DNA from: a virus
IMG/VR virus record: IMGVR_UViG_3300028393_001967
DNA: 64,000 nt
Reading direction: 5' to 3' (one strand)
Shown: in pieces, positions 1-64,000 of the stretch
Numbering within the stretch: position 1 is the stretch's first letter
How the letters are laid out: each line of letters begins with the position of its first letter
Program-made: the position numbers and the translations under genes
The notes under the pieces: generated by a model
What the model was told of the DNA's origin: nothing
Databases searched by the model: none
Seen by the model: only the letters and a program-made list of their open reading frames with translations

Positions 1-2106
1 GATTATCAAGATTCTATACTTATTTTTTCAACCAGCACAGTCAGTGGAACTAATACAGTTTCAGTTGGAACTGTCAAGGTAGCAGATTTTAACGGGTCTG
101 TTAATTTGCCATCTATATCATTTACTGGATCTAGTTCTTATTATATTGTAAATGATTTCTCCACAGTATATGATCTGTTAATTTCTACCAGTGGTAGTGT
201 TTATAATAAGGATCCTGATTTTACCAGCGGCTACACATTTACCATAGGACGCAATCTAACGCAAACAAACGGAACATTATGGAACGGCAGCAGCGGAAAC
301 ATCAATGTAACGGGTGTTATTTCGTGGTCCAATGGCACCTTTGTATTTATGGATGGTGAAAATAATGGGAGCGATTATATAACGTGTGCCAGTATCACCA
401 TCACTGCCCCTTATACAATTAATGTTGATCCCTACAACAATCTTACTGCAATACCTCGCTCTTCTTTGGCGGCTCAGGTAACTCTAAATACTGGTAAACC
501 CACTATAACGGGCACCCCAACAATTCTTAAAGGCAGGAAATTTGGATTTAAACTTAATGCAACTGCTGCCCTTAGTTCCATTGCTGACACCACTGGGCTA
601 TTTTCATATGTATTTAATGGTAGCGGAACTATAAACCCGTCCGGCATGGTAATGAGAGATGTTGATTTTTCTTATGCCTCGGGAGTAATAGCTTATACTG
701 CATCATATACCGTAAGGGGCTCTTTCTATGATTCCGGCAATAGCTATGCATCGGGGACCACCGTTGGCGGAACAATAACCTTGTTAGGTAGCGGCGGAAC
801 TCAATCAGATCCTGATTATATTGGTATGGGGTCTACAACTAGAAATAATGTAGTAATTAATGGATCATATTATTTTATTCAACAGTTGAGTTTTACAACT
901 GTTGGATATGTTCAATTCACTGGCGGTACAGTATATGTTGGCCGATTTTATTATGGCACTGTTGATGTCACTGCCCTTTATGTTACTATTGCTTCAGGTG
1001 TAACATTTAACCAAGGGTACGGAACACGTTTTACAGTTACTGGAAATAGCCAAACAGTTTTTGGTGCAAGCGCCGCTACTTTTACAGGATCAAACCTAAT
1101 AGGACTTACCTTGTCATCTGCTGCCACATCAGGCACTAGGACTATAGATTGCGGAAGCAATGGCTCATTTTTTGATGTTTTTTTAACTTATCCTGCCTCT
1201 GCACAGGCCAGAGATACAGTTTCTATTCCATCAGGAACAACATTTAATAGTTGGGATTCACAAGCACAAGACGGTACCCTTAGTATTCCTAGTATGAGTG
1301 TGGTGGGGAATTTTGCCAGTAGTAATAATGTCGGTGTAGTTTCAGGAACACTAACATTGGTAAATTCAGATCCGACTGCAACTAATTCTTGCCAACATAC
1401 CGGAGCAACATCACCTAATTTCAATGTAATACTCAATGGTCAAAATACTGTTACAGTTGGTCTTGTGGGAAATAATGGAACTACAGGAGGAACGTTGACT
1501 GTTAATTCAGGAACTTGTGTCCTTGGCAATATGTATATAAATGGTCTTACAGTTAATGCAGGCGCTACCCTGCAGTTGTATTATAACGCTATCACTTATA
1601 TTGCTAGTGGGTATAATGTATCTATTAGTTCCTTGGCTAGAGTAATCCCGTATGGTTCCGGCAGTGGAAAATTTTCAATGCAAGGAACCGGAGCTCACAC
1701 ATTTGCAGGCGGCAATCATACGTTTGACTCGTTAGAGTTAGGAGGAACCGGAGCTGTTACTATAACTGGCAATAATACATTTAATACAATTTCTAATTCT
1801 AATATACCCTGCACCTTGTATTTGACCGCAGGGTCAACCACAACAATGACTACATTCTATATTCAAGGAACTTCCAGCCTTAGGAGCACCGTGGCAGCAA
1901 CTTCCACTGCTGGTGCTACTATTAAAAAACCAACTAGATGGAGTGTTGGATTAAACAGCTCACTTGTAAGAACTTCTGGATTATACGCTGAATCAAATGC
2001 TACCTACCCTGCTACTAATTATATAAATTTTTCTGATTTAACCGCTTTAGTCGTTGCCAGTGCATTAAGTTCACTGGGTGCATCTGCATTTTTAAATTTC
2101 TTCTAA
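1..2106 (+). CDS. Tail fibre/adhesin-like protein, beta-rich and low-complexity (5' truncated)
   Basis: Frame 1 is open from base 1 (DYQDSILIF...), so the TTG at 106 is not the true start; G/S/T/N-rich beta-solenoid-like sequence. Confidence 0.6.
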   Translation, partial: DYQDSILIFSTSTVSGTNTVSVGTVKVADFNGSVNLPSISFTGSSSYYIVNDFSTVYDLLISTSGSVYNKDPDFTSGYTFTIGRNLTQTNGTLWNGSSGNINVTGVISWSNGTFVFMDGENNGSDYITCASITITAPYTINVDPYNNLTAIPRSSLAAQVTLNTGKPTITGTPTILKGRKFGFKLNATAALSSIADTTGLFSYVFNGSGTINPSGMVMRDVDFSYASGVIAYTASYTVRGSFYDSGNSYASGTTVGGTITLLGSGGTQSDPDYIGMGSTTRNNVVINGSYYFIQQLSFTTVGYVQFTGGTVYVGRFYYGTVDVTALYVTIASGVTFNQGYGTRFTVTGNSQTVFGASAATFTGSNLIGLTLSSAATSGTRTIDCGSNGSFFDVFLTYPASAQARDTVSIPSGTTFNSWDSQAQDGTLSIPSMSVVGNFASSNNVGVVSGTLTLVNSDPTATNSCQHTGATSPNFNVILNGQNTVTVGLVGNNGTTGGTLTVNSGTCVLGNMYINGLTVNAGATLQLYYNAITYIASGYNVSISSLARVIPYGSGSGKFSMQGTGAHTFAGGNHTFDSLELGGTGAVTITGNNTFNTISNSNIPCTLYLTAGSTTTMTTFYIQGTSSLRSTVAATSTAGATIKKPTRWSVGLNSSLVRTSGLYAESNATYPATNYINFSDLTALVVASALSSLGASAFLNFF

Positions 2107-2140
2107 CAAGTATTGATATTTTTTGTATACTAAATATAGA

Positions 2141-2566
2141 ATGCGAGCAAAACAATTCATCACTGAAGGTAAAGATCTTAGTATAAAAGATCACGGCACA
2201 CATTTTACTGAAATGTTTAAAAAATTCTTGCCCATTGCAATGAAATATATTAAATTAAATTCTTTACCCAAAATGCATTTTGAGCCGCATATCAGTGATG
2301 TACATCAACCTACTTTTGGTATGTATGAAAATGGCAATCATGTGCTACACGTTGCACTACTTAATCGTCACCCTAATGATATATTAAGAACAGTTGCTCA
2401 CGAATTAGTACACTATAAACAAGATACAGAACACGAATTAGGTGACGATAGCGGTACTACTGGTAGTCCTCACGAAAATCAAGCACACGCTATTGCTGGT
2501 ATTGTAATGAGGCACTTTAACAAACAATACCCTGAATACTTAAATTCAAAACCAATTACAGAATAA
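2141..2566 (+). CDS. HEXXH zinc-metallopeptidase-like protein with capsid-targeting-like N-terminus
   Basis: VAHELVH motif; starts MRAKQFITE 4 nt after TAAATA (2131-2136). Confidence 0.6.
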   Translation: MRAKQFITEGKDLSIKDHGTHFTEMFKKFLPIAMKYIKLNSLPKMHFEPHISDVHQPTFGMYENGNHVLHVALLNRHPNDILRTVAHELVHYKQDTEHELGDDSGTTGSPHENQAHAIAGIVMRHFNKQYPEYLNSKPITE

Positions 2567-2575
2567 GGAAACTAA

Positions 2576-2911
2576 ATGTCTAATACATATAACTGGACTA
2601 TTGAACGAATAGAATATCAACCCACTGCTCACGGGCAAAATAAAGTTGCCAATATTTTACATTGGGTATACGCTGCAACTGATGAAACTGGTAATTTTAC
2701 TGCTAATTTATTTAATTCTACAGTTATAACATACGATCCAACATCAGTGTATATAGATTTTGATAATCTTACACACGATATTGTTGTTGGATGGTTAGAG
2801 GCAGCATTGGGCAGTGAAACTATTGCATCTTTTAAAACTCAATTAGATACCAAATTGGAAGAATTAGCGTCTCCCAAATCAGTAATCACTACTCCCCCTT
2901 GGAATGTTTAA
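2576..2911 (+). CDS. Small phage protein, probably tail-associated
   Basis: RBS AAGGA; typical YxWxI...HW...GWL...LG...PW pattern. Confidence 0.5.
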   Translation: MSNTYNWTIERIEYQPTAHGQNKVANILHWVYAATDETGNFTANLFNSTVITYDPTSVYIDFDNLTHDIVVGWLEAALGSETIASFKTQLDTKLEELASPKSVITTPPWNV

Positions 2912-2920
2912 GACTGGTTT

Positions 2921-3493
2921 ATGACAATAGTCTATATTCACGGTGCAAACGCCACAATAGACAGTTTTAATTATATCAGAGATCACTTGTCATATAAAGA
3001 TTATGCTATTAGTTACGACAGTGCTAATGGTTTTGAAAATAATCTGCAAGATATGTTAAAGCAACTTGAAAAATTTAAAGATATATTTTTTATTGCACAT
3101 AGTTTGGGCGGCATCTATTCACTGCATATTGCCAATGCTATTCCTGATCGTGTATTAGGAGCAGTAACGTTGAGTACACCTTATGGTGGTAGTGAAAGCG
3201 CCGACTACGCCAAATATTTTTTGCCGTTTAGTAGATTATTAAGGGATATAGGTCCCAGCAGTTGGCCTATTAGACAAGCTGATAATATTACAATACAGCA
3301 TCCTTGGTGTAATGTGGTAACTATCAAAGGATCTAGTCCTTGGATGACCGAACCTAATGATGGTATAGTAACCATACGAAGTCAAAAACACCACAGTGAA
3401 AATATGGAATTAATTGAAGTAGATTCTAATCATTACGAGGTGGTGATTAATGAACGTGTTGTTAATTTAATTAAAGAACGTTTGCCACAATAA
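2921..3493 (+). CDS. Alpha/beta hydrolase (esterase/lipase)
   Basis: IHG oxyanion motif, AHSLGG nucleophile elbow, NDGIV, C-terminal His. Confidence 0.85.
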   Translation: MTIVYIHGANATIDSFNYIRDHLSYKDYAISYDSANGFENNLQDMLKQLEKFKDIFFIAHSLGGIYSLHIANAIPDRVLGAVTLSTPYGGSESADYAKYFLPFSRLLRDIGPSSWPIRQADNITIQHPWCNVVTIKGSSPWMTEPNDGIVTIRSQKHHSENMELIEVDSNHYEVVINERVVNLIKERLPQ

Positions 3494-3495
3494 GA

Positions 3496-3517
3496 AAAGC
3501 CCCAGTTACGGGGCTTT
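3496..3517. terminator. Bidirectional intrinsic terminator between convergent genes
   Basis: AAAGCCCC-agttac-GGGGCTTT hairpin. Confidence 0.7.
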
Positions 3518-3576
3518 CCTATTTCTACAATATTATTATAAGGGCTATGCCCCGATATTCTAATTTATTTTAATAT

Positions 3577-3855
3577 TTACTTCTTACTAGATGCACTTGC
3601 ATTAACAAAACTATACATCTTTTCTGCTGTTTCTAGAACTTTATCAAGTCCTGGAAATTCTGGCATTGCTACAGATGTAACAATTTGACCAGTCTTCTCA
3701 TCACGAGTAGCGGTCATTTCCCATCCTTGAAATTTAGCATGGAAGTCTTCTTTTACCAAGTCTTTAGCCATTGCCAAGATGTCTGTTCTAATTTCGTAAC
3801 CATTTTTATTAAATTTAACTTCTGGTACTGACGGTGCTTTAAATGCGTTTGACAT
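3577..3855 (-). CDS. Hypothetical phage protein (MSNAFKAP...)
   Basis: RBS GGAG before ATG at 3855; TAAATA upstream on the minus strand. Confidence 0.7.
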   Translation of the reverse strand: MSNAFKAPSVPEVKFNKNGYEIRTDILAMAKDLVKEDFHAKFQGWEMTATRDEKTGQIVTSVAMPEFPGLDKVLETAEKMYSFVNASASSKK

Positions 3856-4030
3856 ATTATTCTCCTTGTGTGTAATGTCTGTGTATAAACAGCAACTAAT
3901 TTTGCTGTCTATGTATTTATTATACACAACTGACCTGTGTATAACAATCTTTACGAACGTTTTAACTTAAATTTTTCAGGATAATTTAACCGTTCCCATT
4001 CTTCGTCGGATACTGGCCACCATTGATTCA

Positions 4031-4165
4031 TTATATCCATCCCTTAAATTCTGACATCATAATTCTGTTAGCAGCGGCATGATCGCCTTGACGTGCAAAG
4101 TGTGCAGCAGCACGTACACGACCTATCTCACCTAAAAAATTAAAAATTGTCTTTATAACTTTCAT
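4031..4165 (-). CDS. Small hypothetical protein, 44 aa (MKVIKTIFNFLGEIGRVRAAAHFARQGDH...), absent from the ORF track
   Basis: Start overlaps the stop of 4162-4350 (ATGA coupling). Confidence 0.55.
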   Translation of the reverse strand: MKVIKTIFNFLGEIGRVRAAAHFARQGDHAAANRIMMSEFKGWI

Positions 4166-4350
4166 TTGAACCACCCAGCCATTGTGCGATTTAAATTTTT
4201 CTGTTCAAACTCTCGTGCTAGTCGATCAACATCGCAACTATCTTGTGGATTATTCTTGACAATGTATTCTTCTAATGCCGATCCGTAAGTTTGTGGCTTA
4301 CTAAAACTCTGAAACATCTTTTGGAAGTATTCAGCTAATTGGTTTAACAT
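4162..4350 (-). CDS. Small protein, weakly DUF3563-like
   Basis: RBS GGAG; LEEYI...DVDRLAREFE pattern. Confidence 0.45.
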   Translation of the reverse strand: MLNQLAEYFQKMFQSFSKPQTYGSALEEYIVKNNPQDSCDVDRLAREFEQKNLNRTMAGWFK

Positions 4351-4504
4351 ATTTTTCTCCTGTGTGTTAAATTGTGTATCAGTGCTTCTACTGATATAAT
4401 TATTTATACTAGTTTACCTGGCAGTGCAACATTTTGCAAGTCTTTATCTTTCCGTTTAGATATGTTACAATATACTAAATATTACAAATACAAAGGAAAC
4501 TGCT

Positions 4505-4804
4505 TTGAAACGTGTCACAAGAAGTTTATTAGAAGAACTTAATACCATATCGGAACGTAAAAACGGCGAGGCTATCGTTGAAGCCCGTGCCACACACGTA
4601 ATCAACAGTGCCATCAATTTACTAAATCTTATCAAAGAAAACTTCTCTCCAGAAGAAGCATACGAATTAGAACGTAGATTAGTCAACAGTATCCGAGGTG
4701 GTGATGCCAGTAAGTTTACCCGTAGTATACGCAGACTACGCGATAATAAAGAAACTGCTAAACATCTTAAAATCGTTGATGGCGACTTAAAAGACGACGA
4801 TTAG
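4505..4804 (+). CDS. Hypothetical late protein
   Basis: TAAATA, RBS AAAGGA and TTG start. Confidence 0.7.
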   Translation: MKRVTRSLLEELNTISERKNGEAIVEARATHVINSAINLLNLIKENFSPEEAYELERRLVNSIRGGDASKFTRSIRRLRDNKETAKHLKIVDGDLKDDD

Positions 4805-4886
4805 GCATAAATAATATTACAAAAACACTCTAGAGTAGAGTGAGACATACGATTAAAGGAGACATATTATGTCAGCAGGAATTACA
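4803..4886 (+). repeat. Copy 1 of an ~83-bp duplicated late promoter/5'UTR/start (copy 2 at 5433-5514)
   Basis: Near-identical aggcataaataatattacaaaa-cactc..-gagacatacgatta-aggaga-atattatgtcagcaggaattaca. Confidence 0.9.
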
Positions 4887-5387
4887 GCAGTACATCGCAA
4901 AGCCTATCCAGGCAGTTTCATCGGTCGTCAAATTGCATTCTACGCAGTTCGCCACGTCGATCTTAACGCAGGTAACGGGCCAGACCCAGTCTATGATAGC
5001 GAAAACTTCCGTTTAGCAATCCAGGCAATTCAAACTCAAGCAGAAATCTTATTCATTGGTAACCCAACGGTAAGTAACAGTTGGGCAAGTTTCATCGTCG
5101 GTATCGCACAAGATACAGCAAACGATGGTAACGACACAGTTGGTAATATCAAAGACAATCCAATGTCTGATACAATCCGAACTATTCTTCGTAGTATCCC
5201 ATCCTTGAATGACAACAACGATGCAGAATTTGATCGTCGTTGGTTGTTTGGTACAAATTTGGTAACAACTGGTAACTTCTTGAGCGACATCCAGCATGGC
5301 CTACAAGGTGGTACACTACCTGAGCCAGAAACTTTTGCTCCAGGAAGCGTTGAAGATCAGGAACTAAAACTAATCCAAAGTATGTAA
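4869..5387 (+). CDS. Putative virion structural/decoration protein (same N-terminus as 5497-5919)
   Basis: MSAGIT start, strong RBS, late promoter, own terminator. Confidence 0.55.
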   Translation: MSAGITAVHRKAYPGSFIGRQIAFYAVRHVDLNAGNGPDPVYDSENFRLAIQAIQTQAEILFIGNPTVSNSWASFIVGIAQDTANDGNDTVGNIKDNPMSDTIRTILRSIPSLNDNNDAEFDRRWLFGTNLVTTGNFLSDIQHGLQGGTLPEPETFAPGSVEDQELKLIQSM

Positions 5388-5401
5388 TATCGGAATGGTT
5401 T

Positions 5402-5427
5402 AAAAAGGGTCCTTTGGGGCCTTTTTT
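5402..5427 (+). terminator. Intrinsic terminator
   Basis: AAAAAGGGTCC-ttt-GGGGCCTTTTTT. Confidence 0.7.
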
Positions 5428-5432
5428 ACGAC

Positions 5433-5514
5433 AGGCATAAATAATATTACAAAACACTCCAGAGTGGGGTGAGACATACGATTAAGGAGATATATTATGT
5501 CAGCAGGAATTACA
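5433..5514 (+). repeat. Copy 2 of the duplicated late promoter/5'UTR/start
   Basis: Matches 4803-4886. Confidence 0.9.
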
Positions 5515-5919
5515 AGAAAAAACGGTACAGTATTGGCACCAAGTCAGCGTCCAAGTACACTAACATTCTTTCAAATTGACTTTGGTGTTGATTTGACAAC
5601 TAGCGTTGGTGTTGTTGATGGCGCTTTTGAGAAAGCAGTTCGCGCTTGCGAAAACTTTGCTACATTAGCAATGGTTGGCACATTAAACGCAACAGGCGGT
5701 ACAGGCCAAGGTCTACGTATTGCTATTGAAGATACTGGTACAGTGAGCGACACCGGCCAGCCAGCAACAAGCGGCTTGGGCATGGGTTCCGCTAGTGATA
5801 GCGTAACATACAGCAATACAGCAGATGCATTGAAAGCTGCTATCCGCGCTTTGGGACAACACGCTGGTGTTGATGACAAAGATCTACGCAGTGCAGACGT
5901 TACAGTATTCGCACTATAA
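5497..5919 (+). CDS. Putative virion structural/decoration protein
   Basis: MSAGIT start, same leader as 4869. Confidence 0.55.
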   Translation: MSAGITRKNGTVLAPSQRPSTLTFFQIDFGVDLTTSVGVVDGAFEKAVRACENFATLAMVGTLNATGGTGQGLRIAIEDTGTVSDTGQPATSGLGMGSASDSVTYSNTADALKAAIRALGQHAGVDDKDLRSADVTVFAL

Positions 5920-5940
5920 TCTTTAACAAGATTTAAGACT

Positions 5941-5967
5941 AAGGGAGTTTTTTAACTCCCTTTTCTT
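5941..5967 (+). terminator. Intrinsic terminator
   Basis: AAGGGAGTT-tttt-AACTCCCTT followed by T-rich tail. Confidence 0.75.
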
Positions 5968-5997
5968 ATGGCTATAAATACATTATATAGGTAGTTT

Positions 5998-6426
5998 ATG
6001 GACATAATTGAAATTCAGACTTTGGTCGACATCACTAACACGCGAGTAGTTAGACCCAATCAAGGTACTTCACTCGCATACGATCAAAATAGGAATTTTA
6101 TTACATTGATACAATGTATTGAAATCCGCAGTATTATTATCTATAACAATCCGCCCCTATGCAAACTAGTGGACATAACAGATTCGGAGTTTGGATCTGA
6201 CTATGAAGGCGAACATATGGTATGGTCATTTAGTTTTCAACCAGATCGTATAGGTGTATATAATATAGATAAGAAGAACCCATTAGGCGGGCTCATTGAA
6301 AATGTTGACGGTGTGCCAATTATTAAAAATCTAACGGAAACTATAAATATAGCAAAGGCCATATTCGATTGTAAGGATATTGCCTACAAGAACACAATCA
6401 TCAAGGCACATCTAGGCACAATTTAA
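5998..6426 (+). CDS. Hypothetical late protein
   Basis: Perfect T4-type late promoter TATAAATA at 5973-5980. Confidence 0.65.
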   Translation: MDIIEIQTLVDITNTRVVRPNQGTSLAYDQNRNFITLIQCIEIRSIIIYNNPPLCKLVDITDSEFGSDYEGEHMVWSFSFQPDRIGVYNIDKKNPLGGLIENVDGVPIIKNLTETINIAKAIFDCKDIAYKNTIIKAHLGTI

Positions 6427-6462
6427 TGCAATCCCGTACTACCCCAACTGAAGGAGAAAAAG

Positions 6463-6705
6463 ATGTCCACTGGACCAATAATTGATATTGAAAAAACAAA
6501 TTTAGAAGCGCACGTTGATTTGTGTGCCCAACGCTACGACAATTTAGACAAACGCCTTACCTCTATTGAAGGTAAATTTGCTGATCTTAAAAAGTTAATT
6601 GAATCTGGCCATAATAGTATGACTAAAGTTGTCATCGGTACTGCTGGTACTATTGTTACTGGTATTATAGGCTTAGTAGTTGTAGTCTTACAAAAAGCAC
6701 ACTGA
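6463..6705 (+). CDS. Small coiled-coil protein with C-terminal TM helix
   Basis: RBS AAGGAG; hydrophobic VVIGTAGTIVTGIIGLVVVVL. Confidence 0.6.
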   Translation: MSTGPIIDIEKTNLEAHVDLCAQRYDNLDKRLTSIEGKFADLKKLIESGHNSMTKVVIGTAGTIVTGIIGLVVVVLQKAH

Positions 6706-6706
6706 T

Positions 6707-7108
6707 ATGAGAATATTTGAATTGTTTGAGGGCACACCTCCTTTGGCGGCTGTAGTTCCTGGAGATAAGATAGGAGAAATACCCGCTGGTGGAAAAATTA
6801 GTGGAGATGTTCCTACACCCATTACGCAAGCGGGCCCAACAACTTCAAATACTCCCAAAACTAATCAACCTACTGGTTTTACTCCTGGATCAAAAGTAGT
6901 TACTCCACAACCTGGATCAAGTGCAGTGACTCCAACACCAGGACAAACAACATCTCCTAATCAAACTCCCAATCAGCCAACTGATCAAAATAACAGTGGC
7001 AACAATCAAAATTCCATGGCTGATATGACAAGTAAAATTGCAGCATTACAGGCCACTGTAAATATGATGAGGGGGCAATTAACTCCGCCTCCAGAGCCGC
7101 CAAACTAA
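6707..7108 (+). CDS. P/T/Q-rich protein with capsid-targeting-like N-terminus
   Basis: MRIFELFE start; low complexity. Confidence 0.6.
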   Translation: MRIFELFEGTPPLAAVVPGDKIGEIPAGGKISGDVPTPITQAGPTTSNTPKTNQPTGFTPGSKVVTPQPGSSAVTPTPGQTTSPNQTPNQPTDQNNSGNNQNSMADMTSKIAALQATVNMMRGQLTPPPEPPN

Positions 7109-7109
7109 T

Positions 7110-7319
7110 ATGAAAATACATCAGTTATTATCAGGAATTGGCATGACATTGACCAATGAAGAACAACACTTTATTGAGCATCACGAAGGCAATGTTAAAG
7201 TAAGCGGATTGGATGACCATGATCAATGGTTAGCTCAGAATCTTGTACGCAAAGGTGTGTACGCCATAAGTAAAGATAACAACACATTAATCTCCAAATT
7301 AGATGAAAACAATTCCTGA
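7110..7319 (+). CDS. Hypothetical protein
   Basis: Tightly packed operon ORF. Confidence 0.65.
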   Translation: MKIHQLLSGIGMTLTNEEQHFIEHHEGNVKVSGLDDHDQWLAQNLVRKGVYAISKDNNTLISKLDENNS

Positions 7320-7761
7320 AGAACTTTACGGCCAAATTAAAAAAGTCAGTGAGACAGTACGTCGTGACCTTTATAAAAAAGGCCTAGTAGTACCTATCAA
7401 AAACAATGACGGCACAATATCTATTGGTAGTTACTCTATTGTTAAAGAAGATGACGGTTCGTTTGCTATATTAGATTTTTCAGGTGAATCGTTAATACAA
7501 GGTATTAATTTGCCACAAACAGCAATACTGGTTACAAACAAACTAGCATTGGGCTTGTATAAAGATACTGAATTATTGGAAACAGATCGCCGTTATGGTT
7601 CTGCAGATTTTGAAGAACAAGTATATAAGAGAGCGATGAAACGTAAGACTAACGATGTTTTTTCCTTATATATTACCAAGTATGATGACGCCAGACTTAA
7701 GAAAACTGAGCATAAACGCACTATAATTCGAAGTTTTGAAAAACTTATTAAACTCGTATAA
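7303..7761 (+). CDS. Hypothetical protein
   Basis: Overlapping operon ORF. Confidence 0.65.
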   Translation: MKTIPEELYGQIKKVSETVRRDLYKKGLVVPIKNNDGTISIGSYSIVKEDDGSFAILDFSGESLIQGINLPQTAILVTNKLALGLYKDTELLETDRRYGSADFEEQVYKRAMKRKTNDVFSLYITKYDDARLKKTEHKRTIIRSFEKLIKLV

Positions 7762-7790
7762 ATAGTATTAACCAATTTTCTGGAACTCAT

Positions 7791-9272
7791 ATGAAAACAA
7801 CAGATTTCAACAAAAAGATCACTAGTGCACATCTAGCTGAAAACCTAGAGAAGCAATTTAGTAGTCGTGTTAACTTGACCAAGTATAACCGTGAACAGTT
7901 GGAAGATATTCGTAACAAGTTACGTACTCGTATTTTTCAGCAGGAGGGCACTGCCAAATTCAATGAGTTGCTGACCAACGAGACATATCAAAAAGACAAG
8001 GCAATGTTAGAATTGCTAAACACAAGGATTAAAGAAATGCTAGGCGAACAAATGCAAAAACTACGTGACAAAATGTCACAACTAAGCGAAGCCAAAAAGG
8101 CCAAACCAGACTTTTTAGACTTAGACAAAGATGGCAATAAGAAAGAGACAATGAAAAAGGCTGCTAAAGATGCCAAAGTTAAAGAAGCCATCAAGAAAGA
8201 CAAGAAAGAACTTGAAGGTAATGCTTTTGGTAAAGCAGTTCAAGATGCAAAAAAAGATGGCATTCAGCCTGGAGAAAAAATCAAAGTAGGTGGCAAAGAA
8301 TATCCAGTTAAGGAAGCCAACTTTGACGGCGATCGTGCAGGTGATCAGGATACCGCCAGTAAGTTCAACAAAAAGAAAATCACTACTGGTACAGTGCATA
8401 CCAAAAAAAGCAAGGAGTTTGATAAAGACTCTGGCGACAACAGCAAGGGCGATACTAGCCACCTGCAAGGTATGTTGGGAGGTGCTCCTACAACGCCAAC
8501 CAAGGGTCGTGTGCACAAAATGAAAGAAGGCATGAAGCATCCTAAAGATTGCGATTGCAAAGAATGCATGATGCAAGAAGGTGATTTCAATAAATTAGAA
8601 AAGAAGTTAAGTCATCAAAAGGGTGTTACTAATCCAGCTGGTTTAGCTGCAAAAATTGGTCGTGACAAATACGGCAAAGCAGGAATGGAAAAGAAAGCTG
8701 CTGCTGGTAGAAAGAAAACCAACGAAAGCCAATACAAACACAATGTTAAGTTTGTAAATGAAAGTTTACAGTTCTTGTTGATGGAAGATGAAGAAGGCAA
8801 AGCACAAGCTATTACTGCTGCTGGTGATATGGTTAATGACTTTACAGGTTGGATGCAACGTGTTGGTCAATACCAAACTAAGGCCATTATTGAATTGAGT
8901 GATCAAATTAAATCAGAGTTTGGTCAAGCTGAAGCCGAAGCATTTAAACAATCAGTTGGCCCGGCATTGAGTTCTACATTAGAAGTATTGACACAACAAC
9001 GTGAAGCAATTAGTAATGCTGTTGCCCAACTAGCAGGCGGCGCTGCTCCAGAGACCCCAATGGGTATGGAACCAGAAATGCCAGCAGAGCCAGGTATGGA
9101 TGCTGCTATGCCAGATGAAATGAATCCCCCCGCTGGAGATGAGTTTGGTGCTAGCGATGCTGCTGCCGGCGGTGATATGACTTCTGGTCGTGAAATGCGC
9201 GAAAGTCGTCAACAAAGCCGTGCACGTAAGTTGGCTGAGTCACACAGCATCATGTCAAAGTTGGCTAGATGA
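7791..9272 (+). CDS. Putative prohead core/scaffold-like protein
   Basis: Highly charged and helical, many candidate Glu cleavage sites (VKE-A, MKE-G, TNE-S), TAAATA upstream. Confidence 0.5.
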   Translation: MKTTDFNKKITSAHLAENLEKQFSSRVNLTKYNREQLEDIRNKLRTRIFQQEGTAKFNELLTNETYQKDKAMLELLNTRIKEMLGEQMQKLRDKMSQLSEAKKAKPDFLDLDKDGNKKETMKKAAKDAKVKEAIKKDKKELEGNAFGKAVQDAKKDGIQPGEKIKVGGKEYPVKEANFDGDRAGDQDTASKFNKKKITTGTVHTKKSKEFDKDSGDNSKGDTSHLQGMLGGAPTTPTKGRVHKMKEGMKHPKDCDCKECMMQEGDFNKLEKKLSHQKGVTNPAGLAAKIGRDKYGKAGMEKKAAAGRKKTNESQYKHNVKFVNESLQFLLMEDEEGKAQAITAAGDMVNDFTGWMQRVGQYQTKAIIELSDQIKSEFGQAEAEAFKQSVGPALSSTLEVLTQQREAISNAVAQLAGGAAPETPMGMEPEMPAEPGMDAAMPDEMNPPAGDEFGASDAAAGGDMTSGREMRESRQQSRARKLAESHSIMSKLAR

Positions 9273-9619
9273 GACTATTTGAAGTAGATCAAGGCGGCGC
9301 CAGGGAAGTCATGGCTGTACTACAGGGGCTTGCTAATAAGCCTGGACAAGAACAGGCTAGTGATTTACCTTGGCCAGTTGTCAAAGGCATACTAGATAAA
9401 TTTGCTTTGGGAATAAGTACACCTGATGGATTGATTGCACTTAAAAATGAAATTGATCCACAGGGCGATGTTATCAAAGATATCGATAGTGAAACTGGCG
9501 CAGTTACTTTGAATACCAGACTTCAAAATCACAACGATCAACAAGATAGTGACAAAAAAGGCCCAGCACCTAGTGTGGCAAAAATGGCCAGTCATAACGC
9601 CAAAAACGCATTCAAATAA
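9269..9619 (+). CDS. Hypothetical protein (MRLFE start)
   Basis: ATGA coupling with upstream gene. Confidence 0.65.
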   Translation: MRLFEVDQGGAREVMAVLQGLANKPGQEQASDLPWPVVKGILDKFALGISTPDGLIALKNEIDPQGDVIKDIDSETGAVTLNTRLQNHNDQQDSDKKGPAPSVAKMASHNAKNAFK

Positions 9620-9655
9620 TAGACGGAGTCTGTCATATATGTTATAATTAACTAT

Positions 9656-10408
9656 ATGACAACCATTTATACCCCACCTCCATTCGTGGAGCGATTCCAA
9701 TACAAAAACTGCAAACAGGTCAACGACCCCATTACTCGTAAACGAGTTTATCAAACTCCAGACGGAGAAACACTTCCTAGTGTAACAACTATCCTTGGCG
9801 CAACTAAGGATATGACAGCACTAAACGAATGGAAGAAGCGTGTGGGTGTAGAAAAAGCACAACAAATTACAACAGAGGCGGCCGGAGTTGGAACAGCTAT
9901 GCACGCCAACTTAGAACGTTTCCTAATTGGTGAACAGCGTCAGCCTGGTAACAATCCAGTGCATATCAAAGCCAACGCAATGGCTGATCAAATCATTATT
10001 AACGGTTTGAGCAAGATGGATGAAATTTGGGCAATGGAGCAATCATTATATTTCCCAGGACTTTACAGTGGCACAACTGACTTGGTAGGTGTATATGAAG
10101 GTGTCCCAGCAGTTTGCGACCATAAACAAACTAACAAGCCAAAGAAGGCAGAGTGGGTTGAAGATTACTACCTACAATTAGTGGCTTATATCTTAGCACA
10201 TAATGAAGTTTATGGCACTGATATGAAGCGTGGAGTTATCTTTATGTGCAGTCGCGGTGATGATGGCATTAAAGTGGGCGGCGAGACATATCAACAATTT
10301 GATTTGCTGCCACAAGACTTCAATAAGTACCAAGACTTGTGGTTGACTAAGGTAGAAGAGTATCATACCACTGGATTAAAAGGCTACAAGCAATTGCTCA
10401 CACAGTAA
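9656..10408 (+). CDS. PD-(D/E)XK exonuclease (lambda-exo/Cas4/MGME1-like phage family)
   Basis: PSVTTIL, GTAMH, E...Y.GTTD, DHK, Y.LQL.AY motifs; sigma70 promoter 9620-9648. Confidence 0.85.
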   Translation: MTTIYTPPPFVERFQYKNCKQVNDPITRKRVYQTPDGETLPSVTTILGATKDMTALNEWKKRVGVEKAQQITTEAAGVGTAMHANLERFLIGEQRQPGNNPVHIKANAMADQIIINGLSKMDEIWAMEQSLYFPGLYSGTTDLVGVYEGVPAVCDHKQTNKPKKAEWVEDYYLQLVAYILAHNEVYGTDMKRGVIFMCSRGDDGIKVGGETYQQFDLLPQDFNKYQDLWLTKVEEYHTTGLKGYKQLLTQ

Positions 10409-10438
10409 GCATAAATATCCAATAGAGGGGATATTAAT

Positions 10439-12136
10439 ATGGCGATAACTGAGATTGCAAGAATACAAGTACGACGTGGACAGGAAAATCAAACGGGTGT
10501 GCCACAGTTAGAGCCGGGCGAATTTGGTTGGGCTGAAGATACACAAAATCTTTATATTGGTAAACGTGTATCAGAAGGAGCCAACAATGACAATAACGCC
10601 CGTATTTTAACTGATAAAGATTTGGCCAATGTATTTCGTTTGGCCCAAGCAGGTACAATTTCAGTTAATCCTTCAACCGGTTACAGATATAGAAATGATA
10701 TATCTAATACTATATTACATTCTTCTACAGGTACATATGCTAAGAAGTTAGACACGTGGGCCAACATGATAGATTTTACCACCACTTGGTTTTATTCTTC
10801 AGGTACCGACATTACTAAAATATTGCAAGAATCAATCGGAACTGTTACAAATCCATTTGGTGTTGTTGTTAACAGTAACCCGTCTCAAGTTGCTATCAGC
10901 GCAATAAAAATTCCAGCAGGAAACTTCAGCGTCAGTGGTACAATTAGTTTACCGCCCAACACTAAATTAGTTGGCGAAGGCGCAGGTTTAACAGTATTGA
11001 CAGCCGCGGGCGGAGCACCTATATTCCAAACCGTTGATGCCAATGGACAATCTTTCTTTAGTATGAATGGTGATACGTTTGCTACTCAACCTAAAAACAT
11101 ACATATTGAAGGTATGACGTTAATTAGTACCAGTACATATAGTTCAACATTAATCTTATTAGATAATGTAGCCAATGCTGATATTTTAAATGTTAATTTT
11201 GGCGATCCAGCAGCTAGTACATTAACAAGTGTTGACGGTATTACAATACGTGGATTTTCAGTTAGTTCAGATGCAACCCTTGCACTAAGTTCAAATATTA
11301 GAATTGACGATTGTAATTTTAATGGACTTAACAGAGGGGTATATCAAAACACTGGCACTACCAATAGATACTATATTCAAAACAGTGAATTTAGTAATAT
11401 GAGTCGCGGTGTAAGAATGTGGTCAAGTGCAAATGGTATTGTCCCCGTCAATGGTTTAATAGATAACAACATATTCCAAAACATTGCTCGAGAAGCTATC
11501 TACATTGGCACTATTACAAACACTACAACAAACTCTTATGTAATAAGTTCTAACAACACATTTAGAAATGTTGGTAATAATTTTAGCGGTGATGCAGGAA
11601 CACAGATAACTCCAGTAATTACATTTAATGATGGCGGAAATAGTTCAAGCAATGATTATTTTGGTAGATTTATAAATCCAATAAACACCGTAACAAATTA
11701 TCCTATTATTTCAGGCCCTGCTGTTATAGAAAGTCCAATTACTTACGTATCTAGCATTGGCACAGATACCACTGTGGGATATACTATTACTAATTTTGTG
11801 TTGACAGGTCGAGAACAAAAAGTGTCAATTGATTATACACTAATTGACGAAAATAATACAGTATTCTCAAGAACAGGCCAATTGACAATGAATATAACTC
11901 CAGCAAATGTCGAGGCAAATGAAGCAGTATTTGCCAGTGTGAGTGATTATTTTAATTATGCTGAAGTATTGTCAGGTAGCACAAACTTTGTAATTTTCTC
12001 AACTGACTACACTAGCAATATTACTAACAATTATGTTTCATTAACTTGTTGGAATCAATTAGGTACAACAGCAACTGGTTTGGCAAGTACTGTTACTAAT
12101 TTCAATATCGAATACAAATTAAATATTTTACAATAA
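10439..12136 (+). CDS. Tail/baseplate protein with N-terminal IQVRRG..GEFGW virion module and pectate-lyase-like beta-helix
   Basis: N-terminal motif; IPAGNF.V..I.LP..T.L.GEG beta-helix entry. Confidence 0.65.
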   Translation: MAITEIARIQVRRGQENQTGVPQLEPGEFGWAEDTQNLYIGKRVSEGANNDNNARILTDKDLANVFRLAQAGTISVNPSTGYRYRNDISNTILHSSTGTYAKKLDTWANMIDFTTTWFYSSGTDITKILQESIGTVTNPFGVVVNSNPSQVAISAIKIPAGNFSVSGTISLPPNTKLVGEGAGLTVLTAAGGAPIFQTVDANGQSFFSMNGDTFATQPKNIHIEGMTLISTSTYSSTLILLDNVANADILNVNFGDPAASTLTSVDGITIRGFSVSSDATLALSSNIRIDDCNFNGLNRGVYQNTGTTNRYYIQNSEFSNMSRGVRMWSSANGIVPVNGLIDNNIFQNIAREAIYIGTITNTTTNSYVISSNNTFRNVGNNFSGDAGTQITPVITFNDGGNSSSNDYFGRFINPINTVTNYPIISGPAVIESPITYVSSIGTDTTVGYTITNFVLTGREQKVSIDYTLIDENNTVFSRTGQLTMNITPANVEANEAVFASVSDYFNYAEVLSGSTNFVIFSTDYTSNITNNYVSLTCWNQLGTTATGLASTVTNFNIEYKLNILQ

Positions 12137-12142
12137 GCAGCA

Positions 12143-12577
12143 ATGTTTAAATTATCCGTTGACGATAGATTATCGTCCTGGGCAGCGCTTCGTGCTCAGT
12201 TAGAAACTTGCGAAGAACCTTTTCAACTTGTTATTGACTTTTGGCGGGATGCTCCATTTGTTCCATATAATAGACATATCGATCCTTTCAATAAATCATC
12301 GTGGCCCAGTCCTTGGGAAATCATTGTAGAAAATCAATACGATGATTTTACCAAATCATTAATGATAGCATATAGCCTTAAGTTCACTCAAAGGTATAAA
12401 GATACCGACATAGAAGTACGTAGTTTAATAGACAAAACCAAATCTACATACTATAATATAGTTTGTGTTGATTCTTTGTGGGCCATTAACTATAATGATA
12501 ACAATGCGGTATTATTAGAGAATATACCTGATTCATTTTTTATTGAAAATCTTATCAAAGTTACGCCCACGCGGTAA
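12143..12577 (+). CDS. Hypothetical protein
   Basis: ORF with WPSPWE motif. Confidence 0.65.
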   Translation: MFKLSVDDRLSSWAALRAQLETCEEPFQLVIDFWRDAPFVPYNRHIDPFNKSSWPSPWEIIVENQYDDFTKSLMIAYSLKFTQRYKDTDIEVRSLIDKTKSTYYNIVCVDSLWAINYNDNNAVLLENIPDSFFIENLIKVTPTR

Positions 12578-12612
12578 ATATCAGCTCAACACAGAATAAA
12601 GGCATAAGAAAT

Positions 12613-14940
12613 ATGATCACAGTGGTCAAACGCAATGGAGAAAGAGTACCGTTAGATATCTCCAAAATTCAAAGACAAGTGGCCCACGCTTGTACGGGCA
12701 TTGACGGTGTTAGCCCAAGTATGGTGGAAATTAAAGCACAAATAGAACTTCACGACGGTATGACTACTGAAACGATTGACGAGTTGTTGCTTAAAGCAAT
12801 GGTTGATCTAATTGATGAAACTGAAAATCCAGAAATTAATAATGTTAATTATCAATATGTAGCAGGCCGGCAACGTGTCAGTATGCTACGTAAGGAAGTA
12901 TACGGTAGTTACACTCCGCCCAAATTATATAGCGTAGTGCAGACTAATGTTGCTGCTGGTATGTATACCCCAGAACTGTTAAATTGGTATACTGAAGATG
13001 AATGGAATATTATAGACTTGTTTATTGATCATAGTAAAGACGAAGAATACACATATGCCGCCATTGCTCAATTGACAGAAAAGTATTTGGTACAGAATCG
13101 TGCCAATGGAAAAATATATGAAACGCCACAAGTACGTTACGCGGTTGCCGCGGCAACCGCGTTTCATAATGAAAATAAAGATGTGAGATTAAAATATGTT
13201 AAAGAATATTATGAATGTGCGGCCGCAGGTCACTTCACGTTGGCTACGCCAGTCTTGGCGGGGCTTGGCACTACTACTAAACAGTTTAGTAGTTGCGTAC
13301 TTATTAGTTCGGATGATACTTTGGACAGTATTTTCGCCGCAGGCGAAATGATGGCGAAATATGCATCAAAACGTGCCGGAATTGGCCTAGAAATAGGCAG
13401 AATTCGCCCGTTAGGTGCACCAATTCGCAATGGAGAAATCAAGCATACGGGTATGATACCCTTTCTGAAAAAATGGTTCTCGGATTTGCGTAGTTGCAGT
13501 CAAGGCGGCATCCGTAATGCAAGTTGCACAGTGACATACCCTATTTGGCACTATCAATTTGAAGATCTTATTGTACTAAAGAACAATCAAGGCACTGAAG
13601 AAAATCGTGTGCGTCAAATGGACTACAGTGTAGTGGTCAATAAGATGTTTTGGAATCGTTATAAAAATGGTGGCTCAATTACATTGTTTGATCCGCACGA
13701 TGTTCCAGACTTATACGAAGCATATTATCGTGACAGTGAAGAATTTGAACAACTATATCTAAACTATGAGAAGCATCCGACAATTAAAAAGAAAAGCGTA
13801 TCGGCAGATGAGATATTCAAAAATGGAATTCTTAAAGAACGTACTGATACTGGGCGCATCTATCTTGTCAACATCGACAACGTTATCAACCAGGGGCCGT
13901 TTGATACAAGGCTTGACCCGATATATCAATCAAACCTATGCCAAGAGATACTTTTACCCACCCGTCCTTTCCAAAGAATTGAAGATCCAGAGGGACGCAT
14001 TGCTCTTTGTACTCTTGGCAGCATAAACTGGGGAGCATTTAATAACCCACAACAGATGAAAAAGGCTTGCCGTGTATTAGTTAGAAGTCTAAGCAATTTA
14101 TTAAGTTACCAAGATTTCCTAAGTGTTCAAAGTCAATTAGCAAATAACGAGTTTGAACCTTTAGGTGTAGGCATTACCAATTTGGCCTACTGGCACGCCA
14201 AACGTAATTTCAAATATGGTACTACAGAGGCATTGGCAGAAGTTAAACGTTGGATGGAACATCAAGCATTTTACCTAACCGAAACAAGTGTTGAACTTGC
14301 ACAAGAACGTGGTGCTTGTACCCGTAGCGAATTCACATACTATGGCAAAGGTGTATTCCCGTGGGAACGTCGTGCAGTCGGCAGCAACGAACTAACTGAT
14401 TTTACTCCCAGTTTGGATTGGGAACCACTACGTGAACGTATGAAACAGTATGGCATCCGTAATGCTACATTGATGGCAGTTGCACCAGTTGAAAGTTCTA
14501 GTGTTGTATTGAACAGTACTAATGGTATTGAAATGCCAATGGAATTAATCAGTGTTAAGGAAAGTAAAGCAGGATCATTTACACAAGTTGTTCCAGAATA
14601 CAAACGCTTAAAGAATCGTTATCAACTAATGTGGGATCAAAAGGACTGCGTTGATTATTTGAAAACTGCTGCCGTACTTGCTGTGTACATTGATCAGTCA
14701 TTGTCAACTAACACATTCTATAATCCTGCAAATTATGAAAAAGGTAAAGTACCTGGCACATTGATTGCTAAGAACTTGATGCTTGCATACAAGTGGGGAT
14801 TGAAAACTATGTATTACAGTCTTATCAACAAAGTTGGTAGTAAGAATATATTAAACACTCAAAGCGATAGACTGCTAACAACACAGCCTGTTACTATATA
14901 TGAAGAATTAGAAGATGACTGCGAGGCTTGCAAATTATGA
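12613..14940 (+). CDS. nrdA: Ribonucleotide reductase class Ia alpha subunit
   Basis: N-terminal ATP-cone (VVKRNG), FSSCVL, SNLCQEI, TMYY, C-terminal CEAC. Confidence 0.97.
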   Translation: MITVVKRNGERVPLDISKIQRQVAHACTGIDGVSPSMVEIKAQIELHDGMTTETIDELLLKAMVDLIDETENPEINNVNYQYVAGRQRVSMLRKEVYGSYTPPKLYSVVQTNVAAGMYTPELLNWYTEDEWNIIDLFIDHSKDEEYTYAAIAQLTEKYLVQNRANGKIYETPQVRYAVAAATAFHNENKDVRLKYVKEYYECAAAGHFTLATPVLAGLGTTTKQFSSCVLISSDDTLDSIFAAGEMMAKYASKRAGIGLEIGRIRPLGAPIRNGEIKHTGMIPFLKKWFSDLRSCSQGGIRNASCTVTYPIWHYQFEDLIVLKNNQGTEENRVRQMDYSVVVNKMFWNRYKNGGSITLFDPHDVPDLYEAYYRDSEEFEQLYLNYEKHPTIKKKSVSADEIFKNGILKERTDTGRIYLVNIDNVINQGPFDTRLDPIYQSNLCQEILLPTRPFQRIEDPEGRIALCTLGSINWGAFNNPQQMKKACRVLVRSLSNLLSYQDFLSVQSQLANNEFEPLGVGITNLAYWHAKRNFKYGTTEALAEVKRWMEHQAFYLTETSVELAQERGACTRSEFTYYGKGVFPWERRAVGSNELTDFTPSLDWEPLRERMKQYGIRNATLMAVAPVESSSVVLNSTNGIEMPMELISVKESKAGSFTQVVPEYKRLKNRYQLMWDQKDCVDYLKTAAVLAVYIDQSLSTNTFYNPANYEKGKVPGTLIAKNLMLAYKWGLKTMYYSLINKVGSKNILNTQSDRLLTTQPVTIYEELEDDCEACKL

Positions 14941-16037
14941 GCAAAGAACAATATAACCTAAGTAAACAAACTAACTACTTAAAACGCACAATGTTTTTGG
15001 ATCCAGCAGGTCCTGTTACAGTACAGCGTTTTGAGGAAGTCAAGTACAACAAGTTACAAAAATACGAAGAATTGGCCAGAGGGTTCTTTTGGGTACCTGA
15101 AGAAATTAGTCTTACTAAAGATAAAATGGATCACAAAGATGCCAGCGATGCAGTCAAGCATATCTTTACCAGTAACCTACTTCGACAAACTGCTTTGGAC
15201 AGTATCCAAGGTCGTGCGCCTAATCAAGTGTTTAGTCCTGTTATTAGTATTCCAGAACTTGAAGCACTGGTAAGCAATTGGAGTTTCTTCGAAACCAATA
15301 TTCACAGTAAGTCATACAGTCACATTATTCGTAATGTCTATGGTGTGCCTAAGGAAGAGTTTAACAAGATTCACGACACACAAGAAATTATAGATATGGC
15401 TGCAAGTATTGGCCGTTACTATGAAATTTTACACGGACTCAATTGTCGCAAAGAATGTGGTGAGGCAATTGATCTCCACACACATAAGACTGCAATTTGG
15501 ATGGCATTACACGCAAGTTATGCATTGGAAGCATTTAGATTTATGGTGTCATTTGCTACAAGTTTGGCAATGGTTGAAAATAAGATTTACATTGGCAATG
15601 GAAACATTATCAGTCTTATTTTACAAGACGAATTGTTACACGCAGAATGGACCGCTTGGTTAATCAACCAAGTTGTTAAAGATGATCCGGATTTTATTTC
15701 TATTGCTGAAGAATGCAAAACAGAAGTATATGCATTGTATATGGAAGTTATTGCAGAGGAAAAAGCCTGGGCAGATTACTTGTTTAAGAAAGGACCAGTC
15801 ATTGGCCTTAATGCAACTATTCTAAAAGACTTTGTTGACTATACAGCATTCACCCGTTTGAAAGATATTGGCATCAAATACGACGGCGAACATCCACGCA
15901 GTAGTCCTATCCCTTGGTTTAACAAACACGTTAACATTGGAAAGAAACAAAGTGCACTACAGGAAACTGAAAGCACTAATTACGTAGTGGGTGTGATGAG
16001 TGACTCTGTCACCTATGACGAATTACCAGACCTATAA
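14937..16037 (+). CDS. nrdB: Ribonucleotide reductase class Ia beta subunit
   Basis: FFWVPEE, LDSIQ, ETNIHSKSY, EAFRF, DELLH; ATGA-coupled to nrdA. Confidence 0.97.
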   Translation: MSKEQYNLSKQTNYLKRTMFLDPAGPVTVQRFEEVKYNKLQKYEELARGFFWVPEEISLTKDKMDHKDASDAVKHIFTSNLLRQTALDSIQGRAPNQVFSPVISIPELEALVSNWSFFETNIHSKSYSHIIRNVYGVPKEEFNKIHDTQEIIDMAASIGRYYEILHGLNCRKECGEAIDLHTHKTAIWMALHASYALEAFRFMVSFATSLAMVENKIYIGNGNIISLILQDELLHAEWTAWLINQVVKDDPDFISIAEECKTEVYALYMEVIAEEKAWADYLFKKGPVIGLNATILKDFVDYTAFTRLKDIGIKYDGEHPRSSPIPWFNKHVNIGKKQSALQETESTNYVVGVMSDSVTYDELPDL

Positions 16038-16051
16038 GGATTAAAATTAAA

Positions 16052-16735
16052 ATGGCAGATATTATTAAAGTGGAATTTTCTGGAGACTGGTCGTCTGAAC
16101 TTGCCCAGGCGTTGAAAACGGCATTTGATCGTGCTGATAAAATGCAACACAAATTACCTGCAGAATTAATGACAATGCACGGGATGAGTGGTAAAAAATT
16201 TCGAGCATTAATGAATAATTTAATAGAGATCGTGCCCAATCCTAGATATTTAGAAATAGGATGCTGGGCAGGATCAACATTTTGTTCGTCAATTTGGCAA
16301 AATAACTGCCAAGCGGTGGCAGTGGATAATTGGAGTCAATTTGGCGGACCTCGAGATCAATTTTTAAACAATCTAAAGAAATTTTCAAATTCAGAAAATC
16401 AAAGATTCATTGAAAGTGATTTTAGAGATATTGATTACAATAATTTGGGCAAGTTTAATGTTTATATGTATGATGGCCCACATGAACACGATGATCAAAG
16501 CGATGGACTACGTATGGTTTTGCCTGCATTAGACGATATGTTTATTTGGGTAGTAGATGATTGGAATTGGCCTGATCCTAAAAACGGTACTATCGATGCG
16601 TTAACCAACGTAGACGTTGAAGTAATTGCTGGTATTGAAATTCATACTACGGATGATTTGACCCACGCTAAAGTATCTCACGAACAAAGCGATTGGCATA
16701 ATGGATATTATATCGCAATTTTAAAAAAACTATAA
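16052..16735 (+). CDS. Class I SAM-dependent methyltransferase
   Basis: YLEIGCWAGS, YDGPH, VVDDWNW. Confidence 0.8.
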   Translation: MADIIKVEFSGDWSSELAQALKTAFDRADKMQHKLPAELMTMHGMSGKKFRALMNNLIEIVPNPRYLEIGCWAGSTFCSSIWQNNCQAVAVDNWSQFGGPRDQFLNNLKKFSNSENQRFIESDFRDIDYNNLGKFNVYMYDGPHEHDDQSDGLRMVLPALDDMFIWVVDDWNWPDPKNGTIDALTNVDVEVIAGIEIHTTDDLTHAKVSHEQSDWHNGYYIAILKKL

Positions 16736-16745
16736 GGAAAATAAA

Positions 16746-16973
16746 ATGACAAAAGCAATTGTATGGAGTAAGTATCACTGTCCCTATTGCGATCAAGCAA
16801 AAGCATTGTTAAATCAGCGTGGTATTGCATTTGAAGAGAAAAAAATTGGTGACGGATATACACGAGAAGAATTATTAGAAGCAGTGCCTACAGCACGAAC
16901 TGTTCCACAAATTTTTATTGACGGAGCACTAATTGGCGGCTTTACTGAATTAAAGGCACACTTAAATGGATGA
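16746..16973 (+). CDS. Glutaredoxin
   Basis: CPYC, TVPQIF, IGGF. Confidence 0.95.
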   Translation: MTKAIVWSKYHCPYCDQAKALLNQRGIAFEEKKIGDGYTREELLEAVPTARTVPQIFIDGALIGGFTELKAHLNG

Positions 16974-17400
16974 TGAAATAATTATTACTATACCTGAAAG
17001 TAGTCTAGATACCCACGATATATCTTCAGGCGATGTTACTATTGATATTTCTGGTGTATCATCAAGCATACTTGGTCCATATTTTATTCCCGGCATAGGC
17101 GCAGTTGGGTCAAACAGTAATTACGGTTCTTATATCACAACTACTAATAATACATGGGGTGGTAGTTTTAATACCCCATCAAAGCCCAGCACATTACAGG
17201 TCACCGGCGATGCAGAGTTTGCGGGTGATGTTAAAATTAAGGGTGTTAGCATTGCCAAGGCATTGGAAGATATACAAAAGCGTTTAGCCATACTTGTACC
17301 AGATCCTGCAAAGTTAGAACACTTTGAAGCATTAAAAAAAGCATATGATCACTACAAGACTTTAGAAGCCTTGTGTGAAATACCAACAAAAGATGATTGA
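16966..17400 (+). CDS. Hypothetical protein
   Basis: Operon ORF. Confidence 0.65.
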   Translation: MDDEIIITIPESSLDTHDISSGDVTIDISGVSSSILGPYFIPGIGAVGSNSNYGSYITTTNNTWGGSFNTPSKPSTLQVTGDAEFAGDVKIKGVSIAKALEDIQKRLAILVPDPAKLEHFEALKKAYDHYKTLEALCEIPTKDD

Positions 17401-17557
17401 TCCAAAAGATAAAAAGATTGCCGACCTTGAACAGCAAGTAAGAACGCTGTCGTCAAATGTTGGCAAATTAAATCAACAGGTCAGTGTTCTTGTAAGAGAA
17501 AACAATAGGCGTAAGAGTGAGATATCACAAGTAATCGCCGCAATTAAAAAAGGATAA
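17393..17557 (+). CDS. Small coiled-coil protein
   Basis: MIDPKDKK start overlaps the previous stop. Confidence 0.55.
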   Translation: MIDPKDKKIADLEQQVRTLSSNVGKLNQQVSVLVRENNRRKSEISQVIAAIKKG

Positions 17558-17558
17558 T

Positions 17559-17846
17559 ATGTTAATTAATAAAGGTTTCTCCTCAGGAGATGTAGTAAGT
17601 ATCAAACTAATCAACGGTGACGAGATCATTGCCAAGTTTGAAAGTGAAACCAGTGATACAATTACTATTAGTAAGCCACTGGCATTGACTATGAATGGTC
17701 AAGGTTTGGGAATGATCCCTTGGATTTTCCTCGGTAAAGAAACTGATGTTACTCTAAGTAAGAGCAATACATTCTTTGTTGTAGCAAGCAAGAATGAAGC
17801 TGCCACACAGTATCTCGAAGGTACTACTGGCATTGCATTGAGATAA
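17559..17846 (+). CDS. Sm/LSm-like phage protein
   Basis: VVSIKLINGDEIIAK...I.KP...G.GMIPW pattern. Confidence 0.65.
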   Translation: MLINKGFSSGDVVSIKLINGDEIIAKFESETSDTITISKPLALTMNGQGLGMIPWIFLGKETDVTLSKSNTFFVVASKNEAATQYLEGTTGIALR

Positions 17847-17847
17847 T

Positions 17848-18897
17848 ATGGCACTGGCTCACGAGGAAATTGTAAGTACACTTGAGATAAAAATCTCAAG
17901 CAGTACACCTTTGAATATGCAAACCATTGCGGATGCAATTCGTCGGGCATATCCTAATGATCCAAACATAATTCCCATTGGTATTGCTGTTCCTGGAATT
18001 TGCATTACCAACTGTAATGCTATCGGTGTTATTGATGCTGAATCGGATGTTAATGACGCAGCCAGTAGATTATACAATGCAGGTATGCAGGCCATATATC
18101 AACCTGTCTGGACTGCATTATATTCAGCATATCAAGTATTAAAAAGGTTTGGACTGGGTGTAATTGATTTGACATTGCCATACTTTGGTTTGCATATCAG
18201 TGACTTATTTGATCCCAACTTCTATTGCAAGTTATACGACATCATTGCCAAACTATTTCCACTTAAATTAGATTTCTTAAAGAACATATTTAAAGCGTTG
18301 GGCATACCTTGGCCTTTTTATAAAAACTTTGACAACATACAAGAAAAAATCAAATATATAGTAAGGACCATTGCACAAAGTCTGTGGGATCAGTTGTTAA
18401 AGAAAATCAACACTATTAAAGACCTTATCCAACAAGGTTTGGCATTATTTGATACTGCTACTTATAAGGTGCCTACATTGAGTGTACTATGGAAAAAGGC
18501 AGTAGATCAAATATTATCCAGTATTTTAAAATATTTGAAACAGCCGCCTAGTTTACAAGAAATACTTGATGCACTTAAAGCCTTTGCTAAAAAAGTATTG
18601 AAAAAGATTGAAGTGACTGCACAAGATATTTTAAATTCAATTAAGAATTTTAAATTACCTATATTTGGTAGACCGTGGGATTGGGCAGAGCCATTTGCAA
18701 AACACAGTATTAATCCTGAAAAGATTTTGGCTAAACTGCTGTCAGATATAGGACTTTGGATTAAAAACTTTATAGCCAACATCATATTGAAGTTTGTTGA
18801 ATTTGTTATGAACATTTTGAAAATTTTAGGAATAACTTTCACATTACCATCTCTAAAAATTCCCATTACATTGTGTGTGATTCGCGTAAAACCTTGA
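17848..18897 (+). CDS. Hypothetical amphipathic helical protein
   Basis: Long ORF rich in I/L/K. Confidence 0.65.
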   Translation: MALAHEEIVSTLEIKISSSTPLNMQTIADAIRRAYPNDPNIIPIGIAVPGICITNCNAIGVIDAESDVNDAASRLYNAGMQAIYQPVWTALYSAYQVLKRFGLGVIDLTLPYFGLHISDLFDPNFYCKLYDIIAKLFPLKLDFLKNIFKALGIPWPFYKNFDNIQEKIKYIVRTIAQSLWDQLLKKINTIKDLIQQGLALFDTATYKVPTLSVLWKKAVDQILSSILKYLKQPPSLQEILDALKAFAKKVLKKIEVTAQDILNSIKNFKLPIFGRPWDWAEPFAKHSINPEKILAKLLSDIGLWIKNFIANIILKFVEFVMNILKILGITFTLPSLKIPITLCVIRVKP

Positions 18898-18922
18898 CAC
18901 TGATAGATTTTTTTGTTACAAT
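18894..18922 (+). promoter_or_regulatory. Sigma70-type early promoter
   Basis: TTGACA-17-TACAAT; ATG 5 nt downstream. Confidence 0.75.
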
Positions 18923-18927
18923 AAACT

Positions 18928-19227
18928 ATGAGCACTGAACAAGACAAATTCAAAAAGAGCAAACGCCTACTAAAGGACGATGCACATATTGCTAAACAGG
19001 TAAAGATTGCCAAAGCACACGGCTTTCCAGTTAAGAAAGATGAAACACATCGTTTGCATAAATTAAGTGGAACTACCTGCGGCGATCCAAATTGTGCGAT
19101 GTGTGGTAATCCTCGAAAGTTTTTTAACGAGCCTACACAGCAAGAAAAACGCCTTTTTCAAGATGTGGAAAAGATCACAGACAAACACAGCAATGGATTG
19201 AAAAATGACGAAGAAGATATACTATGA
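18928..19227 (+). CDS. Small protein with CxxxxCxxC motif
   Basis: CGDPNCAMCGNPR. Confidence 0.65.
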   Translation: MSTEQDKFKKSKRLLKDDAHIAKQVKIAKAHGFPVKKDETHRLHKLSGTTCGDPNCAMCGNPRKFFNEPTQQEKRLFQDVEKITDKHSNGLKNDEEDIL

Positions 19228-19663
19228 ACGAGTTGGTCGAAAGTATGTTCCTGTTTCTGAGTACGATAGCGACTATTTAGATAGTTTTGGAAAAGGTACA
19301 CATATTGTAATGTGTTACCCAGGTGGCCAAAGCCGTAGATATAATATAGATCCAGATTATGCTAGTTTGATTGCTGCCAGTCGAGTTGCACAAGATGCAA
19401 TGACTAAGGCAATGCAAGAAGCAAGCGAACTGAAACCTCGACAAACTCCAATTACTGAAGGTCAGCGTAAAGCCTGGAAAAAATTAGCCAAAGAGTTTGG
19501 TGATGACCTGTGTACATTACAGAGCGCCAGTGCCCACGATATTGCTGAAGCAGGAGTAAAAGCCATTCAAGAAGAAGCCCAAAAACTTCTTCAGAATGAA
19601 AGTGTGCGTAAAGCATATGATCATTTTATATTAATTTGTCAATTAACTAAACAAGTTGAGTAA
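19205..19663 (+). CDS. Hypothetical protein
   Basis: Operon ORF. Confidence 0.65.
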   Translation: MTKKIYYERVGRKYVPVSEYDSDYLDSFGKGTHIVMCYPGGQSRRYNIDPDYASLIAASRVAQDAMTKAMQEASELKPRQTPITEGQRKAWKKLAKEFGDDLCTLQSASAHDIAEAGVKAIQEEAQKLLQNESVRKAYDHFILICQLTKQVE

Positions 19664-19777
19664 ATAATATATCTGGTAGGGGTAAATCTACATAGTAGAT
19701 TGTTGCAGTGGGAGGCTGTAAGGCTAGGCGGAGGCACAACACGCCCTACGGAGTCCGTCACAAATTTAGAGATCATT

Positions 19778-20080
19778 ATGAGCAAACCAATTGTACTGAG
19801 TCAAGAACAGTGGGAAAAACTAAAAAATCGTTTGACTAATGATTATACACCTAGTGTAATGATGATCAGATGGAAGATGAAAGATGTGCTTGGTTTTACT
19901 GTGCGTGAACACGCAGAATGGTTTAACCAAGAAGTACATCTCAAGGATATTCACTACGGGACCAAATATTGTAGTCAAAGCATTCGTTTAGATTTTTATA
20001 ATGAACCTAAACGTACAATGTTTATTCTCAAATATAGTGAATATCTAGAAAATAAATCAACCAAAACAGTAGACTTATAA
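19778..20080 (+). CDS. Small protein of the FxL(R/K)(W/Y)S family
   Basis: RTMFILKYS near the C-terminus. Confidence 0.6.
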   Translation: MSKPIVLSQEQWEKLKNRLTNDYTPSVMMIRWKMKDVLGFTVREHAEWFNQEVHLKDIHYGTKYCSQSIRLDFYNEPKRTMFILKYSEYLENKSTKTVDL

Positions 20081-20158
20081 CTATATTTGCTGTACAGTAA
20101 ATATTGTTGAGTATTAACAAGACTTAATAAAATTTTAAAACTAAAGGAAAATTTAAAA

Positions 20159-20608
20159 ATGAAAAAAATCGCAATTGCATCTTTATTGGCTTTGGCCGCA
20201 ATTTCTGCTTCAGCAGTTGAAGTTGGTGTAACAGCCGCTCGTGACTACGCAGGCGCAGATCGTGATGCTTATGGTATCACCCTTGGACAAACTTTTGGTA
20301 AAGTTGGCGTAACTACTAGCTTTGACCGTGCTACTAAAGGCGCAAACAACCAAGACCGTTACACAGTAGTTGGCAGTTATGATGTTGCCAAGGTTGGTCC
20401 TGCTACTGTTGCTGTTAAGGCTGGCGGTGCATACTTGAACAACCAAACTAGTGCAGACGGCTACGCATTGCTAGTTGGTGCAGGTGTTAGCGTTCCAGTT
20501 GCTAGTAAAGTTAGCCTTGGCTTAGACTATACTCGTCAGTATGGTCAAGATCGTGTACAAGCACAAGACGGCAATCGTTTGACCGCCAGTGTTAAGTACG
20601 CATTCTAA
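20159..20608 (+). CDS. Small outer-membrane beta-barrel protein (OmpA/Ail/Lom-like)
   Basis: Sec signal peptide (MKKIAIASLLALAAISASA), alternating beta-strands, C-terminal Y-x-F. Confidence 0.8.
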   Translation: MKKIAIASLLALAAISASAVEVGVTAARDYAGADRDAYGITLGQTFGKVGVTTSFDRATKGANNQDRYTVVGSYDVAKVGPATVAVKAGGAYLNNQTSADGYALLVGAGVSVPVASKVSLGLDYTRQYGQDRVQAQDGNRLTASVKYAF

Positions 20609-20628
20609 TCATTTAGGATGATTCAAAG

Positions 20629-20652
20629 AAGGCTACTTGAGTGGCCTTTTTT
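20629..20652 (+). terminator. Intrinsic terminator
   Basis: AAGGCTAC-ttga-GTGGCCTT followed by T-tract. Confidence 0.75.
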
Positions 20653-20691
20653 GTTGACTACATTACTAGTCAATGCTATAATATCAGTAAT

Positions 20692-20856
20692 ATGAGTAAT
20701 CACTTAGACTTAGAAACACGAACTTATACTGTAAACCTAAATGGTAATACAGTTCAATTTACCTTATACGGTGAAGAAGATGATTTGAATACATTGGATA
20801 TGTTTATTACATTTTTAATGCAAGCCGCAAGAGACAACTTAGGAGACGATGAATGA
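20692..20856 (+). CDS. Small hypothetical protein
   Basis: Follows TTGACT-17-TATAAT promoter (20654-20682). Confidence 0.55.
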   Translation: MSNHLDLETRTYTVNLNGNTVQFTLYGEEDDLNTLDMFITFLMQAARDNLGDDE

Positions 20857-21242
20857 CAATGCATTTATGTGGCCCGGCACTTACTACAACTGGTAAAAAG
20901 AAGGGCAAGGTAAAATTTCGTAATGCAGATGAAGCTCGTAAGGCTCGAGAGCTTGACGCTAGTTGGAAAGAACTACAAAAGAAATGGGGTGTCGAAGAAG
21001 AAGCACGTAAACGTAAACGAGCATTATCGGCTGAAACACTAGTATATGGGCTCGGTACTCCAGTTGGAAGAACTAATACACACCACATCCCCAGTCGAGA
21101 TACTGGTGGGGTGGCAATATCAGCACCTACTAAAGTTTATACTGGTACTAAGGTAAAAGGCATTGCCACTATGCACAAGAGTAATGCTGTGCCAGTGTTT
21201 AGTGATGAAGAAGCAATTGATATTTCCAAGATGCGCCGCTAA
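20853..21242 (+). CDS. Hypothetical basic protein
   Basis: GIATMHKSNAVPVF motif. Confidence 0.65.
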   Translation: MTMHLCGPALTTTGKKKGKVKFRNADEARKARELDASWKELQKKWGVEEEARKRKRALSAETLVYGLGTPVGRTNTHHIPSRDTGGVAISAPTKVYTGTKVKGIATMHKSNAVPVFSDEEAIDISKMRR

Positions 21243-21258
21243 ACATAATAAATACCTT

Positions 21259-22290
21259 ATGAAACCAACATTAAATGATAAACTCATTGCCTATATAACA
21301 CTGCTCAGTGGATTGGCACTTTCGATTGTAGCTGAATATTATAGTATTGCGGGGTTAACTGCCATATTTGCGGCTGCTGTAATTCCCACAATTATTATGG
21401 GCATCACCCTGGGACTTGGTAAAATTGTTGCCACAGTTTGGGTTAAACAAAATTGGAAAACTGCTCCTTGGACAATTAAAAGCTATCTATGTATAGCAAT
21501 CGTATTGCTAATGCTGATTACCAGTATGGGAACATTTGGTTTCCTAAGCAAAGCACACAGTGATCAAACATTAGTGAGTGGTGACGTACAAAGTAAGGTA
21601 GCAGTATATGACGAGAAAATTAAAACAGCCCGTGAAAATGTTGAAGCCAACCGTAAACAACTTAAACAAATGGATGAGGCTGTTGACCAAATCATGGGTC
21701 GAAGTACAGATGAAAAGGGTGCGGACAAAGCAAATGCTGTGCGTAAATCACAACAACGCGATCGTGCAAATCTTGCCAAAGACATCGAAGCCAACCAGAA
21801 GCTTATTAGTGATCTTAATGACGAAGCCGCGCCAATTCGTGCAGAAATACGAAAAGTTGAAGCAGAAGTAGGCCCAGTCAAATATTTGGCAGCATTTGTC
21901 TATGGCAATACAGATCCCGATGTATTAGAACGTTCAGTAACTTGGATTATCGTACTAATCATATTTGTATTTGATCCACTAGCATTAATGTTGCTTATTG
22001 CCAGTCAAATTAGTTTCCAACAAATTAAAAAAGCCAGTGGTGGTGTTATTATAGACCAGGACGGTACCATCATTGGATTAAAGGGCACGGAGGGTGACAG
22101 CCCTAGAGGGACCAAAGAAGTCGTAGACCCAAAGCCGCCTACTGTCACAACACCTGTACCAATTGTACCCACTGCAGAAAGTAGGATTGTTCGAACAAAG
22201 GTGTTTCCTAAACCTACCATAGAAGGATATGTTCAAAACGAAGAACAGTCGACAAGCAATTTATGGAAAAAAGTAACTGGTAAAAATTAA
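21259..22290 (+). CDS. Multi-TM plus coiled-coil membrane protein
   Basis: Three N-terminal TM helices, coiled coil, TM with FDPLA. Confidence 0.65.
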   Translation: MKPTLNDKLIAYITLLSGLALSIVAEYYSIAGLTAIFAAAVIPTIIMGITLGLGKIVATVWVKQNWKTAPWTIKSYLCIAIVLLMLITSMGTFGFLSKAHSDQTLVSGDVQSKVAVYDEKIKTARENVEANRKQLKQMDEAVDQIMGRSTDEKGADKANAVRKSQQRDRANLAKDIEANQKLISDLNDEAAPIRAEIRKVEAEVGPVKYLAAFVYGNTDPDVLERSVTWIIVLIIFVFDPLALMLLIASQISFQQIKKASGGVIIDQDGTIIGLKGTEGDSPRGTKEVVDPKPPTVTTPVPIVPTAESRIVRTKVFPKPTIEGYVQNEEQSTSNLWKKVTGKN

Positions 22291-22685
22291 TGCAAGGTAA
22301 ATTAACACTAATAACGCCGCCCGATATATACGAGAATAGCAATTTAAGTATTTTTTTTATACATTTAACAGACGAAGAACAAGACGCAGTAAGTCAATGG
22401 TTTTTCAATAATAATATTCCTGGTGATATAAACTTGTATTTGTATAATGGGGAATCAAATGTGTCCTGGTTTTTATACGCACTTGGTCGTAGCGACTATA
22501 AGTATATTAACATAGATTGTGTAAATTATATTACACAATCACTAGCAGGTTACGTATTAGGCAAAGGTGACACTTATTATAAAACCAGTGATGCAAATAT
22601 TGCTGAAGTATATAGTCATATCAATTCCAAATCCGTAACTAATGTTGAACAGTTTTTAGAAAGCATACTAAGTGAGCAAAAATAA
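22290..22685 (+). CDS. Hypothetical protein
   Basis: Operon ORF. Confidence 0.6.
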   Translation: MQGKLTLITPPDIYENSNLSIFFIHLTDEEQDAVSQWFFNNNIPGDINLYLYNGESNVSWFLYALGRSDYKYINIDCVNYITQSLAGYVLGKGDTYYKTSDANIAEVYSHINSKSVTNVEQFLESILSEQK

Positions 22686-23907
22686 CATATCCAACCAGTG
22701 CTGCGATTTCTGTGGCAAAAGTAAAGAAGATGTTGAAAAATTAATAGTGGGTGATCAAGCCGCCATTTGTAATGACTGTATCACACTCTGTGTAGATATA
22801 TTAGATGATGAAAAATTCAAAAAAGTATCTGATTCAACCAATAAATTAAATCCATCTGCTATCAAAGATTATTTGGACGAATATGTTATTGGACAGGAAG
22901 ATGCTAAAATTAGTTTAAGTGTTGCTGTTAGTCAACATTTTAAACGAATCAATAACCCCAGTAAAGATATTCAATTAGAAAAGACTAATATGTTATTATT
23001 AGGCCCCACTGGCTGTGGCAAAACTATGATGGTACGTAAGATTGCGGAATATTTAGATTTGCCTTTTGCCATTTGTGATGCTACTGGCATTACAGAAGCC
23101 GGATATGTAGGTGATGATGTAGAAAGTATTTTATTACGCCTACTTAATGCCGCAGATGGCGATCTTGAAAAAGCACAATGTGGCATTGTCTACATTGATG
23201 AAATTGACAAGATTGCACGTAAAGGTGAAAGCACTAGTATTAGCCGAGACGTCAGCGGAGAAGGTGTACAGCAGGCACTGCTAAAAATGATTGAGGGTAG
23301 CGTAATGCGAGTGCCCTATAGTGGAAAGAGAAAACATCCTGGCAGTGATATGCAGGAAGTAGACACCCGCGGCATACTATTCATTTGTGGCGGTGCATTT
23401 GTGGGAATGGACAAAATAGTTGAAAAACGATTGAACCATCGCAGTGTTGGGTTTCACAGTACTCTCAAAAAGAAAGACGAAATAACAGATCTTTACAGTT
23501 TAGTATCAACTAAAGATATTATTCAGTTTGGTTTTATTCCCGAATTTATTGGTCGATTTGGCCTTATTGCCAATGTTACTGAATTAGCTGTGGAAGATTT
23601 GGTACGGGTTCTTAAAGAGCCTAAAAACAGTTTGATTCGTCAGTATCAATACATTTTTGAATTAGATGGTATTGAATTAATATTTGAAGATACTGCATTA
23701 ACACATATTGCAGAACGCGCCAAGGAACTCAAAACTAACGCTCGCGGACTCAAAAATATTATTGAAAAAACATTACTTCCATATCAATTTGATGCTATGA
23801 ATTTAGTATCACGCGGTCTTAATCAAATTAGGATAACTAAAGATACTATAGCTGGGAATAGTCCAGCTATAATGATTTTTGATAAAACCGTAAATGAGAA
23901 AAAATAA
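22672..23907 (+). CDS. clpX: ATP-dependent Clp protease ATP-binding subunit ClpX
   Basis: C4 zinc finger, [12 protein letters not shown] pore loop, [27 protein letters not shown] loop. Confidence 0.95.
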
Positions 23908-24127
23908 AATATTCAAAGGAAATTCTGTTTTAGTAGGTGATATGCCACTTAATGTGGCCTTGCGCAAATTTAAACAAAAAGTTGACGATAGTGGTAAACT
24001 AGAAGATGTTAAAAAACATATGTTCTTTGAAAAACCAACCACTACTAGAAAGCGCAAGAAGGGCGCAGCTGCCGCCCGCTGGAAAAAGAAACTCCAAGAA
24101 CAACAATTACCCAAAAAACTGTATTGA
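23894..24127 (+). CDS. rpsU: Ribosomal protein bS21
   Basis: ALRKFKQKV..SG.L...K...FFEKPTT.RKRKK.AA..R. Confidence 0.9.
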   Translation: MRKNKIFKGNSVLVGDMPLNVALRKFKQKVDDSGKLEDVKKHMFFEKPTTTRKRKKGAAAARWKKKLQEQQLPKKLY

Positions 24128-24174
24128 CAACAATTCTTTTATATGCTATAATATAGTTTTATAGGAAGAATAAT

Positions 24175-24699
24175 ATGTCAAAAGCATTGATGGTGGACTT
24201 GGAAACAATGGCCACTGGTCCAAACGCAACTGTACTAACACTAGGTGCAGTACATTTTAATCCCTACGGAAATGGCTATGGTGACAAGATTTATTTCCGT
24301 ATCAATATTGATGAACAAGAAGGTCGGGATATAGATCCAGTTACACTTGAATGGTGGAGCAAGCAAGATCCTGCCATTATGGAAGAAGCGTTTAGTCCAG
24401 ATGACCGTGTTCCACTGATTGAAGCAGTCGATCGTTTCCATAAATTTGCTTGGGGATGTTCAACATTTTGGAGTCACGGCGCAACATTCGACTTGGTGAT
24501 ATTAGAAAACTTGTACCGCCAAGTTGGTAAGCCACTTCCTTGGAACTTTTGGCAACTACGCGATACCCGCACATTGTTTGATTTGGGACTTGATCCTGAT
24601 ATGCCACAAGGTGGAAAACACGATGCATTGCAGGATGCTATTCGACAGGCAGTGGGTGTGCAAAACATTTACGCTAAACTTGGAATTAAAGAACGATGA
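24175..24699 (+). CDS. DEDDh 3'-5' exonuclease
   Basis: MVDLET, HGATFD, RDTRT, HDALQDA; TTGACA-17-TATAAT promoter upstream. Confidence 0.85.
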   Translation: MSKALMVDLETMATGPNATVLTLGAVHFNPYGNGYGDKIYFRINIDEQEGRDIDPVTLEWWSKQDPAIMEEAFSPDDRVPLIEAVDRFHKFAWGCSTFWSHGATFDLVILENLYRQVGKPLPWNFWQLRDTRTLFDLGLDPDMPQGGKHDALQDAIRQAVGVQNIYAKLGIKER

Positions 24700-24968
24700 T
24701 CTATCTTAGTTTTGGATTAAGTAATCCCTGGGGTAAGCCCTTTGCTAACTTGTGGAATAGGTCAGGAATGATCACTAAACATAAAGCGTGGGAAGCAGAA
24801 CTGTTACGAACTCGAGAACTGGTCGGATTTCATTTTAGTTACACTGCACGGCAAAGCCACGCCGGCCTAAATTTAGAACTAGGATTATTTGGCTATAGTA
24901 TATCGTTTCAAATTTATGATACACGGCATTGGGATCACAACACAAACACTTGGGAAGCATATGATTGA
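24696..24968 (+). CDS. Hypothetical protein
   Basis: Coupled ORF. Confidence 0.55.
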   Translation: MIYLSFGLSNPWGKPFANLWNRSGMITKHKAWEAELLRTRELVGFHFSYTARQSHAGLNLELGLFGYSISFQIYDTRHWDHNTNTWEAYD

Positions 24969-25356
24969 TTGTTTAATTTTAGGTGATAGTATTGCAGTAG
25001 GCACACATCAGTTTAAACCTGAATGTGCGGCCTACGCTCGTGGTGGATGGAATACTTGGCAATGGAACAAAGATTATCTAAAGAATGATCTAACTGCTAA
25101 TACTGTGATTATCAGTTTAGGCAGCAATGACCATAAGGGTGTTAAAACTCGTCAGGAGTTGGAAACTATGAGGGCAAAAGTTAAAGGCAGCAGAGTGTTT
25201 TGGATCTTGCCTGCTATCAAACCCAATATTCAAGATATTGTGCGAGAGATTGCTGCCGAGCACGGAGATACTGTATTACCAATTTCTCGTTTACAACCAG
25301 ATGGCGTTCACCCTAGTTGGGCTGGATATAAAGATATTGCAGAAAGGACAAAGTAA
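24961..25356 (+). CDS. SGNH/GDSL hydrolase-like protein
   Basis: GDS, LGSND, DGVHP. Confidence 0.8.
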   Translation: MIDCLILGDSIAVGTHQFKPECAAYARGGWNTWQWNKDYLKNDLTANTVIISLGSNDHKGVKTRQELETMRAKVKGSRVFWILPAIKPNIQDIVREIAAEHGDTVLPISRLQPDGVHPSWAGYKDIAERTK

Positions 25357-25604
25357 TGGCAAGCCAAACTGATTATTTTAACAAGATAGGTTACCAACCA
25401 AAATACTGGATTGGTGATCGTGTATTTGGCAAGTGGAACAAGATTCCATTTATAGGTACTGTGGGTAATGATACGATAATTAACGAAATAGAAGGTCCTA
25501 GGATTTCAATCCACTTGGATCTGCCAATCAAGTTTAAAGATGCTATTCATAATATCATCATTGTCAAACACAAAGATATTAAGAAACTAACTGTTATTGA
25601 TTAA
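25356..25604 (+). CDS. Hypothetical protein
   Basis: Coupled ORF. Confidence 0.6.
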   Translation: MASQTDYFNKIGYQPKYWIGDRVFGKWNKIPFIGTVGNDTIINEIEGPRISIHLDLPIKFKDAIHNIIIVKHKDIKKLTVID

Positions 25605-25605
25605 G

Positions 25606-26025
25606 TTATTTGAACCAACCTAGTTTTTCACCAGCGGCTTTTCTGCGTTCTGCTTCTTCTTTACTGCCTGGCAAGCGACTTGCCCATAGTATAATAAGTG
25701 CAAAAAATATGCCTAATCCTAGGCATAGTCGCCAATTACCGGTACGCCAGTAAATTAGAATCAAACTAAAGTCCATACTAGCAAACATTGCCCACTTGGC
25801 AAGTGTGGGGAACACACGACCTTCTCCCCAGTTCTTAATAAAGGGACCGAAAAGTTTATGGTTCAACATATAATCGTGAAACTTTTTACTGCTTTTGCTA
25901 AAGCACCAAGTGGCTAAAAGCGCAGGTGTACTCCAAGGCAATCCTGGAACAAAAGTTCCTAAGTAGGCAATACCTAAAAATACAATTCCGAGGCTAAACC
26001 AAAGTGCTTTTTTAATCTTATTCAT
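25606..26025 (-). CDS. YbaN/DUF454 family inner-membrane protein
   Basis: G..G..PGLP.TP.LLA.WCF.KSS.+FH..+LNH.LFGP.I..W. Confidence 0.8.
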   Translation of the reverse strand: MNKIKKALWFSLGIVFLGIAYLGTFVPGLPWSTPALLATWCFSKSSKKFHDYMLNHKLFGPFIKNWGEGRVFPTLAKWAMFASMDFSLILIYWRTGNWRLCLGLGIFFALIILWASRLPGSKEEAERRKAAGEKLGWFK

Positions 26026-26308
26026 CGTCATCCTTTATGTGGTCTGCTTTTGGACCTACTGTTTTCATTTTTTCAAAATACGCTACTTTACTCTGCTCCA
26101 ATGCATCTAAGTCAACGGGAACATTTCTTATTTCTTGTAATATAGGATGTAGCAACTTGTTCATGAAACTTCGAGAAAATGCTTCTAAAACTTGATCAAT
26201 ATCTTCGCCCCGGGCTATTCGCTTATGCGCTTTTTTGATTTCTTCAGCGTGTGCTTGTTCAACCCATTCTGAGTATTGATCTTTGGATTCCATTCTATAT
26301 TGTAGCAT
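26018..26308 (-). CDS. Stand-alone glutamyl-tRNA reductase (HemA) dimerisation-domain-like protein
   Basis: EEIKKAHKRIARGEDIDQVLEAFSRSFMNKLLHP resembles the HemA C-terminal E..KA...L..G.D...VL..L...L.NKLLH.P. Confidence 0.65.
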   Translation of the reverse strand: MLQYRMESKDQYSEWVEQAHAEEIKKAHKRIARGEDIDQVLEAFSRSFMNKLLHPILQEIRNVPVDLDALEQSKVAYFEKMKTVGPKADHIKDDDE

Positions 26309-26363
26309 ACTATTTACAGGAAATCAACTTGACTTTTTGTTATCGTGGGTGTATAATATGGGT

Positions 26364-26624
26364 ATGAAACTTAACAAAATTGATGGAAGAATGAATGGAC
26401 ACGGTGTGTTCAAACACTATGTCAATCTCACATCTGCACAGAAATTTTCTGATATTCGTAAATGGTGTTGGGAACAGTTTGGTCCAAGCGACGATTTAGA
26501 ATTCTTTTATAAACTTACAGATCCCAACATCAAGTGGAGTTGGGTCAATGACAAATATACAATGAGAATTTATTTGGCCTCAGACGCAGAAGCACAGTGG
26601 TTCTTATTGAAATGGGGCTCTTGA
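26364..26624 (+). CDS. Small protein of the FxL(R/K)W family
   Basis: Ends AQWFLLKWGS; promoter TTGACT-17-TATAAT at 26329-26357. Confidence 0.6.
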   Translation: MKLNKIDGRMNGHGVFKHYVNLTSAQKFSDIRKWCWEQFGPSDDLEFFYKLTDPNIKWSWVNDKYTMRIYLASDAEAQWFLLKWGS

Positions 26625-26654
26625 CAAACAGTCAAATTTATTGTATAATGCACT

Positions 26655-27005
26655 ATGACAACAAATGCTTTTATTTTTTCGTGGGACCAATTGGGTATCG
26701 AATCAATCGTGCCAATTAGTCAGTACGAACTTCACGAAAAACAGCAACTTATCAATATACTGAGTGAGAAACGTACACAAAAAAATCCCTTGGATGGAAT
26801 TTTGAGAAGTTTGATGTTGCGGGCCAGATTTAATCCGCAACGGCATTATGAAATCTATGCCATTGATTGTGATGCTAGTTTGGACGAAGCATTTTGGCGT
26901 GAACAGTGGGAAGAGTATCCACAAGAAACTGCGGAACTGATTAGGGACCGTGGACACAAATTATACAGTGACAGAGCAAGTGCAGATAGGATAAAGATAA
27001 TATGA
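26655..27005 (+). CDS. Hypothetical early protein
   Basis: TTGACA-17-TATAAT (26621-26649) 5 nt upstream. Confidence 0.65.
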   Translation: MTTNAFIFSWDQLGIESIVPISQYELHEKQQLINILSEKRTQKNPLDGILRSLMLRARFNPQRHYEIYAIDCDASLDEAFWREQWEEYPQETAELIRDRGHKLYSDRASADRIKII

Positions 27006-27814
27006 AAATCAGTTTAGTAAGTGATCTCCATCTTGAGTTTGGCCCTCAAGAAATGGAAGGTGGCGATGTACTAATCCTTGCTGGCGATATGTGCGAGGCA
27101 CGTACACTAATCAAACAATTCCACAGTACTAAGGTTCTGCCTTATACTCCTGGAAAGTTGAGTGCCTATGATTTCTTCTACCATGAATGCGCCAAGTACA
27201 AGAAAGTGTTTATGGTAATGGGCAATCACGAACATTATCACGGACGCTTTGATAAGACTTATGACGAACTCAAACGAGTGTTGCCTGACAATATTACCTT
27301 GTTGGAAAACGAAGTGGTGGAATACGAAGGTGTTATGTTCTTGGGTGCCACATTGTGGACAGACTTAAACAAAGGCGATCCCATTACTGTGCAGTCGATG
27401 AAGCAATTTATGAACGACTACCGAACTGTTCAAAATCATTACCCCGATAAGGGCTTGTACCACAAGTTAACTCCTTACGATACTGTGGAAGCACATCGTA
27501 AAAGTAAGCAGTACTTTCTGTCTACAGTAGAAGAACACAAAGACAAGACTTTTGTGGTTATTACACATATGGCTCCTAGTTTTGCCAGTGTGAACGAAAA
27601 ATACATTCGAGATACTGTTATGAACGGTGGGTATGCAAGTGAAATGAGTGAATTTATTCTTGATCACGAAAACATCAAAGTTTGGGTACACGGTCATATG
27701 CACGATCCCGCTGATTATATGATTGGTGAAACACGTATTCTAACTAACCCTCGTGGTTATGTTGGACACGAAGATACTAGTGGTTTTGATCCTGACTTAA
27801 CTTTTGAGGTATAA
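27002..27814 (+). CDS. Calcineurin-like metallophosphoesterase
   Basis: SDLH, AGD, GNHE, TH, HGHMH. Confidence 0.9.
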   Translation: MKISLVSDLHLEFGPQEMEGGDVLILAGDMCEARTLIKQFHSTKVLPYTPGKLSAYDFFYHECAKYKKVFMVMGNHEHYHGRFDKTYDELKRVLPDNITLLENEVVEYEGVMFLGATLWTDLNKGDPITVQSMKQFMNDYRTVQNHYPDKGLYHKLTPYDTVEAHRKSKQYFLSTVEEHKDKTFVVITHMAPSFASVNEKYIRDTVMNGGYASEMSEFILDHENIKVWVHGHMHDPADYMIGETRILTNPRGYVGHEDTSGFDPDLTFEV

Positions 27815-27815
27815 G

Positions 27816-28070
27816 ATGGCTAGTACAGTACGCATACCTTGGAAGCGTGAGTTTGACAATGAACAAATGTGGAATGAAGTCTGTGCCTGGGCAATCGAAT
27901 ATTTCGGCCTGCCTGGGGACAGATTTCAAACGCACGCCAATGTTAATTATATGGACTTTGTTTTTAAAAGCAACAAGGATGCATTGGTTATGGCATTGAT
28001 GTGGAATGCAGAAATTGTGCCCGACAATGATCTCACTGTGGAATATGTTGGCGGTCTGATCAATGTTTAA
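27816..28070 (+). CDS. Small FxL(R/K)W-family protein
   Basis: FKSNKDALVMALMW. Confidence 0.6.
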   Translation: MASTVRIPWKREFDNEQMWNEVCAWAIEYFGLPGDRFQTHANVNYMDFVFKSNKDALVMALMWNAEIVPDNDLTVEYVGGLINV

Positions 28071-28356
28071 GAAACGTGCTATGGCCGAGTCTAGATGGGT
28101 TGGCGACAGTATTACTAGTTATACACCAGTTAAACATTTTGAAACTGGGTATGCTGAGAAACAACCTGATTGGCCCTATTGGGTACAGCCTTTTAACTAT
28201 GATAAGTTTGAATGGGCTGATATGGACAAGTGGATATGTCAAACAATGGGAGATACTGACTGGTCAACGCCTGATGGTCGATGGGTAGGCAGTGATAGAA
28301 AATATTGGTTCCGTAATGAAGAAGATCGCACTATGTTTATTTTGAGGTGGTCATGA
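28063..28356 (+). CDS. Small FxL(R/K)WS-family protein
   Basis: Ends FRNEEDRTMFILRWS. Confidence 0.7.
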   Translation: MFKKRAMAESRWVGDSITSYTPVKHFETGYAEKQPDWPYWVQPFNYDKFEWADMDKWICQTMGDTDWSTPDGRWVGSDRKYWFRNEEDRTMFILRWS

Positions 28357-28556
28357 ATTTGGACATCCATTATAGTGAAAAATATAAAGAATATTCTATA
28401 TTCTGGAATCAAGATGACGAGTTGCACAATAGTGAAATTGAAAACTGGTGTAATCAAACTTTTGGAAATTTTTGGGAAAACGGGATTGAAGATCTAAATT
28501 ATATTAGATTAACATCTGCCAAAGATGCTACAATGTTTATTTTGAGGTGGTCATGA
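28353..28556 (+). CDS. Small FxL(R/K)WS-family protein
   Basis: ATGA-coupled; ends DATMFILRWS. Confidence 0.7.
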   Translation: MNLDIHYSEKYKEYSIFWNQDDELHNSEIENWCNQTFGNFWENGIEDLNYIRLTSAKDATMFILRWS

Positions 28557-28813
28557 AGATTACAGGATACACGTGGGAAGAGCAAGCCGCACAACATTTG
28601 GCTGATGAAATTGATCGAGAAGTATTTTGGGGACTGCTCAAAGATTGTGGATGGCATCGTGTTATGCTTGATCGGTTACAGGATAATAAACACGCTATAG
28701 ATATCACACTATGGCTAGAAGAAAACGTAAGAAACCCTTATGAACGCAATGGTCGAGATTTTATATTTTCAGCAGAACGAGATGCTGTATTGTTTATTTT
28801 GAAATGGAGTTAA
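28553..28813 (+). CDS. Small FxL(R/K)WS-family protein
   Basis: ATGA-coupled; ends DAVLFILKWS. Confidence 0.7.
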   Translation: MKITGYTWEEQAAQHLADEIDREVFWGLLKDCGWHRVMLDRLQDNKHAIDITLWLEENVRNPYERNGRDFIFSAERDAVLFILKWS

Positions 28814-28818
28814 TTAAA

Positions 28819-29115
28819 ATGGCAACTATGATTAACACTGGACCTGGCATTTCCAGTATTATTGGCGGTTTAAACTTTGGATCTGAACACGAACTACGTC
28901 CTATGAAAACTGGCAAGGCCAGTGGTTGGGGTATGGAGTATAGTTGGGTTGAAATTGCCAGAACTGAAAATACACCCGTAGACATTAATGAACAAGCGCA
29001 GGATTGGTGTAAGCAAATGTTTGGTACTTCATCTGTTCGTTGGTTTGAAAAGAAAGATAAATTCTATTTTAAAAGTGAAAAAGACCTAACACTGTTTCTA
29101 TTAAAGTGGTCTTAA
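28819..29115 (+). CDS. Small FxL(R/K)WS-family protein
   Basis: Ends DLTLFLLKWS. Confidence 0.7.
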   Translation: MATMINTGPGISSIIGGLNFGSEHELRPMKTGKASGWGMEYSWVEIARTENTPVDINEQAQDWCKQMFGTSSVRWFEKKDKFYFKSEKDLTLFLLKWS

Positions 29116-29116
29116 T

Positions 29117-29326
29117 ATGAGAGTACTTAAAAAATCGTTGTGGCCCCATTGTATCAAACTGGATGTGTTAGAACCTGGGGATGATATGTATGATATAGAA
29201 ATTTGGCTTGGTGAAACAATGGGTTCTTTTAAGGATCGTTGGAACGCAGTTTACAAGCACAACGGAACTGATTTTTATTTTCGTCAAGGGCAGGATGCAA
29301 CACTATTTGCATTGAAATGGTCATGA
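29117..29326 (+). CDS. Small FxL(R/K)WS-family protein
   Basis: Ends DATLFALKWS. Confidence 0.7.
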   Translation: MRVLKKSLWPHCIKLDVLEPGDDMYDIEIWLGETMGSFKDRWNAVYKHNGTDFYFRQGQDATLFALKWS

Positions 29327-29592
29327 CCGGTAAACTACGCCGCGCAAGCCCAAATGCTGTAATGCCTCCACATAAAGCCGTCATCATTGGCAATTTTGAA
29401 AAGATGGACTCTGCCCTAGTTGACGGAGACTTGTGGTATAAGGTACAAGTTATTCCAAAAGTTACTCGTTGGGTTAAAGAACAAAATAAAGATCTATGGT
29501 ATGATCATAGAACACCAAATAATTATAAAGTCTTGGATACTTTTGATGTACACGAAAAACTATACACAATGATGGCAGTGAGGTGGTCGTGA
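29323..29592 (+). CDS. Small protein, divergent xRWS-family member
   Basis: Ends LYTMMAVRWS. Confidence 0.65.
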   Translation: MTGKLRRASPNAVMPPHKAVIIGNFEKMDSALVDGDLWYKVQVIPKVTRWVKEQNKDLWYDHRTPNNYKVLDTFDVHEKLYTMMAVRWS

Positions 29593-29810
29593 AAGATTAT
29601 ACAGACTATATGGTACTGCCCTGCGGCGGTGTTGCCTACTATGATGAGCCCGTACACGGTATGAATTATTTCTGTGCTCAATGCGGCACATCAGTTGGCA
29701 GTGTAGGTATGCCCCGAGCGTGTAAACGTGAGATGGACAAGTGGGACCTAATCAAACTACTTGGCGGGAAAGGATGGGATTACTTTGCAGAACCTGATGA
29801 ATTCTTCTGA
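29589..29810 (+). CDS. Small Cys-containing protein
   Basis: GTGA-coupled; LPCGG, CAQCG. Confidence 0.6.
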   Translation: MKDYTDYMVLPCGGVAYYDEPVHGMNYFCAQCGTSVGSVGMPRACKREMDKWDLIKLLGGKGWDYFAEPDEFF

Positions 29811-29843
29811 TACAGATGCAACTTTGTTTTTGATGAGGTGGCC

Positions 29844-30059
29844 ATGATTGAAGTTAAACTCGCCAACAGGACGGTTGATGCTGTAATGACCATTGTTCGA
29901 GAACTTAGGGCTAAGGGACTAGTACAAGGTATAGATTTTGATTTTGCGTATCATCAAAGTAAATGGGACAATATGATTGGCCATAATCCAACATACTCTA
30001 TTTTCACATTTTACGAAGATAAAACTGCATTATTTTTCATTCTCAAGTACAGTAAATAA
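29844..30059 (+). CDS. Small FxLK(W/Y)-family protein
   Basis: Ends TALFFILKYSK. Confidence 0.65.
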   Translation: MIEVKLANRTVDAVMTIVRELRAKGLVQGIDFDFAYHQSKWDNMIGHNPTYSIFTFYEDKTALFFILKYSK

Positions 30060-30062
30060 CGT

Positions 30063-30809
30063 ATGAAATATCTCGTACTAGTATTAGCCCTATTCACAAG
30101 TAATGTGTGGCCCAACAGTCACGGACTGTATCATTATTCCACAGAGGAATACATTGATAAGAAAGATACGGATACAGTACGTAGCATTGCCAGTATCACT
30201 AAATTGTTTACTGCTATGACAGTATTAAATTCTGGCCAAGATTTGGAAGAACGAGTAACAGTAGATTGCCGTAATCGTGGTCGTATCAGTAACGGTATGG
30301 AACTATCACGAAAAGACTTATTGACTGCTGCAATTGTTGTCAGCGATAATTGTGCCGCAGAAACACTAGCCAATGCTTATCCAGGTGGATATAGTAGATT
30401 TATATTTGATCGTAGTAAACTACTCAAAGATTTAGGACTACATAATACTCAATTATTTGACCCCACAGGTCTAAGTGTGTTTAACGTTAGTACAGTGGAT
30501 GATTTGATTAAGTTTGCTCCTGTAGCATATTCAAATGAATTCTTGCGTACTATTGCAAATTTACCCCAAGCCACAATTAAAGCAATACGTAAGGGTAAAG
30601 TCGTATCCATAACTGTAAGAAATACGAATCCAGCAATATTTTCCCATAATAACGTCGTGGTGAGCAAAACAGGGTTTACTAATTCTGCTGGTCGTTGCGT
30701 TTTGATGCTGGTAAAACGTGTCCAAGATGTATATGCCGTTGTTGTTTTGGGCGAGCCTAGTTTAAAATCTCGAACAAAACAAGTGGAAATTTTAATGGCT
30801 AAGAAATAA
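30063..30809 (+). CDS. D-Ala-D-Ala carboxy/endopeptidase (peptidase S11, PBP7-like)
   Basis: Signal-like N-terminus; SITK (SxxK), SDN, KTG. Confidence 0.9.
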   Translation: MKYLVLVLALFTSNVWPNSHGLYHYSTEEYIDKKDTDTVRSIASITKLFTAMTVLNSGQDLEERVTVDCRNRGRISNGMELSRKDLLTAAIVVSDNCAAETLANAYPGGYSRFIFDRSKLLKDLGLHNTQLFDPTGLSVFNVSTVDDLIKFAPVAYSNEFLRTIANLPQATIKAIRKGKVVSITVRNTNPAIFSHNNVVVSKTGFTNSAGRCVLMLVKRVQDVYAVVVLGEPSLKSRTKQVEILMAKK

Positions 30810-30819
30810 ATTTATTCAA

Positions 30820-30848
30820 TTGACATTAAAATACTATTTCTGTATAAT
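30820..30848 (+). promoter_or_regulatory. Consensus sigma70 promoter
   Basis: TTGACA-17-TATAAT. Confidence 0.85.
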
Positions 30849-30929
30849 AAATAAATGTGTAGAAGACCTAATGGCTTTTACATATGGGCAAAGTGCCCAG
30901 ATTGTCTTACTTTATTAAGGAGAAAAATT

Positions 30930-31364
30930 ATGACAAATCAATTAGTTCGTTTCGACACCAACTCTCTAAACAGAGCACTTCTAGGATTTGATTCCTTGTT
31001 TAACGATTTTGAACATCGTTTTGCAAATCAAATTAATCAAAACTATCCACCCTACAATATCTTAAAACACAATGAAGATTCTTACGAGATCGAAATTGCT
31101 GTGACTGGATTTGATAAGGATGAGATCACAGTTGAGATTGATCAAAATCAATTGGTTGTGAAGGGTGAACGTACACCAACTGATGACGGTGCAGAATACT
31201 TGCATCGTGGATTGGCTGCACGTAGTTTCACACGCAGTTGGACATTGGCTGAGCATATGGTAGTGGGCGAAGGCCGTATTAAAAACGGCGTCCTTACTAT
31301 TGGGTTGACTCGCGAAGTTCCGGAAGCATTGAAACCTCGTGTTCTTAAACTAAAGGCTGAATAA
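30930..31364 (+). CDS. Small heat-shock protein Hsp20 (IbpA-like)
   Basis: YPPYNI, EIAVTGF, YLHRGLAARSF, NGVL.I. Confidence 0.95.
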   Translation: MTNQLVRFDTNSLNRALLGFDSLFNDFEHRFANQINQNYPPYNILKHNEDSYEIEIAVTGFDKDEITVEIDQNQLVVKGERTPTDDGAEYLHRGLAARSFTRSWTLAEHMVVGEGRIKNGVLTIGLTREVPEALKPRVLKLKAE

Positions 31365-31404
31365 AAGGCCCGGGGGCTCAGTCCCCCGTTAACTTAACTT
31401 TATT

Positions 31405-31713
31405 ATGACTATTGAAACTCCAGTACTTGAAAAAAAGCAAACAACACTTCGCAAGGTTAAAGAACCTAAAAAGTATAAGGTAGTTGTTTTGAACGACGAC
31501 TTTACTCCTATGGAATTTGTTGTGGCTATGTTTGTTTCTATATTTAGAAAACAACATAATGAAGCCATTGACTTGACTGTACAAATTCATACTGATGGTA
31601 GTGCTGTTGCAGGTATTTTCCCTCACGAAATTGCTGAACAAAAAGTTGTCGATGCAGTTTCAATGGCTCGAGCCAATGGGCATCCCCTTGTACTTAGGGC
31701 TGAGCAGGAATGA
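31405..31713 (+). CDS. clpS: Clp protease adaptor ClpS
   Basis: YKVVVLNDDFTPMEFVV...IH..G.A..G...EIAEQK...HPL. Confidence 0.95.
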   Translation: MTIETPVLEKKQTTLRKVKEPKKYKVVVLNDDFTPMEFVVAMFVSIFRKQHNEAIDLTVQIHTDGSAVAGIFPHEIAEQKVVDAVSMARANGHPLVLRAEQE

Positions 31714-32246
31714 GTTTAAAAGAACTAACAAAAGATAAACACACTGCCGCAGAAGGCACCCCGTTTATGAAGGCAGTGTTTGCCAACAAGATGCCTATGG
31801 CAGTGTGGGTCGACTACACATATCAAAAAGCACTGTGGTATAAATCTATAGAAGAACGCTCAGAACAGTTGGGACTGTTAAAAGATCTTCAAGGCATCCA
31901 ACGTGCCAAATTGATTATGGAAGACTATCGTGCAATGAAAAAGCCATTTGCATCATATAACACTTATAAACAAATTACTAAAGACTACGCAAGTTATATT
32001 AACAGTCTGCAAGATCCTAAACAAGTTCTGGCACACCTATATACTTGGCATATGGGTGATATGTTTGGCGGGCAAATGATCAAGAAGATTATCAACGCTC
32101 CACACAGTCATTTAGAATTTGAAAATGCAATGGCACTGATTTCAACTATGCGTCCCTTGTTGACTGATGACCTAGCCGATGAAGCAAACGTGGCCTTTGA
32201 TTGGGCAATTAAAATACTAGGCGAATATGACGACAGTTTGGAATAA
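31710..32246 (+). CDS. Heme oxygenase
   Basis: LKELTKDKHTAAE (proximal His), HLY..HMGD.FGGQ.I, EANVAF. Confidence 0.9.
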   Translation: MSLKELTKDKHTAAEGTPFMKAVFANKMPMAVWVDYTYQKALWYKSIEERSEQLGLLKDLQGIQRAKLIMEDYRAMKKPFASYNTYKQITKDYASYINSLQDPKQVLAHLYTWHMGDMFGGQMIKKIINAPHSHLEFENAMALISTMRPLLTDDLADEANVAFDWAIKILGEYDDSLE

Positions 32247-32892
32247 AATTTCAGCACTGGCAAAAGATATCGAATCCAAGTTTCAAGCTACAGGCGAGTC
32301 ATTACCTGTTGATCACGACTACGGTTGGTATAACGCATTGTACTCTAGTCCTAAATATCGTAGGGCTCACGTGGAAATTGTAGACTTCCGCGACACCCAT
32401 AACATTTACATTTTGCACAGTACCATTTTTCCGCATTTCAATGATCCCAGTCCCATTTGGGGATTTGATGCAGTATGCGGCCCAAACAAGATAACAGGCG
32501 CATTCCACGATTATAGCATTACTGGAGATCCTACTAATTTTATGTATCTATGGTTTAAAGCACAGGTAAACGGTCTTGAATGGAACAAACCTAGACAACT
32601 TCCCGAATGGGCACAACAAATCTTTAGTCCCGCAATAGTTGCCGCAGGAAATCTGCAGGATGAGGCAGAGATTGACCAACTTTGTAATACAGCACTAACT
32701 ACCTTAGATTTTTATCTTAAGAATGTAGGATTGGAGCAGCAAGATGTAGCTGATTATCATATGGCACAGAATCGATATTGCCATTATCAAAAACAAAATC
32801 CACACGTAATTAAAAGTATGATTTCAATGGGAGTCCCTGAGAAAACAATGACCAATTTTGTTCACAAAGTATTGTTTCCAGAGATTGACTAA
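32227..32892 (+). CDS. Ferredoxin-dependent bilin reductase (PcyA/PcyX-like)
   Basis: RRAHVE, LHSTIFP, PIWGFD, R.LPEWA..IFS, QNRYC..QKQNP; adjacent to heme oxygenase. Confidence 0.85.
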   Translation: MTTVWNKISALAKDIESKFQATGESLPVDHDYGWYNALYSSPKYRRAHVEIVDFRDTHNIYILHSTIFPHFNDPSPIWGFDAVCGPNKITGAFHDYSITGDPTNFMYLWFKAQVNGLEWNKPRQLPEWAQQIFSPAIVAAGNLQDEAEIDQLCNTALTTLDFYLKNVGLEQQDVADYHMAQNRYCHYQKQNPHVIKSMISMGVPEKTMTNFVHKVLFPEID

Positions 32893-32902
32893 ATATTAAA
32901 TT

Positions 32903-34540
32903 ATGCGTATAATTGAATTATTAACAGAAACTGAAGACCCTTTGGATAATACCCAACAACATATACCGCCAGCGCCAGATCAACAAATTGGTGCAGATCC
33001 AGAAACTCAATCAAAAGTTAATAATTCAGTCAAACCTGTGAATAAAAAATTGAAGACGGATGACGGCCCATATAACTTTGATGGCAAAGAATACGCAAAT
33101 ATAATGGCAAGTAAGAAAATTGCCATTGATATTCAAAATGCACTCAAAAAAGATTTTCCAAATATTGTGGTTGGGGTAGATAGTGCCAAAGATGGTAAAC
33201 TAGTTCCATCTATTCGTATTAAAAATGTTTTACCAAAAGATGCAGGTAAAAAAATATTAGCATCTATGTATGCCCTACATCCAGCTGATCCAGTGTCATC
33301 AACGGTTACTGGAACATATCAAACTGATACGTATTCATTCACAGTTGATAATCAAATTTTTACAATCATACTTGCTGGTAAAGGTAGTAAAAGTGGCGGT
33401 GCACAAGTTGGTATCCAACAACTACGTCCTAATAAGTTGGGACTAGTGGGAGACAACACTAAGGCTCAAGTAGTTGAGTTGGTCAAAAAATCATTGGTAA
33501 AAGTAGTAGGCAAGGATCCAAAACTTTTAGAAGCATTGCGTCAATTAGTGGATGTTGCTGCTGGAACACGCGATGTTATTGATCCAGACCTTAACGATCA
33601 TATCAAAGACAGTATCAATCTAATCAGTCAAGATTTTGGTGAAGTATTAACACCAATCAAAATGTCAGTTAATGACAGCGATATCATTAATTTTCCAGAA
33701 CAATCAAATCAACCTTTGATTGACGCAAAAGTTAATGGTAAAATGATTGCTGTTAAAAGTCTTGGCGGCAGTGGCAATAGTTTTTCTGTTATTCAAGAGT
33801 TGATTGACGAATACGAAAAAGAAATGAACAAAGATCCCAAGCAAGTTGCTGGTGAACGAGCACGTATGCTTAAATTAGTGAAAGAATTTAACAAATCTAA
33901 AGGCGATGTCAAGGATAATTTAATTCGCGTAGCACAACTAGCTCCAACTAAGGAAGCATTGGCACTAAACAATTTGGTAGGATTTAAACCTAACAATTAC
34001 GAAGAAATGTTAAAAGCAGCGGACATTATTATGAAATCTATATCTGCTGAGGCAACAAGTAGCGAAGATTTGTACAAAAAATATTTGGAAGCAGTATTAC
34101 CAATTAGTACATCTGGTGCAAGAATGACTGGCGGGAAATCCCCCAAAGTACAAGCCATTGGTATGCCAAGTGATTGGAAACACTACACTGGATTAAAAGA
34201 TATTAAAGATTTAAAAGTCAAGGCTAGTGGAAAGAAATATTTTGATTCCAACTTTGTTAAAGCAGCAGCTGATCAATTAACTTATTTGCTAGGCTGGAGT
34301 TTTAGAATGGATGCAGCCGAAGGTGGGAAAGATTCAGAAGAAATGAGTAAATTAATTACTGATATCATGACCAAGAAAGAAGCTGTTGCTGCAAAAATTT
34401 CAATAACTCCAGAAGGTGGTATTGTGGTCAGAGTTACACCATTCAGTGATTTGAAATTTGGCTATCAATATCATGCAGGAACAAGTCGTCCTTCTCAAAA
34501 TGCTCCTGGTTTTTCAATTCATTTTGTAGATACCAATTGA
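32903..34540 (+). CDS. Large late protein with capsid-targeting-like N-terminus; putative PD-(D/E)XK-type endonuclease
   Basis: MRIIELLTE start after TAAATA; DFGE...FPEQSNQPLID...IAVKS candidate catalytic core. Confidence 0.45.
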   Translation: MRIIELLTETEDPLDNTQQHIPPAPDQQIGADPETQSKVNNSVKPVNKKLKTDDGPYNFDGKEYANIMASKKIAIDIQNALKKDFPNIVVGVDSAKDGKLVPSIRIKNVLPKDAGKKILASMYALHPADPVSSTVTGTYQTDTYSFTVDNQIFTIILAGKGSKSGGAQVGIQQLRPNKLGLVGDNTKAQVVELVKKSLVKVVGKDPKLLEALRQLVDVAAGTRDVIDPDLNDHIKDSINLISQDFGEVLTPIKMSVNDSDIINFPEQSNQPLIDAKVNGKMIAVKSLGGSGNSFSVIQELIDEYEKEMNKDPKQVAGERARMLKLVKEFNKSKGDVKDNLIRVAQLAPTKEALALNNLVGFKPNNYEEMLKAADIIMKSISAEATSSEDLYKKYLEAVLPISTSGARMTGGKSPKVQAIGMPSDWKHYTGLKDIKDLKVKASGKKYFDSNFVKAAADQLTYLLGWSFRMDAAEGGKDSEEMSKLITDIMTKKEAVAAKISITPEGGIVVRVTPFSDLKFGYQYHAGTSRPSQNAPGFSIHFVDTN

Positions 34541-34565
34541 CACATATTTGATTTTGTGTTATAAT
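34537..34565 (+). promoter_or_regulatory. Sigma70 promoter for the methyltransferase
   Basis: TTGACA-17-TATAAT; ATG 5 nt downstream. Confidence 0.8.
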
Positions 34566-34570
34566 AAGGT

Positions 34571-35536
34571 ATGAACACACTATACCAAGGCAATTTTTTA
34601 GACTTTGATGCTAATATCAAAGATAACTCAATTGATCTACTACTAACAGATCCTCCTTACAATATCAGCGAGAACGGTGCAAAGCCAGTTTGGATTGATA
34701 AGGCTACGGGCAAGAATAAAAGCACTATCCATAATCAACAATTTTCAGAAAAGTTTGATGAAAATTGGGATAGTGTAAGCCACGATGAATTCTTAATTCA
34801 AATTGAAACTTGGGCAAAGTTTTGGTTTAAAAAACTACGCAAGGGTGGCACATTTGCTATCTTTATCAGCGACCAATACATTTCATATCTTTGGAAGATT
34901 ATGGAAGCGGAGGGATTTGAACCCAAACGAATTTGGACTTGGAAAAAACCTGCCGCTGTTCCCTTTAATCGAAAAGTAAATCCAGTGAGTGCGTGTGAGT
35001 ATGTACTATTTGGTATTAAACCAGGTGGCAAACGTACATTCAACTCTGATGCAGAACGGGGCAGTTTGGTTGAACGCTATGCGGCTGCGGACAAAGTCAG
35101 CAGTATTGTGTACAAGTTATTCAAAAACAGTTTACCTAGCGACGATATTAATGAAATTTTTGCACAGGCTGCAAAACAAGCAGAAACGATGCTTAAAGCA
35201 CGTAAAACTACAAATAATGTAGTAGAGTGTGTGATTCCTAATACACTTACATATAGTGGCGGGTTAGGCAAAAATAAGATACATCCTACTGAAAAACCAG
35301 TGGAAATCCTGGAATATTTCATTGAATTGTTGTCTAATAAGGGTGATCTAGTGTTAGATACGTTTGGTGGTAGTGGTAGCACTAGTATTGCCGCAACCAA
35401 TATGGAACGTGATTCAATCGTTTTTGAACAAGATGAGGTAATGTTTGAAAAAATGAAGGCCAGGATTGAAGCACACGAAGGCAATCCATCCGTAGCATTA
35501 TTTGGGAATTCTGATGCCCAAAACCCTGCTATTTAG
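34571..35536 (+). CDS. Amino (N6-A/N4-C) DNA methyltransferase, beta class
   Basis: DPPY near N-terminus, HPTEKP, DTFGGSGS near C-terminus. Confidence 0.92.
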   Translation: MNTLYQGNFLDFDANIKDNSIDLLLTDPPYNISENGAKPVWIDKATGKNKSTIHNQQFSEKFDENWDSVSHDEFLIQIETWAKFWFKKLRKGGTFAIFISDQYISYLWKIMEAEGFEPKRIWTWKKPAAVPFNRKVNPVSACEYVLFGIKPGGKRTFNSDAERGSLVERYAAADKVSSIVYKLFKNSLPSDDINEIFAQAAKQAETMLKARKTTNNVVECVIPNTLTYSGGLGKNKIHPTEKPVEILEYFIELLSNKGDLVLDTFGGSGSTSIAATNMERDSIVFEQDEVMFEKMKARIEAHEGNPSVALFGNSDAQNPAI

Positions 35537-35561
35537 GATTAAGTAGATACTAAATAGTAAT

Positions 35562-35930
35562 ATGGATATATTACTATTAATGTTCCTTTTGATTGTCAAG
35601 CATTCGTATGCTGACTTTACTATCCAAACTTATCAGCAAACGGTACGTAAGGGGATTTACCGCGATCCCATTGGTATTAGCCATAGTATGGATCACGTAT
35701 GGACGACACTAATAGCATTACTGATTTTTAGTTTTATCCACCCGCTGAATCCATATACGGCATTGGCAATTGCTGCTGTTGAAGGCATTGTTCACTATCA
35801 TATTGATTGGGTTAAAGTTAGATTTGGAAGTAAAGACCAAACTAAACCTATATTTTGGACACAGTTTGGGTTGGATCAATTAGCCCATTATCTTTGCTAC
35901 TTGGTAATGACTTGGTATATATTAGTATAA
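35562..35930 (+). CDS. DUF3307-like membrane protein
   Basis: KH..ADF..Q, H...H, HYHIDW.K, GLDQLAH. Confidence 0.75.
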   Translation: MDILLLMFLLIVKHSYADFTIQTYQQTVRKGIYRDPIGISHSMDHVWTTLIALLIFSFIHPLNPYTALAIAAVEGIVHYHIDWVKVRFGSKDQTKPIFWTQFGLDQLAHYLCYLVMTWYILV

Positions 35931-35988
35931 CTACATAGTTAATCTAAAATTTTATTCTATTAAATATGAGTATAGAATAGGAATTACG

Positions 35989-36477
35989 ATGAAACTACGT
36001 ATATTAATAGCAGGTTTGACAGTGGCGTTAGTCACGTCATTATCACACGCCGAATTAATTCAACAATTTAAAGACCCAACGTTCAGTGGTAACGGATGGG
36101 CTAGCCAAGTTCTCACAGTAGAACAGATGCGTAATAGTGCACAGAATTCGCTGGATTCTAAAGCAGCATCAGATGCCTCGGCCGCAGCAGCCGCAGCCTC
36201 AAATACACCATTAGCCAAATTTATGGCCCTGTTTACTGGGCAAGTATACAGCCAGTTGGCAACTCAACTGACAAATAACTTGTTCAAAGAATGTACAACA
36301 GGTGCGTGTGCTAACGGTAGTTTTATGGTAACTGATAGTCAACAAATACAATGGACAAAATTAAACGGCCAAGTTACATTGAATGTATACGATGGTAAAA
36401 CGGTTAACGGTTCATTTGTTGCAAACGCAAGTCCTACACAGTCAATTTCTGTGCCAATTTCAAGTTTTAGTTTTTAA
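35989..36477 (+). CDS. csgF: Curli assembly protein CsgF-like
   Basis: Signal peptide followed by ELIQQFKDPTFSGNG (CsgF-like N-terminal peptide); directly before csgG. Confidence 0.7.
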   Translation: MKLRILIAGLTVALVTSLSHAELIQQFKDPTFSGNGWASQVLTVEQMRNSAQNSLDSKAASDASAAAAAASNTPLAKFMALFTGQVYSQLATQLTNNLFKECTTGACANGSFMVTDSQQIQWTKLNGQVTLNVYDGKTVNGSFVANASPTQSISVPISSFSF

Positions 36478-36487
36478 GGAGCAATAG

Positions 36488-37318
36488 ATGAAAACATTTA
36501 AATTAGCTACTATTGCATTAGTATTAGCATCATTATTTGGTTGTTCTACAGTTCGTCCGTTAGGAGAAATTGGTATTAAAGATCAGCCTAAAGAAAGCGC
36601 AAGTATTGTTAAACAGATTGATACATTACCAGCACCATCAGGTCCTAAAGTTGCGGTGGCAGTTTACAGTTTTAAAGATCTAACTGGTCAGCGTAAACCA
36701 AGTGCAACATTGAGTTTGTTTAGCACAGCAGTTACACAAGGCGCAGAAGCCTATTTGATTAAGAGTTTACAGGAAGCAGGCAACCGTCAATGGTTCACTG
36801 TTGTAGAACGTGCCAACTTAGACAATCTTTTAAAAGAGCGTCAAATGATTAAACAAACTCGTGAAATTTACGATGGCGCCAATGCTAAAATTCTCCCACC
36901 GCTTACACTAGCTGGCGTTATTTTAGAAGGCGGTATTGTTGACTATAACAGCAACGTATTAACAGGTGGGACTGGATTTGCTGTTTTGGGAATTGGGCCA
37001 TATACCCAATATACACAAGATCAAGTAGTAATTAGTATGAGATTAGTCAGTGTGCAAACTGGCGAAATTTTAACATCAGTTACTATTGAAAAGAACTTAT
37101 TAAGTACGCAAGATGGTGCGACTGCAATGAAGTTCTATGACCAAGGAACGAAATCGTTTGAATTTGATTCTAGTCAAACATTCAACGAGCCTGGAAACTA
37201 TGCCTTACGATCTGCAATTGAACAAGGAATTGTTGAATTAGTAAAGAAAGGCGAGCAGTTGGGATTGTGGGGCTACAAGACCGCAAATCCTAAAAATGAG
37301 GAAACACTAACCAAATAA
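36488..37318 (+). CDS. csgG: Curli secretion lipoprotein CsgG
   Basis: Lipobox LFGC; AVYSFKDLTGQRKP, STAVTQGA, WF.VVER..LDNLLKERQ.I. Confidence 0.92.
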   Translation: MKTFKLATIALVLASLFGCSTVRPLGEIGIKDQPKESASIVKQIDTLPAPSGPKVAVAVYSFKDLTGQRKPSATLSLFSTAVTQGAEAYLIKSLQEAGNRQWFTVVERANLDNLLKERQMIKQTREIYDGANAKILPPLTLAGVILEGGIVDYNSNVLTGGTGFAVLGIGPYTQYTQDQVVISMRLVSVQTGEILTSVTIEKNLLSTQDGATAMKFYDQGTKSFEFDSSQTFNEPGNYALRSAIEQGIVELVKKGEQLGLWGYKTANPKNEETLTK

Positions 37319-37338
37319 ACACCCTCGGAGCAAACACT

Positions 37339-38151
37339 ATGATTAAAAAATTATTAACAACACTAATCGCAGGTATTTTCGTTAGTTCTGTTTACGCACA
37401 AACTGCGCCAACAGCACCAACACAATCATCTGCACCCACTATTACAACTGAAGCAACTACAAGGTTCGCAGCAGGTGTAACTGCATCTTTAAATGCAAGT
37501 ACAACGAACATTATCTATCTACAGCAAACTGGTATTGCACCTACTATCAGTATTAACCAAGATGGTAACAGCAACCGCGCTGGCACTGATGCCAGCGGAA
37601 CAATTAACAGTATGATATTAAACGGTAATAACCAAGTTGTTACTATTGATCAAACTGGTAACAACAACGTTATCAATACTATGAAGATTACAGGTAACGA
37701 TGCAAATGTTTATTTAGAACAGTTAGGTAACAACAATTCATCAAACGTAAGCTGTGGTTTGGTAATAAGCTGCGCTGGACAGGCAACTTTAAATCAAAAT
37801 GCATTATTAGATTTAAGATTTACTGGCAATAGCAATACTGCAAATTACACAGGTAATGGCACTGCATTACAGGCCGCTGTATATGTTAAAGGCAATGGAA
37901 ATACACTTAATTTAGAGCAATCAAGTTCTACAGGTCAAGGACAACAAATGTTGATCAACTTGACTAATAGCGACAACAATACTGTAAATGTTCTACAATC
38001 TAGCGCAAGTATCAGCAGTTTGGCATTGGCACAAAATGGTACTGGCGGAACAACTTTCAATGTTAGTCAAACTGGAACATATTCTAATGTCTCTAATATC
38101 ACTGCTACATCAGCAGGTGGTAGTTTCAACGTTATTCAACGTAGTCGTTAA
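37339..38151 (+). CDS. Secreted curlin-repeat protein (CsgA/CsgB-like)
   Basis: Signal peptide; repeated I.Q.G..N motifs (INQDGNSN, IDQTGNNN, LEQLGNNN, VSQTGTYSN). Confidence 0.7.
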   Translation: MIKKLLTTLIAGIFVSSVYAQTAPTAPTQSSAPTITTEATTRFAAGVTASLNASTTNIIYLQQTGIAPTISINQDGNSNRAGTDASGTINSMILNGNNQVVTIDQTGNNNVINTMKITGNDANVYLEQLGNNNSSNVSCGLVISCAGQATLNQNALLDLRFTGNSNTANYTGNGTALQAAVYVKGNGNTLNLEQSSSTGQGQQMLINLTNSDNNTVNVLQSSASISSLALAQNGTGGTTFNVSQTGTYSNVSNITATSAGGSFNVIQRSR

Positions 38152-38163
38152 TAAGGGGAAGGC

Positions 38164-39300
38164 GTGAAACGATGGGCCATATTGTTATGGTTGTTCACTA
38201 CGGCGGCGGTTGCTGATATTGGATCAATTGTTGATCTAACAGGCACCGCTGTAATTAAGCGCGGTAAAGAGGCCATCACAGTTATAAAAGGCACGCCTGT
38301 TGAAATCAACGATCGAGTAGAAACAAAAAATGGTGTTGTCAATATCAAATTTAAAGACGACACCACTGTTAAAGTTACAGAAAATTCCAGCCTCGTAATA
38401 GACGACTTTGTTTACGATCCCAAAAATACCGCTGGTGGCAAACTTGGTCTCAAGGCCGCCGCTGGTACTGTACGCTATGTATCAGGCAACATTGCACATA
38501 ATAATCCCAATAGTGTAAAAATTAATACACCAACTGCTGCTATTGCCGTTCGTGGTACAGACTTCGTTATGGCTGTAGATGAAACTGGTAAAAGTATGAT
38601 TATGCTTATGCCCACTTGTGAAACAGATCAGAGCGTTAACTTAAAAGGCTTAACTTGCGGTAGTGGTAAAATTGATGTAGATAGCGGATCTACAATTATT
38701 CGATTAGATAAACCATATCAAGCCACAGTTGTAGAAACTGCCAGTACTCCACCAAGTCCTCCTGTTATTGTTAATTTGAGTAATACACCAATAGGTAATA
38801 ATTTAATTATTCGTCCTCCGTCAACAATGTCTGGACAAAGCATTCAACAGGCAGCACGAGCGGCCGCACAAAAAACTGGTGATGTTAAGAAAGAAGATGA
38901 TAAGAAAGACACTAAGGAACCCAGTGTGGCCGAATCAAAAGCAACGGACGATCAACGTAAAGATAATCAAGAAAAAACCGCTGCTGCTCAGGCTGCAGAA
39001 GATCGAGCATTGGCCGTACTGACTGAACTAAAAGATAAAAATGTTAAAGTTACTGATAAAGCCTATGAAAACGAACACGTTGTTGGTATATATAAAAACG
39101 ATAATCCTAACTTAAACCAATTAGGATGGGGTTATATGAGTATGAGTCCAAACGGTAATAACTTTACAGCCATAAGTTTAACTAACGATAATAGAGTATT
39201 AGTGGTAGTAACACAAGATCGACAAACAGATGCTTACAACTTTGCAGGCAGTAATAATAAACCGCAGGGTAGCATCATAATTAATCAGAGTTATAAATGA
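38164..39300 (+). CDS. Secreted FecR-domain protein
   Basis: Signal peptide; I.F.D.T...+.ENS.L.ID.F.Y, I.TPTA.IAVRGTDF. Confidence 0.85.
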   Translation: MKRWAILLWLFTTAAVADIGSIVDLTGTAVIKRGKEAITVIKGTPVEINDRVETKNGVVNIKFKDDTTVKVTENSSLVIDDFVYDPKNTAGGKLGLKAAAGTVRYVSGNIAHNNPNSVKINTPTAAIAVRGTDFVMAVDETGKSMIMLMPTCETDQSVNLKGLTCGSGKIDVDSGSTIIRLDKPYQATVVETASTPPSPPVIVNLSNTPIGNNLIIRPPSTMSGQSIQQAARAAAQKTGDVKKEDDKKDTKEPSVAESKATDDQRKDNQEKTAAAQAAEDRALAVLTELKDKNVKVTDKAYENEHVVGIYKNDNPNLNQLGWGYMSMSPNGNNFTAISLTNDNRVLVVVTQDRQTDAYNFAGSNNKPQGSIIINQSYK

Positions 39301-41336
39301 AAAAGTTGTTATCATTCCTTTTTATGTTAATGATGTGCTTAACTGCGCAGGCAACTGGATTGTCTGACTTAAAATTTGGGCAAGCACAGATTGCTGACAG
39401 TCAATGGAACGTGCAGGCTTGTACACAAACAACAACTTGTCAAATCTATAGTAAGAATCCAGGTACAGCATATAAAATTCCTTGGACAAATGGACAGTTA
39501 AGTTGGGCAGCAGGCGACTATGTTGCCTTTGCGGCAACAGGCAATAGTGCCAATCCATTTAATGCTGTTCAATATGCAGCCAACGGAACACAAAAAGCAG
39601 TGATGGGAACTGGTCATATTGTTAATATGGGCTCTGACTATTTCTTCTTTGTTGGTAACGACAACAATACCGGTCAGTTGTTTAGTATGACTCAGGGGTT
39701 TAATAATACTAGTGGGGTAACGTGGACTGGAACATTAAATCCTACAGTGGCACAAGTTAATGCATATGCTGCTAATGGTAGTACAACCCCACTAGCCGCT
39801 GGGCAGAGGGCCGCGCCGACACCAGCCCCGCCAGTTAACAATACTACACCAGCAGGAACTATGCCTGGCGGATATATTGGAAGAATATTGAACAATGTTC
39901 CAGGACAAAGTCAGAACTATTCATTTACATATACTCCCGGACAAACAGGTAGCCAATATGTACAATTGGCTTTTAGACAAGATCCTGCCTTTTGGACTGT
40001 GACCAATGTTACACTAACCGCCGGCGGTAGTTCAACTAACTTGCTACAAAATGGAAACTTTGCTACAGGCGGTACAATCACAGCGCAGACTAACAATGGG
40101 CCAATGGATGTCAATACTCCAACATATTGGGGTGTAGCATATCAATCAGGTATATATCCTGGCGCAGCAGGCAGTTGGAGTCCAGGCCAGTGGTATGATG
40201 GTGCTGTAGGAAGTTTTGATGCTATATATCAAGGCGTTAATTTAACTGTGGGCGTTACTTATACCGTAACTGTAACTGTGCGTGGAGATAATACCAGCAA
40301 TAACAATTTAAATGGTGAAGTACAATTAGGCGTTTATGCAGCACCTTGTGGCAGTCTTACACTTAGTCCAGATCAATGTACGCTACCAAGTAATAGTGGT
40401 TACACTACATTAGCAACACCAAGTGAAGGTGCAAGTGCAGGTAACACAGCACCAACACCAACAGGAAGCAGTACATCCAATGTTGTTACATCAAGTTCTA
40501 GTATAGGTAGTACGACTACTATATCAAATCCTTATACATTTGGTAATCAAACGTTTACAGTGACTGGTACTGGTACTCCAACAACAACCACAACATCTAC
40601 GACTCCTGTAACAACTACATACTGGAGTGATGGTACTACAACTATATCAAACGGTACCACTACAACTACTAGTAACACTACTTGGAATTATACAGTCACT
40701 GGTCCAAATACTCCGCCTATGAGTCCAAATGTTGGAACAAATAGAAATAGCGTCTATATTACACAAACTAATGCAGGTGCTAATAACAACATAACAACTA
40801 ACCAAAGCGGGCACGGTAATTATGAAAGTGTTAGCCTAGGTGGGTCCAACAATATTGTTAGGTTAGGACAAGGATATACATTTAGTACTTCAGGTGTTGC
40901 CACTGAATCTAATACTGCCAGTAACCACGATCTATCAACCTTAACAGTATCTGGCAATTTTAACGGAATTATCAACTCTCAAGTGGGTGCTAGTAATAGC
41001 GCCATTATCAGTGCTACAGGAAACTATAATTCATTACTAGCCACTCAAACTGGTAACAACAATCAAGTTTATAGTACAATAAGTGGAAATAATAATTCTT
41101 TATCCTTTGGACAAAATGGAAACAGCAATATTGCCGCCGCAAATTTGTACGGAAATAATAATGTGGCCACAGTTACTCAAACTGGTAATAATCACGGCGT
41201 AGTATTAAGTCTTGTTAATGCAGGTGGAGCCAACAATGTAAGTGTTGTTCAAACTGGCATAGGCGATGCTTATAGTTTGCAACAAATTTGCACAAATCCA
41301 GCAGGTTGTTCAGTTTCAGTAATTAGAAACAAATAA
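39297..41336 (+). CDS. Large secreted protein with Thr-rich linker and C-terminal curlin-like repeats
   Basis: Signal peptide; ATQTGNNN, FGQNGNSN, VTQTGNNH repeats; C-terminal CTNPAGC. Confidence 0.7.
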   Translation: MKKLLSFLFMLMMCLTAQATGLSDLKFGQAQIADSQWNVQACTQTTTCQIYSKNPGTAYKIPWTNGQLSWAAGDYVAFAATGNSANPFNAVQYAANGTQKAVMGTGHIVNMGSDYFFFVGNDNNTGQLFSMTQGFNNTSGVTWTGTLNPTVAQVNAYAANGSTTPLAAGQRAAPTPAPPVNNTTPAGTMPGGYIGRILNNVPGQSQNYSFTYTPGQTGSQYVQLAFRQDPAFWTVTNVTLTAGGSSTNLLQNGNFATGGTITAQTNNGPMDVNTPTYWGVAYQSGIYPGAAGSWSPGQWYDGAVGSFDAIYQGVNLTVGVTYTVTVTVRGDNTSNNNLNGEVQLGVYAAPCGSLTLSPDQCTLPSNSGYTTLATPSEGASAGNTAPTPTGSSTSNVVTSSSSIGSTTTISNPYTFGNQTFTVTGTGTPTTTTTSTTPVTTTYWSDGTTTISNGTTTTTSNTTWNYTVTGPNTPPMSPNVGTNRNSVYITQTNAGANNNITTNQSGHGNYESVSLGGSNNIVRLGQGYTFSTSGVATESNTASNHDLSTLTVSGNFNGIINSQVGASNSAIISATGNYNSLLATQTGNNNQVYSTISGNNNSLSFGQNGNSNIAAANLYGNNNVATVTQTGNNHGVVLSLVNAGGANNVSVVQTGIGDAYSLQQICTNPAGCSVSVIRNK

Positions 41337-41389
41337 AAATCCAACAATAAATATCTGTAGCTATAATAGCAATACATAACGGAGAAAAT

Positions 41390-41971
41390 ATGACAGGAAT
41401 AGATTTGTTAATCAGTGGTAATGCCGAGGCACTAAAGGAAGAAGTTAAAAAGATTAGTTTGGTTAATCAAGCCAAAGAAATGCCCAGTGCTGAATATCGA
41501 GGATACTTGTCTGAAGAAGCAGGGATGGAGCATTATAAATTGTTGGCGTTTATTTCCAGTGCATATGCTGGACAAACAATTTATGAAATTGGTACTGCTA
41601 TGGGAAACAGCTCATTAGCACTAAGTTATAGTCCAACTACAAAAATTATTTCCTATGATATTTTGGATACCAAATGTGTTATTACATTGCCAAAAAATGT
41701 TGAATATAGAATTGGCGATTTTAGATTAGATCCTGAAGTATTGAAGTCACCATTTATTTTTATTGATGTTGATCCGCACGACGGAATCCAAGAACAAGAA
41801 TTCCACGAATTCTTTCTAGATAATAATTATAAAGGTATTGTAATGTGGGATGATATCCTAGCTTGGGGATTAAAAGATTGGTGGCCAACTTTAAATCACC
41901 CATCTGTTACAAAGATTGACATTTCAGCAGCAGGTCATCTTTCTGGTACTGGTTTAACTATCTATAATTAA
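41390..41971 (+). CDS. Class I SAM-dependent methyltransferase-like protein
   Basis: YEIGTAMGNS, IDVDPHDG, WDDI. Confidence 0.7.
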   Translation: MTGIDLLISGNAEALKEEVKKISLVNQAKEMPSAEYRGYLSEEAGMEHYKLLAFISSAYAGQTIYEIGTAMGNSSLALSYSPTTKIISYDILDTKCVITLPKNVEYRIGDFRLDPEVLKSPFIFIDVDPHDGIQEQEFHEFFLDNNYKGIVMWDDILAWGLKDWWPTLNHPSVTKIDISAAGHLSGTGLTIYN

Positions 41972-41973
41972 AA

Positions 41974-42633
41974 ATGGCTAAACCAACCATTGCCCTGTTC
42001 TTGAATCATCCAGAATGTTCTAAAGATTGTGTGGATGGAATGACAGTTGCGTTATCTTCCCATTACAAAATAAAAACTTTTGGGGTAAGCGAGTGTAATC
42101 CTAACACATTTGAAAATGTAGACATTGTAGCATTTCCAGGTGGTATTGGTGATGCCAGCAGTTATGATAAGTTTTTCCGTCGTCGAGCACAAAATGCAGT
42201 TGCAGATTATGTTGCTGACGGTGGACGATATTTAGGAATATGTATGGGGGCTTATTGGGCAGGCTCCCATTATTTTGACTTATTAGACGGTGTAGAACCT
42301 GTACAATATATCAAACGCCCCAACAGTGATATCAAACGCAGTTATAGTACAATCGCACCCGTAACTTGGAATGGTGTTGAAGAAAATATATTCTTTTATG
42401 ATGGTTGTGCATTGATTGGTGACAACAAAAAGTTCGATACCGTAGCCACATATGCCAATGGCGATGCTGCCGCAATTATACAGGGTCGCATAGGACTGAT
42501 TGGGCCTCATCCCGAAAGTCTCAAATATTGGTTTGAAAAGCCGCGTCAATACTTAAATCCCTATTGGCACCAAGGCACACATCATTCACTGTTATTAAAA
42601 TTTGTGGATAAATTGATAAAACAGTATAAATAG
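41974..42633 (+). CDS. BPL-N/class I glutamine-amidotransferase-like protein
   Basis: [18 protein letters not shown]. Confidence 0.85.
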
Positions 42634-42653
42634 TTATCAAGGAGGATCTAGCC

Positions 42654-42812
42654 ATGAAACAAAAGAAATTAGTTTCCAAATTGTACAGGGCTTGTTTCCG
42701 ACACGATGAAGATGCAATTGCCAAACTACGTAAAGAACAGTTTCGCAAGATACTAAAGCACCGCGCCGAAGGCAAATCATTTGATGCAAAATGGACAATA
42801 GTGCAAATTTAA
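42654..42812 (+). CDS. Small basic late protein, 52 aa ([14 protein letters not shown]...), absent from the ORF track
   Basis: TATAAATA at 42625-42632 and RBS AGGAGG. Confidence 0.7.
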
Positions 42813-42862
42813 CGTAACAGAACTGTAATGTTCTAAAAATGTATAGGGCGATAAATATGGAT

Positions 42863-43657
42863 ATGACAAAAACCAAAACTTATCGCTCTATTTTTGTGAG
42901 TGACGTGCACCTTGGTACCAAAGATTGCCAAGCCGACAAACTCAATAACTTCCTTAAACATAATTCTTGTGATACACTATACCTTGTAGGAGATATAATT
43001 GATGCCTGGAGAATACAACAAAACAAATGGCGCTGGAAACAGAGCCACACTAATGTGGTGCGTCGTGTGCTCGGTCATGCTAAACGTGGCACTCGCGTCG
43101 TGTATATTGCAGGCAATCATGATGAATTCTTGCGTCCAATGATTCCATATGGGTTTAGTTTTGGACTCATTGAAATTCACAACCAAATAGAACATATTGG
43201 TGCCGATGGTAAACATTATCTAGTTACCCACGGTGATCTATTTGATGGTATTACAAGACTAGCACCTTGGCTAGCATTTTTAGGGGACAAGGCATATGAC
43301 ATTATTCTCACTCTTAACAGCAGATTTAATTGGGTGCGCCATCGTTTGGGTTTTGGCTACTGGAGTCTGTCTCAGTATCTTAAGCATCGTGTTAAGAAAG
43401 CCGTGGATTTTATGTTTAAGTTTGAGCTTACTCTTGTTGGATATTGCCGCAAGAGAGGTTTTGATGGTGTCATTTGCGGACATATTCACCACGCTGAAAT
43501 AAAAGAGATTGATGGCATTGCTTATATGAACGACGGTGACTGGGTAGAAAGTTGTACTGCCCTAGTTGAACACCACGACGGCCGTTGGGAGATAATTACA
43601 TGGACTACGGAGAAAGATGATGTGGTTATTGATACTAATAGCAGTACACATAAATAA
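42863..43657 (+). CDS. PlcP-type metallophosphoesterase (phospholipase C; family often annotated UDP-2,3-diacylglucosamine hydrolase)
   Basis: SIFVSDVHLG..CQA, LVGDIID.W, GNHDE, HGDLFD, CGHIH, NDGDWVESCTALVE. Confidence 0.8.
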   Translation: MTKTKTYRSIFVSDVHLGTKDCQADKLNNFLKHNSCDTLYLVGDIIDAWRIQQNKWRWKQSHTNVVRRVLGHAKRGTRVVYIAGNHDEFLRPMIPYGFSFGLIEIHNQIEHIGADGKHYLVTHGDLFDGITRLAPWLAFLGDKAYDIILTLNSRFNWVRHRLGFGYWSLSQYLKHRVKKAVDFMFKFELTLVGYCRKRGFDGVICGHIHHAEIKEIDGIAYMNDGDWVESCTALVEHHDGRWEIITWTTEKDDVVIDTNSSTHK

Positions 43658-43793
43658 TCCATCTGATCAACCAGGTCGAATAGAACTTCAATTTTCAGAC
43701 CAGTTGACTTGCGAACGCAGTCTTAGTACAATAAAATGGAACTTAAAGTTCAAAAATTTTAAAATAGAGGGCTCATGCCAAAAACAATCTTAA
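43617..43793 (+). CDS. Small secreted-like protein, 58 aa, with two Cys; absent from the ORF track
   Basis: MMWLLILIAV...TCE...GSC; RBS GGAG; fills the gap between two genes. Confidence 0.55.
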   Translation: MMWLLILIAVHINNPSDQPGRIELQFSDQLTCERSLSTIKWNLKFKNFKIEGSCQKQS

Positions 43794-44665
43794 TTTTAAC
43801 CAAATTAGATCGTAACGAATACGAATCTAACAAACTAGTAGAAAGTTTTGAATCCAAGGGTATTAATGCTATGATGGCACACCCTGATGATTTTGACATC
43901 ATTGTTGACCGTGATATACACAAGGGTTTAAAATACAAGGGTGAGGATATGGAACTTCCAAGCCTGGCCCTAGTAAGACTGGGTGCTGGCATACTACCAT
44001 TTCAGTTGGCCGTTGTACGTCATTTAGAACAAGCAGGCATTCCTTGTGTTAATGGTAGTGTTGCTATTGAAACAGTTAAAGACAAACTACGCACAAGTCA
44101 AATTCTAAGTCGGCACAGTATTCCCATCCCTAACACTATGATGGTGCGTATGCCTATTGACGACAATCTTGTTAAAGACAACATTGGTTTTCCCTGTGTA
44201 GTCAAAGTTGTTACTGGCAGCTACGGTGAAGGAGTGTACCTTTGTGAGCGACAAAGAGACTACAAAAAACTAATGGAATTTATTGACAATCTAGGTAACA
44301 AGAAAACTATGATTGTACAAGAATATCTAGGAGAACGTGTAGGGGAAGATCTACGAGTACTGGTAATAGGAGGCAAAGTTATTGGTGCTATGAAACGTAC
44401 AGCTCCTGAAGGAGATTTTCGGGCCAACATTACCGGCGGCGGCACTGGGGAAAGTTATCCCGTAACGGAGGAAATTGATTTCCTTGCTAGAGAAACTGCC
44501 AGAGCGCTAAATTTAGATATTGCAGGCATTGATTTGTTGTTTGACAGTAGGGGCTTTAGGGTTTGCGAAGCAAACAGTAATCCTGGGTTCAGTGGTTTTG
44601 AACGTTATTGTGGGGTCAATGTTGCTGACATAATTACAGAATATGTAAAGTTCAAAGTTCAATGA
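43775..44665 (+). CDS. RimK-family ATP-grasp ligase
   Basis: DKLRTSQ.L, VVK...GS.G.GV, VQEY, DLRVLV.G, DFRANI..GG, EANSNPG. Confidence 0.92.
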   Translation: MPKTILILTKLDRNEYESNKLVESFESKGINAMMAHPDDFDIIVDRDIHKGLKYKGEDMELPSLALVRLGAGILPFQLAVVRHLEQAGIPCVNGSVAIETVKDKLRTSQILSRHSIPIPNTMMVRMPIDDNLVKDNIGFPCVVKVVTGSYGEGVYLCERQRDYKKLMEFIDNLGNKKTMIVQEYLGERVGEDLRVLVIGGKVIGAMKRTAPEGDFRANITGGGTGESYPVTEEIDFLARETARALNLDIAGIDLLFDSRGFRVCEANSNPGFSGFERYCGVNVADIITEYVKFKVQ

Positions 44666-45669
44666 AAACAATATTAGTCATCACTGATAACTTACCGGAG
44701 CAAATAAATGGCGTGGTCACGACCTACACGAATATTGAGACACTTGCGGTTTTGGATGGTTATAAGTTTGTGGTGTTGCATCCCGGGTGGTTCCGCTACA
44801 TTGATTGCCCTAAATATCACGAGGTCAAACTTGCCTGGCCACGCCATATGGGGAAGAAGATTAAAGAGATTGCTCCGGATTATATACACATCGCGACAGA
44901 AGGTCCTCTTGGTGTGTGGGCTAGAAAGTATCTTTCATTGGCTGGTATTAGGCACAATACCGCTTATCATACTAAATTTCCTGAAGGTTTAAAAAAGCTG
45001 TTTGGTATCCCTGAAACATTTACTTGGCGTTTTGTTCGTTGGTTTCACAAACATAGTGGTAAAGTATTGACCACCACAGACAGTATGGTTAAAGAATTAG
45101 AAGCACACGGTTTTAAAGGCGAAGTTGTTCCTTGGACACGTGGGGTTGATCGTGAAATCTTTAAACCAGAACTTAGGGAAGATTTTCCTAGCAAATATTT
45201 GTTATGTGTTAGCCGTGTCAGCAAGGAAAAGAATTTAGAAGCGTTCTTGGAATTAGATTATCCTGGCTATCAAAAGATTATGGTAGGTGATGGTCCTATG
45301 TTGGAAACATATAAGAAGCGATATCCTGATGTTACATTTACTGGATTCAAAACTGGAGTGGACCTAGCTCGTTATTATGCCAATGCTGAAGTATTTGTAT
45401 TCCCTAGCAAGTGGGAAACATTTGGTATTGTTATGATTGAAGCAATGGCCTGCGGAACTCCAGTTGCTGCTTATCCCTGTCAAGGTCCAGAAGATGTTGT
45501 TGAGCCTGGCGTTACTGGATTTTTGGAAGAAGATTTGGCCACCGCGGTTTATCGTTGTTTAGGATTGAATAGGGATCGAGTATTACAGGGTAGTCAAATA
45601 TGGTCTTGGCCTCGAGCTTGGGAAATATTTAGAGACAACTTAATAGAAATAAAACCGGCCACAGAATAA
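44662..45669 (+). CDS. GT4 glycosyltransferase (Agt-like glycolipid synthase)
   Basis: TD...Q.NGVV.T, HIATEGPLG, YHT.FPE, RGVD, FPS..ETFG.V..EAMACG. Confidence 0.85.
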   Translation: MKTILVITDNLPEQINGVVTTYTNIETLAVLDGYKFVVLHPGWFRYIDCPKYHEVKLAWPRHMGKKIKEIAPDYIHIATEGPLGVWARKYLSLAGIRHNTAYHTKFPEGLKKLFGIPETFTWRFVRWFHKHSGKVLTTTDSMVKELEAHGFKGEVVPWTRGVDREIFKPELREDFPSKYLLCVSRVSKEKNLEAFLELDYPGYQKIMVGDGPMLETYKKRYPDVTFTGFKTGVDLARYYANAEVFVFPSKWETFGIVMIEAMACGTPVAAYPCQGPEDVVEPGVTGFLEEDLATAVYRCLGLNRDRVLQGSQIWSWPRAWEIFRDNLIEIKPATE

Positions 45670-45725
45670 GATCTTGTATTTGGTAATAGGATCTTATGAT
45701 CCTATTTTTACGACTAAATATTCCT

Positions 45726-46409
45726 ATGAGAGCCAACGAATTTATTATTGAATTGCATTTACCACCCGACGTCGACGAAGGTTGGAAAGACTGGGTAGCA
45801 GGTGCTGCTATGGGTGCGGCTGCATTAGGTGGTGCACAAGATGCTAATGCTAAACAGCCAGCAAAACAACCACAGGCACAACACCAACAAGTGCAAAAAG
45901 TTGCCGCTAAAAAATTACTACCACCACAACAAATGGATCCGGCAACAAATCCAGAAACTCAAAGAATAGCAAATACCATCAATCAACCAGTTGCTGCTAC
46001 ATTGATTAAGACTGCACAGAAAGCAGGCATTGTTGGATCTGAACTAGCACAGATGGTAGCACAGGCAGCACACGAAACTGCCAATTTTACCACAATGCAT
46101 CAGAAGATTAAAAATCCCCACGACCCTTGGGAAATTGGGCGCGGATACTTTCAACTGACACACAAGTTTATGTACAAGGCCGCAAGTCAAGCAATTTTCA
46201 AAGATGATAGATTGATAAAGAATCCTGAACTTGCCGCTGACCCAAAAGTAGCCGCACAAGTGGCAGTATGGTATTGGAAAACGCAAGTCAAAGCACCAGA
46301 TCCTATGGACACAGCAGCAGTAACTAAAAAAATCAACGGTGGCAATACTGGATTACAAGATAGGCACAATAAGTTTGCTGCCATTATGCGTCTAATGAAA
46401 CGAGCATAA
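45726..46409 (+). CDS. GH19 lysozyme/chitinase with capsid-targeting-like N-terminus
   Basis: AQAAHET, GRG.FQLT, NPELAA, WYW, TKKINGG..GLQDR; MRANEFIIE start. Confidence 0.85.
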   Translation: MRANEFIIELHLPPDVDEGWKDWVAGAAMGAAALGGAQDANAKQPAKQPQAQHQQVQKVAAKKLLPPQQMDPATNPETQRIANTINQPVAATLIKTAQKAGIVGSELAQMVAQAAHETANFTTMHQKIKNPHDPWEIGRGYFQLTHKFMYKAASQAIFKDDRLIKNPELAADPKVAAQVAVWYWKTQVKAPDPMDTAAVTKKINGGNTGLQDRHNKFAAIMRLMKRA

Positions 46410-46410
46410 A

Positions 46411-47220
46411 ATGAAAGCAATAGAATTTATTTTTGAAACTCAGGAAGCAATCGAAAAACTTCCATCTGCTGAATATACCGGTGGTAAAAAGTCATTGTAT
46501 GTACCCACACAGTTCAAATCAGATGTCACTAAAGAGTTACCAGGCGGCAGCGGATTCTTATACACTATAGGGCCTGGACATTATGGTACCGATATACAAA
46601 TATGGGATCCCAAAGGACAAGATTATATCAATGCAACAACACCGCCAGTTAAAAAGCCGAGAGAGTCTGATGGTGCTTATAAAGAACGAGTTCAATATTG
46701 GAATAATGCCAACAAACGAGCGTTGAAAACTCCAGGGCAATTGATTGGTAAACTTTTAATTACACCTGCAGATACAAGGACAAGCCATTTCCCATTACCT
46801 AACGCAGTAAGAGTTGATACTATCACAGTTGATGAAGACTATCGCGGTCGAGGAATTGCCAAGGCATTGTATGGCATTGTGTTAACTATCATGAAATTGC
46901 CGCTGGTTGCGGGCAGTATGCAAACACCTGGTGGTCGTAAAAATTGGGTCAGCCTTGCCAGTATACCTGGTGTTGAAATGAAAGGGTATGTAGGTTTAGA
47001 AACTTATGATCTAAATTCTCGTAATATTGATATAGTCATGGGGCAACTGGGCGGCGAACATATTGGCCGGGCCAAAGATGGAGAAGCGTTTTTTGCGTTT
47101 GATGTACGGCCTACAACAACTGGGCAGGAATTAGAAGCCCACGTTAAGACATCCTTATCTAAGATATATGGCAGTGGTCAATATAATTCTGGACTATACG
47201 CAACTTGGAGCGGGGCATGA
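46411..47220 (+). CDS. GNAT-like protein with capsid-targeting-like N-terminus
   Basis: V.EDYRGRGIAKALY acetyl-CoA motif, QTPGGR..W; MKAIEFIFE start. Confidence 0.65.
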   Translation: MKAIEFIFETQEAIEKLPSAEYTGGKKSLYVPTQFKSDVTKELPGGSGFLYTIGPGHYGTDIQIWDPKGQDYINATTPPVKKPRESDGAYKERVQYWNNANKRALKTPGQLIGKLLITPADTRTSHFPLPNAVRVDTITVDEDYRGRGIAKALYGIVLTIMKLPLVAGSMQTPGGRKNWVSLASIPGVEMKGYVGLETYDLNSRNIDIVMGQLGGEHIGRAKDGEAFFAFDVRPTTTGQELEAHVKTSLSKIYGSGQYNSGLYATWSGA

Positions 47221-47624
47221 GAATAAACGAACTATTCACAGGCGGTCACAAATGGCAGTGGGATTACAATAGTCATACGGAAGCCGAGGCCACGTTCGTT
47301 GTAGGTGAAATACAATATAAGTTCTATGCATATACATCTGAACAAGGTGTGTGGGAAGTAGAGTTCAAAGTAATGGAAGGTGGTAATCCGCGTAACAGAT
47401 TTGGTATTACTGGTACCGGTAATGCTGCTATAGTTATGTCCACAGTCACTGATATAATGCGAGAATTTCTGGAAATGCACAAGGGTGATATAACAACACT
47501 TACCTTTACTGCTGATGAAAGTTCTCGTCAAGCATTATATGCTAGAATGGTCAAGCGTTTATTACCATCTTGGACACTTACACAAAAACATAAACAATTT
47601 GTTTTAACTGCTCCGACCGTTTGA
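47217..47624 (+). CDS. Hypothetical protein (MRINELF start)
   Basis: ATGA-coupled; TGTG.A..V..TV...SR..LY motif. Confidence 0.65.
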   Translation: MRINELFTGGHKWQWDYNSHTEAEATFVVGEIQYKFYAYTSEQGVWEVEFKVMEGGNPRNRFGITGTGNAAIVMSTVTDIMREFLEMHKGDITTLTFTADESSRQALYARMVKRLLPSWTLTQKHKQFVLTAPTV

Positions 47625-47645
47625 AGGTCTTTCCAAAATCTTCAT

Positions 47646-48180
47646 TTGCGACCTTGTTGGTTCTACTGTACACTGTATAGACATATACACATAGTACAGC
47701 GAAACACAAGGTTTGCAGGCCAGTTAACTTTCTGCAGGGTAAGCATCTGATGTGTGTGCCGATGCCCAATTCTTTTCGTTCGCAAAAGACTTCTAACTCA
47801 CTACCTCAAGCCACGATTTGAGATGCCTAATAAACGCCAGTCCCACGACTGTTCACGTTTGAGTTGTCGTAAAAAGGTTGTCAAATAGCAATATTAGAAT
47901 AAGGGTGCGTCAGTGCCTTTAGAATTTCAATACATTATATGCGTCCAATGACACGGAGGACGCTTAAAAATCGCCGCAGGTCTGGTAAGGGTCGAGCCAA
48001 ATAATGTGAAGTTTATAAACACCTGCTGTCTAAATGAACGAAAGCAACTCAGATGAGAACCTTCTTTATGGCACCACTAACCTGGTGTCATACTCACTCT
48101 ACAATCTAGATGAATTTAAATTCAGTTCAATAATTGCCCGAGCGTGAGCGATAGGGCGGTTGAACTTGTTCAACCTTTAT
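47646..48180 (+). ncRNA. Candidate ~500-nt structured non-coding RNA (or origin transcript) with its own promoter
   Basis: TTGCGA-17-TACACT at 47646-47674; about 9 hairpins; no credible ORF; terminal hairpin 48158-48175 plus T-rich tail. Confidence 0.5.
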
Positions 48181-48197
48181 TGATACTAAATATTTGT

Positions 48198-50255
48198 ATG
48201 TTTAAAAAACTCTTACTCAATCCTTGGACTGCTTTAATTACCCTTGCTATAATATTATCCGTTAGATTTTATGATCCTTCCTTTGTAGAATCTGTTAGAT
48301 TACGCTACTTTGATCAGTTGGTGACTAGTCAAGACAAAGTGGATATTCCCGTTAATGTCGTACACATCGATGAATCAGCTTTAGACAAATATGGGCAATG
48401 GCCTTTCCCCCGAGATTATTATGCCAACATCATTAAGGATTTGTATGCCCGTGATGCAGGGCTAGTTGTATTCAATGTACTAATGCCAGAAGCAGACAGA
48501 TTTAAACAAGATTCAGTATTAGCTAGAACTTTACAAACACATCCAACTATATTGCCTACATTGGGCAGTCAAAAACAAAAGAACACAGATCACGGCAGCG
48601 CCATACAAGTGATTGGGTTGGATCCTGCTGGCCGAGTAGTTGAGTACCCAGGACTTATTTCCAATGTTGAACCACTTGAATCATTGGCAGCAGGCGTTGG
48701 TATTGTAAACACATTTCCTGAAGTGGATGGCGTTGTTCGCCGTATGCCGCTTGTTATACTGAGCAATGGATCTTTACATCCTAGCCTAGCATTGGAAACT
48801 ATGCGTGTGGCTGCTGGTGACATTAAGATACAGGCTAAGATTGACGAAGAAGGAATTGCAGCCCTACGTATTCCCAAAGTTGGAAAGATCCCTACAGATG
48901 GATTAAGCCGTGTTTGGGTTGATTGGAGTCAAACTCCTAAAGAATATAGCCTAACTGAATTACCTAAATCATTTAATCACGAAATTGTCATTGTGGGTCT
49001 TAGTGCTGCTGGTCTAGTTAATCCTGTAGCAACATCCAAAGGCGAGATATGGCCACAAAACTTGCAGGCCGCTGCTATTGGAACAATCCTTAGTGGCAAA
49101 ACTATCCTACGTCCAGATTGGGCGGACACTGCGGAATTGGCTGCATTGTTTGTAATCAGTGTTATTTTATTATTTTTAACGAGGTGGACCTATGTCGGAC
49201 TTTCAGCAATGGTTATATTGGCAGTCAGTGGTGCTATTTTACCTTACTATCTTTATAGTCATTGGTTATTCCTTTTCGATGCCACTGCCTTAACAGCAGG
49301 TATCGTATTAGTATCGCTACACGCTTATGGTGTTAAGTTTGTAAGCGAGTTCTTACAAAAACAACAAATTAAGAAACAGTTTGGCAGTTATCTAAGTCCA
49401 GACTTGGTTGCTAAACTGGTTAAAGATCCTAGCCTATTAAAACTGGGTGGAACAGAACAAGATCTTACTATCCAGTTTAGCGACGTTCGCGGCTTTACTA
49501 GCATCAGCGAGCACTATGGCAAGGACGTTCAAGGGCTTACTAAAATTATGAATCGTTATATGACTGTAATGACACGAGTAATTTTAGAAAACGAAGGCAC
49601 ATTGGACAAGTACATTGGTGATGCTACGATGAGTTTTTGGAATGCCCCATTAGACAATCACAAGCACGCCAAAGACAGTGTTAGAGCAGCATTAGAAATG
49701 CTAGATGCAGTAAAGGTGTTTAATGATGAAATTGCTAAAGAAGGTGTACCACCTTTTGGTCTTGGTATTGGTTGCAACACTGGCGTTGTCGTTGTTGGTA
49801 ATATGGGCGGCGAGCAACGTTTTGATTATACTTGTCTCGGCGATGCTGTTAATTTGGCTTCCAGACTTGAAGGCCAAAGCAAGAACTACGGCGTACTCCT
49901 TGTTATCGGACCAGAAACAGCAGCCAGATTAGATGATGAATTCTTTGCTATTGAACTTGACTGTATAGCAGTTAAAGGCAAGACGGAAGGAGTAACAATC
50001 TTTACTGCTTTCCGTAATCCAGATGCTGGTGCAATGGTGGATTATATTTCTTCCCGTGAGCGTCACGAACTAATGTTGGCTCACTATCGTAAACAACAGT
50101 GGGAACAGGCTATCAAACTTTGCAATGAACTACAAGGTGAGTTTGATGGACAGTTGGATCATTACTATGAACTATGGCTAGAGCGTATTGAAGAAATGCG
50201 AGCCAAAGGATTACCAGAAGATTGGGATGGCGTGTTTAGAGCGACGAGCAAATAA
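48198..50255 (+). CDS. CHASE2-domain membrane adenylate/guanylate cyclase (class III)
   Basis: IDE..L.KYGQWPFPR, DGVVRR.PL, TM helices, FSDVRGFT.ISE, DKYIGDA, GNMG...RFDYT.LGDAVNLASRLEG. Confidence 0.95.
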   Translation: MFKKLLLNPWTALITLAIILSVRFYDPSFVESVRLRYFDQLVTSQDKVDIPVNVVHIDESALDKYGQWPFPRDYYANIIKDLYARDAGLVVFNVLMPEADRFKQDSVLARTLQTHPTILPTLGSQKQKNTDHGSAIQVIGLDPAGRVVEYPGLISNVEPLESLAAGVGIVNTFPEVDGVVRRMPLVILSNGSLHPSLALETMRVAAGDIKIQAKIDEEGIAALRIPKVGKIPTDGLSRVWVDWSQTPKEYSLTELPKSFNHEIVIVGLSAAGLVNPVATSKGEIWPQNLQAAAIGTILSGKTILRPDWADTAELAALFVISVILLFLTRWTYVGLSAMVILAVSGAILPYYLYSHWLFLFDATALTAGIVLVSLHAYGVKFVSEFLQKQQIKKQFGSYLSPDLVAKLVKDPSLLKLGGTEQDLTIQFSDVRGFTSISEHYGKDVQGLTKIMNRYMTVMTRVILENEGTLDKYIGDATMSFWNAPLDNHKHAKDSVRAALEMLDAVKVFNDEIAKEGVPPFGLGIGCNTGVVVVGNMGGEQRFDYTCLGDAVNLASRLEGQSKNYGVLLVIGPETAARLDDEFFAIELDCIAVKGKTEGVTIFTAFRNPDAGAMVDYISSRERHELMLAHYRKQQWEQAIKLCNELQGEFDGQLDHYYELWLERIEEMRAKGLPEDWDGVFRATSK

Positions 50256-50618
50256 TTAATCGTCGCCGGCAGCTGATTGTATTTCGGTTTTAGTTGCTCG
50301 GCGTTTGCCAATTGGTTGAACAGCAGCATCATCGCGCTTCTTAGTTTGATTAATATCTTTTTCAGCTTCAATACGTTCACGTTCAATGGTCTTACCACGT
50401 AGTTCCATAACAGTTTCTACTTTTTGATTAAGACGTATAAGATCGTTATCCAGCATACGAATACGGTCAATAAGTGCAATAAGAGTTCCGTTGGCTGCAC
50501 CAATAACTGGTTTAATTTCGGTAGTTACCCAAGTCCAAACATAGTAAATCATGTACCCAACACCAAACGCTGCTACAATAGGAAATCCATATTTGTTTAT
50601 TAAATCTACTGGATCCAT
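50256..50618 (-). CDS. Small TM plus coiled-coil protein (GFPI family, holin/YvrJ-like)
   Basis: YGFPIVAAFGVGYMIYYVW. Confidence 0.6.
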   Translation of the reverse strand: MDPVDLINKYGFPIVAAFGVGYMIYYVWTWVTTEIKPVIGAANGTLIALIDRIRMLDNDLIRLNQKVETVMELRGKTIERERIEAEKDINQTKKRDDAAVQPIGKRRATKTEIQSAAGDD

Positions 50619-50620
50619 GA

Positions 50621-50716
50621 TTACCCCTTAAATGTTATGGCAATATACATACCATAGACGGCGACGATCATAGAAATTCCAACTATGATTTGCATAATTA
50701 TACTATCATTAATCAT
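50621..50716 (-). CDS. 31-aa single-TM peptide, absent from the ORF track
   Basis: MINDSIIMQIIVGISMIVAVYGMYIAITFKG fills the gap exactly. Confidence 0.5.
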   Translation of the reverse strand: MINDSIIMQIIVGISMIVAVYGMYIAITFKG

Positions 50717-50717
50717 A

Positions 50718-50993
50718 TTAATCCTTCCTTTGATCTGCTTGTTCTGCTCTACTAATTCTATCGTAATCGGGCTGTAAACCTAGTGCGTGGCTTACTTTAA
50801 CGTCAATACGTTGTAGTTGGTTGGTCATTGTATCAACTCGTGCATCAAGCCCTTTGATGATACCGCCCATGCCGTTTACGCTGCTAGTAACACCAGCTAG
50901 AATGAATTTTAGTGTAAGGAAAACGAAATAACCAGCAGCCATTGCGCCAGCAATTGGAAAACCTAATTCTGCTACTAATTTGAAGAAATCCAT
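50718..50993 (-). CDS. Small TM plus coiled-coil protein, paralogue of 50256-50618
   Basis: LGFPIAGAMAAGYFVF; RBS GGAG; TAAATA upstream. Confidence 0.6.
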   Translation of the reverse strand: MDFFKLVAELGFPIAGAMAAGYFVFLTLKFILAGVTSSVNGMGGIIKGLDARVDTMTNQLQRIDVKVSHALGLQPDYDRISRAEQADQRKD

Positions 50994-51092
50994 TAATCTA
51001 CTCCCAGTGTATCTGTATTTACTATGTAGATAATCAAAAAAATATACGCACTTAATTGACAAAATCTTAAATATATGTTATACTTAGACATA

Positions 51093-51167
51093 CTGGCCGT
51101 AGCACAATGGATAGTGCAGTAGCCTTCTAAGCTATTGATCCAGGTTCAATTCCTGGCGGCCGGACCA
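51093..51167 (+). tRNA. tRNA-Arg(TCT)
   Basis: Cloverleaf, loop CTTCTAA, CCA end; sigma70 promoter TTGACA-17-TATACT upstream. Confidence 0.9.
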
Positions 51168-51173
51168 TACAAA

Positions 51174-52121
51174 ATGAAAATACTAATAATAAGAAATCCC
51201 CAAAACGATCCCCACGCACCCAATTATCCTAATGGATTAAAGGGCGGCGCTTGCTATCAAAGCGATATGTTATTACACGGGCTTAGACAACGTTTTGGGG
51301 ACGAAGTTGTTGAAGTGGAACGTAGTTGGTGGATGTACTCGGAAGATTTTGGTCCTGGCAAATTATCCGAAGATGTACACAAAGGATTTACCATTTATCG
51401 TACACTAGGTGACGATAGCGGAGTAGATAGAACAGATATTGATTCAAAGATTGTCAATCATTATTTTGACGTCGTCATTTTTGGTTATGTGCATTACGGT
51501 ATCAATCCATACTTTTGGAATCTAGTAAAAAATCATTATCAGTCAAACGAAATTTTATATATTGATGGTGATGATAAATGGTCCGCTGTTAGACACGATT
51601 TGTCTAAAGAGTGTGTATACTTTAAACGTGAACTTTTTGAACCATCTGACAACTTATTTCCTATCAGCTTTGCTATGCCTGATGAAAAAATAGACACAGT
51701 TCCCAACGACAACAAAACCTGTATTGTTAGTCATATGGATCCTAGGGATAAAAGCACATACATCTATACTACCGAGCCATCATATTACCAGCAATATGCA
51801 GATGGCTTGTTTGGTATAACAATGAAAAAAGGTGGATGGGATTGTATGCGTCATTATGAAATATTAGCTAATAATTCTATTCCATTATTTTTAGATATTG
51901 AACAATGTCCGTCTCCCAGTGTAATGCATACCTTGCCTAAAGATCAATTGGTAAAGGTGATAGAACTAATTAGGGCAAATGGAATAGATTGGTTTGCAAC
52001 TAGCGACGGTTTTGATTGCTGGCAAGAAATTAACGATAAAGTGCAAACTCATTTTAAACAGTATTGTACTACTAGTGCGTTAGCAGATTACGTGTTAGAC
52101 ACGGTTAGGAAATTGAAATGA
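51174..52121 (+). CDS. Putative glycosyltransferase
   Basis: IDGDD, YFKREL, KKGGWDCMRHYEILA. Confidence 0.6.
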   Translation: MKILIIRNPQNDPHAPNYPNGLKGGACYQSDMLLHGLRQRFGDEVVEVERSWWMYSEDFGPGKLSEDVHKGFTIYRTLGDDSGVDRTDIDSKIVNHYFDVVIFGYVHYGINPYFWNLVKNHYQSNEILYIDGDDKWSAVRHDLSKECVYFKRELFEPSDNLFPISFAMPDEKIDTVPNDNKTCIVSHMDPRDKSTYIYTTEPSYYQQYADGLFGITMKKGGWDCMRHYEILANNSIPLFLDIEQCPSPSVMHTLPKDQLVKVIELIRANGIDWFATSDGFDCWQEINDKVQTHFKQYCTTSALADYVLDTVRKLK

Positions 52122-52945
52122 AAATTGTTGATACATTTATGTTTTGTAACGAGTATGACTTACTTGAATTACGTTTATCAGAACATTACAATCACGTAGA
52201 CAAGTTTATCATCATTGAATGTGATAGAACATTTACTGGCTTGTATAAAGGATTTAATTTGGAAACACAGTTGGCACGTTATACAACTTGGTGGGATAAA
52301 GTTGAATATATTAAAGTAAGCAATTGCCCCTCCACGCCCAATGCTTGGGCCAACGAAACTTGGCAACGTAGTCATATGAATACAGCGTGGCAAGATTTAG
52401 GTAAAGACGATGTAATTCTAATTAGTGATTTAGATGAAATTTTTAGACCAGAAGCAATTGATTTTATACGCAATAGTGATTACGATTTGTATCTTTTATA
52501 TATGCCTGGATTTTATCTAAAGTTAAACTATATGGACACTGAAGGTCATTATAGTACTTGGGGTCGTGCTATTCGAGGTTATCAAACTGACGGCGAACAG
52601 ATGCGTTATATCAAAGACTTTCCAGGTGCTCGTAAAGTTTCGGTACACCATGCGGGGTGGCATTTTGGTTGGTTAGGCGATGTCAAATGGATTCAGAATA
52701 AAATCAATAGTTTTGCACACGCAGCAGAATTACAAGCAATTGCTCATACTATTGATATTGATGCACATATTCAAAATCACGAAGATCCACAACGTAGATC
52801 AAAGTCGTGGTATCCTGTAAAGTTTGACGGATACTTTCCTAAAACTATTTTAAATAATTTAGAAAAGTATCGTTCTTGGATTTTACCTATTGCTGATAAA
52901 ACTGTACAGGATTATCATACACGCAGTATTTTAGACCTTGATTAA
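52118..52945 (+). CDS. GT17-like glycosyltransferase
   Basis: D.F.F.NE.DLLELRL, E..QR, ISDLDEI, GWHF.W. Confidence 0.8.
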   Translation: MKIVDTFMFCNEYDLLELRLSEHYNHVDKFIIIECDRTFTGLYKGFNLETQLARYTTWWDKVEYIKVSNCPSTPNAWANETWQRSHMNTAWQDLGKDDVILISDLDEIFRPEAIDFIRNSDYDLYLLYMPGFYLKLNYMDTEGHYSTWGRAIRGYQTDGEQMRYIKDFPGARKVSVHHAGWHFGWLGDVKWIQNKINSFAHAAELQAIAHTIDIDAHIQNHEDPQRRSKSWYPVKFDGYFPKTILNNLEKYRSWILPIADKTVQDYHTRSILDLD

Positions 52946-53521
52946 TTTAATAAGAACATCGTCTTCACGACCATTCTTTAATAATTTATAAACTTTGATA
53001 CTGGCAATACCTTTTAACACAGGTATAATATCTTCACGTAGCTGATCTGCCACAGTACTACTTGATACATCTTCAATAATATAAATGCCACCAGACTTTA
53101 AACTGTCCCAGGCCAATTTAATTGTTTCAAACTGTGTTACGTGATTATGATCGCCATCATCAATAATAGCATCAAAATCTTTTGGTAAATTGTTGTATGT
53201 ATTAGCATCTGTACTAGAACTGTTCCACAAGCCGTGGATATTGGAATCGGCTTTTAGTTCTTCTACAAATGGCCTGTTATCCCAATAGTCAGGCAAAATG
53301 TCGACTCCCCACAATTCGTAAGAATTAAAAAATCGTCTCCAGGCCCATTGACTACCACCCGAATGAACTCCAATCTCAAGCAACTTAATATGTGAATAAC
53401 CACTAAAGATTTCATCATACAAATTTGCGTAAGAGTGAAATGTATTTTTGTCCGTAAACACACCGCAATAATCACCGTATAGGGATACACCCTCATTTAA
53501 TATTTCATTTAAATCTGCCAT
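52931..53521 (-). CDS. SAM-dependent methyltransferase
   Basis: TDK...HSY, LLEIGV..GGS, IIDDGDH, GGIYIIEDV. Confidence 0.85.
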   Translation of the reverse strand: MADLNEILNEGVSLYGDYCGVFTDKNTFHSYANLYDEIFSGYSHIKLLEIGVHSGGSQWAWRRFFNSYELWGVDILPDYWDNRPFVEELKADSNIHGLWNSSSTDANTYNNLPKDFDAIIDDGDHNHVTQFETIKLAWDSLKSGGIYIIEDVSSSTVADQLREDIIPVLKGIASIKVYKLLKNGREDDVLIKLIKV

Positions 53522-53529
53522 TTTATTTC

Positions 53530-54237
53530 CTAATTAATAGTTCTATTTAACACATCTTGCCAATCAATAATTTTATCCATTGTCCAAGAATCACAATGTG
53601 TAGCATATCCAGGGACAGGTGTAATCAGCCCTCGTTTATTTCCCAGTTCAGTAAATAGTTGCGAATCATGAGTCCAATGGTCATCACCGCCGCACCATTG
53701 ATAAAATATATCTTTGTCCTGCTTTAAGTAGTGCACACTAGAAGCAAATGTCATTGTAGTTGAAGGTGTTGTCCTCCAATGACAACTTTCAGTTTGAATA
53801 AGGTAACAGGCATTATTTGCTTGTTCCTTCCAATATTTGTCTGGATGGTCATATAGGCTTACATAAGCAGCTCGATTGAGACCTTGCTCTAATATTAAAT
53901 CAGCACCCTCGTGATGAATGTAATCATCTTCTACAAAATATACTTGTGCAGCATCTGGTAATTTTAATGCCCGTTCTAAACTATATAAAAACGAACCTGC
54001 ATTGTGACCAAATGAAGTCCTTTGTAGATCTAAATTAGGATATAATGCATTGAGTTGATCCCATACTTGATCGTCCACTCCATCAGCAATAATACTAATA
54101 TCTTGTTCTGCAAACACACTGGTGAAGTTTTTAAGTACTTGCCACTTATCAAACCAATTGGGTCTGCTGGGACTTTTTCTAGGAGTCCCATCGCTGCCCA
54201 ACATATTGTTAAAACTAAATCTATAATATATTTTCAT
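53530..54237 (-). CDS. GT-A fold glycosyltransferase
   Basis: YFVEDDYIH, YVSLYDHPDKY, STTMTF. Confidence 0.7.
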   Translation of the reverse strand: MKIYYRFSFNNMLGSDGTPRKSPSRPNWFDKWQVLKNFTSVFAEQDISIIADGVDDQVWDQLNALYPNLDLQRTSFGHNAGSFLYSLERALKLPDAAQVYFVEDDYIHHEGADLILEQGLNRAAYVSLYDHPDKYWKEQANNACYLIQTESCHWRTTPSTTMTFASSVHYLKQDKDIFYQWCGGDDHWTHDSQLFTELGNKRGLITPVPGYATHCDSWTMDKIIDWQDVLNRTIN

Positions 54238-54917
54238 TTTTTATATCTTTCTGGAGGATATTCTTGTTGGTAATGGTCTACCCCAGATTCATACATACCA
54301 TAAAATTTTGCACCATTGTGGCCCCACCAGGCTTCCATATCGCACGTATAGTTAAAATTGTTATTAGTTTGTCGTTCGTAGTTTACTGTACTTGGCAAAA
54401 CTAGTGCTTGGCATCGTCTGATAAAACTTGCCTTTGTCCAACCCAAATTGCCACTGAGGTGATGCCACGGATAACTGTGATAGTTACAGCCCACACCGTC
54501 GTACCCTTCATTTAATTTGGCAACACATTCTTGCCAGTGATCAATTGCCCAGTAGTCTAACAACCAGCGCCAATGTTTTGCTCTAATGTCAGTTACTTTA
54601 CCAATATGGGTCACACCTTTTAAATGAAGATAAAGAATGGGGTATTCATCCGTTGTTATATCAACAACTTCTTTCATTAAGATGCCTGTAGGTACGTCAT
54701 GTTCTTTTGGATCAATACCTTCTTTAAAGACCCATACAAATTTTCCTCGATGATTCCATTTTTCTTTTAAGTCATCAAAACTACTTTCATTGTAGTGCAT
54801 ATTCATATAGATTTCAGATTGAGCCATTAATCCACTATCTTCAATTTGTGATAATTGTTCTTCAGCAATGTCTTGCCACCCTGGAAGATCAACTAAATGG
54901 TAAAATATTTTTATCAT
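54234..54917 (-). CDS. Putative glycosyltransferase-like protein
   Basis: LYLHLKGV, H.SGN..W. Confidence 0.55.
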   Translation of the reverse strand: MIKIFYHLVDLPGWQDIAEEQLSQIEDSGLMAQSEIYMNMHYNESSFDDLKEKWNHRGKFVWVFKEGIDPKEHDVPTGILMKEVVDITTDEYPILYLHLKGVTHIGKVTDIRAKHWRWLLDYWAIDHWQECVAKLNEGYDGVGCNYHSYPWHHLSGNLGWTKASFIRRCQALVLPSTVNYERQTNNNFNYTCDMEAWWGHNGAKFYGMYESGVDHYQQEYPPERYKK

Positions 54918-55594
54918 TTTTTAACTTTTGCCAATGCTAGGTAATGTCCATATGCTTCTGAAAAACCTACAGGCTCCATATCAAATTGATAGAATATTTG
55001 CTGTATTAACTGTTCATCAAAAACGTGATGATGCAAACATCTATTTTCTATATTTTTAAGAGACCTATTGACAAAGTTTAAAAATGTACCAGCACCCTGA
55101 TCTTTAGATAAATCGTGCAACTTTAATATTTCTTCTAAATGAGTTAAATCGTCCTCACCTACATCATTATTATAATCATCAATAAGGTGTTGCAATGTAG
55201 TAGTAGGCCTTCGGTGATCAAAACAATGCGCTTTCATTGGCAAAATTAAAAATATAGATCCGCCAGGTTTGACTACACGGATCCATTCTGTTAAGGCTTT
55301 AAAAGGATTGGCAATGTGTTCTAGATTATTTGATGATAAGATTAAATCATAACTATTGTCCTCAATGGGATGAAGATCTGTACCTTCGCAAATATACAAA
55401 TCTCCAGTTTTACCATCTGCGTATTTGTATTGACCCTTTCCTTCAGTTTGAGAATGTTGCCAAACAGTTTCTGCACTAAAGTTTACGCCATCTACAGATC
55501 CAACTGATCTATAAATTCCGTGTGTGCCAAATTCTCCACTTGGACCGCCAATCTCTAATGCTTTCATTCCTTGACAATATTCTTCGTAAGTCAT
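54914..55594 (-). CDS. SAM-dependent methyltransferase
   Basis: LEIGGPS, LEHIANP, VKPGG. Confidence 0.85.
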   Translation of the reverse strand: MTYEEYCQGMKALEIGGPSGEFGTHGIYRSVGSVDGVNFSAETVWQHSQTEGKGQYKYADGKTGDLYICEGTDLHPIEDNSYDLILSSNNLEHIANPFKALTEWIRVVKPGGSIFLILPMKAHCFDHRRPTTTLQHLIDDYNNDVGEDDLTHLEEILKLHDLSKDQGAGTFLNFVNRSLKNIENRCLHHHVFDEQLIQQIFYQFDMEPVGFSEAYGHYLALAKVKK

Positions 55595-55687
55595 ATATTT
55601 CCTTTATGATATTTAATATTTAGGTTGCGAACCTGAAAAATTTATTGTACACTAATGATAATCATAAGTAAACAAAAGGGTATATAA

Positions 55688-56569
55688 ATGCAAGCATTAT
55701 TTACAGGGGCATTGGGAGATTTCCTCGGTGCCGAAAGTTTTATGACAGAAGCTGAAAAAGATTCGGTTACTACAATTCTATGGGCGACCCGCAATCGTTC
55801 TGAAATTCAAGCAGCAGTTGATTTAAAAGTAATCTTTCCAAATTTACAAGAAGAAAAAATATTGTTTGATGATTGGGGAACTGACCGTCCAACACGACCT
55901 TGGCAAGAGGGTGACAAATTTATGTCTATTGGAATGAAGGGAGATTTAAATCTCAAGTGCAAGTTAAATCTTAGTCAAGAAGAATTGGACGCAATTAACG
56001 ACTATAGTTTGGATGCCACACTACAGAAAATTTTTACAGGACATCGTTGGCAAAGCAGCAGATTTACATCAAGAAGTATCTGGCCAGATGTTGGCAGATT
56101 TAATTTACCAGAACGTTATGTGGTAATACATCCGTGGAGTGATGCTGAAATCTGTGGTCGAGAATTTAACAATGCAGATTGGCAAAATATTTTTACATTT
56201 TTAAATACAATTGGCGCAACTGGCGTTGTAGTGAATCAAAGCAGCACCCCTGCCCCTGTTCATCCATTATTAATTGATCTTACAAATCAAACTTCTTTAA
56301 AAGAAACGTTTAGCATTATTACTCAAGCTGAATCTTGTATTTTATGTTCAAGCAGCCTAGCCTGCTTTGCATCAAAAATATTTCCAAAACATAAAATTTG
56401 GATTAAAGGTGGACATCAATATATTTTTACAGATTGGGCTACATATTTTTATCACGGCCCATTTAACAATCCTTCTGATGTTACTTTCAAAGATTTTGAA
56501 ATTTTAAAAACATATCGAATATCAAATCAATCAGCAATGCTTGATCAGGGACTGCTAACACTTTTATAA
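55688..56569 (+). CDS. GT9 (heptosyltransferase)-like protein
   Basis: GALGD, VVIHP, IDLT.QTSL; promoter TTGCGA-17-TACACT at ~55625. Confidence 0.6.
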   Translation: MQALFTGALGDFLGAESFMTEAEKDSVTTILWATRNRSEIQAAVDLKVIFPNLQEEKILFDDWGTDRPTRPWQEGDKFMSIGMKGDLNLKCKLNLSQEELDAINDYSLDATLQKIFTGHRWQSSRFTSRSIWPDVGRFNLPERYVVIHPWSDAEICGREFNNADWQNIFTFLNTIGATGVVVNQSSTPAPVHPLLIDLTNQTSLKETFSIITQAESCILCSSSLACFASKIFPKHKIWIKGGHQYIFTDWATYFYHGPFNNPSDVTFKDFEILKTYRISNQSAMLDQGLLTLL

Positions 56570-56574
56570 TAACT

Positions 56575-57429
56575 ATGAAAAATAATTTAACCATTGCTAT
56601 TATTGATAGCGAATACCACGCATTAGCTTCCAAAGCTATTGATAAAACATTGGAAGTTACTGATGCTAAATCTGTTGTAGTGTTAAGCGATAAAGATTTT
56701 TATCCTGGAAGCACTTTTGTAAAGATTGATGCGCTTTCAGATAAAGCTGGTTATGATCGACTTGTATTAAAAGAACTTGGAAAACATATTACAACTGATC
56801 ATTTTCTTGTTATACAATATGATGGTATGGCCACTGATGCAAGTAAATGGCAAGATGATTTTTTAAAGTACGATTATATTGGTGCTCCTTGGCCTTGGGG
56901 TGATCCAGCATACAGTGTGGGCAATGGTGGCTTTAGTCTACGCAGTAGAAAATTGGCTGAGTTGTGTTTAGATGACCGATTAGTTCACAATCCACCAGAA
57001 GTTGGCCCAGATAATCATATGGAAGATAAACACATTGCCGTTTTTTACAAACAATGGTTGATGAGCGAGGGAATCAATTACGCATCAGTACCATTGGCTC
57101 GACAATTTTCAGCAGAAATTCCAGGAGGCAAATTTGATACCTTTGGATTCCACGGTACACTTTGTTTGCCATTTTATCTAAATGATGAACACTTAGCTTT
57201 TTACATTGATAATCTAACTACAAAGATGCTGACTAATGAAGCTCACATTCGTATTATGTATGGACTATTCCGTGCAGAGCGTTACGAGCATTTAGAACAG
57301 TTTATGGATAAAACTACATCGATCAATCCCAATTTTAAACAAGTCTTGTTAAATCAATTTCCAAGAGATGCCCATCACTATCCAGAAATTTCATTGTCTG
57401 ATATTGAAACTTTGTTGATAAACTACTAA
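56575..57429 (+). CDS. DUF5672-like putative glycosyltransferase
   Basis: Q.DG, YDYIGAPW, VGNGGFSLRS, ED, FGFHG. Confidence 0.75.
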   Translation: MKNNLTIAIIDSEYHALASKAIDKTLEVTDAKSVVVLSDKDFYPGSTFVKIDALSDKAGYDRLVLKELGKHITTDHFLVIQYDGMATDASKWQDDFLKYDYIGAPWPWGDPAYSVGNGGFSLRSRKLAELCLDDRLVHNPPEVGPDNHMEDKHIAVFYKQWLMSEGINYASVPLARQFSAEIPGGKFDTFGFHGTLCLPFYLNDEHLAFYIDNLTTKMLTNEAHIRIMYGLFRAERYEHLEQFMDKTTSINPNFKQVLLNQFPRDAHHYPEISLSDIETLLINY

Positions 57430-57430
57430 T

Positions 57431-58213
57431 ATGAAACGTAAATTACTAATTATTTTAAGAACTTGCCAACGTGTCAATATGGTGCACGACAATGGCAGTG
57501 GCAGATATATCAAAGTCAGCAAACACGAATTGATCAATGTGTGTATGAGCAGTCTTGTAGACAGTATCAATCGAGTAACCGACCACGACATTGAATTGGT
57601 TGTTCTTGATGACCACAGTATTCCTGAAGCAGTTACAGATATCAAAACCATCATGGGCAAGTGTAAGTTTCCATCAGAATTTATTTCACTCGATGTTACC
57701 GGAAATGCCGAATCATTAGCACAAGTATATGGGCTCGTAGAGCAACGTGCAACGGACTTATGGTATCACGTGGAAGATGATTACTTGCACTTTCCCACTG
57801 CTATACAAGATATGATTGACAGTGTGAGCTTGTTCGAAGAAATGACTAACAAGATGATTGCAATCAATCCGCACGACGATGCTTGGCGCTATAAGAAGGA
57901 AATTTATCCCAGTTTTATTTTGCACGGACCCCAAAGGCATTATAGAACTGTTAAACATACTACTTATACTTGTTTAGCTAGTAAACAAATTTACAATAAA
58001 TATCGTCAGCATTTTCAAGATGTTGTAACGCTAACAAGGCAGAGAGCAGATTGGGTAGAAGATAAAACAATTAATTTGGTTTGGAGCAAAGAAGATGTTA
58101 TGTTATTCAGCCCAATACCAGGACTAGCTTTACACATTATGGACGAAAGTGGCATGGATCCGTATATTGATGTAGCATCACTTTGGGACAGTGTTCCAGA
58201 ACTTTGGAGTTAA
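57431..58213 (+). CDS. GT-A fold glycosyltransferase
   Basis: LDDHS, YHVEDDYLH; related to 53530-54237. Confidence 0.7.
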   Translation: MKRKLLIILRTCQRVNMVHDNGSGRYIKVSKHELINVCMSSLVDSINRVTDHDIELVVLDDHSIPEAVTDIKTIMGKCKFPSEFISLDVTGNAESLAQVYGLVEQRATDLWYHVEDDYLHFPTAIQDMIDSVSLFEEMTNKMIAINPHDDAWRYKKEIYPSFILHGPQRHYRTVKHTTYTCLASKQIYNKYRQHFQDVVTLTRQRADWVEDKTINLVWSKEDVMLFSPIPGLALHIMDESGMDPYIDVASLWDSVPELWS

Positions 58214-58217
58214 AATT

Positions 58218-59051
58218 ATGATTAGTGTTCATTTAGGCGGAAGGATTGGAAATCATTTATGGATGTATGCTGTTGCTAGAACAGTAGCAGAGCATTGTGG
58301 TTTTGATTATCACATTCCTAGAGATTTTTTAGGTAAAGATATTTTTAATGCAGATCTTGGTGTAGAACATTGCCAAGTAGATCGAGTATATACTGAGCGC
58401 AATGGATGGGAGCAGTTTTACGAACCACAAATTTGGAACATTGAAGATAATACAAAACTTCACGGTTGGTGGCAAACTGAAAAATATATTATCAATAACA
58501 AACGCAACATTCAGCAATGGTTTACTCAGAAAGACCCTAACGTAGGGTTATTAGATCAACTTCAAATAGATGACGATACTTGTGTTATTAACTTCCGTGG
58601 AGAAGATTATAAAGGTGTTCATTTCTTATATTTGCCAGAACAGTATTATAGAGATTCAATTAATGAAATGCGTAAGATAAACCCCAATATGAAATTTGTG
58701 GTTATTACCAATGATGTTGCTGAAGCTAATAGACTATTCCCCGAATTCCCTGCATATCATTTTGGTCAAAAGGATGACTTTTATATTGTTAGTCAAGCCA
58801 AATATCTAATTATTGTAAACTCTACATTCAGCTGGTGGGCAGCTTGGCTCAATGATCGCAGTAAATTTACCATTGCTCCCAAATATTGGTTTAGATATAA
58901 TATTGATAACGGCTGGTGGTGCGGTAACGACATAATTACACACGGTTGGCATTATATGCAAAAGAGCGGCAAGTTGCAGTCGTCAAATGAATGTTTGCGT
59001 GAACAGTCCTTGCAGGATCTTAAAGACTTCCCGCACAATCGTGATTACTAA
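58218..59051 (+). CDS. GT11 alpha-1,2-fucosyltransferase-like protein
   Basis: GRIGN..+.YA, G.WQ.EKY, R..DY, NSTFSWWAAWL, P..WF. Confidence 0.85.
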   Translation: MISVHLGGRIGNHLWMYAVARTVAEHCGFDYHIPRDFLGKDIFNADLGVEHCQVDRVYTERNGWEQFYEPQIWNIEDNTKLHGWWQTEKYIINNKRNIQQWFTQKDPNVGLLDQLQIDDDTCVINFRGEDYKGVHFLYLPEQYYRDSINEMRKINPNMKFVVITNDVAEANRLFPEFPAYHFGQKDDFYIVSQAKYLIIVNSTFSWWAAWLNDRSKFTIAPKYWFRYNIDNGWWCGNDIITHGWHYMQKSGKLQSSNECLREQSLQDLKDFPHNRDY

Positions 59052-59191
59052 ATTGTTGTATTTTTACAACAAAAAGTGTTGACAACTGTACAGCACTCAT
59101 ATACAATAGAGACTTGTTAGTTAGAAAACACCAGTTTTTAACCAGTGTTTAGAAAAAAGACTAAATAAATTGTCAAAAACATAAAAAGTGC

Positions 59192-59220
59192 TTGACAACA
59201 GGCATAAATAAATGTACAAT
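59192..59220 (+). promoter_or_regulatory. Sigma70 promoter of the tRNA operon, with a TAAATA late motif in its spacer; a second TTGACA-17-TACAAT lies at ~59079
   Basis: TTGACA-17-TACAAT. Confidence 0.8.
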
Positions 59221-59274
59221 TAACACATACACTAGAAACAGTGTATAATTTTTAAAGAGAAAACGGAAACTAAA

Positions 59275-59418
59275 ATGCAATCGCAACAAAGACATTTACA
59301 ACTAGGGACAGCAAAACAGCTGGGCAATTGCCCCGCCGTATTGTGGTCTGCGTTTAATATGTCAAGTTATGATCGCACACCAGAGATTACGATCGGGGTC
59401 CGGGAGGACTTAATGTAA
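59275..59418 (+). CDS. Putative attenuator leader peptide, 47 aa, containing all 20 amino acids
   Basis: MQSQQRHLQLGTAKQLGNCPAVLWSAFNMSSYDRTPEITIGVREDLM; its 3' end is the 5' arm of the antiterminator. Confidence 0.65.
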   Translation: MQSQQRHLQLGTAKQLGNCPAVLWSAFNMSSYDRTPEITIGVREDLM

Positions 59419-59479
59419 ATGTAAGTTTACACTAACTCCACAGGACCCCAGGATTAAGAACCCTGGGGTTTTTTGTTTT
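59395..59479 (+). terminator. Attenuator: antiterminator (59395-59449) overlapping an intrinsic terminator (59445-59479)
   Basis: GGGGTCC/GGACCCC competes with ACCCCAGG/CCTGGGGT followed by TTTTTGTTTT. Confidence 0.75.
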
Positions 59480-59729
59480 AGCGTTGGTATAGTGTGAAGA
59501 ACAGGTAACGAGGACCTGGCCCCGCACTTAAAACATGGGGCAAACGGGCGGTGGCGAGGATGGCTTATCTTCTTGTAGATAAAAAAATTCGTCATATTAA
59601 AGCAAATTGTTGCACGGGCATCCCTTTGACGGGTGTTGTCGAAGCATAGCTAAACAGTTTGTTTTAATATACACATTGAGCTGACAGGGGCTGTGATGCC
59701 GCAGACAGTGTGTTTAATTAAATAAGTGT

Positions 59730-59945
59730 ATGTCTAATAAACAAAAAGAATATGCTGGTAGGCTATTAAAAATAGCATCCCAGCAGGCACATCACAAACT
59801 ACCCAATGGTTCAAAAGAAGAACTATTGATTTATCAACTGGGTTTTGTTGTTGGAATTTTGTCTAGATATGCACCCAATGATATTACCATTCATCAAGAC
59901 ATTAAAATTCTTGAAGAATATTTAGGTATCAATATTAAAGAATAA
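59730..59945 (+). CDS. Hypothetical protein
   Basis: TAAATA 5 nt upstream. Confidence 0.55.
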   Translation: MSNKQKEYAGRLLKIASQQAHHKLPNGSKEELLIYQLGFVVGILSRYAPNDITIHQDIKILEEYLGINIKE

Positions 59946-59947
59946 TT

Positions 59948-60036
59948 GGAGTGTGTTCCCTGTTGCCGGCTGTAACCCGGTAGCCTTTATTAAGCAGGGT
60001 GGCTGGCAAGTGGTTCGATTCCATCACGCTTCACCA
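59948..60036 (+). tRNA. Atypical tRNA-Tyr(GTA)-like gene lacking a normal D-arm
   Basis: Acceptor stem, anticodon loop CTGTAAC, long V-arm, TTCGA loop, CCA. Confidence 0.55.
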
Positions 60037-60042
60037 ATTTAC

Positions 60043-60118
60043 ATCGCGGTGGACTTCTGGGTTAGGTCACTAGGCTTTCATCCTAGCTAGGCGGGTTCGA
60101 TTCCCGTCCGCGATACCA
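60043..60118 (+). tRNA. tRNA-Glu(TTC)
   Basis: Cloverleaf, loop CTTTCAT, CCA. Confidence 0.85.
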
Positions 60119-60126
60119 AAGATAAT

Positions 60127-60212
60127 GGATGTGTAGGAAAACTGGTAACCCCAGAAGACTGTAAATCTTCCGCCTTACGGCACTGTTGGTTCGACTCCAA
60201 CCGCATCCACCA
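60127..60212 (+). tRNA. tRNA-Tyr(GTA)
   Basis: Loop CTGTAAA, V-arm, CCA. Confidence 0.9.
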
Positions 60213-60220
60213 AAAGTAAT

Positions 60221-60295
60221 GGGCTGATAGTGATAATGGGAGCACAGGGGCTTTGCAAGCCTTTAGTCGGGGTTCGATCCCCCGTCGGTCCACCA
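60221..60295 (+). tRNA. tRNA-Ala(TGC)
   Basis: Loop TTTGCAA, G3-U70, CCA. Confidence 0.9.
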
Positions 60296-60302
60296 AGTTT
60301 AT

Positions 60303-60387
60303 GGATAGTAGTGTCGCTGGGCGCGAGCTGGTTTGCTAAACCGGTCTACTGGAAACGGTAACAGTTCGATTCTGTTGCTATCCACCA
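60303..60387 (+). tRNA. tRNA-Ser(GCT)
   Basis: Loop TTGCTAA, V-arm, CCA. Confidence 0.8.
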
Positions 60388-60394
60388 AGTTAAT

Positions 60395-60469
60395 GGTCTC
60401 GTCATATAGTGGTTATTATACCGGCCTGTCTAGTCGGATATCGGGGTTCGATTCCCCGCGGGATCGCCA
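60395..60469 (+). tRNA. tRNA-Asp(GTC)
   Basis: Loop CTGTCTA, GCCA end. Confidence 0.9.
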
Positions 60470-60478
60470 AGTTTTTAT

Positions 60479-60553
60479 TGCCGCGTAACTCAGAGGCAGA
60501 GTAATCGCTTGATAAGCGATAAGTCGACATTTCGAAATTGTCCGTGGCAACCA
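60479..60553 (+). tRNA. tRNA-Ile(GAT)
   Basis: Loop TTGATAA, CCA. Confidence 0.85.
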
Positions 60554-60558
60554 ATTAT

Positions 60559-60634
60559 GCTCAGTTCGTCTATCGGTTTAGGACGCTGCCCTTTCAAGGC
60601 GGAAAGACGGGTTCGATTCCCGTACTGAGCACCA
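60559..60634 (+). tRNA. tRNA-Glu(TTC), second copy
   Basis: Loop CTTTCAA, CCA. Confidence 0.9.
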
Positions 60635-60644
60635 TGTTTTTTGT

Positions 60645-60718
60645 TGGCGCATTGTGTAATGGTAGCACAACAGACTTTGACTCTGTTAGTCTAGGTTCGA
60701 TCCCTAGTGCGCCTGCCA
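60645..60718 (+). tRNA. tRNA-Gln(TTG)
   Basis: Loop CTTTGAC, GCCA. Confidence 0.9.
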
Positions 60719-60725
60719 AGTTTAT

Positions 60726-60800
60726 ATCGCGTTCGTATAGTGGAAAATACACGATCCTACGAAGTTCGGAACGGTGGTTCGATTCCATCACGCGATACCA
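60726..60800 (+). tRNA. tRNA-Arg(ACG)
   Basis: Loop CTACGAA, CCA. Confidence 0.85.
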
Positions 60801-60809
60801 AAAATTTAT

Positions 60810-60885
60810 TCCATCTTAGTATTCTCGGTGAGTACCCCCGGCTGTTAACCGGAAGAGGTTGGTTCGAATCCAACAGATGGAGCCA
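60810..60885 (+). tRNA. tRNA-Asn(GTT)
   Basis: Loop CTGTTAA, GCCA. Confidence 0.9.
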
Positions 60886-60988
60886 ATATCGAAATACACT
60901 GATTGTTTAGGAGTGGGGGATACGAACCACGTTAAACAAATAAGTCTACAAAAGCCTAAGCAATAGCGCAACAGTATATTTCAATATT

Positions 60989-61063
60989 GGGGGCAGCAGT
61001 GGGCTGCGGCGTTCCCTTGCAAGGATCGTGACTAGAAGGATTCGATTTCCTCGGCCTCCACCA
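60989..61063 (+). tRNA. Divergent tRNA-Ala(TGC)-like gene
   Basis: G3-U70, loop CTTGCAA, irregular arms, CCA. Confidence 0.55.
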
Positions 61064-61072
61064 AAGATAAAT

Positions 61073-61149
61073 GCACTGGTACCAGAGAGGCCTAATGGCA
61101 TGGATTGCAAATCCGTTGTTCGGGGGTTCGAATCCCTCCCAGTGCTCCA
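61073..61149 (+). tRNA. tRNA-Cys(GCA)
   Basis: Loop TTGCAAA, U73, CCA. Confidence 0.9.
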
Positions 61150-61156
61150 AGTTTAT

Positions 61157-61230
61157 GCGGGTATGATGTAATGGTAACCTGAAACCTTGCCAAGGTTTAT
61201 TCGCGAGTTCGATTCTCGCTATCCGCTCCA
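61157..61230 (+). tRNA. tRNA-Gly(GCC)
   Basis: Loop TTGCCAA, TCCA. Confidence 0.9.
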
Positions 61231-61391
61231 ATTTTTGAGATAGACGATGGGATTGAGTCCCTTGTATTCTAGCGCATTGTGCTGATGCGTGACACACCAG
61301 TAGAACTGTACAAGGTCAATATAAACTCTCCCATTCGAGACAAGCCAATGAGTCCTTCAGAAAGATAGTTGGTCTCTCAAAAACCTATAAT

Positions 61392-61467
61392 GCAACCTTA
61401 GCAAATGTGGTCATTGCGGTCGCCTGAAGAGCGATGGAAGCAGGTTCGATCCCTGCAGGTTGCACCA
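61392..61467 (+). tRNA. tRNA-Phe(GAA)
   Basis: Loop CTGAAGA, CCA. Confidence 0.85.
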
Positions 61468-61472
61468 ATTAT

Positions 61473-61547
61473 GTATCCCTAGTGTTAACGGCAGCACGAC
61501 AGTCTCCAAAACTGCTAGTCAAGGTTCGAATCCTTGGGGGTATGCCA
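61473..61547 (+). tRNA. tRNA-Trp(CCA)
   Basis: Loop CTCCAAA, GCCA. Confidence 0.9.
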
Positions 61548-61554
61548 ATTTTAT

Positions 61555-61633
61555 CTGTGTGTAATGTCAGCCAGGTCAGACGGCTCGCCTTGGAAGTGAG
61601 AGGTCGCAGGTTCGAATCCTGCCACACAGACCA
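61555..61633 (+). tRNA. tRNA-Pro(TGG)
   Basis: Loop CTTGGAA, CCA. Confidence 0.9.
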
Positions 61634-61637
61634 ATTC

Positions 61638-61712
61638 GCCCTTTTATCCTTAATGGTAGAGGTCCTGTTTTGTAAGCAGGGTGTGTGGGTTCGATTCCTG
61701 CAAGGGGCACCA
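61638..61712 (+). tRNA. tRNA-Thr(TGT)
   Basis: Loop TTTGTAA, CCA. Confidence 0.9.
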
Positions 61713-61719
61713 AACAAAT

Positions 61720-61806
61720 GGAAGATAGGGACGCTGGGCGTCAACCGGTTTCGAAGTCCGGCCCACTCTGCAAAGGGTGACTGTTCGATTCAGTTATCTT
61801 CCTCCA
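61720..61806 (+). tRNA. tRNA-Ser(CGA)
   Basis: Loop TTCGAAG, V-arm, CCA. Confidence 0.75.
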
Positions 61807-61815
61807 ACAGTTTAT

Positions 61816-61905
61816 GGAAGCGTGGCAGAGCCCGGTTTATTGTACCTGACTTGAAATCAGACGTGTCGTAAGGCACCGTGAGTTCGAATCTCACCGCTTC
61901 CGCCA
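61816..61905 (+). tRNA. tRNA-Ser(TGA)
   Basis: Loop CTTGAAA, V-arm, GCCA. Confidence 0.9.
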
Positions 61906-61910
61906 TATAT

Positions 61911-62000
61911 GGAAAATAGAAGTGCTGGGCACTAAGCAACTTGGAAAGTTGTTCCACTTGTGATGAGCAGGTGACAGTTCGATTCTGTTATTTTCCTCCA
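61911..62000 (+). tRNA. tRNA-Ser(GGA)
   Basis: Loop TTGGAAA, V-arm, CCA. Confidence 0.8.
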
Positions 62001-62012
62001 CTAAATAAGTGT

Positions 62013-62756
62013 ATGAGAATACAGGAACTATTGGTTGAAACTGCCGAAGATGATCGAGCTATCTTGAGTCTTGCAGACGCCATTTACAATTATCTTCAGT
62101 CCTACGCTGATACAGAGTTGGACTATGATGAAACTGGCGTGATACACATAGGACGTATAGGTGATCTTTTTGATACTCCTATTGAGATACTGAATAGTGT
62201 GAGACTGGAAATAACACCAGATGAAGCTATAGTGGATTTGGCACGTAGACTATACGGTCGTGCTACTCCAGCAGATAGTCATTTTGGACAATGGGACCCT
62301 ATGAACAAGGCCATAAGCCTAAATGCTGATTATTTGAGTTCTAAACGTATGCGTAATGTTATTGCACACGAACTAAGACACGCTATGGATGATGCTAAAA
62401 GTCTAAATAGGGCTAATCAAAGTACACGTTATCGTACAGCAAGAAGTGTTCAGCATCAAGCAGATCAAGATGGCGCTTATCAAGCACAGCCTGCGGAGAT
62501 CAACGCTAGATTCGTTGAAGCATTAAATTTACTAGTGCCCGTGATTGCCAAACTGAGCACATTGGATTCTACTAGTTTTAGAACTAAGATGACTGCATAT
62601 CTAAACCGTGCATTTGAACTTAAAGACATTGCAGATTATTATCCAGAAAAAACAGCAAATGCTCACTATAGAAGACTGCTTCAAAGAGCTTGGGACTTTA
62701 TCAACAAAGAACTGGCTCACGTGAAATCCCAGTCCTCTGATACTGCTGACACATAA
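62013..62756 (+). CDS. HEXXH metallopeptidase-like late protein with capsid-targeting-like N-terminus
   Basis: MRIQELLVE after TAAATA; IAHELRHAMD; Y...P.EINAR. Confidence 0.7.
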   Translation: MRIQELLVETAEDDRAILSLADAIYNYLQSYADTELDYDETGVIHIGRIGDLFDTPIEILNSVRLEITPDEAIVDLARRLYGRATPADSHFGQWDPMNKAISLNADYLSSKRMRNVIAHELRHAMDDAKSLNRANQSTRYRTARSVQHQADQDGAYQAQPAEINARFVEALNLLVPVIAKLSTLDSTSFRTKMTAYLNRAFELKDIADYYPEKTANAHYRRLLQRAWDFINKELAHVKSQSSDTADT

Positions 62757-62761
62757 TTTTT

Positions 62762-62835
62762 AGGTCCTTAGTTTAATGGCAGAACACTGCTTTGACTTGG
62801 CGAAGATGAAAGTTCGATTCTTTCAGGACCTACCA
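62762..62835 (+). tRNA. tRNA-Val(GAC) with weak anticodon stem
   Basis: Acceptor AGGTCCT/AGGACCT, loop TTGACTT, CCA. Confidence 0.65.
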
Positions 62836-62891
62836 AACTCTCCCTTACATACGGAGTACAATAGGACAAGTAGTATGTAAACTAATACAGG

Positions 62892-62920
62892 TTGACAACT
62901 GACCATGATAGTTGTATAAT
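62892..62920 (+). promoter_or_regulatory. Consensus sigma70 promoter of the tRNA-Lys unit
   Basis: TTGACA-17-TATAAT. Confidence 0.85.
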
Positions 62921-62951
62921 AGATACTTAAACAAACAAAAGAGGTAACACA

Positions 62952-62981
62952 ATGAAACGTACTAAAGGTGCTAAAATGTAG
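62952..62981 (+). CDS. Lys-rich leader peptide MKRTKGAKM
   Basis: RBS GAGGT 6 nt upstream; three AAA codons; directly precedes two tRNA-Lys genes. Confidence 0.65.
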   Translation: MKRTKGAKM

Positions 62982-63046
62982 TGTCAACCGTTGACCCCGT
63001 ATATGGTCTAAGGTTGGCACTTTAAAGACAATTTAATATGCACAAC

Positions 63047-63121
63047 CCACTCTAAACTTTGAAGGTGAAGTCCTGCCTCTTAAGCAGAGAGAACTGAGTT
63101 CGAGTCTCAGAGAGTGGACCA
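63047..63121 (+). tRNA. tRNA-Lys(CTT)
   Basis: Acceptor CCACTCT/AGAGTGG, loop CTCTTAA, CCA. Confidence 0.85.
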
Positions 63122-63125
63122 TATA

Positions 63126-63200
63126 CGGGGTATAATTCAATGGCTAGAATAACCGGCTTTTACCCGGTCTATCAGGGTTCGAGTCCCTGTGCCCCGACCA
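63126..63200 (+). tRNA. tRNA-Lys(TTT)
   Basis: Acceptor CGGGGTA/TGCCCCG, loop CTTTTAC, CCA. Confidence 0.85.
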
Positions 63201-63326
63201 TATAAAAACACATTATACCAACTGACAATACCGTAACTGGGAAACTAAGGTTGTGTTTTAGTGTGTTTCTATATGGTCTTAACAGGAGTAATTACCCTGA
63301 TCCATAATCGGGAGTCATGACCCGAT

Positions 63327-63429
63327 GAACTCGTAGTGATGGAATGGTCAAACATAGGCCTCTTATAGGGCCGGTGGAGTTAAATGCCCACTTGCAGGTT
63401 TCGAAATCCTGCCTACAATGAGTTCGCCA
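63327..63429 (+). tRNA. Aberrant long-V-arm tRNA-like element (identity unclear)
   Basis: GAACTCG/TGAGTTC acceptor plus extra helix, TTCGAA T-loop, irregular anticodon loop, GCCA. Confidence 0.4.
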
Positions 63430-63520
63430 TATATAAACATACTAAAAATACCGTTATATCACAGTTGGTGCGTAGTGCCAACCAAGCGGACAGTTGAGTG
63501 ATAGTAGTATGTTTATATAT

Positions 63521-63596
63521 GGTGATGTAGCATAGCGGCCAATGCAGCTCCTTCATACGGAAAAGATCGTGAGTTCGAGTCTCACCATCACCACCA
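63521..63596 (+). tRNA. tRNA with CAT anticodon (Met or Ile2)
   Basis: Loop TTCATAC, CCA. Confidence 0.8.
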
Positions 63597-63654
63597 AGTT
63601 TCATAATGGTTTGAACTCTAAATAGATAAGTACAGTTATAACTCCAAGGCTAAT

Positions 63655-64000
63655 ATGCTGCACCTAATTACTTCTGACACAGATAATTTTTTCAACTTCT
63701 TAAATGAAGATCCTGTTCGACCTTCTATTCCTACAATGAGTAGAATTGGTGCTAATCGAGATATCTTTGTATATCGTGACGAAGAAGGTAGTGTTAAGGC
63801 AATCACTTGTGTAAGTTATCAAGACTTTGTTCCAACAACGGAACAAGAATTGTTTACAGTAAATACTGAACCCAGTGTTGCAGTGTTTTACACCATTTGG
63901 AGTTATGCTCCTGGTGCTGGCCGTTCGTTGATTTTTAAAGCAGTTGAACACATTAAGGAAAACAAGCCATCAATAAAAAGGTTTGTTACATTGAGTCCAC
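63655..64000 (+). CDS. GNAT/malonyl-CoA-decarboxylase-like protein (3' truncated)
   Basis: MLHLITS...AVFYTIWS..GAGR.LI...FVTLSP, open to the window end. Confidence 0.6.
   Translation, partial: MLHLITSDTDNFFNFLNEDPVRPSIPTMSRIGANRDIFVYRDEEGSVKAITCVSYQDFVPTTEQELFTVNTEPSVAVFYTIWSYAPGAGRSLIFKAVEHIKENKPSIKRFVTLSP

Follow-up and report, generated by a model that had tools for sequence, protein, structure and literature searches.

A candidate leader-peptide attenuator containing all 20 amino acids ahead of a phage tRNA array

To our knowledge, the regulation of phage tRNA genes is largely unknown, and we know of no leader-peptide attenuation in cellular tRNA operons. A 64,000-nt record from an uncultured large phage (IMG/VR virus record IMGVR_UViG_3300028393_001967; the whole stretch is referred to as the window), which encodes a ribonucleotide reductase among other large-phage genes, raises the question of what a 47-codon reading frame with its own promoter, and with two competing RNA folds at and just beyond its 3′ end, is doing ahead of an array of tRNA genes. 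Here we propose that it is likely to be a ribosome-mediated transcription attenuator that heads the phage tRNA operon and senses the decoding of every amino acid. The anatomy of the element, its conservation and covariation, the selected completeness of its amino-acid set and its linkage to tRNA arrays are matters of observation, and we describe each below before turning to how the element may work and to what else it could be.

Anatomy and codon content of the leader

On the + strand of the window, a promoter scan finds the leader promoter (TTGACA-17-TACAAT) at 59192..59220, where a first-pass annotation of this DNA had placed it, and an additional sigma70-like promoter, also TTGACA-17-TACAAT, upstream at 59079..59107. 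Folding predicts a stem-loop at the predicted transcript start (59227..59246); across alignments of relatives its stem sequence varies and the stem itself is kept. The leader ORF (59275..59418) begins with ATG, ends with TAA at 59416-59418 and has a 47-aa product, MQSQQRHLQLGTAKQLGNCPAVLWSAFNMSSYDRTPEITIGVREDLM; its Shine–Dalgarno signal, as read from the sequence, is weak, consisting of GAG/GGA within an A-rich leader. Inside the ORF lies a small conserved hairpin (GGGCAATTGCCC, 59322..59333, +), which corresponds to an RNAalifold helix at the matching alignment columns in relatives, with some two-sided changes. This hairpin does not compete with the antiterminator described below and, by inference, could possibly be an RNA polymerase pause hairpin.

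The leader had been said to contain all 20 amino acids in 37 different codons, and a recount gave the same figures. Compared with 2404 random 47-codon windows taken from the long ORFs of the window, as the annotation had proposed, its codon diversity is far higher (37 versus 27.8 ± 2.8 distinct codons; +3.3 SD): none of the 2404 reaches 37, their mean content is 16.4 amino acids and 1.7% of them hold all 20. A diversity no higher than that of non-coding frames had been named as an outcome that would refute the proposal; it did not arise, as no open off-frame stretch of the window reaches 37 distinct codons. When codons are grouped into purine-ending and pyrimidine-ending classes, 29 of 31 are represented in the leader, against a background of 22.0 ± 2.0. 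The further claim that the leader favours codons otherwise avoided by this genome also held: its GC3 is 0.49 compared with 0.30 in the genome, and its mean RSCU of 1.08 (versus 1.31 ± 0.09, P = 0.01) makes it richer in codons that are rare in this genome.

Layout of the tRNA array

The presumed regulated genes are 23 tRNA genes called by ARAGORN on the + strand at 60043..63596; the annotation was right that an array follows the leader and wrong in counting about 21 genes. Between terminator and array, the read-through transcript would contain a structured RNA of unknown family (59495..59700, +; ~200 nt, directly after the terminator), in which 9 of 25 predicted pairs show compensatory changes among 10 loci and for which there was no Rfam match, followed by a 71-aa ORF found by ORF scan (59730..59945, +) that belongs to no PHROG or Pfam family. 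A GGGCGG motif at ~59545 invited a T-box-like reading, which was discarded since the bases around it are not conserved. A scan of the + strand from 59250 to 60713, which would miss phage-specific promoters, found no sigma70-like promoter with 9 or more of 12 positions matching. Promoters within the array at 62892 and 63279 mean that the later tRNAs are not controlled solely from the leader.

Several further elements were seen in and around the array. ARAGORN did not call a tRNA-like gene at 59947-60033, in which a 7-bp acceptor stem, a T-arm and a CCA end are recognisable, the anticodon loop reads CUGUAAC (GUA, Tyr), the variable arm is long and the D-arm poor; its score against Rfam tRNA-Sec is only 23.9 bits. 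Another uncalled tRNA-like element (60989-61063) ends in CCACCA and weakly matches the Rfam tmRNA model (12 bits). Inside the array, a 271-aa ORF (61941-62756) has a weak match to IrrE/M78 peptidases. A lone tRNA-Arg(UCU) (51093-51167) lies 9 kb upstream of the array, beyond the reach of the attenuator.

A second candidate leader occurs within the array, at 62892-63047. A perfect sigma70 promoter (62892-62920) and a Shine–Dalgarno sequence precede a mini-ORF of 9 codons, MKRTKGAKM* (62952-62981), which includes three AAA Lys codons and lies 95 nt upstream of tRNA-Lys(CUU)/Lys(UUU). In 35 of 42 distinct loci an MKRxxK[RL] mini-ORF is conserved 81-115 nt upstream of Lys tRNAs, at a distance of 81-95 nt in all but one. 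The mini-ORF stop adjoins a conserved hairpin, the 3′ arm of which shows complementarity to the 5′ acceptor strand of tRNA-Lys as well, and the 62892-63047 region has no visible U-tract terminator. This second, Lys-matched candidate hints that the leader principle is used repeatedly.

A leader family linked to tRNA arrays

An exact search with the terminator sequence recovered five IMG/VR contigs with the same layout, whose peptides were used to build a profile; this profile matches 170 small unnamed metagenome proteins and 85 viral loci. The family set analysed here comprises 63 distinct IMG/VR loci with DNA and 133 distinct peptides of 42-53 aa; contigs with related sequences are as long as 375 kb. 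Neither megablast of the region nor tblastn of a consensus-like peptide gave a match in the GenBank phage collection, and no cultured relative or host is known.

The annotation had predicted that relatives would carry a conserved short ORF and alternative pairing ahead of tRNA arrays, and this arrangement recurs in the 63 distinct loci. The ATG start is invariant (63/63), and every locus (63/63), the window included, has a near-consensus promoter, matching at least 10 of 12 positions, no more than 160 nt upstream of it. A co-directional tRNA array begins 260-1040 nt 3′ of the leader ORF in all 61 loci with enough flanking sequence, and a tRNA is found within 3 kb upstream in only 3 of 63. The spacer from terminator to array differs between loci: some have a small ORF with a good Shine–Dalgarno sequence, others, like the window, a GC-rich structured RNA, and others again a third type of sequence, so that the position of the structured RNA is taken by the small ORF in other loci. 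Because the contents of the spacer vary, the conserved partner of the leader is the tRNA array. Only 13 of 61 loci, the window not among them, carry an additional strong promoter in the spacer ahead of the first tRNA, which is below the expectation from background density.

Selection for a complete amino-acid set

All 20 amino acids are present in 115 of the 133 peptides (86.5%); 16 have 19 and two have 18, the residue missing being usually Cys. Independent draws from the family composition would be complete in 2.7% of cases, and 47-codon CDS windows are complete in 2.6%. Shuffling residues within alignment columns leaves 39 ± 3% of peptides complete, and none of 2000 shuffles reaches 86.5%. 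The result does not fade as close relatives are removed: among representatives below 80%, 70% and 60% identity, 85%, 94% and 90% are complete (9 of 10 in the last set), compared with ~30% when these thinned sets are shuffled (P < 1/3000 each).

Rare residues occur about once each, and a run of regulatory codons for any one amino acid is absent. Cys averages 0.99 copies, spread over 19 positional configurations; Tyr, which no peptide lacks, averages 1.13 copies in 14 configurations and, where it has been lost from S-Y-DRT, reappears elsewhere in the peptide. On the evidence of these alignments, the set of 20 is kept by residues changing position, and its completeness is selected. The 34-43 codons upstream of the antiterminator arm, the zone in which a stall would allow the antiterminator to form, contain the full set of 20 in 54 of 63 loci; only 0.9% of 40-codon CDS windows are as complete. 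Sampling extends to codons: ACG, CCC, GCC, GCG/TCG and GAG are rare in the genes of these phages yet stand at fixed columns, and the NNA, NNG and NNY members of four- and six-fold codon families are each represented.

Two mutually exclusive folds at the 3′ end of the leader

The end of the leader ORF takes part in a three-helix antiterminator (59395..59449, +) supported by the minimum-energy fold and by covariation. Both helices that the annotation had drawn, the outer pairing of GGGGTCC (59395-59401) with GGACCCC (59443-59449) and the middle pairing of GGAG (59403-59406) with CTCC (59436-59439), are present in the minimum-energy fold, together with an inner helix (59414-59420/59425-59431) that contains the stop codon. 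The intrinsic terminator (59443..59475, +) was likewise found where expected, with a core of ACCCCAGG (59445-59452) and CCTGGGGT (59462-59469) followed by T6, and its 5′ arm overlaps the 3′ arm of the antiterminator. Fold z-scores are −3.0 (59340-59480) and −4.95 (whole predicted transcript).

This overlap is a family property. The shared strand GGACCC[CT], at once the antiterminator 3′ arm and the terminator 5′ arm, is present in every locus (55 distinct sequences), with predicted energies of −19 to −30 kcal/mol for the antiterminator and −14 to −16 kcal/mol for the terminator. Over the 55 distinct sequences the terminator is 100% paired and retains its T-tract. The antiterminator is paired in 96.7% of cells, and the covariation of its arms that had been predicted was found, with 9 of 19 pairs showing compensatory changes (79 cells); none of 500 shuffles scored as high on any measure, and slid controls were 28-62% paired. 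These figures come from a covariance-model alignment, which was chosen because MAFFT misplaced the two arm types by one column and from which seven spurious reverse-strand matches were left out; being fitted to the structure, it makes the counts lean towards the antiterminator. RNAalifold on an alignment of the whole region returned the terminator only and no antiterminator. At the outermost antiterminator pair, 40 loci have A-U, 20 have G-C and 3 have G-U, with no mismatch in 63.

The end of the reading frame is aligned with this structure. In all loci the stop codon starts 21-28 nt past the 5′ arm, within the inner helix. Relatives differ in the frame used for the final 7-10 leader codons, three frames being represented (tails GSQETKV, RVRRTVV/RVREDVV and RVREGWDG), and the nucleotides GGGTCC..GGAG and the position of the stop remain fixed despite the frame changes (59383-59418 in the window). 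Since the tail frame varies and the stop site does not, what is selected there is the RNA and the point at which translation ends, and not the tail residues.

The annotation had suggested folding the region with and without a ribosome constraint. With a 27-nt stretch held unpaired as a stand-in for the ribosome, and by equilibrium folding only, the antiterminator is the fold of the free RNA, a ribosome with the stop codon in its A site shifts it to the terminator, and one stalled at codon 20 restores the antiterminator, matching the behaviour foreseen for both the stop position and an upstream stall. The switch is predicted in about 50 of the 63 loci, the window among them; in 6 of 63 the terminator is favoured at equilibrium whatever the ribosome state. 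The antiterminator is thus the default fold of untranslated RNA. The reverse logic, in which a ribosome at the stop would block the terminator, was rejected because its footprint, extending ~15 nt past the stop, ends near 59431 and so falls short of the terminator arm at 59443.

Constraint on the leader peptide

One expectation failed. The annotation had predicted poor amino-acid conservation, and the peptide is moderately conserved, with invariant residues (M1, G17, W24 and D-R-T-x-E-I) and some codons fixed at the nucleotide level. The stretch GATCG[CT]ACACCAGAGATT (DRTPEI, 59371-59388) shows almost no synonymous change in 63 loci, third positions included; the cause may be a pause signal, a motif in the nascent chain or an RNA contact. 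Across the N-terminal part, the first, second and third codon positions show 0.22, 0.20 and 0.28 differences per site, and the synonymous share of single-base codon differences is 0.43, which indicates, as far as comparison of sequences can, a mild constraint on the leader at the protein level together with one at the nucleotide level. By the same comparison, mere sampling of codons would not require this much conservation of the peptide, and a further role, whether of the nascent chain, of a polymerase pause signal or of the released RNA, remains possible and is not excluded. The leader peptide has no PHROG or Pfam family and no confident AlphaFold fold (pLDDT 57, pTM 0.19).

Proposed mechanism

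We propose that transcription would begin at the 59192-59220 promoter and that the 47-codon leader would be translated as RNA polymerase advances. A ribosome arriving at the stop codon, which lies within the antiterminator, would keep the 5′ half of that hairpin open; GGACCCC would then pair downstream, the terminator would form and transcription would end at ~59475. Were the ribosome delayed anywhere in approximately the first 36-40 codons, or were initiation not to occur, the three-helix antiterminator would form first, the terminator would be excluded and the polymerase would continue into the tRNA genes. With all amino acids present in the leader, mostly as single copies, and nearly all codon classes sampled, slow decoding of any of them would raise the output of phage tRNA; more tRNA is probably made whenever any codon is decoded slowly, a statement for which there are no transcript or ribosome data.

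On the most parsimonious reading, the net effect would be a feedback between decoding capacity and tRNA supply, for which the candidate triggers include depletion, decay or cleavage of host tRNAs, a mismatch of codon usage with the host, and starvation. For about 10 of the 47 codons of the window leader (Leu, His, GGG, GTA and CGG) the window encodes no cognate phage tRNA, and a stall at these codons could not be relieved by read-through. That the leader is translated, how ribosome and polymerase are timed, in which direction the switch works, how read-through responds and what triggers it are all inferences.

Alternative explanations

An ordinary small gene could present a similar outline. 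With its own promoter and terminator it would encode a 47-aa product acting in trans, for example in tRNA metabolism or host defence, and the hairpin before the terminator would merely stabilise the 3′ end of the mRNA. A conserved peptide family with invariant G17, W24 and DRT-EI, third codon positions somewhat more variable than first and second ones, and 170 database proteins matching the family profile are what such a gene would predict. It is harder to reconcile with a tail that is read in three frames while its nucleotides and stop position are fixed, or with a peptide lacking both a confident fold and a Pfam or PHROG family, and it leaves unexplained how all 20 amino acids are retained as Cys and Tyr relocate, why hairpin and terminator overlap and covary, and why the leader always stands ahead of tRNA arrays; we regard it as quite unlikely. 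Constraint on the 3′ part of the leader, where nucleotides are conserved and GATCG[CT]ACACCAGAGATT is almost without synonymous change, could be taken instead to mean that what matters as a product is the ~250-nt terminated transcript, an RNA that acts in trans or has a dual function like rnTrpL, with control of the tRNAs being secondary. The stabilising 5′ stem-loop and strong terminator would suit such an RNA, and attenuator-derived sRNAs are on record (PMC6614838). No target is known, however, and neither the completeness of the amino-acid set nor the indels that preserve the reading frame in the first 38 codons would be accounted for; we consider an sRNA very unlikely as the main explanation, and it could in any case coexist with attenuation.

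A different possibility accepts the attenuator and disputes what it reports. The element might register overall translation or its coupling to transcription, through ribosome availability, initiation or host shut-off, rather than the decoding of single codons, in which case the complete amino-acid set would not be the quantity sensed. Since the antiterminator is the default without a ribosome, a global loss of translation would indeed lead to read-through, and leaders that respond to general translation stress exist, as in whiB7 (PMC10274678). Yet the completeness and codon-class coverage of the leader lie far above chance, and completeness has been held across divergence by compensatory relocation, which a purely global sensor would not need. 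We think this reading unlikely, and prefer an attenuator that senses the decoding of individual codons.

Relation to known systems

The leaders trpL, hisL, pheL, thrL and ilvL combine a promoter, a short ORF and mutually exclusive antiterminator and terminator folds, and in them the terminating ribosome prevents the antiterminator from forming. The phage element has the same geometry, down to the placement of the stop codon. It differs in its target, which is tRNA genes, and in its codons: the amino-acid-operon leaders repeat one regulatory codon, or a few, in runs, and the biosynthesis they control is that of the corresponding amino acid. Untranslated trp RNA forms the 1:2 hairpin and terminates, whereas the phage RNA defaults to the read-through fold. 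Attenuators of amino-acid operons have been reviewed (PMC1183508).

The closest functional precedent that we verified, by analogy, is the uORF attenuator of whiB7 (wblC) in mycobacteria and other Actinobacteria, in which stalling favours an antiterminator over an intrinsic terminator; read-through is induced by depletion of most amino acids, tRNAs or synthetases, and removal of Trp or His codons from the uORF abolishes the response to the matching starvation, the range of signals being set by what the uORF contains (PMC10274678). The two systems share an architecture, with a promoter-proximal ORF ahead of competing antiterminator and terminator folds, and a broad amino-acid content; that stalling in the phage leader likewise leads to read-through is inferred. 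The Mycobacterium smegmatis whiB7 uORF contains 19 of 20 amino acids, but whiB7 uORFs are highly variable in sequence and enriched in Ala, and many lack several amino acids (PMC10274678), so completeness is not conserved among them; in the phage leaders it is, with most rare residues occurring once and with Ala at 5% of residues and not enriched. The whiB7 uORF precedes a WhiB-family transcription factor and the phage leader precedes tRNA genes, and there is no sequence relationship between them. T-box elements likewise sense tRNA status through a choice between terminator and antiterminator; a T-box, however, binds one uncharged tRNA directly without translation, whereas the phage element needs its ORF. 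No T-box or other Rfam cis-regulator matched at E ≤ 1 in 58500-64000, the Rfam matches there being of tRNA type only.

We read the element as attenuation of the trp/whiB7 type in a variant form. A full-text search of the literature found no leader-peptide control of phage tRNA genes, and likewise no leader-peptide attenuation of cellular tRNA operons.

Significance

With every amino acid retained by selection, this leader would be the first natural sensor to cover all of them, and would tie phage tRNA supply directly to decoding performance. It would also be relevant to the conflict in which host defences cleave tRNAs and phages encode their own. Because the element is compact (~280 nt) and uses sigma70-type signals, it should suit reporter systems directly, and it may be useful as a reporter of translation stress.

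We give roughly even chances to the strongest form of the proposal, in which the phage monitors the whole tRNA pool and a delay at any codon causes its own tRNA set to be transcribed. If that is true, these phages would possess an autonomous homeostasis of decoding capacity and an automatic response to host anticodon nucleases or to host tRNA decay.

Follow-up and report, generated by a model that had tools for sequence, protein, structure and literature searches.

The window, a stretch of 64,000 nt of viral DNA (IMG/VR record IMGVR_UViG_3300028393_001967), carries two adjacent tRNA-Lys genes preceded by a very short open reading frame. The features of this module and its trailer are as follows.

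62892–62920, + strand: sigma-70 consensus promoter TTGACA-17-TATAAT, matching 12/12 consensus positions
62941–62945, + strand: Shine-Dalgarno sequence GAGGT, with the ATG 6 nt downstream
62952–62981, + strand: mini-ORF MKRTKGAKM-stop (ATG AAA CGT ACT AAA GGT GCT AAA ATG TAG)
62955–62957, 62964–62966 and 62973–62975, + strand: the three AAA (Lys) codons of the mini-ORF; its TAG stop is at 62979–62981
62980–63021, + strand: hairpin HP1, with a lower stem r1 (62980–62989) / r2 (63012–63021), an upper stem 62993–62996 / 63005–63008, and a loop at 62997–63004
62994–63008, + strand: antisense segment at the apex of HP1, an exact 15-nt complement containing the anti-CCA box UGGUC
63012–63047, + strand: alternative hairpin HP2, r2 (63012–63019) / r3 (63039–63047), enclosing a small A/U stem 63022–63026 / 63032–63036
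63047–63121, + strand: tRNA-Lys(CTT), tRNA 1 (ARAGORN), CCA encoded
63117–63131, + strand: target of the antisense segment, forming the long-range helix (LR); exact reverse complement of 62994–63008
63126–63200, + strand: tRNA-Lys(TTT), tRNA 2 (ARAGORN), CCA encoded
63196–63278, + strand: trailer hairpin, in which the ACCA end of tRNA 2 and the trailer (63196–63220) pair with 63254–63278

An earlier note on this DNA had described a promoter, a ribosome binding site, a nine-codon frame, a hairpin, and an exact 15-nt antisense segment, and each of them was located where it had been placed. Transcription probably starts near 62927. The 5' arm of HP1 (r1) begins within the TAG stop codon of the mini-ORF, and the target of LR consists of G72-A73-C-C-A of tRNA 1, the 4-nt spacer UAUA, and nucleotides 1–6 of tRNA 2. 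The downstream partner in the trailer hairpin (63254–63278) is a second anti-CCA box of 25 nt with 84% complementarity, and it adjoins the following RNA. Across the 64 kb of the window, just two loci have exact 15-mer inverted repeats no more than 200 nt apart; dinucleotide shuffles (n = 100) contained a mean of 0.06 such repeats, and only two shuffles had any. A chance origin of the 15-nt antisense/target repeat is unlikely. tRNA-Lys(TTT) matches the Rfam tRNA model (RF00005) with 63.8 bits. tRNA-Lys(CTT) was found by ARAGORN and has no Rfam tRNA match in the window (E ≤ 1). Its acceptor end is unusual (C1-G72, C2-G71); the C1C2 and G71G72 nucleotides are fixed in 80–81 of 81 aligned homologues, across which its cloverleaf helices covary strongly.

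The module was found in more than 120 IMG/VR phage contigs, with 93 distinct copies, and its carriers include many uncultured freshwater phages. The homologues were collected by two scans, the first with the fixed pattern GGTTGGCAC and the second with TAGTGTC and CCCGTAT fixed. Both patterns fix parts of the leader, and any given feature is free of bias in just one of the two sets. The homologues all derive from a single module, so the link between Lys codons and Lys tRNAs represents one origin and not many independent ones. At least 13 of 38 homologues have a promoter like TTGACAAC...GTATAAT ahead of the module, and others lie behind an ORF or another tRNA. The module travels as a unit in these settings, and the order of tRNA genes is much shuffled among related phages. 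A distant blastn search with 62836–63600 against 50,697 GenBank phage records found no cultured relative; its sole match was a tRNA-like segment of 53 nt. Scanning of 185,579 prokaryote genomes yielded 38 pattern matches and only two real modules; these lie on short contigs of 1.8 and 3.9 kb from MAGs labelled Bacteroidetes and Polynucleobacter. Because the binning of such short contigs is unreliable, no host is assigned from these bins. The window is near-identical to freshwater and pond metagenome contigs. Small parts of it are also present, as assembled contigs only, in two metatranscriptome runs. One contig of 139 nt corresponds to 63005–63143 and is unprocessed, beginning in the leader, covering tRNA 1 and the junction, and ending within tRNA 2. 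Assembled contigs of this kind cannot show ends, strand, or RNA versus DNA source, and they were not used as evidence.

The ATG and the in-frame TAG of the mini-ORF are kept in all 93 distinct homologues, and its length varies by whole codons only (6, 7, 8, or 9). A Shine-Dalgarno-like motif is present 4–12 nt upstream of the ATG in 88 of them. Every copy follows the pattern M-K-...-K-X-TAG, which encompasses 29 kinds of peptide with many synonymous changes among them. From this pattern of conservation, the mini-ORF looks translated. Codon 2 encodes Lys in 93/93 homologues (AAA in 85, AAG in 8), and AAA occupies the position two codons ahead of the stop in every one, next to a last sense codon that takes 14 different forms. 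The cognate codons are not in tandem. Lys tRNAs lie downstream of the leader in every homologue. Conservation of the Lys codons in related loci, to which the earlier note had attached weight, is thus seen at codon 2 and two before the stop, both invariant across the 29 peptides. The ATG-stop ending, which the earlier note had also seen in a leader at 59275, was rejected as a conserved feature and is specific to the window, occurring in only 2 of the 93 homologues.

About 90 distinct homologues retain pairing in LR, with substitutions on one strand compensated on the other. Alignment cells are paired in 96.3% of cases, compared with 27–46% when the partner is slid, and the helix comprises 12–20 predicted pairs. 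One pair alternates among U-A (29 homologues), C-G (26), and U-G (11). In 68 of 85 homologues, the spacer in the leader is perfectly complementary to that in the junction, at lengths of 3, 4, and 5 nt, indicating matched insertions and deletions. In two homologues with the TTT gene first (L010 and L027) and one with the TTT gene only (L043), the apex is altered and still complements the 5' strand of tRNA-Lys(TTT). Judged by these substitutions and indels, LR is under selection. The conservation and covariation of the 15-nt antisense/target pair anticipated by the earlier note were borne out; with both this complement and the Lys codons conserved, its idea survives the comparison on which it had been staked.

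HP1 is also maintained. Its cells are paired in 87–100% of cases across homologues, with compensating changes from AACC/GGTT to ATCC/GGAT and to GACT/AGTC, the latter pair replacing the usual sequence in one homologue. The antisense-hiding hairpin of the earlier note therefore covaries. That note overlooked the decisive competing partner: r2, the 3' arm of HP1, can instead pair with 6 nt (in r3) ending at nucleotide 2 of tRNA 1 to form HP2, which makes the element a putative full two-state switch. In the window, r3 ends at nucleotide 1 of tRNA 1, and in most homologues at nucleotide 2. The three strands r1 (CA[A/T]CC), r2 (GG[T/A]TGG), and r3 (CCA[A/T]CC) change together. An r2 of (G/A)GATGG is accompanied by an r3 ending in ATCC in 10/10 homologues, and an r2 of GGTTGG by an r3 ending in AACC in 73/74; the exception, TCAATC, is still paired at 6/6 positions. 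The inner stem of HP2 covaries as well (CGTAA/TTACG versus ATTAA/TTAAT). The triple A-to-T change in r1, r2, and r3 may reflect one or two events only. G-U pairs are tolerated on the + strand only, which points to pairing of RNA and not to a DNA structure. The alternative pairing proposed earlier, in which the Lys-Gly-Ala-Lys codons (62965–62974) pair with 63014–63023, was rejected as a conserved feature because it depends on an insertion unique to the window.

Folding predictions are consistent with two competing structures. For the sequence in the window, the minimum-energy fold is HP1 up to the transcription of position 63125, and the combination of HP2 and LR overtakes it once 63132 has been transcribed (−84.6 kcal/mol compared with −76.5 kcal/mol with HP1 enforced). 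The full-length fold contains LR and HP2 in 77 of 86 homologues; when the sequences are truncated, HP1 is predicted in 46 of the 86 and HP2 in 39. The RNAalifold consensus, computed from an alignment without the 3' half of tRNA 2, consists of HP1 and a cloverleaf. The RNA is thus predicted to have two states of nearly equal energy, and since the energy model ignores tRNA tertiary structure, which of them is truly lower is uncertain. In the predicted folds, the HP1 state leaves both cloverleaves free, and the state with HP2 and LR disrupts both tRNAs.

These observations suggest the following mechanism. In state A, r1 would pair with r2 and the apex would fold on itself, forming HP1. This would leave r3, the CCA end of tRNA 1, and the 5' strand of tRNA 2 free, and both cloverleaves could form and be processed. 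In state B, r2 would pair with r3 as HP2, capturing C1 and C2 of tRNA 1, and the freed apex would pair with G72-ACCA of tRNA 1, the spacer, and the first 6–7 nucleotides of tRNA-Lys(UUU) as LR. Neither tRNA would then have a native acceptor stem, and the two RNase P sites would be buried along with one CCA end. The stop codon of the mini-ORF lies within r1; therefore, a ribosome completing the frame would uncover r2 and drive the nascent RNA to state B. A ribosome delayed at an AAA codon, either codon 2 or that two before the stop, would leave HP1 intact and favor state A. AAA is read by only one Lys tRNA, tRNA-Lys(UUU), and it is the 5' strand of this tRNA that the apex targets, which suggests negative feedback: plentiful Lys-tRNA would lead to less maturation and scarce Lys-tRNA to more.

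The mRNA in a translating ribosome is unwound as far as about +11 to +13 from the P-site. When TAG occupies the A site, 8–9 bp of r1 would be melted, and when the last AAA does so only 1–3 bp. The geometry of the ribosome fits the proposed switch. Bacterial RNase P RNA pairs with the 3'-CCA of tRNA (PMC1874595); accordingly, we infer that a buried CCA end should impair RNase P. The antisense, Lys codons, and hairpin on which the earlier note built its interpretation are conserved features. Its central step, the gating of tRNA maturation by translation of the leader, belongs with two parts of the present model that are likewise deduced: selection of the state by the ribosome and the block to maturation in state B. 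We give about an even chance to the model in which arrival of a ribosome at the stop switches the RNA into its blocked form and stalling at AAA leaves the tRNAs able to mature. Several points count against it. The Lys codons are separated, unlike the adjacent runs of classic regulators. AAA is, in general, a frequent second codon in genes that are well translated. The model also gives no reason for a lytic phage to limit its own tRNA.

LR could be productive rather than inhibitory, with a cleavage site between the two tRNAs. It would then serve as a processing or folding scaffold that provides an RNase III-like cleavage site or protects the CCA end without sensing lysine, and translation of the mini-ORF would merely help remodel HP1 so that LR can form. 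We regard this as a possible but rather doubtful alternative. It accords with the similar 18–25 bp ACCA/UGGU stems at 63196–63220/63254–63278 and 63424–63444/63505–63525, which precede the next RNA, with the recurrence of the trailer motif ACCATATAAAAACAC and its partner in many homologues, and with the folding of the full precursor, for which LR plus HP2 is predicted as the most stable structure in 77 of 86 homologues. Moreover, the middle of LR is the inter-tRNA spacer, and a cut there would separate the tRNAs. However, LR is only 13–20 bp long and takes in nucleotides that the tRNAs need to function, so both tRNAs would suffer from an inexact cut. A scaffold also leaves unexplained the invariant AAA amid otherwise varying codons and the conserved, covarying, mutually exclusive HP1 that hides the apex.

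Direct tRNA sensing in the manner of a T-box, in which the apex UGGU would bind the ACCA of uncharged tRNA-Lys, with AAA as the specifier and the ORF incidental, is very unlikely. The complementarity of the apex UGGU(C) to the (G)ACCA of both Lys tRNAs and the invariant AAA fixed 3 nt upstream of the hairpin would suit it, but the complementary stretch goes on well past ACCA to include the spacer and nucleotides of tRNA 2, with matched indels, which points to pairing within the same transcript. The conserved Shine-Dalgarno sequence, ATG, whole-codon length changes, and in-frame TAG would be needless for a specifier, the stem of ~16 bp is by our own estimate too short for the anticodon-to-acceptor-end span, and neither a T-box (RF00230) nor any other Rfam family was detected in the leader (58500–64000, E ≤ 1). 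Classic transcription attenuation, with HP1 or HP2 as the terminator, is equally improbable. Its trp-type layout of a leader ORF with cognate codons and 1:2 / 2:3 alternatives is present, but the terminator scan was negative across 62892–63200. HP1 is followed by AUUAAA, GUAAAA, or UUUAAAG, HP2 runs straight into tRNA 1, and the homologues without exception lack a U-tract behind either hairpin; the lack of a terminator argues against this reading. The heavily shuffled tRNA order among related phages and the movement of the module as a unit could recall a DNA-level element, such as a recombination or endonuclease site of mobile tRNA cassettes. We hardly credit such an element or a functionless chance repeat, given the G-U pairs on the + strand only, the covariation, matched indels, and conserved reading frame, and the 0.06 such repeats per window in shuffled sequence.

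The ribosome-controlled switch resembles several known systems in part. With the attenuators of trpL, hisL, pheL, leuL, thrL, and ilvL it shares a short translated leader whose codons match the product, an ORF end overlapping strand 1 of exclusive 1:2 / 2:3 pairings, and, as proposed for the module, a ribosome position read as RNA structure during transcription. Unlike them, it lacks an intrinsic terminator, its "3:4" element is the tRNA acceptor stem, and a fourth interaction, between the apex and the tRNA junction, hides the tRNA ends. Its product is a tRNA instead of a biosynthetic enzyme, and its cognate codons are two or three separated AAA instead of a tandem run. In the translational attenuation of ermC, cat, and cmlA, a ribosome stalled on the leader remodels a downstream hairpin after transcription without a terminator, as is proposed here. 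In those genes, a drug-caused stall exposes the Shine-Dalgarno sequence of a protein gene, whereas the module precedes tRNA genes and its presumed signal is the supply of a cognate aminoacyl-tRNA; its leader runs straight into two tRNA genes, and there is no downstream protein gene with a masked Shine-Dalgarno sequence. T-box riboswitches likewise have a leader dedicated to one tRNA, a UGGN complementary to NCCA, and a codon-like triplet for the same amino acid. The module differs in having no Rfam match, Stem I/specifier-loop architecture, terminator, or sequestrator. Its codon lies in a conserved translated frame, and its pairing is within the same precursor and reaches the next tRNA. The leader-trailer stems cleaved by RNase III around rRNAs and in T7/T4 early transcripts also enclose a stable RNA by long-range pairing. 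RNase III stems are double-stranded over about 20 bp or more, and LR is predicted to have 12–20 pairs; the pairing in the module, however, includes the CCA end and the acceptor strand of the next tRNA and competes with a conserved hairpin under a stop codon.

A related leader, MKRGYSM/R-stop, contains a Tyr codon and lies 45 nt upstream of tRNA-Tyr. In relatives without tRNA-Tyr, the frame of this leader is broken and the TAT codon is lost. Two further scans yielded only two or three distinct intact sequences of it, too few for covariation. A search of 2,663 tRNAs from 138 sources identified cognate-looking mini-ORF leaders for Lys and Tyr only. Other recurrent short frames, MVAI and MQRGWSCD.., were discarded as candidates: they precede unrelated tRNAs and look like spacer repeats.

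Lys and Tyr, the two tRNA types with a mini-ORF leader in this phage group, are also those for which phage tRNAs rescue infection when host tRNAs are cleaved (PMC11464382, PMC11555353, PMC10264068). The named cases are T5 tRNA-Lys against PARIS AriB, T5 and SP15 tRNA-Tyr against retron-Eco7 PtuAB, and anticodon-loop variants evading PrrC-type nucleases. In those papers the tRNAs are expressed constitutively, once from a strong promoter, and no leader ORF or RNA switch is described (PMC11464382, PMC11555353, PMC10264068). The module may be an inducible form of counter-defence, in which loss of tRNA-Lys(UUU) to a PrrC/PARIS-type system would cause stalling at AAA, HP1 would persist, and the atypical Lys tRNAs of the phage would mature when required; the Tyr-codon paralogue would act likewise for tRNA-Tyr. 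We put this forward only tentatively and consider it rather unlikely as it stands. If true, the virus would use ribosome stalling as a direct sensor of tRNA-targeting immunity, and the regulated step would be the folding and processing of tRNA, not transcription or translation.

Leader switches sensed by the ribosome are textbook regulation for amino-acid and antibiotic-resistance genes. In the literature accessible to us (full text, incomplete coverage), we met with no account of tRNA genes controlled by a leader ORF or switch, and within the same coverage no published case in which a tRNA is the regulated product or the output is the hiding of tRNA ends in place of a terminator or a Shine-Dalgarno sequence. 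The module is small and self-contained, and freshwater phages carry it in abundance (>120 contigs). If the model holds, it would be a compact sensor of ~100 nt for the supply of one aminoacyl-tRNA and would provide evidence for tRNA maturation as a regulated step. Because Lys and Tyr tRNAs are known targets, it would also tie the large tRNA sets of phages to the arms race over tRNA-cleaving defences.

The final 5 kb of the window is a phage tRNA array, in which 23 of the 24 window tRNAs identified by ARAGORN are located. The promoter, ribosome binding site, mini-ORF (a short Lys-codon leader frame), and two tRNA-Lys genes were all found where the earlier note had placed them, and the locus has the following features:

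62892–62920, sigma-70 promoter with a perfect consensus
6 nt 5' of the mini-ORF ATG, Shine-Dalgarno motif GAGGT
62952–62981, mini-ORF, ATG AAA CGT ACT AAA GGT GCT AAA ATG TAG
62980–62989 with 63012–63021, lower stem of hairpin HP1, whose first pairs involve the A and G of the TAG stop
62994–63008, antisense segment, exact reverse complement of 63117–63131
63047–63121, tRNA-Lys(CTT), hereafter tRNA 1 (ARAGORN)
63117–63131, antisense target, comprising G72-A73-CCA of tRNA 1, a 4-nt spacer, and the first six bases of tRNA 2
63126–63200, tRNA-Lys(TTT), hereafter tRNA 2 (ARAGORN)

As had been claimed, the antisense segment lies within a hairpin whose 5' arm overlaps the leader stop codon; it occupies the upper part of HP1. 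The exact 15-nt complementarity also held, and the window has just two loci with exact 15-mer inverted repeats no more than 200 nt apart, compared with 0.06 per window in dinucleotide shuffles. The Rfam tRNA model did not report tRNA 1 (63047–63121) at E≤1.

The window also codes for ribonucleotide reductase and many proteins of unknown function. Contigs nearly identical to it come from freshwater and pond metagenomes, and a blastn search of 62836–63600 against GenBank phage records matched no cultured relative. Five related IMG/VR contigs, found via a neighbouring protein, have differently ordered tRNA arrays. In the fetched loci L001–L005, the flanking protein (window 61941–62756, with a weak metalloprotease-like match) is 77–80% identical to that of the window, but the arrays differ strongly in order and content from window 59900–63600; therefore, the tRNA cassettes appear to be often reshuffled.

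IMG/VR was scanned with two patterns, each anchored in a different part of the leader; one gave 47 loci and the other more than 119, and 93 distinct modules were left after chance matches and duplicates were removed. The mini-ORF, the hairpin, and Lys tRNAs are present in each of them, usually with the CTT gene followed by the TTT gene. The upstream context is variable, being a consensus promoter of the module's own, a 42-codon ORF, or directly another tRNA. In 596 Gb of prokaryote genomes, the module was found on only two short MAG contigs, which indicates that it is a phage element. The module is widely distributed and travels as one block.

In its conservation, the mini-ORF resembles a translated frame whose Lys codons are held constant. 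Its ATG and in-frame TAG are kept in all 93 modules, and a Shine-Dalgarno motif is present in 88; although TAGTGTC was part of the pattern of the second scan, the first scan left TAG free and still gave TAG in 38 of 38 distinct sequences. The frame has 6 codons in 50 modules, 7 in 29, 8 in 13, and 9 in one, and it encodes 29 distinct peptides (e.g., MKRAKR, MKRSGKR, MKRGKL, MKASAKQ, MKPTAKL, and MKRKSRKL). Two of the Lys codons noticed in the window are conserved in related phages: codon 2 is Lys in 93/93 modules (AAA in 85, AAG in 8), and AAA stands two codons 5' of the stop, likewise in 93/93. At the last sense codon, 14 variants occur; variation is unrestricted in the middle of the frame and includes synonymous changes.

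Three conserved, partly exclusive helices surround this frame. HP1 is formed by the arms r1 (5') and r2 (3'), and 87–100% of its cells are paired in an alignment of 81 sequences, for which the RNAalifold consensus consists of HP1 and the tRNA 1 cloverleaf. The second helix, HP2, was missed in the earlier note: r2 (GGTTGG) is also complementary to r3 (CCAACC), six bases ending at nucleotide 2 of tRNA 1, with a small A/U stem separating the two. Modules with r2 GGTTGG have r3 ..AACC in 73 of 74 cases, and the remaining one has TCAATC, still pairing 6/6. Where r2 is (G/A)GATGG, r3 is ..ATCC in 10/10 and r1 is CAT.. in 9/10; one module has switched r1/r2 to GACT/AGTC. The inner stem of HP2 is CGTAA/TTACG or ATTAA/TTAAT among modules. 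The third helix, LR, is a long-range pairing of the HP1 apex (the antisense segment) with the CCA end of tRNA 1, the spacer, and the 5' strand of tRNA 2. The antisense and its target covary: 96.3% of LR cells are paired, compared with 27–46% after sliding the 3' partner by 1–3 columns, and one pair alternates between U-A (29), C-G (26), and U-G (11). In 68 of 85 modules, the leader spacer is an exact complement of the junction spacer, with pairs of three lengths (TAT/ATA, TATT/AATA, and TATAT/ATATA). The tolerance of G-U pairs points to pairing in the + strand RNA.

The ends of tRNA-Lys(CTT) are nearly fixed, with a C1-C2 start and a G71-G72-A-CCA finish in 80–81 of 81 aligned homologues, and between these ends at least six quite dissimilar sequences have taken the place of the body. 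The constant nucleotides are those engaged by HP2 and LR.

The TTT gene comes first in two modules (L010:2360–2759 and L027:7581–7980) and stands alone in a third (L043:1497–1896). The HP1 apex is altered in these variants, to CCCAUCGUAUGG in two and CCCAUGUACGG in the other, and is still complementary to the 5' strand of tRNA-Lys(TTT).

These helices suggest two states, in both of which every element except r1 would be partnered. In state A, r1 would pair with r2, the apex would fold on itself, r3 (C1C2) would pair with G71G72 of tRNA 1, and the 5' strand of tRNA 2 would pair with its own 3' strand. In state B, r2 would pair with r3, leaving r1 single-stranded, and the apex would pair with G72-ACCA, the spacer, and nucleotides 1–7 of tRNA 2. 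When the window sequence was folded, HP1 was the minimum-energy fold for any transcript end up to 63125, and HP2+LR replaced it once 63132 was included. For the full precursor, state B has −84.6 kcal/mol vs −76.5 with HP1 enforced, in an energy model that omits tRNA tertiary structure and leaves the true balance uncertain. LR+HP2 is the full-length fold in 77 of 86 modules. Transcripts of the 86 modules cut 5' of the tRNA 1 3' end gave 46 HP1 and 39 HP2 folds, a near-even split that would be the appearance expected of a poised switch.

The mRNA channel of the ribosome unwinds RNA to about +11 to +13 from the P-site. The stop codon is located inside r1, which must be free for state B. Of r1, 8–9 bp would be opened by a ribosome whose A site holds TAG, only 1–3 bp by one waiting on the last AAA, and none by one waiting at codon 2; therefore, HP2 and subsequently LR should be favoured when translation is completed. 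Upon a stall at AAA, HP1 should stay and both tRNAs should fold. State B would disrupt both acceptor stems, pair one CCA end, and enclose the two RNase P sites in helices. The 3'-CCA of tRNA is a pairing site for bacterial RNase P (PMC1874595). Poor processing of state B is thus expected. tRNA-Lys(UUU) is the sole decoder of AAA and also the tRNA that the apex follows when the gene order changes. The simplest coherent reading, which the earlier note had proposed as attenuation of tRNA processing, is negative feedback in which maturation of the phage's Lys tRNAs responds to the supply of Lys-tRNA(UUU); we judge it evenly poised between right and wrong.

The main rival, in which LR acts as a stem for processing or protection, is rather unlikely in our judgement. 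Near the module, stems of 21–25 nt join the ACCA end and trailer of an RNA to UAUAUGGU, which lies immediately 5' of the following RNA (63196–63220/63254–63278 and 63424–63444/63505–63525). These may be processing stems, and their trailer motif recurs in related phages. LR resembles them and has the inter-tRNA spacer at its centre; however, such a role leaves the invariant AAA codons and the conserved competing hairpin unexplained. T-box-like sensing of free tRNA is improbable, since Rfam reported no T-box in the leader at E≤1 and the conserved frame would have no explanation, and classic transcription attenuation is equally so, because the module contains no terminator. The least probable reading is a DNA-level element or chance, since the G-U pairs, the covariation, and the shuffle control all contradict it.

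The Lys leader may have a Tyr counterpart. Short frames with ribosome-binding sites were screened 5' of all 2,663 tRNAs in the fetched loci, and cognate-looking leaders were found only for Lys and Tyr. A few related contigs carry MKRGYSM-stop or MKRGYSR-stop 45 nt upstream of tRNA-Tyr(GTA) (L053:7261–7284; also L119, L123, L138, L139, L180, and L184). The Tyr and Lys leaders share the start ATGAAACGTGG, and the Tyr stop also abuts a stem. In relatives without tRNA-Tyr downstream (L140, L179, and L181–L183), the frame carries a 1-nt shift, and TAT is replaced in three of the five. With only two or three distinct intact sequences to go by, this pattern fits codon-to-tRNA matching.

Window 59330–59365 contains CCGTATTGTGGTCT followed by TTTAATATG, resembling the Lys-leader apex and the HP2 loop, inside a 47-codon frame (59275–59418) that the earlier note had likened to the Lys leader. 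Window 63279–63432 (core 63327–63429) can form a tRNA-like cloverleaf of about 100 nt with a long variable arm, a GCAGG/CCUGC T-arm, a 3' GCCA, and an odd anticodon loop of 6–8 nt (CUUAUA). Its folding z-score is −2.55, neither ARAGORN nor Rfam called it, and it is flanked by an anti-CCA box (63270–78) and GCCAUAUAUAAACAUAC (63426–44).

In the literature searched, we found no description of a leader ORF or RNA switch on tRNA genes. If right, the proposed switch would apply ribosome-sensed leader control, a known mode of regulation, to a new target, with an output that is likewise new. The PARIS nuclease AriB cuts host tRNA-Lys, and the tRNA-Lys of phage T5 rescues infection (PMC11464382); a phage tRNA-Tyr rescues infection from retron-Eco7 (PMC11555353). 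Phage tRNAs are also reported to evade nucleases through changes in their anticodon loops (PMC10264068). The rescue of phages by Lys and Tyr tRNAs makes these two plausible tRNAs for on-demand phage control.
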